Positions 1 through 11,399 of a stretch of 11,399 nt of DNA are shown here, piece after piece. Below the pieces are notes generated by a model. The model was not told where the DNA came from, ran no database searches, and was given only the letters and a program-made list of their open reading frames with translations. The stretch comes from a virus (lineage: Duplodnaviria > Heunggongvirae > Uroviricota > Caudoviricetes): IMG/VR virus record IMGVR_UViG_2645727593_000020; one strand, written 5' to 3'. Positions within the stretch are counted from its first letter, which is position 1, and every line of letters begins with the position of its first letter. A program made the translations under genes and the position numbers.

Positions 1-17
1 AACATGAGCAAACAGAC

Positions 18-46
18 AAAAAAAGGGCCAGCCAATTGGCCAGCCC
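18..46 (-). terminator. Putative rho-independent terminator for the minus-strand integrase-fragment/membrane-protein transcript
   Basis: Seen in sequence: GGGCCAGCC-AATT-GGCCAGCCC (25..46) forms an imperfect GC-rich hairpin around the palindromic core GCCAATTGGC. On the minus strand it is followed directly by a 7-nt T run (A run 18..24 on plus). It lies about 150 nt downstream of the stop of the 204..1133 ORF. Confidence 0.4.
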
Positions 47-203
47 TTCTTAACAGGATGTCGCTTAAGCGAAATCTTAGTTAAGACGCTTTTACATGAT
101 ACCATTGATAAACATGCATTTTTCATTATAAACAGTTAGTTATATGTATCACTAGTGTAGTCAAGTGCAGCCATAAACATGCTGTGTGGGCAGATTGTGG
201 ACA

Positions 204-1133
204 CTACTTATTTCCCTGTCCAATCTTACCCGCAACTGCCTCGGTAAGCTTTACTAAGGTTTCAAGTTCATTTTTGTCTAATTTTCTTGCTTCAATAATT
301 TCAGTAGTCTGCCCTGATTCTAGTTTTCCAACTCTTGAGCTAAAATTAATTTTATCCAGAAGGTCTATCATATCGATATCTTTCTGGCTAGCCATTACAA
401 GCTTTATAATGGCATAGCTTTCCTCACGTGAACGTTTTATTGCCTCGTAATAGCGAAACTCATCCATCGTAACCCGATATTGCTTCAAAAAGAAAAATGC
501 GATTAACTCCAAGAAAATCAACACGCCAAAATTAGGGAGAAGATACATTACCTTGGTTACCGCATCATCCTTAGCATCAATTACATGTGATTGAGAATAG
601 AAGAAACCTAATCCAACTATTGCAAAACAAACACCGACTAATAAATAAAGACTACCGCGAGAATATATGTTTTTCGCAAGACCTTCAGAGCTATTAATCA
701 AACCTTTAAGATAAAAATCCAGAGATTCATCTTCATCAGCAGCAGCCCTTTCCTCTTGAGCCTTCTTGAGTAGTTTTATCTCATTTATAATATCGACAAT
801 ATTAAACATCGATGATTTGTCGACTGAATCACTCCCTGTAATTCTCATAAACATTCTTTGGATTGGAGACACACCATAGATAATGGTGTAAACGATTACA
901 AATGACACTGCGAATATTGACCTGATAAAGCTCGGCAAATGTGTAAGATCTGCTCTCGCACTGGGAAATAAATAATAAAAGGTTGAGTCTAATATCCCTG
1001 TAGCAAAAATTACATTTGCAACTAGAAAGACTGCACCTATCTCAACTAAATTATAAAAACCACGAGTGCGTACCCTAATGACTTTGGCCTCGGTCATTCT
1101 TGGAGGTGTTTCGATGGTTGGCTCACTCATCAT
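204..1133 (-). CDS. Hypothetical integral membrane protein, 309 aa, four predicted transmembrane helices with an internal two-fold architecture; function unknown
   Basis: Long ORF in visibly AT-rich DNA. AGGA lies 7 nt upstream of the ATG at 1133. Hydrophobic helices at about aa 26-48, 69-88, 161-179 and 195-216; charged, helix-prone segments at aa 100-160 (KLLKKAQEERAAADEDE) and 217-309. The start overlaps the stop of the upstream integrase fragment by 11 nt. No catalytic motif recognised. Confidence 0.65.
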   Translation of the reverse strand: MMSEPTIETPPRMTEAKVIRVRTRGFYNLVEIGAVFLVANVIFATGILDSTFYYLFPSARADLTHLPSFIRSIFAVSFVIVYTIIYGVSPIQRMFMRITGSDSVDKSSMFNIVDIINEIKLLKKAQEERAAADEDESLDFYLKGLINSSEGLAKNIYSRGSLYLLVGVCFAIVGLGFFYSQSHVIDAKDDAVTKVMYLLPNFGVLIFLELIAFFFLKQYRVTMDEFRYYEAIKRSREESYAIIKLVMASQKDIDMIDLLDKINFSSRVGKLESGQTTEIIEARKLDKNELETLVKLTEAVAGKIGQGNK

Positions 1134-1464
1134 ATAATCCTGTTAAATTAGAAATAGGGTTAAGAGTTACAGCTTCTTCTAAATGATCTGGTGCAAAATG
1201 AGCGTATCTCATGGTTTCCCTAATGTTAGAATGGCCCAAGATTCGTTGCAGTACTAAAATGTTCCCACCATTCATCATAAAGTGACTCGCAAATGTATGA
1301 CGTAACACATTCGTTTTTTGCCCTTCAGCTAACTCTATATCGGTCAGAGCGAGCATTTTCTTGAACTCCTGATAGCAGGGGTGGAACATTTTTCCCTGTA
1401 AAGGAGCCAACTCGTCATATAGCCACCGAGGGATCGGTACTGTACGATTCTTCTTTCCCTTGGT
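1123..1464 (-). pseudogene. Tyrosine recombinase (phage integrase family) C-terminal fragment, 5'-truncated
   Basis: Translation ...[24 protein letters not shown]...NVLRHTFASHF...ILGHSNIRETMRYAHF... carries the C-terminal catalytic-domain landmarks of tyrosine recombinases (GKGxKxRxVPL-like patch, LRH box, GHS, RY with the presumptive nucleophilic Tyr). The N-terminal part with the box I arginine is absent. There is no ATG; the ORF track starts it at a TTG (1410). The upstream limit of homology (about 1464) is judged by eye and is approximate. Confidence 0.6.
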
Positions 1465-1473
1465 TTGGGAGAA
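1448..1473. repeat. Left recombination site of the invertible segment (gix/hix-like 12-2-12 site), hybrid in composition
   Basis: TTCTTCTTTCCC-TT-GGTTTGGGAGAA. The right half plus core is an exact inverted copy of the half-site at 3334..3347 (TTCTCCCAAACC-AA) and resembles hix/gix half-sites as recalled (TTnTCnnAAACC). The outer left half (TTCTTCTTTCCC) lacks the AAACC element. Confidence 0.55.
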
Positions 1474-1812
1474 GCGGCTAAAAGGAATGTAGGGACAGGG
1501 GCGAATCAGATACCTGATATGGGTAGCTTCACGCTTTCTGTTTCAGGTACTGGATATCAAAAATTTCCATCAGGTTTTATTCTTCAGTGGGGCTCAATCG
1601 GCGCACCAGGCATTGCACAGGATGTAGTAACCCATTTCCCGATTGCATTTCCAAACAGATGTCTGCGTGTTTTGGTCTCACAAGACTACACACCAGATAG
1701 CGGGGCTGTTGGTTATATTGCCTGTGCAGGTTTTAGTCCCGACCCGGTTAAATTTATATCCAGAGCCAGTACTCCTGGCCTCGGCGCTTCATTTTTAGCG
1801 TTAGGCTGTTAA
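1462..1812 (+). CDS. Tail-fibre C-terminal variable segment (Sv-like), no own start codon; orphaned from any constant N-terminal part in this window
   Basis: The frame is open from 1423 (a stop precedes it at 1420..1422) with no ATG before an internal Met. The translation GLGE...[15 protein letters not shown]... resembles phage fibre C-terminal domains. The frame begins exactly in the recombination-site core encoding GLGE, which the minus-strand Sv' also encodes at the right site. Confidence 0.5.
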
Positions 1813-1833
1813 TTTAGCTATATGGAGTGAAAA

Positions 1834-2274
1834 ATGAATTACATATATTCCGCGACTACAAACTCTTTCTATCCGCTGGAGATGAAAGAGGATTACACTC
1901 AAGCTGACTCATGGCCAGATGATGCTGTTGAAGTTGATGAGCAAGTGTATATTGAGTTTTCCGGATTACCGCCGAAAGGAAAAATCCGTATCGCTGGAGA
2001 AAATAGTTTTCCTGCATGGACTGAAATTCCACCACCAACACATGAGGAACAGATTGCTGCAGCCGAACTTGAAAAGCAGCAACTGATTAATCAGGCCAAC
2101 GATTATATGAACAGTAAACAATGGCCTGGTAAAGCGGCTATTGGTCGTCTGAAAGGTGAGGAACTGGCGCAATATAATTTGTGGCTGGATTATCTGGACG
2201 CACTGGAACTGGTCGATACTTCCGGTGCGCCAGATATTGAATGGCCTACGCCTCCGGCAGTTCAGGCCAGATGA
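1834..2274 (+). CDS. Tail-fibre assembly chaperone (Tfa family), 146 aa
   Basis: GGAG lies 7 nt upstream of the ATG. The C-terminus ...LVDTSGAPDIEWPTPP... matches the conserved Tfa C-terminal motif (xDTSxAPDIxWP) of lambda Tfa / Mu U / E. coli TfaE-type proteins. It lies directly downstream of the fibre variable segment. Confidence 0.8.
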   Translation: MNYIYSATTNSFYPLEMKEDYTQADSWPDDAVEVDEQVYIEFSGLPPKGKIRIAGENSFPAWTEIPPPTHEEQIAAAELEKQQLINQANDYMNSKQWPGKAAIGRLKGEELAQYNLWLDYLDALELVDTSGAPDIEWPTPPAVQAR

Positions 2275-2848
2275 CATCCGGCGCGGTGCTGGTATCTGTT
2301 GCCGTCACCGCGTCAATGTAATCCAGCGCAGCGTTAAGTCGGGCGGTTTCTGCCTGCGTCAGATTCCGTCCGGCCTGCAATTTCAGCTGAATCAGACTAA
2401 TGGAAGCCATTGCATTATCAATCAGTGACTGACGCTGTGCTTCTGCCGCGCCTACTGCGGCGCTATGCTGTGCCACAGTATCTGTTACCCATTTCTCACC
2501 ATCCCATTCATCGTATGGCGTTAACGGGGCGATAGTGGTTGTATTTTCAGGATAATCACCCGGAGCTGTGATTTCTTTCGATTCTCCTGTTTCTGTGCTA
2601 TAGATGATTTCACCGCGATGGTCTGGCACATATTCCCATGAGTTAAAATCTGCAGAACGGCAGATTGCATAACCAGCTTTATGTGTAACTGGCGCATCTA
2701 AACAAGAACATGCCGGGATACCGACGCCAACCGCAAGATATTCAGTTGACGTGGAAATATATTCCCGTGTTTCACCATCGTAGTTATAAACGGTAACATC
2801 CCCTGCCTTTGTTGCAATAAGCTCACTATTTAATATTGCTTTATGCAT
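2246..2848 (-). CDS. Tail-fibre assembly chaperone, alternative copy (Tfa'), 200 aa
   Basis: The C-terminus ...TATDTSTAPDVIWPELPEA carries the same Tfa motif. The start ATG overlaps the TGA stop of the upstream Sv' (TGATG on the minus strand at 2846..2850). The 3' end overlaps the plus-strand tfa convergently by 29 nt. Confidence 0.8.
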   Translation of the reverse strand: MHKAILNSELIATKAGDVTVYNYDGETREYISTSTEYLAVGVGIPACSCLDAPVTHKAGYAICRSADFNSWEYVPDHRGEIIYSTETGESKEITAPGDYPENTTTIAPLTPYDEWDGEKWVTDTVAQHSAAVGAAEAQRQSLIDNAMASISLIQLKLQAGRNLTQAETARLNAALDYIDAVTATDTSTAPDVIWPELPEA

Positions 2849-3345
2849 CAGGCTGACCTCACGATATAGTTAAATGCAATATTACGCGGACGCGTTTCTG
2901 AGGCTGCGGCACCTAAACCAGCCACTGATTGTTTATATGTTTTAAAGGTTCCATAATCCGGTGCTGGTAATCCGGCATCGTTTGTGTTTCCTCTTTTGAT
3001 AATGTCAGTGCCACTATTTACCCAGCTTTCATCAAAATAGAAATTAATCGTTGCATCAGTCACAATCGTGGATCTTGACGGTAATCCATGAGCATGATCC
3101 TCCGTTGCATACCCCTGAATACTTAAAATAGAGCGACCTGTATCAATCCCCCGTCCGTCATCCCAGCCACGAATAAACTCACCACGTAAATCAGGCAATT
3201 TATTTGCCGGATAAGCCTTTGCCAGTTCCGGGTATTCTTCAGCAGAAAAAGCTGCACCATTGCATTTCAGCCAGCCTGTTGGCGGTGTGGCTGAAGGCCA
3301 CGGAACAGGGACGCCAACAGGTAATGCAGAGCCTTCTCCCAAACC
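2848..3345 (-). CDS. Tail-fibre C-terminal variable segment, alternative copy (Sv')
   Basis: The translation ...VGLGEGSALPVGVPVPWPS...YPELAKAYPANKLPDLRGEFIRGWDDGRGID... is typical of Mu S / P1 S-type fibre C-terminal domains. The ORF-track N-terminus (3346..3444) runs through the recombination site into the invertase start region and is not counted as fibre. The real coding part begins at the crossover (GLGE at 3334..3345). Confidence 0.6.
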   Translation of the reverse strand, partial: GLGEGSALPVGVPVPWPSATPPTGWLKCNGAAFSAEEYPELAKAYPANKLPDLRGEFIRGWDDGRGIDTGRSILSIQGYATEDHAHGLPSRSTIVTDATINFYFDESWVNSGTDIIKRGNTNDAGLPAPDYGTFKTYKQSVAGLGAAASETRPRNIAFNYIVRSA

Positions 3346-3359
3346 AACGTTTAAGAAAA
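3334..3359. repeat. Right recombination site of the invertible segment (gix/hix-like)
   Basis: TTCTCCCAAACC-AA-CGTTTAAGAAAA: two imperfectly inverted 12-bp half-sites around a 2-bp core. It shares 14 bp (TTGGTTTGGGAGAA on the opposite strand) in inverted orientation with 1460..1473. It sits about 55 bp upstream of the invertase start. Confidence 0.6.
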
Positions 3360-3413
3360 TGTAGTTTTCCCCCCTAGCTGGCATCATTTGGGCTTTTGCA
3401 TGAGGGAAAACAA

Positions 3414-3992
3414 ATGCAGGTTGGCTATGTGCGCGTATCAACAAATGAACAAAATACCGCGCTACAGCGTGACGCGCTGGAACGGTCGGGATGTGAGCTA
3501 ATTTTCGAGGATAAAATCAGCGGTAAATCGACAAACAGGCCAAGGTTAAATCGCGCACTCAGGCAACTTAATGCCGGTGATACTCTCGTTGTCTGGAAGC
3601 TCGACAGGCTCGGGCGTAGCATGCGCCATCTTGTCTCTATGACTGAAGAGCTTCGCCAGCGAGGGGTTAATTTCAGAAGCCTGACCGACAGTATTGATAC
3701 CTCAACCCCGATGGGGCGATTTTTCTTTCACATCATGGGCGCTCTTGCAGAAATGGAACGCGAGTTAATCGTCGAACGAACCCGCGCCGGGCTGGATGCA
3801 GCCCGGGCACAAGGCAGGATCGGAGGTCGTAGGCCGAAGCTGACGCCTGATGAATGGGCTCAGGCTGGCCGGTTGATTGCGGCCGGAGAATCCCGACAGC
3901 GTGTTGCACTGATTTTTGATGTGGGCATATCGACGCTGTATAAAAAATTTCCGGCGACAAATCCCGTTGTGTCAGCCACCGGCGAACCCTGA
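3414..3992 (+). CDS. Serine-recombinase DNA invertase (Hin/Gin/Cin/Pin family), 192 aa
   Basis: From ATG 3414 (GAGGG 6-7 nt upstream): MQVGYVRVSTNEQNTALQRDAL...GDTLVVWKLDRLGRSMRHL...RSLTDSIDT...MGRFFFHIMGALAEMERELIVERTRAGL...GRIGGRRPKLT...STLYKK. It has the active-site Ser near position 10, the resolvase catalytic core and a C-terminal helix-turn-helix, colinear with Gin/Hin. The ORF-track start at 3396 is 6 codons longer and less likely. Confidence 0.9.
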   Translation: MQVGYVRVSTNEQNTALQRDALERSGCELIFEDKISGKSTNRPRLNRALRQLNAGDTLVVWKLDRLGRSMRHLVSMTEELRQRGVNFRSLTDSIDTSTPMGRFFFHIMGALAEMERELIVERTRAGLDAARAQGRIGGRRPKLTPDEWAQAGRLIAAGESRQRVALIFDVGISTLYKKFPATNPVVSATGEP

Positions 3993-3994
3993 CA
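3970..3994 (+). promoter_or_regulatory. Perfect 6-bp dyad TGTCAG-N13-CTGACA straddling the invertase stop; candidate activator site for an FI late promoter
   Basis: Seen in sequence. The dyad centre (about 3982) lies roughly 50 bp upstream of a possible -10-like CAATAT (4022..4027) ahead of FI. The spacing does not match the TGT-N12-ACA Ogr-site consensus as recalled, so this is tentative. Confidence 0.2.
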
Positions 3995-4056
3995 AATAGC
4001 CGCATACAGGCGTAAACCAGACAATATCACTCACCTCAACTAACGGAGTTAAACGG

Positions 4057-5244
4057 ATGAGTGATTATCATCACGGTGTCGAGGTCGTCGAAATTAACGA
4101 CGGCACCCGCACAATCTCGACGGTATCAACGGCGGTCGTTGGCATGGTCTGCACAGCCAGTGATGCTGACGCCGGGGCTTTCCCTCTCAATGAGCCGGTG
4201 CTGATTACCAACCCACAAAGCGCCATCGCAAAAGCCGGTACTAAAGGTACCCTGGCAAAATCCTTACAGCTCATCGCTAACCAGTCAAAACCGGTTGTCG
4301 TTGTTGTGCGTGTCGCGGAGGGTACCGGCGACGGCGAAGAGGCACAGGCGCAAACCATTTCTAACATCATCGGCACCACGAATGAGAATGGCAAATATAC
4401 CGGGATGAAAGCGCTGTTAACGGCGAAAGCGGTCACCGGCGTGAAGCCACGTATTCTCGGTGTGCCGGGGCTCGATACTCAGGAGGTGGCGACCGCGCTT
4501 GTCTCCGTGGCTCAGAAGCTGCGCGCTTTCGCCTATGTCAGCGCGTGGGGCTGTAAAACCATTGCTGACGTTATCGCCTACCGCGAAAACTTCAGCGCCC
4601 GTGAGCTCATGATTATCTGGCCTGACTTCCTCGGGTGGGATACCACGGCCAACGCGACCACAACCAGTTATGCAACAGCGATCGCGTTGGGACTGCGCGC
4701 AAAAATCGACAATGATACAGGCTGGCATAAAACCCTGTCAAACGTCGGCATCAATGGCGTCACCGGTATCAGTGCGTCGGTCTTCTGGGATTTGCAGGAA
4801 TCTGGCACTGATGCCGACCTGCTGAATGAGGCCGGTGTTACGACGCTGATTCGTGCCGATGGTTTCCGCTTCTGGGGTAACCGTAATTGCTCCGATGACC
4901 CGCTGTTTCAGTTTGAGAACTACACCCGCACCGCACAGGTCATAGCCGACACAATAGCCGAGGGGCATATGTGGGCGAACGATAAGCCCATCACCGCGAC
5001 GTTGATTCGCGACATTATCGACGGCATCAACGCGAAATTCCGCGAGCTGAAAACCGGCGGTTACATCATCGATGCGACGTGCTGGTTTGACGAAGAGGCC
5101 AACAGTAAAGAAACCCTGAAAGCCGGGAAACTGTTTATCGATTATGACTATACGCCGGTGCCGCCACTCGAACACCTGACCTTACGCCAGCGCATTACTG
5201 ATAAATATCTGGCGAATCTTATCTCGTCCGTCAACAGCAAATAA
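4057..5244 (+). CDS. FI: Contractile tail sheath protein (P2 gpFI homolog), 395 aa
   Basis: The N-terminus MSDYHHGVEVVEINDGTRTISTVSTAVVGMVCTASDAD... and the rest are colinear with P2 gpFI as recalled (about 396 aa). GGAG lies 8 nt upstream of the ATG. Confidence 0.95.
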   Translation: MSDYHHGVEVVEINDGTRTISTVSTAVVGMVCTASDADAGAFPLNEPVLITNPQSAIAKAGTKGTLAKSLQLIANQSKPVVVVVRVAEGTGDGEEAQAQTISNIIGTTNENGKYTGMKALLTAKAVTGVKPRILGVPGLDTQEVATALVSVAQKLRAFAYVSAWGCKTIADVIAYRENFSARELMIIWPDFLGWDTTANATTTSYATAIALGLRAKIDNDTGWHKTLSNVGINGVTGISASVFWDLQESGTDADLLNEAGVTTLIRADGFRFWGNRNCSDDPLFQFENYTRTAQVIADTIAEGHMWANDKPITATLIRDIIDGINAKFRELKTGGYIIDATCWFDEEANSKETLKAGKLFIDYDYTPVPPLEHLTLRQRITDKYLANLISSVNSK

Positions 5245-5256
5245 GGAGCCTGACAA

Positions 5257-5775
5257 ATGGCATTACCGCGCAAGCTCAAACTCATGAACCTGTTTATCGA
5301 TGGGGTGAGTTATCTCGGCGTCGTGCAGTCCGTCACGCTGCCGAAATTAACCCGCAAGCTCGAGAACTATCGCGGCGGCGGGATGAATGGTTCGGCACCG
5401 GTCGACCTCGGCCTCGATGACGATGCGCTGTCGGCTGAAATCTCTCTCGGCGGCTTCCCCGATGACGCTATCTGGTCGTTATACGCTGCCACCGGCGCGG
5501 CCTCCGTACCGCTACGTTTTGCCGGGTCTTACCAGCGTGATGACACCGGCGAGACCGTGCCGGTTGAGGTTGTTCTCCGTGGCCGTCAGAAAGAAATCGA
5601 CCTCGGTGAAGCCAAACAGGGCGAAGACACCGAGTCGAAAATCGCTCTCGCGTGTACCTATTTCAAGCTGACGATGAATGGCTCGGAACTGGTGGAAATC
5701 GACACCGTGAACCTCATCGAAAAAGTGAACGGCACCGACATGCTCGAGGCGCACCGACAAAATATCGGCCTGTAA
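5257..5775 (+). CDS. FII: Tail tube protein (P2 gpFII homolog), 172 aa
   Basis: MALPRKLKLMNLFIDGVSYLGVVQSVTLPKLTRKLENYRGGGMNG... matches the P2 tube protein in sequence and length. AGGAG lies upstream; it sits directly downstream of FI. Confidence 0.95.
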   Translation: MALPRKLKLMNLFIDGVSYLGVVQSVTLPKLTRKLENYRGGGMNGSAPVDLGLDDDALSAEISLGGFPDDAIWSLYAATGAASVPLRFAGSYQRDDTGETVPVEVVLRGRQKEIDLGEAKQGEDTESKIALACTYFKLTMNGSELVEIDTVNLIEKVNGTDMLEAHRQNIGL

Positions 5776-5778
5776 TTT

Positions 5779-5808
5779 ATGCCCCGGTCAGCATGGCTGG
5801 CCGGGCAT
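5779..5808 (+). other. GC-rich stem-loop in the FII-E intergenic region (possible partial terminator or RNA-stability element)
   Basis: ATGCCCCGGTCAGC-ATG-GCTGGCCGGGCAT forms a stem of about 13 bp with one bulge and one mismatch. No U tract follows on the plus strand, so it is not a classic intrinsic terminator. Confidence 0.35.
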
Positions 5809-5837
5809 CCTGAAACCAGAATTTAACGAGAAATATC

Positions 5838-6110
5838 ATGGATAAAACTAACGAAAATATCGTCACTCTGATTAAACCCATTAAGCGCGGTGAGCAGGTT
5901 ATTACCGACGTCACCCTGTTAAAACCGTGTGCCGGAACCCTTCGCGGTGTCAGCCTGGCATCAGTCGCAAACTCTGACGTCGATGCGCTGATTAAAGTGC
6001 TGCCGCGCATGACCATGCCGTCGCTGACCGAGCAGGAAGCCGCCGCACTGGAGCTGCCCGACCTGCTGTCGTTTGCCGGTAAGGTGGTCGGTTTTTTGTC
6101 ACCGAGTTAG
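5838..6110 (+). CDS. E: Tail assembly chaperone (P2 gpE homolog), 90 aa
   Basis: Conserved position between the tube and tape-measure genes, small size, and a C-terminus ending on a slippery run (…VVGFLSPS*). Confidence 0.85.
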   Translation: MDKTNENIVTLIKPIKRGEQVITDVTLLKPCAGTLRGVSLASVANSDVDALIKVLPRMTMPSLTEQEAAALELPDLLSFAGKVVGFLSPS

Positions 6111-6271
6111 GCGGCGTAATCTTCCCGCAAAAACTCACGGTCGATGACCTGATGGCTGACATAGCGGTAATTTTCCACTGGTCGCCATCAGACCTGTATC
6201 CCATGAGCCTGACCGAACTCGTCAACTGGCGCGAAAAAGCGCTACAGCGAAGCGGAAACACGAATGAGTAA
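5838..6271 (+). CDS. E+E': Tail assembly chaperone frameshift product (P2 gpE+E' homolog), about 144 aa, made by a programmed -1 frameshift
   Basis: After a -1 slip at T_TTT_TTG (6092..6098) the frame stays open to the TAA at 6269..6271, adding VTELGGVIFPQKLTVDDLMADIAVIFHWSPSDLYPMSLTELVNWREKALQRSGNTNE. The end overlaps the T start (ATG 6264). This is the conserved myovirus/siphovirus chaperone arrangement (lambda G/GT, P2 E/E+E'). Confidence 0.75.
6092..6098 (+). promoter_or_regulatory. -1 programmed ribosomal frameshift slippery heptamer T_TTT_TTG
   Basis: X_XXY_YYZ heptamer in the E zero frame, 4 codons before the E stop. The -1 frame downstream is open for 57 codons. Confidence 0.7.
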
Positions 6272-8693
6272 TAACCTCAAACTCGAAGTGCTGCTGAAAG
6301 CTGTCGACCAGGCGACCCGACCCTTTAAAGCGATCCAGACGGCGAGCAAATCGCTGTCTGGCGATATCCGCACGACTCAGCAATCCCTGCGTGATTTGAA
6401 TGGTCAGGCATCGAAAATCGACGGTTTTCGCAAAACCAGCGCACAACTGGCGGTAACCGGACAGGCACTGGAAAAGGCAAAACAGGAAGCCGCCGAGCTG
6501 GCGGTGCAGTTTAAAAACACGGAACGGCCAACGGCGGCACAGGCCAGAGTGCTGGAATCAGCAAAGCGTTCGGCTGAAGGGTTACAGGCAAAATATAACA
6601 GCCTCACCCAATCGGTGAAGCGGCAACAGACCGAGCTCGGCAAAGCGGGGATTAATACGCGCAATCTGTCGAATGATGAAAGCCGCCTGAAAAACTCTAT
6701 CAATGAAACTACCGCACAACTTAACCGCCAGCGTGAAGCACTGGCGCGGGTCAGCGCGCAACAGGCAAAACTCAGCGCAGTACAAAAACGCTATCAGGCA
6801 GGAAAGGCACTGGCTGGAAATGCGGCATCGATGGGCGCTGCCGGGATAGGCATGGCAACGACCGGAGCGCTTGCCGGTGTTGCACTGATGAAGCCCGGTT
6901 ATGATTTTGCTCAGAAAAACTCTGAGTTACAGGCCGTTCTCGGTGTCGGTAAAGACTCAGCTGATATGGTGGCGCTCCGCAAACAGGCGCGCCAGCTCGG
7001 TGACAACACCGCCGCGTCGGCTGATGATGCTGCCGGTGCTCAGATTATTATTGCAAAGGCTGGCGGCGATGCTGCGGCTATTCAGGCCGCTACCCCCGTA
7101 ACACTCGATATGGCGCTCGCAAACCGTCGAACGATGGAAGAGAACGCCGGGTTATTGATGGGGATGCGCTCTGCCTTCCAGCTTTCAAACGATAAGGTCG
7201 CCCATATCGGTGATGTTCTGTCGATGACGATGAACAAAACCGCCGCCGACTTTGACGGCCTGAGTGATGCGCTGACTTATGCCGCGCCGGTGGCGAAAAA
7301 TGCCGGGGTCAGCATCGAAGAAACAGCCGCAATGGTCGGCGCACTGCATGACGCCAAAATTACGGGATCGATGGCGGGTACGGGGAGCCGTGCCGTATTA
7401 AGTCGCCTGCAGGCTCCAACGGGCAAAGCGTATGACGCCATTAAAGAGCTCGGCGTCAAAACGGCTGATGGTAAGGGGAACACACGTCCAATATTTACCA
7501 TCCTGAAAGAAATGCAGCGGAGTTTTGATAAAAACAACCTCGGCACCGGCCAGCGTGCCGAATATATGAAAACCATTTTCGGTGAAGAGGCCAGCTCGTC
7601 GGCTGCGGTACTCATGACCGCTGCCTCGAGCGGGAAATTAGACCAGCTTACCGCTTCCCTTAAAGCATCGGATGGCAAAACCGCTGAGCTGGTGAAGGTC
7701 ATGCAGGATAACCTCGGCGGCGATTTTAAAGAGTTTCAGTCTGCGTATGAAGCGGTAGGAACCGACCTGTTTGACCAGCAAGAGTCATCATTAAGAAAGC
7801 TGGTACAAACGACGACAGGGTATGTATTGAGGCTCGATAGCTGGATCCAAAAGAACAAATCTCTTGCCACCACGCTGGGTGTCATTACGGCGGCAGCTGT
7901 CGGTATTGTGGGGATGATTGGTGCCATTGGCCTTGTATCGTGGCCGGTAATTACTGGCATTAACGCCATCATTTCGGCGGCTGGTGCGCTTGGTGCGGTC
8001 TTTACGACAATCAGTGGCGGGGTCATTGCGGCTATTGGTGCTATTACGTGGCCTGTCGTGGCGGTAGCGGCGGCTGTTGTCGCTGGCGCGCTGCTTATCC
8101 GTAAATACTGGGAGCCTGTCAGCGCATTCTTTGCCGGTGTGGTCGAGGGGCTCATGAGTGCCTTTGCGCCGGTCGGGGAAATGTTCGCCCCGCTGGCACC
8201 CATTTTCGACGGTCTCGGCGAAAAACTTCGCGGCGTCTGGCAGTGGTTTAAAGACCTGATAGCGCCGGTGAAAGCGACTCAGGACACGCTCAACAGTTGT
8301 CGTGATGTTGGGGTTATGTTCGGTCAGACGCTGGCCGATGCACTGCTGATGCCGCTTAACGCCTTTAACAAGCTGCGAAGCGGGATTGACTGGGTGCTCG
8401 AAAAACTCGGCATTATCAACAAAGAATCCAGCTCACTTGACCAGACTGCGGCGAAAGCCAATGCAGCGACGCAGAACGGTTACAGCCCGGCAATCAGCGC
8501 ATACAACAGCTATCAGCCGGTCACGGCACCCGCCGGTAAAACCTACATCGACCAGAGTCGGCCAATCTATCAAATCACCGTGCCGGGCAATGGTATGCCG
8601 GGAGATCGGTTGGGTAATGATTTGCAGGATGCATTAGAAAAGTATGAGCGCGAGAAGCGCGCCAAAGCCCGCGCAAGCATGATGCATGACTAA
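6264..8693 (+). CDS. T: Tail tape measure protein (P2 gpT homolog), 809 aa
   Basis: Size and position match P2 gpT. The N-terminal half is helical and coiled-coil-like, followed by a Gly/Ala-rich hydrophobic stretch (about aa 530-610). The start overlaps the E+E' stop. Confidence 0.9.
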   Translation: MSNNLKLEVLLKAVDQATRPFKAIQTASKSLSGDIRTTQQSLRDLNGQASKIDGFRKTSAQLAVTGQALEKAKQEAAELAVQFKNTERPTAAQARVLESAKRSAEGLQAKYNSLTQSVKRQQTELGKAGINTRNLSNDESRLKNSINETTAQLNRQREALARVSAQQAKLSAVQKRYQAGKALAGNAASMGAAGIGMATTGALAGVALMKPGYDFAQKNSELQAVLGVGKDSADMVALRKQARQLGDNTAASADDAAGAQIIIAKAGGDAAAIQAATPVTLDMALANRRTMEENAGLLMGMRSAFQLSNDKVAHIGDVLSMTMNKTAADFDGLSDALTYAAPVAKNAGVSIEETAAMVGALHDAKITGSMAGTGSRAVLSRLQAPTGKAYDAIKELGVKTADGKGNTRPIFTILKEMQRSFDKNNLGTGQRAEYMKTIFGEEASSSAAVLMTAASSGKLDQLTASLKASDGKTAELVKVMQDNLGGDFKEFQSAYEAVGTDLFDQQESSLRKLVQTTTGYVLRLDSWIQKNKSLATTLGVITAAAVGIVGMIGAIGLVSWPVITGINAIISAAGALGAVFTTISGGVIAAIGAITWPVVAVAAAVVAGALLIRKYWEPVSAFFAGVVEGLMSAFAPVGEMFAPLAPIFDGLGEKLRGVWQWFKDLIAPVKATQDTLNSCRDVGVMFGQTLADALLMPLNAFNKLRSGIDWVLEKLGIINKESSSLDQTAAKANAATQNGYSPAISAYNSYQPVTAPAGKTYIDQSRPIYQITVPGNGMPGDRLGNDLQDALEKYEREKRAKARASMMHD

Positions 8694-8704
8694 GGAGACT
8701 GATT

Positions 8705-9169
8705 ATGATGCTGGCATTAGGTATGTTTGTTTTTATGCGTCAGACGCTGCCCTACCAGAGCATGCAGCGCAGCGCGGATTATAGCTGGGCGTCAAACTCT
8801 CGCATCGGGAAGCGTGACGCTTTTCAGTATCTCGGCGAGGGGGAAGATAAAATCACCCTGAGCGGTGACCTGTATCCTGAGCTGACCGGCGGTAAGCTCA
8901 CGATGCTGGCGCTTTATGCAATGGCTGAACAGGGGCGCGCATGGCCGCTTATCTCTGGCTCAGGCTGGATTTACGGGATGTTTGTTGTCAGTAATGTCTC
9001 GGAGACCGGCACGGTATTTTTTGAGGATGGGACGCCACGAAAAATCAGCTTCACCCTGTCACTGACCCGTGTCGATGAGTCGCTCGCCGCGGTGTATGGC
9101 GATATTGGAAAACAGGCCGAAAGTCTGGTCGGGAAAGCTGGCGATCTGCTGTCGATGGTGGGGGCGTAA
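8705..9169 (+). CDS. U: Tail protein gpU homolog, 154 aa
   Basis: AGGAG lies upstream of the ATG. The translation MMLALGMFVFMRQTLPYQSMQRS...LYPELTGG... resembles the P2 gpU family; position between T and D. Confidence 0.9.
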   Translation: MMLALGMFVFMRQTLPYQSMQRSADYSWASNSRIGKRDAFQYLGEGEDKITLSGDLYPELTGGKLTMLALYAMAEQGRAWPLISGSGWIYGMFVVSNVSETGTVFFEDGTPRKISFTLSLTRVDESLAAVYGDIGKQAESLVGKAGDLLSMVGA

Positions 9170-9171
9170 TC

Positions 9172-10344
9172 ATGCTGGATATTATCACCGGCGCGGGTGC
9201 CACGCTGACGCCCGACTTTATGCTGACACTGGAAAGCAAAGATATCACCGGCAATATCAGTGACCGGCTGATTAACCTCTCGATGACGGACAATCGGGGT
9301 TTTGAGGCCGACCAGCTCTACATCGAGCTCGACGATACTGACGGTCTGGTCGCATTGCCGATTCGCGGTGCGGTGCTGTCGCTGTATCTCGGGTGGAAAG
9401 GTTTCTCTCTGGTCAGCAAGGGGCGATTTACCGTCGATGAGGTAGAGCACCGGGGGGCGCCGGATACGGTAACCATTCGCGCCCGGGGTGCGGATTTTCG
9501 CGGGACGCTTAATTCCCGTCGTGAGGAGTCATGGCATGACACCACGCTCGGCGCAATCGTCAGCTCGATAGCTGAGCGGAACAAGTTAACGGCCAGCGTC
9601 ACTGATTCTCTTGCGGGGATCCAGATTCCGCATATCGACCAGTCTCAGGAATCCGACGCCGTTTTCCTGACTCGCCTCGCAGAACGCAACGGCGGTGCGG
9701 TCTCAGTGAAAGCGGGTAGATTGCTGATGCTCAAAGCGGGAAGCGGTACCACTGCCAGTGGAAAAGCTATTCCTCAAATTACCATCCAGCGCGGTGACGG
9801 TGACCGGCATCAGTTTGCCATTGCCGACCGTGGCGCTTACACCGGCGTAACCGCTAAGTGGCTGCACACTAAAGACCCGAAACCGGCGAAACAAAAGCAG
9901 ACAGTGAAGCTGAAACGTAAGCCCAAAGAGCAACACCTCCGGGCGCTACAGCACCCGAAAGCAAAACCAGTGAGCAGTAAAGTCACGGCCAAAAAGCAAA
10001 AAGAGCAGGAAGCCCGCGAGGGTGAATACATGGCCGGTGAGGCTGACAACGTTTTCGCGCTGACGACCATTTACGCGACAAAGGCGCAAGCGATGCGTGC
10101 AGCTCAGGCGAAGTGGGATAAATTGCAGCGTGGGGTTGCGGAGTTCTCCATTATGTTAGCGACCGGCCGCGAGGATATTTACCCCGAAACGCCGGTCAGG
10201 GTCTCAGGCTTTAAGAGCGTTATAGACGAGCAAGCATGGATAATCAGCAGGGTGACCCATAATCTCGGTGGGAATGGCTTCACAACGGCTGTAGAGCTTG
10301 AGGTGATGCTTTCGGATGTAGAATATGACACCGACGAATCTTGA
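9172..10344 (+). CDS. D: Tail protein gpD homolog (late control D family), 390 aa
   Basis: The start overlaps the U stop (TAATCATG). Size and sequence are consistent with P2 gpD; it is followed by ogr as in P2. Confidence 0.9.
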   Translation: MLDIITGAGATLTPDFMLTLESKDITGNISDRLINLSMTDNRGFEADQLYIELDDTDGLVALPIRGAVLSLYLGWKGFSLVSKGRFTVDEVEHRGAPDTVTIRARGADFRGTLNSRREESWHDTTLGAIVSSIAERNKLTASVTDSLAGIQIPHIDQSQESDAVFLTRLAERNGGAVSVKAGRLLMLKAGSGTTASGKAIPQITIQRGDGDRHQFAIADRGAYTGVTAKWLHTKDPKPAKQKQTVKLKRKPKEQHLRALQHPKAKPVSSKVTAKKQKEQEAREGEYMAGEADNVFALTTIYATKAQAMRAAQAKWDKLQRGVAEFSIMLATGREDIYPETPVRVSGFKSVIDEQAWIISRVTHNLGGNGFTTAVELEVMLSDVEYDTDES

Positions 10345-10359
10345 TTATACAAACAAAAC

Positions 10360-10387
10360 TTGCAAATGTAAGATTCAAGTTTATTAT
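10360..10387 (+). promoter_or_regulatory. Putative sigma70 promoter for ogr (-35 TTGCAA 10360..10365, -10 TATTAT 10382..10387, 16-bp spacer)
   Basis: Hexamers read directly from the sequence in the D-ogr intergenic region, about 35 bp upstream of the ogr start. P2 ogr is known to have its own promoter. Confidence 0.4.
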
Positions 10388-10420
10388 CCCCCTCAAGTCA
10401 GCAAGGAGAGGGAAGAAATT

Positions 10421-10639
10421 ATGATGCACTGCCCGCTATGTCAGGATGCAGCACACGCACGATCAAGCCGGTACCTGAGCACTGAAACGAAAGAGCGCTA
10501 CCACCAGTGCCAGAACATCAACTGCGGTTGCACTTTCGTCACCCACGAGAGCCTTGCTCGTTTTATCGTGAAGCCAGGAGAAATTGAACCCGCCCCACCC
10601 CACCCGTCTAAATACCAACAACATCAGCTCTGGCTTTAA
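10421..10639 (+). CDS. ogr: Zinc-finger late-gene transcriptional activator Ogr, 72-73 aa
   Basis: MMHCPLCQDAAHARSSRYLSTETKERYHQCQNINCGCTFVTHE...IVKPGE... has the CxxC...CxxxxC zinc-binding pattern of P2 Ogr / P4 Delta. The start is at ATG 10421 or 10424, preceded by AAGGAGAGGGAAG. The 104-aa ORF-track version (from 10325) overlaps the D 3' end and is rejected as the real start. Confidence 0.85.
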   Translation: MMHCPLCQDAAHARSSRYLSTETKERYHQCQNINCGCTFVTHESLARFIVKPGEIEPAPPHPSKYQQHQLWL

Positions 10640-10643
10640 ATCA

Positions 10644-10664
10644 AAGGCCTGCTTTGCAGGCCTT
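10644..10664. terminator. Bidirectional stem-loop terminator shared by ogr (+) and the convergent minus-strand ORF
   Basis: AAGGCCTGC-TTT-GCAGGCCTT is a perfect 9-bp stem with a 3-nt loop. It is followed by CTTGTAT on the plus strand and by a T-rich stretch on the minus strand. It lies between the ogr stop (10639) and the minus-ORF stop (10677..10679). Confidence 0.55.
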
Positions 10665-10676
10665 CTTGTATCAAAC

Positions 10677-11399
10677 TTAGATTGGTAATGAAAAAGCTAT
10701 CGCCTTGCAGATATGTTGCTTTGTTAACGCAGGATGTGTTGAAGCAAAAAGCGATAAAAAGCTTTTAGCTTCAACCGAATCATCATTAAGCGAAATATTA
10801 TCTTTGATGAATGGATGAAGTGCGATTCCAGCGCTCATAGATAACGGCACATAGTTGATGAATATATCTTCTTTTGTGAGACCTAGCTGGTTTGCTTGTG
10901 CTTCAAATGAATTAGCATCTAAATAATCACGTATACGTTCTTTGGCCTCTGGTCGGAGTCTCGATTCTTGACGCGGCAGAGAAAGCATCTTATCAATATC
11001 TCCCCATGAGATAGGAACCTCAAAATAGCCACCACCTTCTTCCTCTGGAGGTGCCGGGAAATTCACATAAAAATAGTTTTTTTGCTGTGTAGGGTCGTTC
11101 ATGGACTGACGATGATAGTTATAAATACTTCTAATACGGTTGGCCTTGTTATGATGCCGAGCATTTCGAATAACAAGCATCATTAATAATTCAGGTTTCA
11201 AATACCAGTCAGGCTCTAATCCATTGCTTTGCATGTTGTCATACAAATTATGAAAAGCATTAAGTTGTGTATTCAGGCCCGATTCTAAATTGCCAATTGC
11301 TTCAGCACGATCAATAGCCAACAAACGCTGTAGTGACCAGTTAGACTCTAATAAAACCCGAAAGGCCTGTGCAAGATCTTCAAAAGAGTGGGAAAGCAT
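10677..11399 (-). CDS. Hypothetical protein, at least 240 aa, AT-rich accessory gene; 5' end may extend beyond the window
   Basis: Long minus-strand ORF running to the window edge in visibly AT-rich DNA, convergent to ogr. Contains an R-x4-H patch (VIRNARHH, aa 78-83) of the type seen in HEPN-like nuclease folds, and an acidic/Gly patch PPEEEGGG. No confident family assignment. Confidence 0.5.
   Translation of the reverse strand: MLSHSFEDLAQAFRVLLESNWSLQRLLAIDRAEAIGNLESGLNTQLNAFHNLYDNMQSNGLEPDWYLKPELLMMLVIRNARHHNKANRIRSIYNYHRQSMNDPTQQKNYFYVNFPAPPEEEGGGYFEVPISWGDIDKMLSLPRQESRLRPEAKERIRDYLDANSFEAQANQLGLTKEDIFINYVPLSMSAGIALHPFIKDNISLNDDSVEAKSFLSLFASTHPALTKQHICKAIAFSLPI

What the first reader, a model, noticed from the sequence alone, without database searches (positions are those of the whole stretch)
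204..1133. AT-rich four-helix membrane protein coupled to an integrase remnant: candidate single-gene defence or exclusion cargo
The gene is compositionally foreign to the P2-like tail genes. It encodes a protein with an internal two-fold architecture: two transmembrane helices plus a charged helical segment, twice. Its start overlaps the stop of the integrase fragment, and it ends at a hairpin/T-run terminator. Small membrane proteins with this layout in phage accessory positions are often abortive-infection or superinfection-exclusion effectors, and the 2TM-plus-helix unit resembles pore-forming effector modules. I recognise no known family from the sequence alone. After the rearrangement upstream, its transcription may come from read-through across the invertible segment, so expression could depend on inversion state.
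Basis: partly seen in the sequence, partly recalled or inferred. Interest (0 to 1): 0.62.

Follow-up and report, generated by a model that had tools for sequence, protein, structure and literature searches.

The report
Orphan prophage membrane gene beside integrase
This is a real, selectively maintained gene for a four-helix inner-membrane protein of a large unnamed family; it is the last gene of the repressor–integrase operon of P2/186-like prophages, varies sharply between otherwise near-identical phages, and survives when the prophage decays, so it is a good but untested candidate for a new phage-exclusion or abortive-infection protein.

Summary
The ORF (204..1133, minus strand; likely start 1130, 308 aa) is real. 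It has four hydrophobic helices, GC 0.37 against 0.55 for the tail genes, and dN/dS 0.08 against a Citrobacter ortholog. The window is E. coli E2348/69, a P2/186-like prophage remnant at the 3' end of rplS.

In 13 other E. coli genomes and 13 viral contigs the gene follows an intact CI–integrase pair as the last gene before att, so the "integrase remnant" is local decay. The claimed terminator is the host rplS terminator.

The protein matches no Pfam, NCBIfam or PADLOC family, no solved structure and no cultured phage. It matches only PHROG 5157 (unknown function), plus sub-threshold hits to the conflict-system 2TM domain PF20712. The family has about 2,450 representatives across phyla and no conserved partner gene, but it often lies beside defence genes.

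At the rplS site, alleles share only 37–50% identity while the adjacent integrases are up to 96% identical. The N-terminal half varies most. The gene persists intact in Citrobacter, Enterobacter and Cronobacter after the prophage is lost.

My best reading (confidence 0.45) is a lysogen-expressed membrane exclusion or abortive-infection effector of a new family. Function is untested. In E2348/69 the native promoter is deleted.

The parts
204..1133 (-). ORF309 (WP_001294850.1): 4-TM inner-membrane protein; the probable true start is the second ATG at 1130 (308 aa)
   Evidence: the orthologs begin at the second Met
657..1133 (-). Variable N-terminal half (residues 1-159): N-tail, TM1 (27-49, invariant E31), short periplasmic loop, TM2 (68-90, invariant P90), cytoplasmic helical linker
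   Evidence: Top-residue frequency 0.21-0.42. Nucleotide identity 0.46-0.51 between alleles whose flanks are 0.84-0.94 identical. Omega is 2-10 times that of the C-half.
390..656 (-). Conserved core (residues 160-248): TM3 (G167, G174), TM4 (P200, G203, E209, FFFL) and the juxtamembrane helix KQYR..MDEFRYYEAIKRSREE
   Evidence: Invariant columns; top-residue frequency 0.62-0.76; pLDDT 81-92; region matched by PHROG 5157 and by the sub-threshold PF20712 hits
207..389 (-). C-terminal cytoplasmic tail (residues 249-309), ending in an amphipathic helix (276-306)
1138..1141 (-). Shine-Dalgarno AGGA, 7 nt before the ATG at 1130, inside the integrase 3' end
   Evidence: Read directly from the sequence; aligned orthologs
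1123..1473 (-). Integrase pseudogene (C-terminal ~117 codons). In intact relatives it is a 345-aa integrase preceded by CI with a 4-nt gap.
77..90 (.). attL core TTAGTTAAGACGCT, a duplicate of the 3' end of rplS. The attR copy lies 206 bp beyond the right end of the window.
   Evidence: window 1-93 is conserved in all E. coli next to rplS
20..51 (-). Host rplS/yfiB intrinsic terminator (14-bp stem plus T-run). It now ends any int-ORF309 transcript.
1460..1474 (.). Left 15-bp inverted repeat (crossover site) of the invertible tail-fibre segment. Its partner is at 3333-3347. It coincides with the integrase truncation point.
10677..11399 (-). ORF240, the second AT-rich orphan at the opposite (attR) prophage end. 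It is adjacent to ORF309 across attP in the circular phage and is co-retained with the 4TM gene in Enterobacter remnants.

Best explanation
ORF309 is accessory (moron) cargo of a P2/186-like temperate phage lineage that integrates at the 3' end of rplS.

Shown: it encodes an inner-membrane protein with four TM helices. By the positive-inside rule both termini and nearly all non-membrane mass face the cytoplasm. In intact prophages it is the last cistron of a tightly packed CI-int-ORF string that ends at a terminator. It is a hypervariable cassette between a conserved integrase and a conserved att flank. It is kept under purifying selection and outlives the prophage in several genera. Its family is a stand-alone, roughly 300-aa module that recurs at prophage ends and in defence islands across phyla.

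Inferred: it is made in lysogens from the repressor promoter and protects them against other phages, by superinfection exclusion or abortive infection acting at the inner membrane. The conserved C-terminal TM3-TM4 hairpin (intramembrane Glu209, with Glu31 of TM1) and the basic/aromatic juxtamembrane helix would form the oligomeric membrane-active effector. That effector would either be an ion-conducting pore that collapses membrane potential or a block to DNA entry. The fast-evolving N-terminal half would set which invader is recognised or how the effector is gated.

In E2348/69 itself the deletion that removed CI, its promoter and two thirds of int has probably left the gene without its native transcription.
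For: Position and operon: CI (22165-22743), int (21123-22160) and the ORF (20204-21130) lie on one strand with a 4-nt gap and an 8-nt overlap in strain 1190. The same order is seen in a second E. coli prophage and in 13 of 27 IMG/VR contigs, five of them 33.5-34 kb with the gene at the contig end. A terminator follows the gene in both states: the host one at attL and a phage one at the attR side. The int-att interval is reported as a minor P2 defence hotspot (PMC13586616).

Family: 365 clusters at 90% identity and 2,454 representatives at 50% identity. All are about 300 aa, with no fusions and no conserved neighbour.

Neighbourhoods: Lamassu; DRT2, a PD-T4-6-like kinase and PRTase/OLD-TOPRIM; AbiJ-like and TIR-effector-like genes directly adjacent; pAgo, REase-TIR, Shedu SduA, Menshen NsnB, RmrA, mad3 and CapH among 142 flanking ORFs.

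Diversification: int is 93-96% identical while the 4TM protein is 37-47% identical. Block identities are int 0.94, ORF N-half 0.46, ORF C-half 0.61 and att flank 0.90. N-half omega is 0.63-2.07 against 0-0.27 for the C-half among near-identical alleles.

Retention: intact ORFs with only an int stub, or no int at all, are found in three Citrobacter alleles, Enterobacter and Cronobacter. dN/dS is 0.082.

Membrane features. 17 of 64 members give sub-threshold hits to the conflict-system 2TM domain PF20712 on TM3-TM4.
Against: There is no experimental evidence for any function. No significant similarity exists to any validated defence or exclusion protein: PADLOC gives nothing real, Pfam SieB, RexB, Imm and SLATT models are not hit, PDB sequence and fold searches are empty or generic, and the viral structure library is non-significant.

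The argument is guilt by association. No matched control was run for the defence enrichment, and att-adjacent morons can also encode virulence or fitness factors. The pore or injection-block mechanism is inferred from topology and conserved residues only, and the oligomeric state was not modelled. The omega values among close alleles rest on few substitutions.

The gene is rare in E. coli (17 of 5,426 genomes) and absent from 50,697 deposited phage genomes. No promoter was identified for the copy in this window.
Confidence: 0.45

Rival explanations
1. It is a lysogenic-conversion membrane protein unrelated to phage defence. It would benefit the host or prophage in some other way, for example ion or stress homeostasis, envelope modification or colonisation, and is kept for that reason after prophage decay.
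For: Retention under purifying selection in remnants shows benefit but not its nature. There is no homology to any defence protein. Weak chance-level hits to channel or transporter models (Voltage_CLC, Cation_ATPase_C, MCU) cannot be fully dismissed. From my own knowledge, att-adjacent morons in P2-like phages include toxins and virulence factors (e.g. ctx of phiCTX).
Against: Extreme allele turnover next to near-identical integrases and a fast-evolving half are typical of conflict genes, not of housekeeping-like functions. The recurrent defence-island context across phyla points the same way. The periplasmic loops are tiny, so surface modification is unlikely.
Confidence: 0.2
2. It is the membrane effector subunit of a two-part system whose sensor or enzyme partner is encoded separately and varies between loci. 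Candidates are PIN_12, TIR-like, kinase or Mrr-like nuclease genes, and in this phage possibly ORF240, which lies next to it across attP in the circular genome. Alone it would be inert.
For: Many loci have a tightly linked same-strand neighbour: PIN_12 50 bp upstream in Pseudomonas, a TIR-effector-like gene 47 bp upstream (L027) and a PD-T4-6-like kinase upstream (L005), and Mrr_cat-like genes downstream in three loci. ORF240 occurs in the same 17 E. coli genomes and is kept beside the 4TM gene in Enterobacter. SLATT-type 2TM effectors work this way (PMC7159879).
Against: No neighbour family is conserved across loci. Citrobacter and Cronobacter remnants keep the 4TM gene without ORF240. A terminator separates ORF309 from ORF240 in the circular form. 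The neighbours named are themselves plausible stand-alone defence genes of the same island.
Confidence: 0.15
3. It serves the phage's own life cycle and is tied to integration or lysogeny, for example modulating Int or excision, anchoring a complex at the membrane, or controlling lysis timing. It would not be host-protective cargo.
For: It is strictly co-inherited with, and translationally overlapped by, the integrase in E. coli (17 of 17 genomes). The order CI-int-ORF is conserved in 13 viral contigs.
Against: Homologs occur without any related integrase in other phage types, in defence islands and in Bacteroidota, Bacillus and Pseudomonas chromosomes. The gene persists intact where int and the whole phage are gone. 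The lysis cassette is elsewhere in the intact prophage. A core life-cycle gene would not be 40% identical between phages whose integrases are 95% identical.
Confidence: 0.07
4. This rival concerns only the copy in this window. In E2348/69 the gene is a stranded, transcriptionally silent passenger of a recent deletion, with no current function in this strain.
For: CI, its promoter and two thirds of int are deleted. No promoter-like site lies on the minus strand between 1134 and 2188, and sites in the region are at chance level. The protein is identical (same WP accession) to that of intact prophages, so the deletion is recent and retention here says nothing about selection.
Against: Remnants in other genera keep at least ~140 bp of the int 3' end upstream of an intact ORF. 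That is compatible with an internal promoter which the consensus scan would miss in AT-rich DNA. The ORF and its Shine-Dalgarno are intact.
Confidence: 0.4

Closest known systems
Prophage-encoded single-gene membrane exclusion or abortive-infection proteins at accessory loci (P22 SieA/SieB, lambda RexB, HK97 gp15, T4 Imm; P2 lysogenic-conversion genes old, tin, Z/fun)
   Same: It is a small or medium inner-membrane protein encoded by a temperate phage, placed in an accessory slot, compositionally foreign, and predicted to be expressed in the lysogen. Its position corresponds to the int-att interval reported as a minor P2 defence hotspot.
   Different: There is no sequence or fold relationship to any of them: Pfam SieB and other models and PADLOC are not hit. 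At about 300 aa it is larger, with 4 TM helices plus about 160 cytoplasmic helical residues. It sits in the CI-int operon rather than the classic A-Q or tail hotspots. No phenotype is known.
SLATT and related 2TM effector modules of conflict systems, including Pfam PF20712 CyanoTRADDas_TM
   Same: It has a TM hairpin followed by a conserved helical segment and a conflict-system genomic context. 17 of 64 members give weak hits to PF20712 that map on TM3-TM4. SLATT-annotated viral proteins appear among weak Foldseek hits.
   Different: All PF20712 hits are below Pfam's gathering score (24.3 bits) and no SLATT model is hit. There is no linked SMODS, SLOG or TRADD-N gene, and a TIR-like neighbour in only one locus. 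The protein has an extra, variable 2TM N-terminal half and is stand-alone.
PHROG 5157 (phage protein family of unknown function)
   Same: This is the only significant library match: E = 3.8e-9, residues 155-287 against profile positions 180-312 of 331. Length and architecture are the same.
   Different: The PHROG carries no functional annotation, and the match covers only the conserved C-terminal core.
MotA/ExbB/TolQ stator-type proton channel subunits
   Same: The topology is similar (for MotA: 4 TM, N-in/C-in, a large cytoplasmic loop between TM2 and TM3, a cytoplasmic tail). TM helices continue as long cytoplasmic helices, and there are conserved intramembrane acidic, Pro and Gly residues. 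ExbB, TolQ, MotA and PomA chains recur among the non-significant Foldseek hits.
   Different: No member hits Pfam MotA_ExbB at E <= 0.1. Foldseek E >= 0.9 with TM-scores 0.17-0.35. No ExbD/MotB/TolR-like partner gene is linked.

Membership tests
PHROG 5157 | Significant match to the family profile | tested here: met
   E = 3.8e-9, 37.3 bits, residues 155-287 against profile 180-312 of 331. Only the C-terminal core is covered.
P2-like prophage int-att accessory (defence-hotspot) cargo | [quoted passage not shown] | tested here: met
   attL core at 77-90, ORF at 204-1133, int at 1123 onwards. The same order is seen in 13 viral contigs. The hotspot is described in PMC13586616.
P2-like prophage int-att accessory (defence-hotspot) cargo | The encoded system protects against phage | not testable with these tools
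   This needs plaque or EOP assays. No paper or supplement lists WP_001294850.
Known anti-phage defence protein families (PADLOC-DB v2.0.0) | Significant match to a defence-protein HMM | tested here: not met
   The only hit is Cas5a at E = 0.0015, on a helical cytoplasmic stretch, which I regard as noise. The same model in NCBIfam scores below its cut-off.
SLATT 2TM effector domains (Pfam SLATT_1-6) | Match to a SLATT profile | tested here: not met
   No SLATT model appears among the families hit by any of 64 members at E <= 0.1. BFVD hits to SLATT-annotated proteins have E = 0.3-1.7.
SLATT 2TM effector domains (Pfam SLATT_1-6) | Genomic linkage to a nucleotide-signal generating enzyme (SMODS, SLOG, TIR) | tested here: not met
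   No conserved neighbour. One TIR-effector-like neighbour (L027). None in the enterobacterial prophages.
Pfam PF20712 CyanoTRADDas_TM | Score above Pfam's gathering threshold (24.3 bits) | tested here: not met
   17 of 64 members hit at E <= 0.1 with best E = 5e-4, all below threshold, and ORF309 itself does not hit. The recurrence suggests remote similarity of the TM3-TM4 hairpin, but compositional bias is not excluded.
Pfam PF20712 CyanoTRADDas_TM | Association with a TRADD-N domain | tested here: not met
   No fusions among the best 120 and 150 homologs. No TRADD-N neighbour was seen.
MotA/ExbB/TolQ family (PF01618) | Profile match and a linked single-TM partner (MotB/ExbD/TolR type) | tested here: not met
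   No Pfam hit in 64 members. Fold hits are non-significant. No conserved partner.
Holins / lysis cassette proteins | Small TM protein located in the lysis cassette beside the endolysin and spanins | tested here: not met
   The lysis genes (lysozyme, LysB, LysC) lie about 15 kb away in the intact prophage. The protein is about 300 aa, and no holin Pfam or PHROG hit was found.
Internally duplicated (2 x [2TM + helix]) protein | Detectable homology between the two halves | tested here: not met
   hhalign of the N-half profile against the C-half profile gives probability 0.6% and score 13.9.

The most novel reading that the evidence does not exclude
The roughly 2,450-cluster family (PHROG 5157) is a previously unrecognised, self-contained, one-protein anti-phage system. 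A conserved 2TM hairpin plus juxtamembrane helix would act as the membrane-disrupting or entry-blocking effector, and it would be fused to a fast-diversifying 2TM plus helical sensor half. In P2/186-like phages it would be carried as an exchangeable cassette anchored between the integrase 3' end and attP, expressed from the repressor operon, and domesticated by the host at the rplS locus once the prophage decays.
Probability: 0.35. Interest if true: 0.68.

Novelty: new variant of a known kind. Interest (0 to 1): 0.52.

Why it matters
If the defence reading is right, this adds a widespread, single-gene, membrane-embedded immunity family that current defence catalogues (PADLOC v2) miss. It also comes with a ready natural experiment. 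Dozens of alleles sit between near-identical integrases and att sites, so swapping N-terminal halves could map specificity directly. It would give substance to the little-populated integrase-att hotspot of P2-like phages. It would also show that prophage-end cargo can outlive its phage as a domesticated host gene in Citrobacter, Enterobacter and Cronobacter. If the reading is wrong, the gene remains a large, conserved family of membrane proteins of unknown function that is clearly under selection.

Tried and rejected
Family scans. Pfam, NCBIfam and PADLOC scans of ORF309 gave nothing above threshold. The Cas5a hit (E about 1e-3) is on a helical cytoplasmic stretch and I rejected it as noise.

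Phages, plasmids and literature. tblastn of three alleles against 50,697 deposited phages, and of ORF309 against 72,556 plasmids, found no match. Literature and supplement searches for the accession returned nothing. The E2348/69 genome paper is not held. The paper on K139 glo did not give the gene's position, so that precedent is left as recalled knowledge only.

Hypotheses tested and dropped. Internal duplication of the protein was rejected. A conserved partner gene was rejected. Read-through expression of ORF240 from the rplS operon was weakened by a phage-supplied terminator 40 nt after rplS. A promoter in the int stub or the invertible segment was not found by consensus scanning.

Technical note. 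The first half-wise dN/dS script timed out and was rerun.
Full report
**1. What the window is**

Positions 1-1474 are 100% identical to E. coli O127:H6 E2348/69. The annotated record shows a P2/186-like prophage remnant inserted between yfiB and rplS. The window differs from RefSeq only in that the segment ~1475-3332 is inverted. That segment is bounded by 15-bp inverted repeats at 1460-1474 and 3333-3347, next to a serine invertase gene at 3396-3992.

A 14-bp direct repeat (TTAGTTAAGACGCT) at window 77-90 recurs at the stop codon of rplS just beyond the right end of the window, and it marks the att core. Window 1-93 is conserved next to rplS in all 5,426 complete E. coli genomes. The finding therefore lies inside the prophage, 113 nt from attL.

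**2. Checking the observation**

- The ORF 204..1133 (minus strand) is present. RefSeq and the orthologs use the second ATG at 1130, which has an AGGA 7 nt upstream.
- Hydropathy gives four segments, at about residues 27-49, 68-90, 160-182 and 196-217. The charge distribution fits an N-in/C-in topology with very short periplasmic loops.
- An AlphaFold2 model built on 64 homologs is all-helical (pLDDT 74, pTM 0.60). In it TM3 and TM4 continue as long cytoplasmic helices.
- GC is 0.37 against 0.55 for the tail genes.
- The start overlaps the stop of the integrase pseudogene.

Three details need correcting.
- The two halves share a layout but no detectable homology (hhalign probability 0.6%).
- The hairpin/T-run terminator (51..20) is the host's rplS/yfiB terminator. 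It lies beyond attL and about 150 nt past the stop codon.
- The integrase is truncated only in E2348/69.

**3. Native context**

Seventeen of 5,426 complete E. coli genomes carry the gene, and all 17 carry this integrase type. In 13 of them the integrase is full length. In strain 1190, CI, int and the ORF lie on one strand with a 4-nt gap and an 8-nt overlap, inside a complete 186/P2-like prophage.

I take it as established knowledge of P2/186 biology that the repressor-integrase transcript is made in lysogens. Co-transcription of the ORF with it is my inference from the spacing.

A terminator follows the ORF in both phage states. In the prophage it is the host terminator. In the circular form it is a phage-supplied terminator just beyond attP, which in the lysogen terminates the rplS operon instead.

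An IMG/VR scan found 27 viral contigs with relatives. In 13 of them the order is CI - int - 4TM gene - contig end, and five of those contigs are 33.5-34.0 kb.

**4. The family**

A single-sequence search found 117 clusters and a profile search 365 clusters. All carry only uninformative source names ('hypothetical'/'uncharacterised'; two carry an evidently automatic label), have no precomputed Pfam domain, are about 260-400 aa long and show no fusions. An exhaustive search of 1.84 billion representatives found 2,454 at E <= 1e-3 and 320 at E <= 1e-30. Members come from Gamma-, Beta- and Alphaproteobacteria, Bacteroidota, Bacillus, Acidobacteriota and cyanobacteria.

Conservation is concentrated in TM3, TM4 and the juxtamembrane helix (top-residue frequency 0.62-0.76). 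It is much lower in TM1, TM2, the linker and the N-tail (0.21-0.42). The invariant residues include E31 in TM1, G167 and G174 in TM3, P200 and E209 in TM4, and R234 in the motif FFFLKQYR..MDEFRYYEAIKRSREE.

**5. Comparison with known families**

- Pfam, NCBIfam and PADLOC give nothing above threshold for ORF309.
- PHROG 5157 (function unknown) matches the conserved core at E = 3.8e-9.
- The PDB profile search is empty.
- Scanning all 64 aligned members against Pfam shows one recurrent weak signal. 17 members touch PF20712 (CyanoTRADDas_TM, a 2TM module of conflict systems), with best E = 5e-4, always below the gathering score and always on TM3-TM4. I treat this as a lead, not as membership.
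- No deposited phage genome or plasmid carries a detectable homolog.
- No paper or supplement I could search names the protein.

**6. Neighbourhoods**

- Alcaligenes: at a prophage end beside the lysis genes.
- Variovorax: in a P2-like prophage between gpD and the repressor.
- Pseudomonas: beside Lamassu and 50 bp downstream of a PIN_12 gene, in an integrase-bounded island.
- Flavobacterium: beside a DRT2-type reverse transcriptase, a PD-T4-6-like kinase and a PRTase/OLD-TOPRIM protein.

Across about 30 non-redundant loci, clustering of the three ORFs on each side found no conserved partner. Of 142 flanking ORFs, PADLOC strongly matched pAgo, an REase-TIR protein, Drt2, LmuB, SduA, NsnB, RmrA, mad3, CapH and others. 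Directly adjacent genes include AbiJ-like, TIR-effector-like, SieB-like, Fic and Mrr-like proteins. I did not run a matched control, so the enrichment is qualitative.

**7. Behaviour at the rplS site across Enterobacteriaceae**

- A second E. coli prophage carries a 46%-identical allele in the same slot.
- Three different Citrobacter alleles (86%, 50% and 41% identity to ORF309) sit between rplS and yfiB with only a ~370-410-bp integrase stub and no other phage gene.
- Enterobacter keeps the 4TM gene with a ~140-bp int stub, next to a 91%-identical copy of the window's other orphan, ORF240.
- Cronobacter keeps the 4TM gene directly after rplS and the phage terminator, beside an IS element and an AAA_15/AAA_21 ATPase pair.

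The E. coli and Citrobacter 86% pair gives dN 0.068, dS 0.83 and dN/dS 0.082.

Block-wise identity shows a sharp step. Between the two E. coli prophages the integrase (141-400 nt upstream) is 0.94 identical and the att-side flank 0.90, but the ORF N-half is 0.46 and the C-half 0.61. In viral contigs, integrases 93-96% identical to the E. coli one sit next to 4TM proteins only 37-47% identical.

Half-wise dN/dS is always higher in the N-half. It is 0.10-0.32 against 0.03-0.11 in diverged pairs, and 0.63-2.07 against 0-0.27 among 95-97% identical alleles. The latter values rest on few changes.

**8. Interpretation**

Four facts point together to a conflict gene that benefits the lysogen: placement in the lysogenic operon, stand-alone modularity, defence-rich neighbourhoods, and cassette-like allele turnover with a conserved core and a fast-evolving half. 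Persistence after prophage loss adds to this.

Almost all non-membrane mass is cytoplasmic, so receptor masking at the surface is unlikely. The conserved TM3-TM4 hairpin, with an intramembrane glutamate and a basic/aromatic juxtamembrane helix, is the plausible effector. I commit to a lysogen-expressed inner-membrane exclusion or abortive-infection protein at confidence 0.45. The choice between a pore and an entry block is unresolved.

The rivals are a non-defence conversion function (0.2), an effector that needs a variable partner, possibly ORF240 (0.15), and a phage life-cycle role (0.07).

For the copy in this window specifically, the native promoter is gone. No promoter-like site is seen upstream, and sites across the invertible segment are at chance level. 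It may therefore be silent in E2348/69 (0.4, not exclusive of the others).

**9. Novelty and score**

The kind of element is known: prophage accessory membrane proteins that exclude other phages, and the P2 int-att hotspot. The protein family is not in any defence catalogue I could test and has no characterised relative. The allele-cassette behaviour and the repeated domestication at rplS are new observations as far as the searched literature goes. I rate it a new variant of a known kind, with interest 0.52. It is a solid, testable candidate rather than a surprise.

Noticed in passing
window 1460-1474 and 3333-3347; segment 1475-3332; invertase gene 3396-3992: The tail-fibre segment is inverted in the window relative to RefSeq NC_011601.1, so both orientations exist in sequenced E2348/69 DNA. 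The integrase pseudogene is truncated exactly at the left 15-bp crossover repeat. This suggests that the Cin/Gin-type invertase, acting on a pseudo-site in int, produced the ~20-kb deletion that removed CI, the early genes, the head genes and the constant part of the tail-fibre gene.
   Followed up: partly
window 10677-11399 (minus strand): ORF240 is a second AT-rich (GC 0.39) orphan with no Pfam, PADLOC or NCBIfam match. It lies between ogr and attR. It is present in exactly the same 17 E. coli genomes as ORF309. It is adjacent to and co-oriented with ORF309 across attP in the circular phage. A 91%-identical copy is retained next to the 4TM gene in Enterobacter hormaechei after the prophage is lost.
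   Followed up: partly
window 20-90; L001 25540-25618: The phage integrates into the last codons of rplS, between rplS and its native terminator. It supplies a replacement terminator (11-bp stem plus T-run) 40 nt after rplS at attR. The displaced host terminator ends up just downstream of ORF309 at attL.
   Followed up: yes
L049 8942-11295 (Cronobacter turicensis): At the same rplS-yfiB spot, next to the 4TM homolog and an IS element, lies an AAA_15/AAA_21 ATPase (492 aa) followed by a 289-aa protein with no Pfam hit. This two-gene layout is reminiscent of PARIS or Gabija-type systems. The spot behaves as a small defence islet.
   Followed up: no
L011/L012/L014 6800-7951; L034 5614-6765 (Pseudomonas): A PIN_12-domain gene sits 44-50 bp upstream of the 4TM homolog on the same strand in several Pseudomonas islands. 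It is not in PADLOC. It could be a genuine two-gene module in that clade.
   Followed up: partly
L002 27471-29137 and 38007-39350 (E. coli strain 1190 intact prophage): The intact relative carries further unannotated cargo. There are two hypothetical genes in the classic A-Q defence hotspot and a DUF4062 protein inserted between the morphogenesis and baseplate genes. Its replication endonuclease gene has an internal stop.
   Followed up: no
L043 and L047 (int homology starts at L002:21535) and L007 (21521): Three Citrobacter remnants with very different 4TM alleles share nearly the same integrase breakpoint. This implies one old deletion followed by allele replacement through recombination in the conserved flanks, or a preferred breakpoint.
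   Followed up: partly
L062 (IMG/VR contig, 15,965 bp): One viral contig shows the variant order CI - 4TM gene - integrase, with the integrase 114 bp downstream of the matched part of the 4TM gene instead of upstream.
   Followed up: no

Follow-up and report, generated by a model that had tools for sequence, protein, structure and literature searches.

Tail fibre switches of the Din family, such as the G segment of phage Mu with Gin, the C segment of P1 with Cin, the P segment of e14 with Pin and the switches of the P2-like prophages of E. coli EC958, have an adjoining serine DNA invertase. Serine invertases make 2-bp staggered cuts at the centre of their sites and exchange the half-sites (PMC4817059). 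The Cin enzyme also uses secondary crossover sites, which are picked by their central dinucleotide according to Iida and Hiestand-Nauer (1987) as cited in PMC4134206, and the use of such sites is also recounted in an interview with Arber (PMC4270481). In E. coli E2348/69, an invertible locus was placed at 2977580-2979467 of NC_011601.1, with 93 ± 4% of forward orientation (Goldberg et al. 2014; PMC4272514, Table S1).

The stretch of DNA analysed here, called the window, covers 11,399 nucleotides and corresponds to the prophage remnant located at the 3' end of rplS in enteropathogenic E. coli O127:H6 E2348/69. It contains this same invertible segment, one crossover site of which is fused to a truncated integrase gene by a deletion that was probably the work of an invertase.

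The prophage remnant and its intact relative

The remnant of 11.5 kb derives from a decayed P2/186-like prophage whose integration site is the 3' end of rplS. Its features outside the fibre switch are the following.

77..90, unstranded: attachment-site core on the yfiB side, TTAGTTAAGACGCT, the reverse complement of AGCGTCTTAACTAA
204..1133, minus strand: ORF309, prophage cargo gene taken from the ORF listing, which overlaps the integrase stop codon by 11 nt
1123..1464, minus strand: 3' fragment of a tyrosine integrase gene, 113 codons for residues 233-345 of 345
3414..3992, plus strand: full-length gene (192 residues) of a serine DNA invertase of the Gin/Pin/Cin/Hin group, with Pfam Resolvase and HTH_7 domains
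4057..10639, plus strand: retained P2/186-type tail module, ORFs running from the tail sheath to late control D and the Ogr-type regulator

The sequence AGCGTCTTAACTAA forms the final 14 nt of rplS. In E2348/69, these 14 nt constitute the longest exact direct repeat between both prophage-host junctions, and positions 1-93 of the window match rplS-adjacent DNA of prophage-free E. coli genomes. The RefSeq products of the tail module in E2348/69 and strain 1190 are tail sheath, tail tube, tail assembly protein/GpE, tape measure, phage tail protein, late control D and DNA-binding regulator, which we take to be FI, FII, E, T, U, D and ogr in P2 gene names. The gene order is of the P2 type, the tail module and the Ogr-type regulator being att-proximal and the integrase lying at the opposite end with its 3' end toward the host junction.

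The identical chromosomal site of strain 1190 (NZ_CP023386.1) is occupied by an intact prophage of about 32.5-32.6 kb, in the order rplS, ORF240, Ogr-type regulator, tail module, invertase, switch, H, rest of the phage, cI, int, ORF309 and yfiB. This intact relative possesses all the genes of the P2/186 set, CI and CII regulators included, and PCN033 likewise has the undeleted configuration at that chromosomal site.

Over residues 233-345, the integrase fragment is identical to the strain 1190 integrase at 112 of 113 positions (BLASTP). Pfam Phage_integrase was matched only at model positions 111-170 of 172 and RefSeq annotates the fragment as a pseudogene devoid of its N-terminus. The integrase gene is dead, as it has lost the N-terminal domain together with the beginning of the catalytic domain. 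The ORF309 protein (WP_001294850.1) is also annotated in the intact prophage, where its gene lies downstream of cI-int; in the window, this cI-int region upstream of ORF309 is deleted. Pfam and PADLOC searches with ORF309 returned no family match, its only hit being phrog_5157, which is annotated as function-unknown, and the same two resources gave no credible match to a defence function for ORF309 and ORF240. A scan of positions 1-4100 for promoters and terminators that could drive the orphan fibre cassettes or int'-ORF309 highlighted nothing suggestively placed, and the promoter counts over this region did not exceed the shuffle expectation.

The invertase comprises a resolvase catalytic domain (Pfam Resolvase, E = 3e-50), a C-terminal HTH (HTH_7, E = 9e-13) and the YVRVST active-site serine motif, which aligned to the Gin active-site region in structure 3UJ3 (E = 1.5e-85, residues 1-183). 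As its gene is full length, the region of the Fis-bound enhancer, in the 5' part of the gene, is present. The protein is identical to that of strain 1190 at 191 of 192 residues. The sole difference concerns residue 44, where the codon 3543-3545 (AGG) leads to a G44R substitution and the window reads RPRL, not RPGL. The RPGL motif is found in strain 1190, in Gin and in 79 of the 80 IMG/VR relatives, and gamma-delta resolvase has RKGL, with a Gly at the aligned position. Judging from this conservation, the resident invertase may be impaired by the replacement of an invariant glycine.

The hybrid crossover site and continued inversion

The fibre switch is organized as follows.

1448..1473, unstranded: hybrid left crossover site, with outer half-site TTCTTCTTTCCC (1448-1459), core TT (1460-1461) and inner half-site GGTTTGGGAGAA (1462-1473)
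1460..3347, unstranded: invertible segment (1,888 bp), present in NC_011601.1 with 100% identity but in the opposite direction with respect to its flanks
1465..1812, plus strand: fibre C-terminal cassette A, with a gp53-like C-terminal domain (Pfam Gp53-like_C, E = 9e-15)
1834..2274, plus strand: tail fibre assembly gene of cassette A (Pfam Caudo_TAP, E = 3e-37)
2246..2848, minus strand: tail fibre assembly gene of cassette B (Pfam Caudo_TAP, E = 3e-31)
2848..3345, minus strand: fibre C-terminal cassette B, with a tail collar domain (Pfam Collar, E = 1e-14)
3334..3359, unstranded: intact right crossover site, TTCTCCCAAACC-AA-CGTTTAAGAAAA, with a matrix score of 30.7 bits

The segment contains two opposed cassettes of a fibre C-terminus and an assembly gene, and cassette A is collinear with the 3' part of the strain 1190 H gene (319 aa). 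In the window, neither of them completes a constant 5' fibre part in frame. Cassette A is devoid of a constant N-terminal part because of an upstream in-frame stop: the TAG codon at 1420-1422 to which the preliminary description had drawn attention is indeed in the fibre frame, the first later start is the TTG at 1465, and the upstream DNA, where a constant region had been declared absent, is antisense integrase. The Pfam Phage_tail_fib domain (N-terminal fibre domain) is present in the H protein of the intact relative and absent from the window. The two "intact" fibre proteins delivered by annotation pipelines are explained in this way, since they are really orphan C-terminal cassettes.

The matrix used for scoring half-sites was derived from 19 unrelated IMG/VR relatives, which supplied 30 distinct half-sites with the consensus TTCTCnnAAAC[C/G]. 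The right site begins 80 bp upstream of the invertase start codon, and dozens of relatives possess an identical or near-identical site at an equal distance from the invertase gene. In a second assembly (L003), the right site carries an odd variant, TTT to GGA, which is possibly a draft-assembly error; this variant was sought in complete E. coli genomes and found absent from them.

In the left site, the inner half is derived from the fibre switch and scores +17.4 bits, true half-sites reaching 13-17 bits. Together, core and inner half-site belong to a perfect 15-nt inverted repeat (1460-1474 / 3333-3347), for which the chance expectation is about 0.003 in 2.3 kb by our own estimate. This is in agreement with the exact inverted copy of the right site noticed in the preliminary description. 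The outer half, TTCTTCTTTCCC, is integrase coding sequence and scores -1.8 bits; it is degenerate and codes for integrase, as had been proposed, and it differs from the intact relatives, in which TTCTCAAAAACC is found. The integrase homology, expected to run into the left site up to about 1464, does not end before 1448: it reaches T-K-G-K-K-N, the Thr codon of which is at 1462-1464.

The segment continues to invert. With respect to four complete E2348/69-type assemblies (NC_011601.1 and three others) it is inverted in the window, segment and flanks being 100% identical to NC_011601.1, and L003 shares the orientation of the window. PMC4272514 gives a 93:7 orientation mix for single-colony E2348/69 cultures at exactly these coordinates and a confirmation of the inversion by paired-read analysis in four colonies. 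The window orientation is the minority state (~7%) of such cultures. The question of whether the segment still inverts, raised by the preliminary description, is answered by both orientations in near-identical genomes and, on the authority of the same source, in single-colony cultures. This behaviour explains the heterogeneity of the E2348/69 locus in sequencing data.

The hybrid left site is still functional: it recombines with the right site because one perfect half-site and the correct core were retained. One good half-site and the right core are enough for continued inversion in vivo, which provides a natural data point on the site requirements of invertases. The flipping is probably slowed by the poor half-site. 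The acting invertase would be either the resident G44R enzyme or a second one at 1.89 Mb working in trans, and catalysis in trans comes into consideration because the resident enzyme carries G44R in an otherwise invariant RPGL motif.

Origin of the deletion

Positions 1-1474 of the window are 100% identical to E2348/69, and positions 1-1466 are 99.7% identical to the 3' part of the integrase gene and the downstream ORF in 13 other E. coli genomes. On the fibre/tail side, the identity with strain 1190 is 95.8% for 1458-2898 and 99.7% for 3140-11399, and in strain 1190 this side is displaced by 21,073 bp from the int side. The alignment with strain 1190 reveals a deletion of 21,073 bp between a quasi-site in int and the left fibre site, both ends of which fall within the 4 bp CCTT (1458-1461) that include the 2-bp crossover core TT (1460-1461). 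The three-way base alignment at the junction reads as follows.

int: ...TTCTTCTTTCCC TT CGTTTTAGTGAA
window: ...TTCTTCTTTCCC TT GGTTTGGGAGAA
intact fibre site of strain 1190: ...TTCTCAAAAACC TT GGTTTAGGAGAA

The window junction is made of the left half of int, TT and the inner half of the fibre site, with no base inserted or missing. The lost DNA begins with integrase codon 232, runs back over cI and the replication, head, lysis and baseplate genes and takes in the ~200 first codons of the fibre gene H. The preliminary description had suggested that a prophage had lost about 20 kb, starting in the 5' part of int and including the fibre constant region, with a breakpoint at the invertase crossover; the size measured against strain 1190, in which, as in PCN033, the undeleted configuration was found, and the position of the breakpoint on CCTT with the crossover dinucleotide agree with it. 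Four complete genomes are truncated, all of them O127:H6 E2348/69-type assemblies, which represents one event in one lineage. When the 24-nt hybrid junction was scanned, L003 was the only match in IMG/VR and the JGI metagenomes gave 0 matches. The deletion event appears confined to the E2348/69 lineage.

The int quasi-site, TTCTTCTTTCCC-TT-CGTTTTAGTGAA, lies naturally within the integrase codons for T-K-T-K-G-K-K-N. Its total score is 7.8 bits, with 9.7 bits and 11 of 12 consensus positions for the right half, and it ranks third, after both true sites, among the 4,694 AA/TT-core positions of the intact prophage (ninth among 32,500 when all positions are taken). The parental cores are both TT on the same strand, the arrangement which gives a deletion and the observed hybrid. 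A shared central TT, a better-than-chance consensus match and an exact exchange of half-sites are thus found together, as in secondary crossover sites.

A deletion catalysed by an invertase at a secondary site is therefore the probable origin of the junction, and we favour it over a chance microhomology joining because the quasi-site shares core and polarity with the true site, possesses one near-consensus half-site and ranks 3/4,694. The ends of the deletion are the genuine left fibre site and the quasi-site in the integrase, each at its 2-bp core. A serine invertase, and not a general repair pathway, would have joined them after cutting both sites with a 2-bp stagger and swapping the half-sites, the intervening DNA leaving as a circle. 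The residue would be the hybrid site 1448-1473, with integrase outer half, core and fibre inner half, and the recombination of this hybrid with the intact right site still flips the 1,888-bp segment, apparently slower than the intact switches in the same cell and now without a known fibre gene to complete. Some data speak against this mechanism. The left half of the quasi-site scores -1.8 bits and its total is far under the 31-34 bits of true sites. Moreover, wild-type enhancer-dependent invertases strongly favour the inversion of inverted sites in cis, so that a deletion by a wild-type enzyme should be only rare, and it is hyperactive mutants that are documented to delete efficiently between direct sites (PMC4817059). 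The possible impairment of the resident invertase by G44R and the restriction to one event in one lineage count on the same side.

Microhomology joining, by replication slippage or end joining, of CCTT in int to the CCTT at the centre of the fibre site is an unlikely alternative that has nevertheless to be weighed; the invertase would be uninvolved or would only have made the double-strand break at the fibre site. The junction displays an exact microhomology of 4 bp, with 8 of 9 matches over CCTTsGTTT, and partners are not rare, as CCTT occurs in the same register and polarity at 83 positions of the prophage; the reluctance of wild-type invertases to delete (PMC4817059) also pleads for it. However, in an element of 32.5 kb, one end hits the 2-bp core of a 26-bp site and the other, in exact register and polarity, the best compatible quasi-site (3/4,694; 9/32,500), which only the genuine left fibre site surpasses among the 83 positions. 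Furthermore, the likeness extends to the outer positions of the half-sites, which are independent of the junction microhomology, have no role in such a joining and are in the top 0.19%, although the support they add once the CCTT microhomology is given is only about 1 in 82.

A two-step route by the invertase, with a less probable standing still, would lead to the same end product by first inverting the ~23 kb that separate the int quasi-site from the right site and then deleting the DNA between the genuine left site and the second hybrid, by then directly oriented. The first step would pair sites in inverted orientation, which corresponds to the preferred reaction of invertases, the enhancer would be beside the right site, and by our reckoning of the half-sites this route would end with the left hybrid exactly as seen and with a right site of the normal type. 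It is less parsimonious because a deletion step between direct sites, one of them hybrid, is still needed, and the large-inversion intermediate was found in none of the 13 genomes with intact integrase, all of which run past 1461 into the integrase. An A/G polymorphism in the inner half-site was considered as a discriminator between one and two steps and dropped, as the window and strain 1190 are too diverged in their segment alleles (95.8% identity).

It is very improbable that G44R, being more than simple decay, relaxed the selectivity of the invertase for site or topology, that the resulting deletion-competent variant excised two thirds of its own prophage at the quasi-site and that the one-and-a-half-site switch was kept since its orientation affects neighbours, for example by read-through into the promoterless int'-ORF309. 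The one observation in favour of this reading is that a single lineage has both G44R and the deletion; if true, it would represent an invertase domesticating its own prophage.

The union of the fibre switch with a separate AT-rich integrative element bringing its own integrase, which had been put forward as an alternative and for which the lower GC content (35-40%) left of ~1200 would plead, is refuted by the intact relative and retains practically no probability: in strain 1190, the integrase (99.7% nucleotide identity) and ORF309 are beside cI, inside the same att boundaries (rplS/yfiB). The announced shift from AT-rich to phage-like composition exists, but it is gradual and not sharp at 1460, with 35-40% GC below ~1200, 45-47% at 1200-1800 and 55% only beyond ~3500. 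Composition was rejected as a sign of a foreign element because intact relatives have these AT-rich genes within the same prophage. A mis-joining of contigs at the repeat is equally negligible, even if assemblers can be confused by invertible segments, as stated in PMC4134206: the junction recurs in one draft and in four complete assemblies that are independent of one another, the inverted repeat does not exceed 15 nt and the inversion has its paired-read confirmation in four colonies (PMC4272514).

Comparison with known invertible switches

The window very probably represents a natural chromosomal case, resolved to 4 bp, of invertase action at a secondary site. To our knowledge, the descriptions of such a side reaction from the 1980s concern selected laboratory constructs only. 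It amounts here to a one-step inactivation of a prophage which spares the tail module and the switch. All the components are of known kinds and do not add up to a system of a new type.

The invertible 'P2' locus of E2348/69 listed by Goldberg et al. (2014) is the window segment, with identical coordinates and inverted repeat. The accessible text of that article treats it as an ordinary two-state fibre switch and is silent on the absence of the constant region, on the fusion with the integrase and on the origin by deletion (PMC4272514).

As in the Din-family switches of Mu, P1, e14 and the EC958 prophages, the window displays an adjoining serine invertase 70-plus % identical to Gin, a 26-bp site with a 2-bp AA/TT core, mirror-image cassettes of fibre C-terminus and assembly gene, and a demonstrated flipping. 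Unlike in these systems, the constant 5' part of the fibre gene and the late promoter region are gone, one site is a hybrid with a single good half-site and the invertase carries G44R. The e14 element of E. coli K-12, with pinE and its flipping P segment, is also a decayed prophage whose switch still inverts in culture, according to PMC4272514. It differs in that inversion still fuses a cassette to an upstream ORF (ycfK-stfE) and in that a longer repeat, of 21 nt, is present at both sites; its orientation mix is given there as ~51:49, against 93:7 at the window locus.

The junction itself is best compared with the action of Cin at quasi-cix sites (Iida and Hiestand-Nauer 1986/1987; Arber), in which a genuine site recombines with a weakly similar sequence that shares its central dinucleotide and the fusion occurs at the core. 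In the window, the core is likewise identical, the similarity partial and the register exact. The quasi-cix events were selected on laboratory plasmids and phage P1, whereas the event in the window is natural, chromosomal and fixed. It also differs from them in being one for which we infer the role of the invertase and in consisting of a deletion, not an inversion, of two thirds of a prophage, the hybrid product of which goes on as an inversion site.

The remnant and its intact relative

The window corresponds to the chromosome of E. coli O127:H6 E2348/69 (NC_011601.1) between yfiB and rplS, with 100% identity over positions 1-1474 and 1460-3347 and 99.96% identity (3 SNPs) over 3333-11399. 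The 3' end of rplS is the integration point of the prophage, and its last 14 nt, AGCGTCTTAACTAA, stop codon included, are duplicated (window 77-90; L001 730-743). The element is a P2/186-like prophage that carries a fibre switch of the Din family.

Features of the window, from left to right (L001: E2348/69 locus)
77-90: att core, repeating 14 nt of the rplS 3' end
204-1133, minus strand: ORF309
right of ORF309, minus strand: 3' fragment of the integrase gene
1460-3347: invertible fibre segment
next rightward after the fibre segment: serine invertase gene
right of the invertase: P2-type tail module, from sheath to late control D, and Ogr-type regulator
10677-11399, minus strand, beyond the Ogr-type regulator gene: ORF240

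A complete prophage of ∼32.6 kb was found at the same chromosomal site in strain 1190 (NZ_CP023386.1), in the order rplS, ORF240, Ogr-type regulator, late control D through tail sheath, invertase, switch, H, baseplate, lysis, head and replication genes, CII, CI, int, ORF309 and yfiB. Relative to it, the window is missing 21,073 bp and is otherwise collinear. This confirms the first scenario of the preliminary description, the loss of about 20 kb of a prophage, and excludes its alternative of a separate AT-rich integrative element, since the same integrase lies within the collinear intact prophage. All sequence features given in the preliminary description were confirmed, and its one weak point is the argument from composition: the GC content rises gradually, not at 1460, and the AT-rich genes belong to the same phage. 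The integrase allele is carried by 17 complete E. coli genomes: it is full-length, in the undeleted configuration, in 13 and truncated in 4, the latter being O127:H6 E2348/69-type assemblies.

In the otherwise complete strain 1190 prophage (region L002), the gene for the replication endonuclease contains an internal stop and is annotated as a pseudogene (28825-31047), and a DUF4062 cargo gene is located between baseplate gene V and a virion morphogenesis gene (16277-17620), so that this "intact" reference may itself not be inducible. ORF309, downstream of int, and ORF240 are AT-rich, occupy the two att-proximal prophage ends and are both kept in intact relatives. Searches of Pfam and PADLOC with the two gave no Pfam match and no credible PADLOC match, and the sole match of ORF309 was the function-unknown phrog_5157; both look like lysogen-expressed cargo.

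The junction and the origin of the deletion

Crossover sites of the switch in the window
3334-3359, right site: TTCTCCCAAACC-AA-CGTTTAAGAAAA
1448-1473, left site: TTCTTCTTTCCC-TT-GGTTTGGGAGAA

Positions 1460-1474 and 3333-3347 form a perfect 15-nt inverted repeat, in agreement with the inverted copy of inner half-site and core described previously. The outer left half, reported as degenerate, is indeed integrase coding sequence with no recognisable half-site: integrase homology extends into the left site, the minus-strand frame from TKGKKN on matching residues 233-345 of the intact 345-aa integrase at 112 of 113 positions. The in-frame stop was also found, TAG 1420-1422 being in the fibre frame and the next start codon being TTG 1465.

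Base alignment of the junction and its parental sequences
intact int: GATTCTTCTTTCCC-TT-CGTTTTAGTGAAAG
window junction: GATTCTTCTTTCCC-TT-GGTTTGGGAGAAG
intact fibre site: GGTTCTCAAAAACC-TT-GGTTTAGGAGAAG

The window matches the int sequence up to 1461 and the fibre sequence from 1458, which places the exchange within CCTT, with zero bases inserted and zero missing. This interval includes the dinucleotide where serine invertases cut, with a 2-bp stagger (PMC4817059). TT is on the same strand in both parental sequences, i.e. in direct orientation, the arrangement that deletion requires.

The integrase end was scored with a half-site matrix built from sequences unrelated to the junction. Eighty IMG/VR loci were fetched via the invertase protein, and two sites were located in each, one ∼80 bp ahead of the invertase gene and the other its inverted partner; the matrix input was 30 distinct half-sites from 19 loci (consensus TTCTCnnAAAC[C/G]). 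In a scan of the 32.5-kb intact prophage, the two true sites scored 34.0 and 30.7 bits and the integrase site 7.8 bits, its right half, read TTCACTAAAACG, matching 11 of 12 consensus positions. Overall the integrase site ranked 9th among 32,500 positions, and among the 4,694 with an AA/TT core it was 3rd, which makes it the phage's best compatible secondary site. Of the 83 positions that have CCTT in matching register and polarity, only the genuine left fibre site scores higher.

Judging from these sequences, the deletion was probably catalysed by a DNA invertase at a secondary site: exchange at the TT core between the integrase quasi-site and the genuine left fibre site, in direct orientation, would give the deletion. 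Non-invertase joining by general illegitimate recombination could have used the 4-bp microhomology, and wild-type invertases are built for inversion, not deletion, efficient deletion being documented for hyperactive mutants (PMC4817059). Such joining is nevertheless unlikely, because the integrase end is the best compatible quasi-site, outer positions outside the microhomology included: when only the outer five positions per half are scored, none of which can add to the microhomology of the junction, it falls in the top 0.19%. A two-step invertase pathway, inversion and then deletion, seems somewhat less likely still.

Inversion of the orphan switch

The orphan switch continues to invert. Compared with NC_011601.1 and the three further complete O127:H6 assemblies, the window carries the segment, unchanged in sequence, the other way round, and an independent draft contig (L003, IMG/VR UViG_2600254997_000017) has the orientation of the window. 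Goldberg et al. 2014 (PMC4272514) report NC_011601.1 2977580-2979467, exactly window 1460-3347, as phase-variable, with 93 ± 4% reference orientation in four single-colony cultures and an inverted repeat that agrees with ours bar one dropped base; the e14 and Mu-like loci gave 51% and 60%, respectively. The difference between 93% and these values, together with assemblies of the P2-like locus fixed in differing orientations, suggests slow switching with founder effects. With equation 2 of these authors (c = 0.07, 30 generations), the rate would be of the order of 2-3 x 10^-3 per generation. The poor half-site of the hybrid may be the cause of this slowness.

The resident invertase is full length and carries G44R, with RPRL instead of RPGL (window 3543-3545, codon 44), a motif located two residues past a catalytic arginine. 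RPGL is present in strain 1190, in Gin and in 79 of 80 IMG/VR relatives, and gamma-delta resolvase (RKGL) also has Gly there. G44R is restricted to the deletion-bearing lineage and may give a crippled or altered enzyme. Another full-length invertase, 72% identical and with RPGL, is encoded at 1.894 Mb in E2348/69. In its Mu-like prophage (region L083), the invertase gene beside the invertible fibre segment is cut to ∼31 codons (3380-3560), at the prophage end beside eutC (NC_011601.1 about 2751380-2751560). Since that locus flips 60:40 in the data of Goldberg et al. 2014 (PMC4272514), it must be inverted in trans, and trans-catalysis already operates in E2348/69. The resident enzyme and the one at 1.894 Mb are both candidates for the deletion and for the present flipping.

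In the IMG/VR scan the hybrid junction occurred in one further contig, L003. In the outer half of its right site, TTT is replaced by GGA through three neighbouring substitutions (L003 3346-3350, corresponding to window 3350-3352). They lower the outer-half score from 13.3 to -4.3 bits and create GGGAAAGAA, a 9-mer that the left outer half also contains when read as its reverse complement; a 1-nt deletion is present in a C run (window 3369). The right-site variant was absent from every complete E. coli genome searched; it may reflect an error in the draft assembly, a templated mutation or a change that locks the switch.

Consequences and relation to known systems

The fibre cassettes are without an N-terminal domain and without the deleted upstream late-gene region, and a promoter scan of window 1-4100 showed no prominent promoter-like site for them. 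By Pfam, the integrase fragment lacks the N-terminal domain and most of the catalytic domain. In the intact phage ORF309 follows int, and cI-int-ORF309 looks like one unit; in the window, ORF309 has lost everything upstream. RefSeq calls both cassettes complete, under the names "gp53-like domain-containing protein" and "phage tail protein". The start of one lies a little beyond the right-hand repeat, that of the other within the left-hand repeat.

RefSeq cassette CDSs
L001 8961-9353: E2348C_RS27370
L001 10389-10883: E2348C_RS15470

With such starts, the calls vary with assembly orientation; they are an annotation artefact, of the kind warned of in the EC958 paper (PMC4134206).

The flipping of this segment is already published. 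In the portions of the literature checked, three points were undescribed: that the left site of the published locus is the scar of a deletion, at which switch and integrase gene are fused, that the far deletion end is the best quasi-site of the phage, and that a site with a single good half-site sustains inversion in nature. Secondary-site recombination by Din-type invertases is an established laboratory observation, and Cin is described as selecting its secondary sites by the central dinucleotide (works cited in PMC4134206; PMC4270481). The integrase quasi-site junction agrees with this dependence.

Follow-up and report, generated by a model that had tools for sequence, protein, structure and literature searches.

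A still-inverting tail-fibre cassette at the junction of a 21-kb deletion in a P2-like prophage remnant of Escherichia coli O127:H6 E2348/69

The tail-fibre cassette described here belongs to a 186/P2-like prophage remnant and lies at the scar of a 21,073-bp loss. We consider it probable that this loss was brought about by a Gin-family DNA invertase acting at a quasi-site and that it left behind a hybrid crossover site at which the cassette still inverts. Inversion of the cassette has already been published and the locus is not new; it represents an ordinary, already-known kind of system, with an origin that is modestly interesting. All positions refer to the window, that is, the whole stretch of 11,399 nucleotides that was analysed, and its features are collected in Table 1.

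Table 1. Features of the window, in order of position.
Feature	Position	Strand	Description
Hypothetical gene	204..1133	-	309 aa; left (attL) prophage end, downstream of int, not part of the switch
Tyrosine integrase 3' remnant	1123..1461	-	C-terminal ~112 codons; N-terminal two thirds deleted
Hybrid left site	1448..1473		TTCTTCTTTCCC (int-derived outer half) - TT core 1460-1461 - GGTTTGGGAGAA (authentic inner half)
Invertible segment	1460..3347		1,888 bp including both 15-bp repeat arms; 100 % identity, inverted, to NC_011601.1
Variable fibre C-terminal fragment 1	1462..1812	+	Gp53-like_C, Pfam PF21882
Tail-fibre assembly gene 1	1834..2274	+	146 aa; Pfam Caudo_TAP, E=2.6e-37; same length as PCN033 homologue
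Tail-fibre assembly gene 2	2246..2848	-	200 aa, tfaE-like; Caudo_TAP, E=2.8e-31; annotated tfaE in relatives
Variable fibre C-terminal fragment 2	2848..3345	-	Collar domain, PF07484; phrog_3100 positions 212-382 of 382
Right site	3334..3359		TTCTCCCAAACC - AA core 3346-3347 - CGTTTAAGAAAA; full consensus-like 26-bp site
Gin/Pin-family serine DNA invertase	3414..3992	+	192 aa, uninterrupted, carries G44R
Putative recombinational (Fis) enhancer	3436..3498		Two candidate 15-bp Fis sites within the 5' end of the invertase gene
Retained P2-type tail operon and late activator	4057..10639	+	FI, FII, E/E', T, U, D, ogr; all frames open

Inversion of the segment

The window is DNA of E. coli O127:H6 E2348/69, in whose lineage the prophage is inserted between yfiB and rplS, and it matches NC_011601.1 at 100 % identity, the sole difference being the inverted orientation of 1460-3347. 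This interval coincides with a published phase-variable one, NC_011601.1 2977580-2979467, listed in Table S1 of Goldberg et al. 2014 (PMC4272514; Genome Med 6:112) as inverting in 4 colonies with 93±4 % in the forward orientation, and the orientation of the window is the minority form (~7 % per colony in those data). That work combined sequencing with PCR and states PCR validation for every phase variation reported; the repeat is given in its table as TTGGTTTGGGAGAAG, with one G missing in print. The locus is presented there as a simple two-variant fibre switch which, according to the legend of Figure S4, joins a different C-terminus to a downstream protein, and the accessible part of the article does not mention that the constant part is missing, that one half-site stems from int, or that a deletion took place.

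Both orientations of the segment are also present among other, independent public assemblies. The segment is inverted relative to all four complete E2348/69 genomes, which share one orientation (4/4), and many draft contigs stop within or close to the cassette, as might be expected if the difference were an assembly artefact or a single ancient, fixed inversion and not ongoing switching. This is extremely unlikely, given that both forms coexist in single colonies, as published with PCR confirmation, that the 15-bp repeat is far shorter than a read, and that orientation is homoplastic on SNP haplotypes. The haplotype 2594T/5906T is found in one orientation in the assembly loci L001 and L004 and in the other in L010 and L013, and 2594G/5906C likewise in L021, L023, L024 and L027 versus L011, L012, L014 and L022, with an identical deletion junction in all loci of both haplotypes. 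Because each haplotype occurs in both orientations and always with the same junction, at least two flips postdate the deletion; the segment has thus inverted repeatedly since it took place. The inversion expected of a Gin/Hin/Cin/Pin switch is therefore seen in the comparison with the reference, among assemblies and in the published within-colony mixture, which bears out the suggestion of an earlier note, made from the sequence, that the segment could still flip and that both orientations should be sought.

The crossover sites

The perfect inverted repeat at the ends of the segment spans only 15 bp (1460-1474 and 3333-3347). By our estimate ~0.06 perfect 15-nt inverted repeats are expected by chance in 11.4 kb, which makes this one mildly improbable on its own; it is taken as real because it coincides with a match to the consensus, with the gene content and with documented inversion. 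The two sites are inverted and have the 26-bp format of Gin/Hin/Cin/Pin switches, their cores TT and AA being the same dinucleotide inverted. Scored against a degenerate consensus, the right site reaches 23/24; it is identical to the right site of the related prophage in strain PCN033 and one position away from the right sites of e14 and of the Mu-like prophage. The left site reaches 19/24 (8+11), and its outer half, 1448-1459, is coding sequence of the truncated tyrosine integrase. Half-sites scoring 8/12 also occur in the natural, working sites of the other P2-like switch of this enteropathogenic E. coli (EPEC) genome. The description "inverted 26-bp sites" consequently has to be amended: 15 bp are complementary, and the left site is a hybrid between an integrase-gene quasi-site and a real half-site, so that 1448..1473 is a deletion junction as well as an inversion endpoint.

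Genes of the segment and the missing fibre part

Between the repeat arms lie two divergent pairs, in each of which a tail-fibre assembly gene accompanies a C-terminal piece of a fibre gene, with the fibre fragments at 1465-1812 (+ strand) and 2848-3342 (- strand), each 3 nt longer as delimited in Table 1. For fragment 1 the match is to the C-terminal ends of fibre families (phrog_2557, for instance, over positions 415-532 of 534), and its counterpart in PCN033 is the final ~116 aa of H, a protein of 319 aa. Both fragments open with codons for G-L-G-E (LGLGEAAK at the left end, NVGLGEGSAL at the right), as the earlier reading of a shared GLGE-coding crossover had it. Upstream of the left site there is no constant N-terminal fibre part, its place being taken by the antisense int remnant; the + strand frame there is open only from 1423, with no start codon before a TTG at 1465. 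In PCN033 the constant part comprises ~203 codons, located within the DNA that is deleted here, and the in-frame constant part of a phage host-range switch is therefore lacking. The called starts of the small "phage tail protein" genes vary with orientation, giving 164/179 aa and 115/130 aa.

Neither orientation would yield a fibre or a virion, because the constant fibre part, the baseplate and the head are absent, and flipping is without a predicted phenotype because nothing is left for the variable fragments to fuse to. The switch has no evident output, and the designation "two-state host-range switch" is not supported. What remains of the proposed complete Gin/Pin-type cassette (1448-3992) is the invertible segment with its uninterrupted invertase, the constant part being missing, as the earlier note itself conceded.

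The prophage remnant

To the right of the cassette, the retained operon is 99.67 % identical to PCN033, without gaps, and shows ~76 % nucleotide identity to P2 from 3982 on. This homology begins at window 3982 = P2 17575, a point within the annotated pF activator site, which follows directly on fun(Z), and the P2-type FI gene starts at 4057, downstream of the invertase, which agrees with the placement of the cassette at the Z/fun interval of a P2-like tail cluster. The idea of an unusual accessory insertion at Z/fun fares less well: the order H, invertible segment, invertase, FI is standard in invertase-bearing peduoviruses such as phage pro483 and in many E. coli prophages.

To the left, the hypothetical protein is WP_001294850.1, whose gene adjoins an intact int in PCN033; searches gave no Pfam family and no convincing PADLOC match for it, and only phrog_5157, of unknown function. 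The int remnant is annotated in RefSeq as "incomplete; missing N-terminus", its match to the Pfam family Phage_integrase is limited to profile positions 111-170 of 172, and up to window 1466 it matches the 3' part of the PCN033 integrase gene, which is intact (345 aa), at 99.6 % identity. Of the full P2 gene complement (Q-P-O-N-M-L, lysis, R-S-V-W-J-I-H-G, FI-D, ogr, int, C/CI, A), nothing survives in the window but FI, FII, E/E', T, U, D, ogr and the 3' end of int; the P2 genes lost from the E2348/69 remnant are present in the PCN033 relative. The prophage is thus a remnant and not a phage.

The deletion and its junction

Compared with the intact prophage that occupies the same chromosomal site in PCN033 (a full prophage of 32.4 kb), 21,073 bp are missing. 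Lost with them are the repressor and the genes for replication, lysis, head and baseplate, together with two thirds of int (its 5' portion) and the stretch of H that encodes the constant part. Window 1-1466 corresponds to 1837-3301 of the PCN033 locus (L002), and window 1458-2897 to 24366-25804 of the same locus. The int N-terminus and the CI region are absent from all four E2348/69 genomes, and the event was therefore a deletion and not a translocation.

In a three-way alignment of the window, the PCN033 int quasi-site and the left site (gixL), the crossover falls within CC-TT, i.e., at the 2-bp core. The intact relative has the left site TTCTCAAAAACC-TT-GGTTTAGGAGAA and the int quasi-site TTCTTCTTTCCC-TT-CGTTTTAGTGAA, and the endpoints of the deletion are the TT cores of these two sites, which are in direct orientation. 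The 32.4-kb prophage contains 4,677 26-mers whose core is TT or AA; apart from the authentic sites, the int quasi-site alone has the top score of 19, the next best scoring 17. A site as good as this appeared in only ~10 % of shuffled-sequence trials, and it is conserved in 7/7 intact relatives checked. The inner half-site of the remnant, GGTTTGGGAGAA, is one base off the GGTTTAGGAGAA of PCN033, and the true ancestor was therefore not PCN033 itself.

The junction has the form expected of recombination at an invertase quasi-site, with the crossover at the central dinucleotide common to an authentic and a degenerate site, and it points to catalysis by an invertase because the deletion joins the core TT of the left site to that of the best quasi-site in direct orientation. 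The parental sequences also share the perfect microhomology CCTT at the junction, and prophage decay by random deletion is common, so that illegitimate (microhomology-mediated or slippage) recombination could have made the deletion and met the crossover sites by chance. This is very improbable, in that the right endpoint lies in a 4-bp window containing the 2-bp core of the left site and the left endpoint coincides with the core of the one highest-scoring quasi-site in the 32.4-kb prophage, which likewise has TT and is oriented for excision, each coincidence having a probability of ~1e-4 for random endpoints by our estimate (4 bp in 32 kb).

Wild-type Gin, Hin and Cin strongly favour inverted sites, and deletion between direct repeats is very inefficient in vitro. 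Gin-family invertases are regarded as strictly inversion-specific. The topological filter of these enzymes has been described (PMC3798978). Because invertases favour inversion so strongly, a deletion would be an unusual product, one that can be argued for only from its scar.

The same end structure would also result from two steps, namely an inversion between the int quasi-site and the right site, followed by a deletion between the sites that had thereby become direct. The first step would be the preferred reaction, as the quasi-site (TT) and the right site (AA on the + strand) are mutually inverted, and both inner half-sites of the remnant are GGTTTGGGAGAA, which is the inner half of the PCN033 right site. 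We nevertheless regard this path as unlikely: it still requires one direct-repeat deletion and is less parsimonious, the G/A difference may be mere strain polymorphism, and no intermediate was seen among the loci compared.

In the preferred, single-step reading, a Gin-family invertase would have carried out strand exchange between the left crossover site and the quasi-site in int; as these have the same TT core in direct orientation, the intervening DNA would have been excised as a circle, leaving the hybrid site TTCTTCTTTCCC-TT-GGTTTGGGAGAA. This site, the intact right site and the putative Fis enhancer would still support inversion of the 1.9-kb segment, at a rare or skewed level corresponding to the ~7 % minority form. 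The enzyme responsible for flipping would be either the resident G44R invertase or, acting in trans, the other intact invertase encoded in the genome.

The invertase and its enhancer

The invertase has the organisation of small serine recombinases, with an N-terminal catalytic domain carrying the Ser9/10 nucleophile and a C-terminal helix-turn-helix (Pfam Resolvase, PF00239, and HTH_7, PF02796). Its best match of solved structure is Mu Gin (3uj3, E=1.5e-85), gapless over residues 1-183; 134 positions are identical to Mu Gin in a global alignment of 193 columns, and 146/192 aligned positions are identical to PinE. The residues Y5, R7, S9, D33, R42, D64, R65 and R68 are all present. None of the assemblies examined that carry the deletion interrupts the frame, and there is no SNP among them from window 2595 to 4973. 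The sole difference from the PCN033 enzyme is G44R. Position 44 is G in 119/120 close homologues and R in none, and it is G also in Gin, PinE, pro483 and the PCN033 enzyme. It lies two residues from an essential Arg, at the start (N-cap) of helix B; in Hin, the Arg beside this position is essential and helix B is needed for Fis/enhancer activation. Because the substitution affects a near-invariant glycine, the activity of the resident enzyme is uncertain and may be impaired. The claim that the invertase looks functional is accordingly upheld for its frame and catalytic residues and weakened by this lineage-specific change.

The candidate Fis sites lie at nt +23..+37 and +71..+85 of the gene, with centres 48 bp apart, and the first is ~97 bp from the core of the right site, the native hix-to-enhancer spacing of Hin being 99 bp. 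The 15-mer at +71..+85 fits GNNYRNNWNNYRNNC in 5/5 genes compared (window, Mu gin, e14 pinE, the 199-aa EPEC invertase and the truncated Mu-like copy), while candidate Fis site I is assigned on the basis of its spacing and by comparison with the hin and gin enhancers. The enhancer within the 5' end of the gene is putative.

In E2348/69, three invertible loci and two intact invertase genes were identified, the second being that of a 199-aa enzyme in a P2-like prophage at 1.894 Mb. In the Mu-like prophage of this strain no more than 31 invertase codons survive, yet flipping at 60:40 is reported for it (Goldberg et al. 2014, PMC4272514), which indicates that trans catalysis occurs in this genome and makes the earlier suggestion of action in trans on other sites plausible. 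The minority fraction at the window locus is lower than at the other loci of that study, 93:7 versus 60:40 and 51:49 (PMC4272514). These observations, together with the position and conservation of G44, would fit a resident enzyme that is inactive or crippled, with the 199-aa invertase flipping the segment in trans and the local gene a passenger. The Gin, Cin, Pin and Hin systems are, moreover, cross-reactive in general. We rate such a passenger role as possible, if somewhat doubtful: the reading frame has been kept, every catalytic residue is present, and the weak hybrid site explains the low minority fraction equally well.

Implications

For annotation, the label prophage remnant suits the locus better than host-range switch, with its invertible segment noted as orphaned but still active and its small "phage tail protein" genes as C-terminal fragments. 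The junction would offer a clean natural example of how DNA invertases can delete via quasi-sites and disable a prophage, and it illustrates how a site with only one good half can keep recombining. It is relevant to the question of how widely invertases rearrange genomes that hold several Gin-type systems; no new class of system is opened.

A bolder version holds that in nature a Gin-family invertase excised 21 kb of its own prophage (left site x int quasi-site) and so grounded it, that G44R, at the helix B N-cap (the Fis-enhancer clamp), may be a natural relaxed-directionality variant that enabled the deletion, and that the remnant may persist as invertase provider for the genome's other, invertase-less switch. 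Taken as a whole it is improbable. If it were true, one invertase step would have removed the integrase function, the repressor and the replication, lysis and head genes.

Comparison with known systems

The Mu G segment with Gin, the P1 C segment with Cin and the e14 P segment with Pin resemble the window in the small serine invertase, the 26-bp sites with a 2-bp core, the two divergent pairs of fibre C-terminus and assembly gene, the documented inversion, and an invertase gene that lies immediately beyond the right site and carries a conserved Fis-like sequence at +71..+85. Unlike them, the window has no constant fibre part or virion, its left site is a hybrid with an integrase outer half, and its enzyme carries G44R; the minority form amounts to ~50 % in e14 versus ~7 % per colony here.

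Invertase-bearing Peduoviridae (pro483, the PCN033 prophage) share the order H - tfa / tfa' - Sv' - invertase - FI, and the PCN033 prophage also shares the chromosomal insertion site, with flanks 99.6-99.7 % identical to the window. Unlike this intact prophage, the window has, besides the cassette and the invertase, no more than ogr, two end genes and the tail operon from sheath to D. Another P2/186-like phage with an invertase, Fin, is reportedly Salmonella Fels-2 (Kutsukake, in 2006). That paper is among those cited by Goldberg et al. 2014 (PMC4272514).

The closest parallel to the deletion itself is quasi-site recombination by Cin. The events of 1986 and 1987 attributed to Iida and Hiestand-Nauer were reportedly obtained on laboratory plasmids and detected by selection. 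Cin uses quasi-sites that share the central dinucleotide (Iida and Hiestand-Nauer 1986, 1987, as cited in PMC4134206). Both cases involve an authentic site and a poor one, a common central dinucleotide and a crossover at the core. Unlike the plasmid events, the window holds a natural chromosomal scar fixed in a pathogen lineage, where a 21-kb deletion disabled the prophage and the hybrid site stayed active.

Location and layout of the cassette

The window is chromosomal DNA of enteropathogenic Escherichia coli (EPEC) O127:H6 E2348/69, or of a very close relative, and matches the reference chromosome NC_011601.1 at ~2,976,121-2,987,519 with 100 % identity except for three mismatches and one inversion, the region being flanked by yfiB on one side and rplS on the other. 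The gene order is a 309-aa hypothetical gene, the 3' remnant of a tyrosine integrase gene (int), the cassette, the serine invertase gene, P2-type FI, FII, E/E', T, U, D and ogr, and a 240-aa hypothetical gene. Homology to P2 begins at 3982, the pF activator site directly after fun(Z) in P2, and the cassette with its invertase fills the G-to-FI interval, as the earlier note had proposed in placing it at the Z/fun position. The two end genes, one beside int and the other after ogr, are identical or near-identical in intact relatives and are possibly cargo genes; Pfam and PADLOC gave them no assignment and PHROGs no function, phrog_5157 (function unknown) being the only family match of the 309-aa gene.

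Features of the cassette and its surroundings, with the crossover sequences from a three-way alignment
Feature	Window position	Strand	Sequence or remark
309-aa end gene	204-1133	-	beside int
Perfect inverted repeat, left arm	1460-1474		15 bp
Gp53-like fibre C-terminal fragment	1465-1812	+	between repeat arms
Tail-fibre assembly gene, first	1834-2274	+	between repeat arms
Tail-fibre assembly gene, second	2246-2848	-	between repeat arms
Collar-domain fibre fragment	2848-3342	-	between repeat arms
Perfect inverted repeat, right arm	3333-3347		15 bp
Serine invertase gene	3414-3992		192 aa
240-aa end gene	10677-11399	-	after ogr
int sequence		+	TTCTTCTTTCCC-TT-CGTTTTAGTGAA
Left site of intact phage		+	TTCTCAAAAACC-TT-GGTTTAGGAGAA
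Window left site	1448-1473	+	TTCTTCTTTCCC-TT-GGTTTGGGAGAA

Both fibre fragments align solely to the C-terminal ends of fibre families and share an initial G-L-G-E coding stretch overlapping the repeat, in agreement with the shared start proposed earlier for the alternative segments. The crossover sites are real, but the inverted sites described as 26 bp long share a perfect repeat of just 15 bp, the left outer half being int sequence. No promoter turned up before the invertase or either fibre fragment in a crude sigma-70 scan, whose matches were rarer than in shuffled sequences and which is uninformative. In the distal part of the Collar-domain fragment, megablast finds no PCN033 prophage alignment for 2897-3140, both flanks being 96-99.7 % identical, a case of local mosaicism at the receptor-binding tip.

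Upstream of the left site lies int in antisense, the + frame being open only from 1423 with no start codon ahead of the TTG at 1465, and the baseplate genes and the constant part of the fibre are gone. With these parts missing, the two-state host-range switch of the earlier note does not hold, and the predicted gene content is that of a switch without output, with nothing left to switch. An open frame that enters the segment from the intergenic region on its right changes with orientation (179 or 198 aa in the window orientation) and is probably the subject of the Figure S4 legend of Goldberg et al. 2014 (PMC4272514); it is a putative reading frame, not taken as a functional protein.

The left crossover site as a deletion scar

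An intact 32-kb 186/P2-like prophage occupies the same chromosomal site in E. coli PCN033 and in twelve other complete genomes, and carries CI, CII, Fil, head, lysis and baseplate genes, H, the cassette, the invertase and tail genes. Window 1-1466 corresponds to 1837-3301 of the PCN033 locus (L002), which covers the 309-aa gene and the 3' part of int, and window 1458-2897 to 24366-25804 of that locus, from the left crossover site onward; 21,073 bp of the intact prophage are absent. The int N-terminus and CI region were found nowhere in four E2348/69 genomes, and this genome-wide absence therefore marks a true deletion. In the alignment, the crossover lies within CC-TT, at the 2-bp core that serine invertases cleave, and the left site is a scar that the earlier note had overlooked.

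All 26-mers were scored against the degenerate half-site consensus TTYYCNWAAACS, built from sites of this genome, e14 and Mu, which agrees with the Sandmeier consensus as quoted in PMC4134206. Only six reach at least 19/24 in the 37-kb PCN033 locus, namely the authentic sites (24 and 23), the TT-core int site (19) and three others whose cores are unrelated. Of the 4,677 prophage 26-mers whose core is TT or AA, the int site scores highest after the two authentic sites (next best 17), and a comparable site arises in ~10 % of shuffled-prophage trials. It has the same TT core as the left site on the same strand, which is the excision arrangement, and is kept in 7/7 intact relatives examined.

The chance that both endpoints fall on site cores is estimated at the order of 1e-8. 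In the laboratory work of Iida and Hiestand-Nauer (cited in PMC4134206), Cin reportedly uses quasi-sites with a matching central dinucleotide, a feature shared by the int and left sites here, in what is a natural prophage rather than a laboratory setting. The coincidence of the endpoints, taken with the Cin precedent, leads us to judge from the scar that an invertase probably made the deletion: the enzyme would have paired the left site with the int quasi-site, crossing over at the TT core, and the DNA between these directly oriented sites would have been excised, leaving the hybrid site. The product would be identical if the int quasi-site had first recombined with the right site by inversion and a deletion had come second, a two-step route considered unlikely. 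Deletion, as in the direct pairing of int and left sites that we favour, is strongly disfavoured by wild-type invertases (PMC3798978), because the Fis/enhancer invertasome picks inverted sites. A hyperactivating mutation behind the event was considered and set aside, as the resident enzyme has no known one and is wild type at the Fis-independent positions H106 and M114. Literature searches found no relevant published account of an invertase-made prophage deletion.

Inversion in colonies and assemblies

The segment 1460-3347 is reversed in the window relative to 4/4 complete E2348/69 genomes, with breakpoints exactly at the 15-bp repeats. The same coordinates (NC_011601.1 2977580-2979467) appear as a phase-variable EPEC inversion in Table S1 of Goldberg et al. 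2014 (PMC4272514), with 93±4 % forward in four colonies and PCR validation stated for every reported event, and the window orientation is the minority form. The sequencing and PCR search for both orientations advised in the earlier note was thus already in print (PMC4272514), and its view that the segment could still flip is confirmed by this within-colony mixture and by both orientations among public assemblies.

Exact-protein look-ups led to further assemblies holding the remnant, in the window orientation at loci L010-L014, L020 and L022 and in partial contigs, and in the reference orientation at L004, L021, L023, L024 and L027. Each of two main SNP haplotypes is found in both orientations and the deletion junction is identical in all these loci, either way round, and therefore at least two inversions postdate the deletion. 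The hybrid left site is still active; half-sites scoring 8/12 also occur at the natural sites of EPEC's other P2-like switch, for which flipping is reported (Goldberg et al. 2014, PMC4272514). The minority fraction is 7 % here versus 40-50 % at the Mu-like and e14 loci, which fits a weaker left site. Assuming symmetrical rates and ~30 generations, our own calculation with the formula from the Goldberg et al. 2014 (PMC4272514) material gives roughly 2-3 x 10^-3 flips per generation.

A 29-mer spanning the deletion junction had no exact match in genome-contig or metagenome-contig collections. In L011 (GCA_900450255.1, UGGC01000001.1) the left-site core TT lacks a base at the equivalent of 1461, through an indel error or through a mutation that would lock the switch. 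Draft contigs L013-L019, L027 and L028 end at 1405, 1420 and 1960-2384, and many break within the tfa/tfa' overlap or 40-55 nt outside the left repeat, consistent with assembly-graph forks caused by mixed orientations or by multi-copy tfa genes.

The resident invertase and other invertases of the genome

Over residues 1-183 the invertase has a gapless alignment to Mu Gin (3uj3, E=1.5e-85). It carries the Resolvase and HTH_7 domains with every catalytic residue, and its gene is uninterrupted. A single residue, G44R (codon 44 at 3543-3545), separates it from the PCN033 enzyme. This position is glycine in 119/120 nearest cluster representatives, arginine in 0/120, and glycine in the Gin, PinE, pro483 and PCN033 enzymes; R44 is common to all deletion-bearing loci, and G44R appears to be a lineage-specific substitution. 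Residue 44 falls in the R-P-G-L motif, whose Arg is essential in Hin and which leads into helix B, where basic residues are needed for Fis/enhancer activation (PMC3798978). The intact, functional-looking invertase of the earlier note stands as to gene and catalytic residues and is qualified by G44R at a near-invariant glycine, a change that neither establishes nor excludes the disabling mutation named there as contrary evidence.

In the Mu-like prophage of E2348/69, the invertase is cut to its first 31 codons (L029 3881-4053, NC_011601.1 2751380-2751552) and the stub, which contains both candidate Fis sites, adjoins a truncated eutC. For the fibre segment of that prophage, Goldberg et al. 2014 (PMC4272514) report 60:40 flipping; an invertase encoded elsewhere must therefore act in trans, and trans catalysis certainly occurs in this genome. 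At least two intact invertase genes were identified in an inventory of part of the genome, the resident gene and another at 1.894 Mb (NC_011601.1 1893763-1894362) that encodes a 199-aa enzyme.

In the other P2-like prophage (L035 26390-31975, NC_011601.1 1894389-1899974), the FI-FII-E-T-U block is antisense to H, the cassette and the invertase, and U ends 26 bp past the invertase gene; a second invertase-made rearrangement was rejected, the block ends having no gix-like sites. A further draft contig, L025 5984-12495 (GCA_001265355.1, JHRF01000033.1), has the yfiB flank, int remnant and hybrid site of the window and diverges from ~2023. Beyond that point it encodes a different fibre fragment and a 199-aa invertase, its right site has the outer half CGTTTTCGTTTT, and U and T lie on the other strand, resembling the 1.89-Mb EPEC prophage. 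Its SNP cluster at 2034-2148 is graded, with the breakpoint inside tfa and no core crossover, against site-specific exchange between two cassettes, and suggests homologous recombination within tfa or a chimeric contig.

Comparison with known systems

The cassette is a real, correctly placed and ordinary Gin-family fibre switch within a prophage remnant, with no output, and its phase variation was already published at these coordinates (PMC4272514). The present analysis adds nucleotide-level evidence for a remnant arising by site-specific deletion via the int quasi-site, evidence of continued activity at the resulting hybrid site, and the G44R change in the resident enzyme. The order H - tfa / tfa' - Sv' - invertase - sheath is shared by the phage isolate pro483 (a peduovirus), the prophage of PCN033 and many further E. 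coli prophages, and the layout seen in the window is not unusual.

A Fis-consensus 15-mer at gene +71..+85 is kept in the resident gene, Mu gin, e14 pinE, the gene of the 199-aa enzyme and the truncated copy, and a second candidate site lies 48 bp upstream, ~97 bp from the right-site core. These assignments follow in part the hin and gin sites, and are consistent with a putative functional enhancer at 3436-3498. The ~97-bp distance is close to the native spacing of Hin, which is 99 bp (PMC3798978).

What the first reader, a model, noticed from the sequence alone, without database searches (positions are those of the whole stretch)
5776..5837. Strong GC-rich hairpin between the tube gene and E
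A stem of about 13 bp lies directly after the FII stop with no U tract following. It could be a partial terminator or processing/stability element that sets high sheath and tube expression against low expression of the downstream chaperone, tape measure and U/D genes. Differential stoichiometry is usual for tail modules, but whether this element does it is untested.
Basis: inference. Interest (0 to 1): 0.22.

Follow-up and report, generated by a model that had tools for sequence, protein, structure and literature searches.

The report
Conserved RNA hairpin after tail-tube gene
The hairpin is real and is the counterpart of an element annotated in phage 186 as a leaky transcription stop after the tail-tube gene, so it is an ordinary, already described way of making more sheath and tube than the later tail proteins.

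Summary
Bases 5779-5808 form a 13-bp GC-rich stem (one bulged C, one G.U, loop AUG, about -21 kcal/mol). It starts 3 nt after the FII (tube) stop, lies 30 nt before the E start, and has no U tract.

On energy alone it is only the 4th best 40-nt window on its strand. Conservation is what shows it is real:
- A hairpin sits at this position in 105/108 distinct P2-type sequences, 29/29 Fels-2/SEN8-type, 53/61 Burkholderia-type and 18/41 phiCTX-type, with unrelated stem sequences between clades.
- Base pairs covary.
- Helix mismatches are 58 G.T against 2 A.C, so the structure belongs to the sense RNA.
- The motif is single-copy, and 119 of 120 hits in viral contigs lie just after an FII gene.

The curated phage 186 record annotates the same core (CCGGTCAGC-N3-GCTGGCCGG), at the same gene junction, as "tI; partial terminator of pJ transcript". 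The P2 reference record leaves it unannotated.

Most of these hairpins, including this one, lack a U tract. I therefore favour a leaky attenuator whose main effect here is to protect the 3' end of the FI-FII mRNA. No transcript data were available. It is a new member of a known kind, and interest is low.

The parts
5779..5808 (+). Whole RNA stem-loop: 5' arm 5779-5792, loop 5793-5795, 3' arm 5796-5808. 13 bp, one bulged C, one G.U.
   Evidence: fold, -21.3 kcal/mol, z -3.4; 4th best 40-nt window on the + strand.
5784..5804 (+). Conserved core CCGGTCAGC-AUG-GCTGGCCGG. The same core occurs in P2 (19381-19401) and in phage 186 tI.
   Evidence: single copy in the window and in P2, 0 expected by chance; 119/120 hits in viral contigs lie 11-15 nt after the last FII codon, same strand; near-invariant columns, covarying pairs; 186 tI.
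5809..5837 (+). Single-stranded spacer after the stem (CCUGAAACCAGAAUUUAACGAGAAAUAUC). It has no U tract, is A-rich and G-poor, and ends with the weak E ribosome-binding site (GAGAAA).
4057..5244 (+). FI tail sheath gene, the upstream high-copy product.
   Evidence: Phage_sheath_1, 3.6e-34.
5257..5775 (+). FII tail tube gene. Its stop codon lies 3 nt before the stem. Strong ribosome-binding site TAAGGAG.
   Evidence: Phage_tube, 1.4e-60.
5838..6110 (+). E tail assembly chaperone gene, the first gene downstream of the hairpin. The E+E' -1 frameshift product runs to about 6273.
   Evidence: Phage_TAC_7; E' frame open from the slippery T TTT TTG at 6092-6098.
6264..10344 (+). T (tape measure, 6264-8693), U (8705-9169) and D (9172-10344): low-copy downstream genes that depend on read-through of the hairpin.
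   Evidence: The P2 record gives one transcription start for FI, FII, E, E', T, U, D.

Best explanation
The inverted repeat folds in the sense transcript of the late tail operon into a stable stem-loop immediately 3' of the tube gene. It is the orthologue of phage 186 tI.

Proposed mechanism: it produces a pool of FI-FII-only mRNA whose 3' end is closed by the hairpin, while other transcripts continue into E, E+E', T, U, D and ogr. This version has no U tract. I therefore expect at most weak intrinsic termination. The main effect should be a block to 3'-to-5' exonucleases: after cleavage, or termination further downstream, the distal RNA decays and the sheath/tube segment survives. Together with the strong FII and weak E ribosome-binding sites, this would give the large excess of sheath and tube over chaperone, tape measure, U and D.

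Shown here: the structure, its strand, its conservation and covariation, its linkage to FII, and its homology to 186 tI. Inferred: the effect on RNA 3' ends and half-lives, and the split between termination and stabilisation.
For: - Structure.
- Positional conservation, as the share of hairpins at or below -12 kcal/mol in samples of at most 30 sequences per clade: 93, 86, 40 and 77% in the four clades, against 7, 5, 10 and 22% in dinucleotide shuffles.
- Stem sequences are unrelated between clades.
- Covariation score 0.204 against 0.121 in shuffles (0/500) and 0.02-0.08 in slid controls. Pair 19/34 is U.G 48, C-G 24, U-A 7. Pair 15/38 is C-G 60, G-C 12.
- Helix mismatches are 58 G.T against 2 A.C, so the structure belongs to the + strand RNA.
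- Only 45 of 205 hairpins meet even a lax T-tract rule, and none of 53 in the Burkholderia clade does. The hairpin, not a U tract, is what is conserved.
- The 186 record annotates the same core at the same junction as 'partial terminator of pJ transcript'.
- The P2 record shows one transcription start for FI to D and a terminator only after ogr, so read-through is required.
- Experimental analogue: mutating the GC-rich stem-loop directly after the tube gene hcp4 of Yersinia T6SS4 lowered hcp4 mRNA only and left downstream genes unchanged, so it was read as a 3'-protective loop (PMC12503267).
- U-less stem-loops protect mRNA 3' ends in E. coli (PMC6061677).
Against: - No RNA data exist for this element or for any P2-like phage that I could find.
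- The only explicit label on a homologue says terminator, not stabiliser.
- About a fifth of relatives do have T-rich tails (L002, L097, L115, L120, L129, L162). Termination may therefore be the ancestral role.
- 23 of 41 distinct phiCTX-type sequences have no hairpin and a spacer of about 30 nt. The element is dispensable in some lineages.
- The near-invariant core sequence is not explained by a purely structural role.
Confidence: 0.6

Rival explanations
1. It is a true partial intrinsic terminator, as annotated for 186 tI. The hairpin itself, perhaps helped by NusA or NusG and by pausing, releases a fraction of polymerases despite the poor U tract. mRNA protection is secondary.
For: - 186 tI is annotated as 'partial terminator of pJ transcript' and shares the core.
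- In the P2-type clade, the two positions after the stem are T in 56% and 51% of sequences.
- Some relatives have clear T runs.
- The stem starts only 3-11 nt after the stop codon. A terminating ribosome could therefore modulate hairpin formation and make termination partial (inference).
Against: - The window tail is CAUCCUGA. It fails the 5-T-in-8 criterion and was not called by the scan.
- 160 of 205 hairpins across clades fail the criterion, including all 53 Burkholderia-type ones.
- The experimental basis of the 186 annotation could not be inspected, because the primary papers are not held.
Confidence: 0.25
2. It is a translational insulator. The stem-loop stops ribosomes that finish FII from sliding on or re-initiating at E, so E is translated only from its own weak ribosome-binding site. 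mRNA levels are not affected.
For: - The hairpin sits between the FII stop and the E start.
- FII has a strong ribosome-binding site (TAAGGAG) and E a weak one (GAGAAA).
- The structure is on the sense RNA.
Against: - The stem ends 30 nt before the E start and does not occlude its ribosome-binding site.
- Hairpin-less relatives manage with a short spacer.
- The homologue is annotated as acting on transcripts.
- There is no direct evidence for this role.
Confidence: 0.05
3. It is a DNA-level palindrome: a binding site for a dimeric protein, a recombination or module-boundary sequence, or a dispersed repeat such as a REP element.
For: - The 9-bp half-sites are nearly invariant across Enterobacterales P2-type phages whose FII proteins are only 67-98% identical.
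- Mosaic breakpoints occur near the FII/E junction in close relatives.
Against: - Mismatches are 58 G.T against 2 A.C, an asymmetry that has no meaning for duplex DNA.
- Loop length varies from 3 to 8 nt, which changes half-site spacing.
- Other clades keep a hairpin but with a different sequence.
- The motif is single-copy per genome and 119/120 occurrences are FII-linked, so it is not a dispersed repeat.
Confidence: 0.04
4. It is a chance inverted repeat, or a non-functional relic carried along with FII.
For: Similar folding energies occur several times in coding regions of the same window.
Against: Conservation at one position in four clades with different sequences, compensatory changes, and the shuffle and slide controls.
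Confidence: 0.02

Closest known systems
Phage 186 tI, 'partial terminator of pJ transcript' (feature 15906-15932 of NC_001317, between gene I = FII homologue and orf51/H = E homologue)
   Same: - Same gene junction and same strand.
- Same 9-bp stem core CCGGTCAGC/GCTGGCCGG with a 3-nt loop.
- Similar stability (-20 against -21 kcal/mol).
- Same operon logic: sheath and tube, then chaperone, tape measure, U and D.
   Different: In 186 the core is followed by UUAUUACCCCC, part of which extends the stem. In the window the core is followed by GCAUCCUGAAACC, and the outer stem is built from AUGCC/GGCAU instead, so it has even less of a U tract. The loop is ACU in 186 and AUG in the window. The experimental evidence behind the 186 label could not be read.
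Unannotated FII-E hairpin of phage P2 (NC_001895 19381-19401)
   Same: Orthologous position and core, CCGGTCAGCCTGGCTGGCCGG, including the same U.G pair.
   Different: The P2 stem is only 9 bp with tail UUAACCC. The window clade adds 4 outer pairs. The curated P2 record annotates other terminators, and a U-less 'putative transcription attenuator' in the O operon, but nothing at this position.
Intercistronic 3'-protective stem-loops that set operon stoichiometry. The nearest case is the GC-rich stem-loop after the tube gene hcp4 in Yersinia pseudotuberculosis T6SS4. Also the cip-cel operon stem-loops and the U-less stem-loops at 3' ends of Rho-terminated E. coli mRNAs.
   Same: A GC-rich hairpin without a U tract, directly after the gene for the most abundant subunit, which in the hcp4 case is also the tube protein of a contractile machine. 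The expected outcome is more stable upstream mRNA (PMC12503267; PMC10311766; PMC6061677).
   Different: There is no sequence relationship. The function is demonstrated by mutation in those systems and only inferred here.
Canonical Rho-independent terminator
   Same: A GC-rich stem-loop at the end of a coding region on the sense strand.
   Different: It lacks the U tract. It lies inside an operon whose distal genes are essential and have no annotated promoter of their own in P2, so termination cannot be efficient.

Membership tests
186 tI-type FII-E intergenic hairpin of P2-like phages (Peduoviridae) | Located between the tail tube gene and the E chaperone gene, on the coding strand, within the late tail operon | tested here: met
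   Pfam calls for 5257-5775 and 5838-6110. 186 feature table.
186 tI-type FII-E intergenic hairpin of P2-like phages (Peduoviridae) | Sequence homology of the stem to 186 tI | tested here: met
   Both 9-nt arms are identical and only the loop differs.
186 tI-type FII-E intergenic hairpin of P2-like phages (Peduoviridae) | Base pairing maintained by evolution on the sense RNA | tested here: met
   Covariation and controls. G.T against A.C mismatches, 58 to 2.
186 tI-type FII-E intergenic hairpin of P2-like phages (Peduoviridae) | Ends part of the late transcript while allowing read-through | not testable with these tools
   Needs RNA 3'-end mapping. Only the annotation text of 186 and the single-promoter layout of P2 are available.
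Canonical intrinsic (Rho-independent) terminator | Stable GC-rich stem-loop | tested here: met
Canonical intrinsic (Rho-independent) terminator | U-rich tract directly after the stem (at least 5 T in 8 nt, starting 0-2 nt after the stem) | tested here: not met
   Not reported by the scan. Tail is CAUCCUGA with tail score 1.77.
Intercistronic mRNA decay-barrier stem-loop (hcp4, cip-cel, U-less 3'-end stem-loops) | Stable stem-loop without a U tract, immediately downstream of the gene for the abundant product, inside a polycistronic unit | tested here: met
Intercistronic mRNA decay-barrier stem-loop (hcp4, cip-cel, U-less 3'-end stem-loops) | Upstream mRNA segment is more abundant or longer-lived than the downstream segment, and this depends on the stem | not testable with these tools
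   Requires Northern blots, RNA-seq or half-life measurements with stem mutants.
Dispersed extragenic palindromes (REP/BIME-like repeats) | Many copies scattered in intergenic regions of a genome | tested here: not met
   One copy in the window and one in P2. 119/120 occurrences in viral contigs follow an FII gene.
Any curated Rfam RNA family | Match to a covariance model | tested here: not met
   Only two chance-level hits, on the other strand, with E about 5.

The most novel reading that the evidence does not exclude
The hairpin after the tube gene may be a general, U-tract-independent design rule of contractile injection machines (P2-like phages, tailocins, T6SS hcp). In that reading a decay-blocking stem-loop, not termination, fixes the tube-to-assembly-factor ratio. 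The unusually invariant 9-bp core in enterobacterial phages could additionally reflect recognition by a specific factor, or use as a homology anchor for exchanging the sheath/tube and E-T-U-D modules; mosaic breakpoints are seen near the junction.
Probability: 0.15. Interest if true: 0.4.

Novelty: new member of a known kind. Interest (0 to 1): 0.15.

Why it matters
It matters little beyond annotation. The result explains the one sizeable non-coding gap inside the tail operon. It links the gap to the tI element of phage 186. It also shows that the P2 reference record and most P2-like annotations omit a conserved regulatory RNA structure.

The survey adds two modest points. The structure, not a U tract, is what is conserved across Peduoviridae. 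The G.U asymmetry places it on the mRNA. For people engineering tailocins or P2-type tails, keeping or removing this stem should change the sheath/tube to chaperone/tape-measure ratio.

Tried and rejected
- Rfam scan of 5600-6000 at E up to 10: nothing relevant.
- Consensus terminator scan: the site is not called, and a weak promoter-like match at 5810-5839 (9/12) is within chance expectation.
- Literature searches for a described P2 FII-E stem-loop or for transcript maps of P2-like phages or pyocins: none found.
- The P2 FETUD paper is not held.
- Dispersed-repeat idea: rejected.
- DNA-palindrome or protein-site idea: rejected on strand asymmetry and variable loop length.
- Stop-codon read-through stimulator: considered from the sequence and rejected. 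The distance from stop to stem and the downstream frame are not conserved.
- Rho-loading (rut) idea: flanks are G-poor and C-rich in three clades, but the 92 nt after this window's stem are A-rich with C about equal to G. It is not supported here.
- Search for the Ogr-type TGT-N12-ACA site upstream of FI: no exact match, so the operon promoter was not located.
- A hairpin after the capsid gene as a parallel case: P2 has only a 3-nt N-M gap and a weak O-N structure.

Full report
**Context**

The window carries the tail module of a P2-like (Peduoviridae) prophage. Pfam identifies:
- a serine invertase (3396-3992);
- the sheath FI (4057-5244);
- the tube FII (5257-5775);
- the chaperone E (5838-6110);
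- the tape measure T (6264-8693);
- U (8705-9169) and D (9172-10344);
- an Ogr/Delta activator (10421-10639).

The closest FII proteins (98%) are in Kluyvera genomes. Named phages are at most about 76% identical in DNA. Inside the FI-to-D block, the FII-E spacer (62 nt) is the only sizeable gap.

**Observation**

The sequence AUGCCCCGGUCAGC-AUG-GCUGGCCGGGCAU at 5779-5808 folds into a 13-bp stem with one bulged C and one G.U pair. It starts 3 nt after the TAA of FII. MFE is -21.3 kcal/mol for the 37-nt piece, z = -3.4.

The tail is CAUCCUGAAACC. The consensus terminator scan does not call the site, and my tail scoring gives 1.77 and fails the 5-T-in-8 rule.

Stability alone is not exceptional. 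In a 40-nt sliding fold it ranks 4th on the + strand, and coding regions reach similar values. There is no Rfam match.

**Conservation**

I collected relatives by protein homology to FII from viral contigs and from one genome per species. I then examined the 50-60 nt after the FII stop. Counts are distinct sequences with a hairpin of -8 kcal/mol or better within that stretch.

| Clade | With hairpin | Median offset from stop | At or below -12 kcal/mol, observed | At or below -12 kcal/mol, shuffled |
|---|---|---|---|---|
| P2/Enterobacterales | 105/108 | 7 nt | 93% | 7% |
| Fels-2/SEN8-like | 29/29 | 11 nt | 86% | 5% |
| Burkholderia | 53/61 | 6 nt | 77% | 22% |
| phiCTX-like | 18/41 | 7 nt | 40% | 10% |

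The two right-hand columns come from samples of at most 30 sequences per clade. The shuffled figures are from dinucleotide shuffles of the same sequences.

The 23 hairpin-less phiCTX-type sequences have a spacer of only about 30 nt. Stem sequences differ completely between clades:
- CCGGUCAGC in enterobacterial P2-type phages;
- GGCGCGG in SEN8 and Cartapus;
- CCGCCGGC in phiCTX;
- GCCCGCG or CCCGGCCGG in Burkholderia phages.

So structure and position are kept while the sequence turns over.

**Covariation and strand**

I aligned 82 distinct, protein-found P2-type sequences (A2).
- The named structure pairs in 77% of cells, against 70.9% in shuffles (0/500).
- The covariation score is 0.204, against 0.121 in shuffles (0/500) and 0.02-0.08 when partners are slid by 1-3 columns.
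- Informative pairs: 15/38 is C-G 60, G-C 12. Pair 14/39 is C-G 22, A-U 11, G-U 5, G-C 4. Pair 16/37 is C-G 77, U-A 4. Pair 19/34 is U.G 48, C-G 24, U-A 7.
- In ungapped helices the internal mismatches are 58 G.T against 2 A.C. The other strand would read these as C.A, so the structure is selected on the sense RNA and not on duplex DNA or the antisense strand. Most of the G.T cases are one inherited position, but the C.A intermediate is never seen there.
- The outer three pairs of the window's stem (10-12 with 40-42) are specific to its own clade and are not conserved more widely.

**Not a dispersed repeat**

The core pattern occurs once in the window and once in P2, with 0 expected by chance. 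Of these, 119 lie 11-15 nt after the last codon of an FII homologue on the same strand. The exception is inside a coding region of an unrelated high-GC phage.

**What is already known**

The curated phage 186 record annotates 15906-15932 as "terminator tI; partial terminator of pJ transcript". That feature lies between gene I (the FII homologue) and orf51/H (the E homologue). Its sequence is UGACCGGUCAGC-ACU-GCUGGCCGGUUA plus UUACCCCC. It has the same two 9-nt arms as the window element and folds at -20 kcal/mol. The window hairpin is therefore the orthologue of a named element.

The curated P2 record lists a single transcription start for FI, FII, E, E', T, U, D and a terminator only after ogr. 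It annotates other terminators and a U-less "putative transcription attenuator" in the O operon. It leaves its own copy at 19381-19401 unannotated.

I could not read the primary 186 or P2 papers. The experimental basis of "partial terminator" is therefore unknown to me.

**Mechanism**

The distal genes have no annotated promoter of their own in P2. They include essential tail genes, so the element must be leaky.

Two non-exclusive ways of lowering distal mRNA relative to FI-FII mRNA are inefficient intrinsic termination and protection of the upstream segment from 3' exonucleases. The comparative data favour protection, at least for this version:
- Only 45 of 205 hairpins meet a lax T-tract rule. 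None of the 53 Burkholderia-type ones does, and the window does not.
- Flanks are G-poor in all clades, which keeps the stem isolated in single-stranded RNA.
- In the homologous architecture of a T6SS, destroying the GC-rich stem-loop after the tube gene hcp4 lowered hcp4 mRNA only. The authors concluded it is a 3'-protective loop, not a terminator (PMC12503267).
- U-less stem-loops define and protect the 3' ends of many E. coli mRNAs (PMC6061677).
- Stem-loop-directed processing sets subunit stoichiometry in the cip-cel operon (PMC10311766).

Against this stand the terminator label on 186 tI and the minority of relatives with true T runs, such as L097, L162, L115, L120, L129 and L002. Termination may therefore be the ancestral or a parallel role.

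Translation also contributes. FII has TAAGGAG and E only GAGAAA before the start codon. The stem begins so close to the stop codon that a terminating ribosome would cover its 5' arm; that this makes the effect partial is my inference.

**Rivals**

A DNA palindrome or protein site is contradicted by the strand asymmetry, by loops varying from 3 to 8 nt, and by sequence turnover. A translational insulator is possible but unsupported, because the stem ends 30 nt before the E start. Chance is excluded.

**Verdict**

The element is a further member of a known kind, the FII-E partial terminator/protective hairpin of P2-like phages, so interest is low.

Two things remain open: the split between termination and stabilisation, and why the 9-bp core is so invariant in enterobacterial phages. 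Mosaic breakpoints near the junction hint at a second role as a recombination anchor, but this is weak. Examples are L003 and L005 (FII 97%, E 79%, T N-terminal region 94-96%) and L006 and L007 (FII 92-93%, E 98%).

Noticed in passing
window 6075-6098 and 6092-6273: This looks like the P2-type E/E' programmed -1 frameshift site. The slippery T TTT TTG lies at 6092-6098, preceded by a small hairpin that the terminator scan flagged (6075-6092 plus TTTTTTG). The -1 frame stays open to about 6273 and overlaps the T start at 6264, as in P2.
   Followed up: partly
window 1465-3992: A Gin/Cin-type serine invertase (3396-3992) lies next to opposed tail-fibre cassettes: a fibre C-terminus (1465-1812, +) and assembly protein (1834-2274, +) facing a second assembly protein (2246-2848, -) and a collar-domain fibre fragment (2848-3444, -). 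This looks like an invertible host-range segment. The crossover sites were not located.
   Followed up: partly
window 10421-10671: An Ogr/Delta zinc-finger late activator (10421-10639) is followed by a GC-rich hairpin with a T-rich tail (about 10645-10671). This corresponds to the P2 and 186 terminator that ends the tail operon. The consensus scan did not list it.
   Followed up: partly
window 3993-4056: Only 64 nt separate the invertase stop from the FI start, and there is no exact TGT-N12-ACA activator site anywhere upstream of FI. The late promoter of this operon must overlap the end of the invertase gene or use a degenerate site.
   Followed up: partly
L165 (phage P2) 5901-5999: The 99-nt M-L intergenic region of P2 folds into a very stable extended structure (-46.4 kcal/mol) that is not annotated in the reference record.
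   Followed up: no
L003, L005, L002, L004, L087, L006, L007 against the window (FII/E junction): Close relatives show discordant identities on the two sides of the hairpin, for example FII 97% with E 79%, or FII 92% with E 98%. This indicates recombination breakpoints at or near the FII-E spacer.
   Followed up: partly
L222, L218, L226 and other phiCTX-type loci, about 30 nt after FII: A sub-clade of phiCTX-related phages has no hairpin and only a spacer of about 30 nt between the tube and E genes. This is a natural comparison set for testing what the hairpin contributes.
   Followed up: partly
window 10738-10775: A 15-nt inverted repeat (93% complementary, 8-nt spacer; GTTGAAGCAAAAAGC / GCTTTTAGCTTCAAC) lies inside the 3' part of the minus-strand ORF 10677-11399, which has no Pfam match. 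It sits downstream of ogr, where P2 and 186 have attP and integrase. Its significance is unknown.
   Followed up: no

Follow-up and report, generated by a model that had tools for sequence, protein, structure and literature searches.

The DNA analysed here, a window of 11,399 nucleotides, ends in a gene of 723 bp (240 codons and a stop) that is encoded on the minus strand and runs convergently with ogr, in agreement with a preliminary description of this DNA. The ATG of the gene forms the final three bases of the window, and in the matching sequence of E. coli EPEC E2348/69 an in-frame TAA lies two codons upstream of it. This stop rules out a continuation of the gene beyond the window, so the earlier view that it extends past position 11399 was wrong. 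The RefSeq start of the corresponding protein, WP_000948614.1, is the identical ATG, and the N-terminus ML(S/T)HSFEDLAQ is common to homologues from several phyla. The GC content of the gene is 0.394, as against 0.552 for the tail module and 0.537 for ogr, which bears out the claim that its composition is unlike that of the tail genes. The ORF is under purifying selection, with a dN/dS of 0.12 in the comparison of the E. coli and Citrobacter copies. The features of the locus are collected in Table 1.

Table 1. Positions of the features discussed, numbered from the first base of the 11,399-nt window.
Feature	Position	Strand	Basis or remark
Left att core copy, TTAGTTAAGACGCT, in the duplicated rplS 3' end	77-90	+	Junction alignment
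Second AT-rich cargo gene, 309 aa, GC 0.37	204-1133	-	Hydrophobic, membrane-like stretches
Prophage deletion remnant	1123-3992
Integrase gene without its N-terminus	1123-1473	-
Cin/Gin-type recombinase gene	3414-3992
ogr-type late-gene activator, last phage core gene before the cargo gene	10421-10639	+	RefSeq annotation
Perfect 9-bp GC-rich hairpin in the spacer between ogr and the 240-aa gene	10644-10664	.	Folding energy
Complete CDS, 240 aa and stop	10677-11399	-	WP_000948614.1, E2348C_RS15525, RefSeq 'hypothetical protein' (EPEC E2348/69)
C-terminal alpha/beta region	10680-11099	-	Residues 101-240; proposed sensor or oligomerisation part
N-terminal helical, HEPN-like domain	11100-11399	-	Residues 1-100; predicted helices 2-26, 31-58, 69-81, 92-99
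Second Rx5H, R90...H96	11112-11132	-	Residues 90-96
R78-N-A-R-H-H83 motif, CGA AAT GCT CGG CAT CAT	11151-11168	-	Residues 78-83; candidate RNase active-site motif

The prophage insertion at rplS

In E2348/69, the window runs from yfiB to the start codon of the 240-aa gene, about 205 bp short of rplS. The genes occur in the order 309-aa hypothetical, truncated integrase, tail-fibre pieces with an invertase, sheath, tube, E, E', tape-measure, U, D, ogr and finally the 240-aa gene. The 240-aa gene is part of an 11.5-kb insertion that sits at the rplS 3' end and is bounded by a 14-bp direct repeat. The left copy of the repeat lies in a duplicated rplS end, and the right copy of TTAGTTAAGACGCT is found at the true rplS stop, about 206 bp past the end of the window. 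The preliminary description had proposed to seek attR by comparison with an empty site; K-12 supplies such a site, with just 75 bp separating yfiB and rplS. Bases 1-93 of the window match all E. coli genomes. Its last 1.1 kb matches 17 of 5426 complete E. coli genomes, EPEC E2348/69 among them, at 99.8-99.9% identity, and the 240-aa gene itself is likewise present in 17 of the 5426.

Since the att core copies enclose the gene, it lies inside the inserted DNA, and since this repeat-bounded insertion is absent from K-12, the gene is prophage cargo and not chromosome. The preliminary description had also considered flanking island or chromosomal DNA as its source. A gene of the neighbouring chromosome or of an older island, or a spurious ORF, would owe nothing to the prophage, and the Citrobacter copy, which adjoins rplS with almost no phage genes left, could be read in this way. 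However, the gene is not conserved core chromosome in prophage-free strains, as the 75-bp gap of K-12 demonstrates; the att core repeat encloses it in E. coli and in Citrobacter alike, and in P2-like viral contigs it is linked to ogr. A spurious ORF is likewise at odds with a family that spans several phyla and with the dN/dS value given above. We regard both chromosomal origin and a spurious ORF as excluded, the chance of either being negligible.

The annotation of the prophage remnant lists no genes for head, baseplate, lysis, replication or immunity. An integrase gene lacking its N-terminus abuts a partial tail-fibre gene, next to which lie oppositely oriented tail-fibre-assembly genes and a gene for a Cin/Gin-type recombinase, and this part of the window is a deletion remnant. 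The assembly genes together with the recombinase look like an invertible tail-fibre segment. Just inside the left att copy is the 309-aa gene, which shares 8 bp with the 3' end of the truncated integrase gene; the product of the 309-aa gene gave no match to PADLOC models. We also considered whether the 309-aa and 240-aa genes form one split system. This was rejected, since a homologue of the 309-aa protein occurs at none of the loci compared that carry relatives of the 240-aa protein, and no neighbour family is common across their contexts.

The ogr of the window is similar to the B gene of phage 186 and to the ogr of P2-like Yersinia phages. A spacer of 37 bp separates it from the 240-aa gene and contains the hairpin AAGGCCTGC-TTT-GCAGGCCTT, with folding energies of -15.4 and -16.8 kcal/mol on the two strands (z about -4); none of 200 shuffles folded as well. 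It was not called in a consensus terminator scan because its T-runs are imperfect. Of the bidirectional terminator proposed earlier, the strong hairpin in the spacer stands, whereas the scan did not confirm it as a terminator; that it is a terminator shared by ogr and the 240-aa gene is likely, and plausible rather than proven. On the other side of the gene, just outside the window, there is a terminator with an 11-bp stem; within the 205 bp upstream of the gene the insert supplies a strong terminator for rplS. No sigma-70 consensus promoter was found in these 205 bp. About 110-125 bp past the window end, a tandem direct repeat, GAGTGTCCA-TA-GAGTGTCCA (positions 17205-17225 of the extended locus, L001), is situated between the start of the gene and the rplS terminator that the insert supplies. 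The repeat may serve as an arm-type integrase site of attP or as an operator of the cargo gene.

Morons of the Hendrix type have their own promoter and terminator and an atypical composition, and are absent from related phages. The 240-aa gene has hairpins on both sides and a GC content of 0.39 against 0.55, and the 205 bp upstream of it gave no sigma-70 consensus promoter. The earlier suggestion that it may be a moron or accessory gene is supported by its location inside an att-bounded insertion, its presence in only 17 of 5426 E. coli genomes and its occurrence elsewhere in the ogr-proximal slot.

The protein family and its conserved motif

A word-indexed search of 5.8 billion proteins returned 190 relatives of the 240-aa protein, nearly all of them 237-245 residues long and all unnamed. 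With an exhaustive HMMER profile search, only 154 clusters at 50% identity were recovered from 1.84 billion representatives. A scan of one genome per species gave 28 family loci, with hosts in Gammaproteobacteria, Alpha- and Betaproteobacteria, Planctomycetota, Bacteroidota, Bdellovibrionota and others. In all gene copies checked the GC content was 0.38-0.41, regardless of host. The family is rare, patchy and widely transferred. Its links to phages are through prophages and IMG/VR contigs; a tblastn search of 50,697 sequenced phage genomes with the 240-aa protein found no homologue.

The 240-aa protein matched no model of Pfam, NCBIfam, PHROG or PADLOC (PADLOC-DB 2.0.0). Ten distant relatives gave no match in Pfam, and no consistent match to Pfam or PADLOC was seen among 62 family members. 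Three members matched a PADLOC Cas13b model weakly (best E 0.005), and as a rescan of 10 divergent members gave no localisation of these matches we take them as a hint only. The label 'DUF2612', carried in UniRef by one Shewanella homologue, was unsupported by Pfam scans. Profile searches against all PDB sequences returned no HEPN protein, the matches being at chance level (SmtB, for instance). The HEPN-like reading of the preliminary description therefore gained no profile-level tie to a recognised HEPN family through Pfam, NCBIfam, PHROG or the PDB, and from PADLOC only the three Cas13b matches. HEPN families are often mutually undetectable by HMMER. In a literature search by accession, WP_000948614 was named in no paper.

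That reading had been based on an RNARHH patch fitting the minimal Rx4-6H signature, with the caution that so short a motif could arise by chance. The caution was justified for the bare pattern, which occurs in 74% of shuffles of the 240-aa protein (RNxxxH in 3%) and is not above chance; its conservation, in contrast, is. In an alignment of 62 sequences reaching down to 17% identity, R78 is the sole invariant residue, and N79, H82, H83, R14, E18, D30, E33, N37, H50 and D54 are each at least 90% conserved. The motif takes the forms VRNALVH, LRNALYH and LRNAVHH in the most divergent members, so that the common denominator across the family is a hydrophobic residue followed by R-N-x3-H (phi-R-N-x3-H). 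As judged from the alignment, no feature of the family is more conserved than the R-N-x3-H motif. A second Rx5H, R90...H96, lies in and after the loop following the main motif; it is invariant in close relatives and not in the broad family.

Members of the HEPN superfamily share a conserved Rx4-6H in which N, D or H directly follows the R; they have an insert between helices 2 and 3 and an acidic residue in helix 2, typically as Ex3[KR], and their RNase activity is metal-independent, with a composite active site formed by a dimer (PMC3710099). In the 240-aa family, the corresponding motif is R78-x4-H83, with R78 invariant, H83 at least 90% conserved and the similarly conserved N79 as the polar residue after the R. 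Acidic residues of helix 2 are represented by E33 and D54, both at least 90% conserved and both in predicted helix 2, and not in the Ex3[KR] form. The prediction also places an Rx3E (R14-E18) in helix 1 and a gap, at residues 59-68, between helices 2 and 3. Predicted helix 3 ends within the motif, and H82 and H83 fall in the loop after it; by this predicted secondary structure the motif occupies the canonical HEPN position.

An AlphaFold2 model built from 58 sequences reached a pLDDT of 94.3 and a pTM of 0.91. Foldseek searches of the model against the PDB and BFVD returned nothing at E<=0.001, and no recognisable relative was found for the C-terminal ~140 residues (101-240). HEPN toxins are the closest named fold matches, and they score no better than generic helical bundles. 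We conclude that the N-terminal part is HEPN-like by its motif, the predicted position of that motif and a compatible fold, and that no profile or fold search proves homology. As a hypothesis, the HEPN-like assignment of the preliminary description is supported by the most conserved residues being R-N-x3-H, by their place at the predicted end of helix 3 and by the conserved acidic residues of predicted helix 2.

The conserved residues H50, D54, E18, E33 and H82 could also form a metal site or serve other chemistry. The protein may then be a helical protein without nuclease activity, whose cluster of R, N, H, D and E residues binds a metal or nucleotide or mediates protein contacts, in a role such as anti-defence, prophage or host regulation, or small-molecule enzymology. 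We consider this unlikely, since it leaves unexplained the exact phi-R-N-x3-H with its polar residue after the R at the predicted end of helix 3, and since anti-defence would have no obvious use in the integron cassette and the non-phage defence islands in which family members reside.

Genomic contexts of the family

Six P2-like contigs of IMG/VR carry the gene at one end, in convergent orientation to ogr. Among these contigs ogr is 57-100% and the cargo gene 67-100% identical, and the diverged copies come from contigs of 18-37 kb. In another P2-like prophage, located at the ybjL site, the gene and gpD are convergent. Atlantibacter has the gene in a 186-like prophage, where int precedes it by 134 bp and a duplicated 3' fragment of rplS follows at 140 bp. 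This slot is on the other side of attP, and two viral contigs have the same arrangement. In Morganella the gene directly follows an integrase gene. Phage 186, P2-like Yersinia phages and the Erwinia phage EtG matched the ogr gene only.

Cargo genes are well known in P2, with old, tin and fun/Z as examples (PMC9122126, PMC13586616), and the 240-aa gene is, like them, accessory and AT-rich and placed in one of the variable slots that P2-like phages have. As far as the accessible parts of these sources go, the defence hotspots of P2 are A-Q, within and downstream of the tail genes, and int-A (PMC13586616, PMC9122126), and int-att is a minor one holding 3% of systems (PMC13586616). The Atlantibacter arrangement corresponds to this int-att hotspot, whereas the window and the six viral contigs use a slot between ogr and att that is not named in the accessible part of that account (PMC13586616).

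At the rplS site of Citrobacter, a 2.6-kb islet is left between two copies of the att core (L037, 10001-12401; also L038-L042). It contains only the 240-aa gene (90% identical), a 93-aa scrap of an integrase and a gene for a 334-aa trypsin-like protease, the protease domain of which matches defence-associated models (RT-Protease_XI at 2e-16, LmuA and HamA). Since the islet retains both att-proximal cargo genes, both have outlived the phage.

The family extends to other mobile elements. A lambdoid prophage of Enterobacter hormaechei carries a member between a DNA methylase gene and dinI, in the accessory region that runs from the replication genes to Q. In the superintegron of V. parahaemolyticus, a member forms a single-gene cassette of ~940 bp between attC repeats (L049, 8784-9850), in an array that also holds ParE, acetyltransferase and HEPN_RES-type cassettes. 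A two-gene Vibrio cassette was considered and ruled out, an attC repeat separating the family member from a gene for a 261-aa protein. In Mesorhizobium DNA, a member adjoins a Tn3 transposase. Across 50 loci there was no conserved partner gene. The gene is a self-contained cargo unit of the DNA flanking attP of P2-like phages that has also been captured by other mobile platforms.

These contexts also bear on whether the protein is a nuclease toxin of conflict or addiction, which would stabilise the mobile element by post-segregational killing or exclude competitors, with an unrecognised small RNA, a tiny ORF or autoinhibition as its antidote. Such a toxin would account for a gene that stays intact while the prophage decays, in E. 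coli as in Citrobacter, and it would agree with HEPN toxins being the closest named fold matches; the ParE toxin cassette in the same integron array also fits TA-like modules. However, the 50 loci have no conserved neighbouring ORF and no MNT-type partner, and the Vibrio cassette consists of this gene alone between two attC sites. Retention in a remnant that does not excise would be equally expected of a defence gene that benefits the host. An addiction or conflict role therefore appears to us quite improbable.

Several members are located among genes of known defence systems. One adjoins a Type ISP R-M enzyme, and in Aeromonas a member is flanked by a DUF2806 gene and the gene for a Type IV restriction enzyme (mREase_IV). 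In Rhizobium, homologues of 31-33% identity lie between a pair of HTH and CapP-like peptidase genes and bovA of Borvo, which is directly downstream (4e-148). The member follows the HTH and CapP-like M78 peptidase genes by 14 bp (L020, 8610-12872; also L021-L023). This may represent a regulated multi-gene unit, which is absent in the case of the enterobacterial solo genes. In three genera of Rhodobacterales, homologues of 26-27% identity are placed just upstream of ietA-ietS (7e-143 and 2e-262); these loci are L025 (9875-14441), L026 and L027. Among 119 neighbours at 21 genome loci, strong PADLOC matches included Type I and IIG R-M, PD-T7-4, CARF, WYL and MADS, an enrichment that is qualitative because it has no matched background rate. 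The earlier nomination of the gene as a defence candidate is thus supported by sequence context: homologues occupy cargo slots of prophages and an integron cassette, and some have R-M, Borvo or IetAS genes as neighbours.

Proposed function and relation to known systems

The known protein most like the 240-aa protein in its setting is HepS (STM14_3211; PDB 9OIJ, 9OIK), a solo HEPN abortive-infection protein of the Salmonella prophage Gifsy-1 (PMC13043305). HepS is an anticodon nuclease that exists as an inactive tetramer; a phage tail-tip protein opens the tetramer, which then cuts tRNA anticodon loops (PMC13043305). Both proteins are encoded by a single accessory gene of a prophage, without a partner, are ~200-240 residues long and have an Rx4H motif. 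The solo character of the 240-aa gene is apparent from the lack of a conserved neighbour in 50 loci, the single-gene Vibrio cassette and its occurrence in both P2-like and lambdoid prophages. In the lambdoid prophage, the family member is found in the corresponding accessory region, which runs from the replication genes to Q. The HepS entries 9OIJ and 9OIK were absent among the fold matches listed, the family profile matched no PDB sequence, and the LT2 Gifsy-1 record has no ORF with R100 and H105. HepS may nevertheless serve as a working model, by analogy, in which an inactive oligomer is triggered by a phage protein to cleave RNA.

Other HEPN systems are more distant. HepT-type toxins of HEPN/MNT pairs (SO_3166, PDB 5YEP; 8XDJ) differ in that the 240-aa gene is without an adjacent MNT nucleotidyltransferase; no such antitoxin gene was found beside it, where the neighbours are ogr and rplS, or at the other loci. 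The 240-aa protein also has an extra C-terminal part of ~140 residues and shows no sequence-profile similarity to these toxins. The lactococcal AbiD/F, AbiJ, AbiU2 and AbiV proteins and Esos are similar in being standalone HEPN-like effectors on a mobile element. Models of Pfam and PADLOC for systems of the AbiD/F, AbiJ, AbiU2 and AbiV type gave no match in 62 family members. Esos is a defence system of a V. cholerae integron cassette (bioRxiv 10.1101/2024.07.02.601686), which it resembles in concept one family member that is likewise a single-gene integron cassette.

Based on these comparisons, we propose that the gene encodes a standalone HEPN-type RNase, a prophage-borne effector of abortive infection analogous to HepS, and we put the chances of this at about even. 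The proposal builds on gene integrity, purifying selection, the att-bounded cargo status and the conservation and predicted position of the motif, together with the solo-gene architecture and the defence-type neighbourhoods. RNase activity, oligomerisation, trigger, target and anti-phage phenotype are what we infer by analogy. The P2-like prophage integrated at the 3' end of rplS and has decayed to a tail module and two att-proximal cargo genes. Under this proposal, the protein would be made in the lysogen from its own promoter, the hairpins insulating the gene on both sides, and would rest as an inactive oligomer. Two R/H motifs would be brought together by a signal of phage infection, which the C-terminal part may perceive as a sensor or regulator. 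The active enzyme would then cut RNA (tRNA, rRNA or mRNA) without metal ions. Translation would stop and the infection be aborted, protecting the clonal population and the resident prophage.

Single-protein prophage defence candidates of the HEPN type are known, and what is new here is an unnamed family, not a new kind of system; we class it as an unnamed addition because the literature search by accession found it in no paper. More tentatively, and with somewhat less than even confidence, we suggest that these proteins form a family, so far undescribed, of HEPN-like nucleases that act alone in abortive infection and have a C-terminal sensor of novel fold. A lineage of P2-like phages would have carried them for a long time in the slot between ogr and attP, and they would have moved as solitary genes, across several phyla, into lambdoid prophages, integron cassettes and defence islands.

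As the family has no model in Pfam, NCBIfam, PHROG or PADLOC 2.0.0, annotation built on these libraries cannot recognise it. We consider the gene a good anti-phage candidate, a function we infer from its sequence and surroundings, and one that is easy to test with one 723-bp gene and two point mutants. The high-confidence model is without a full-length structural neighbour, and a solved structure would therefore probably reveal a new regulation of the HEPN active site. In Citrobacter only the att-proximal cargo genes outlasted the decay of the prophage, which suggests that selection keeps these genes. If the prediction holds, a compact, single-gene, phage-borne immune effector would be added to the HEPN repertoire, and the DNA on either side of attP in P2- and 186-like phages would be a place in which to seek such cargo.
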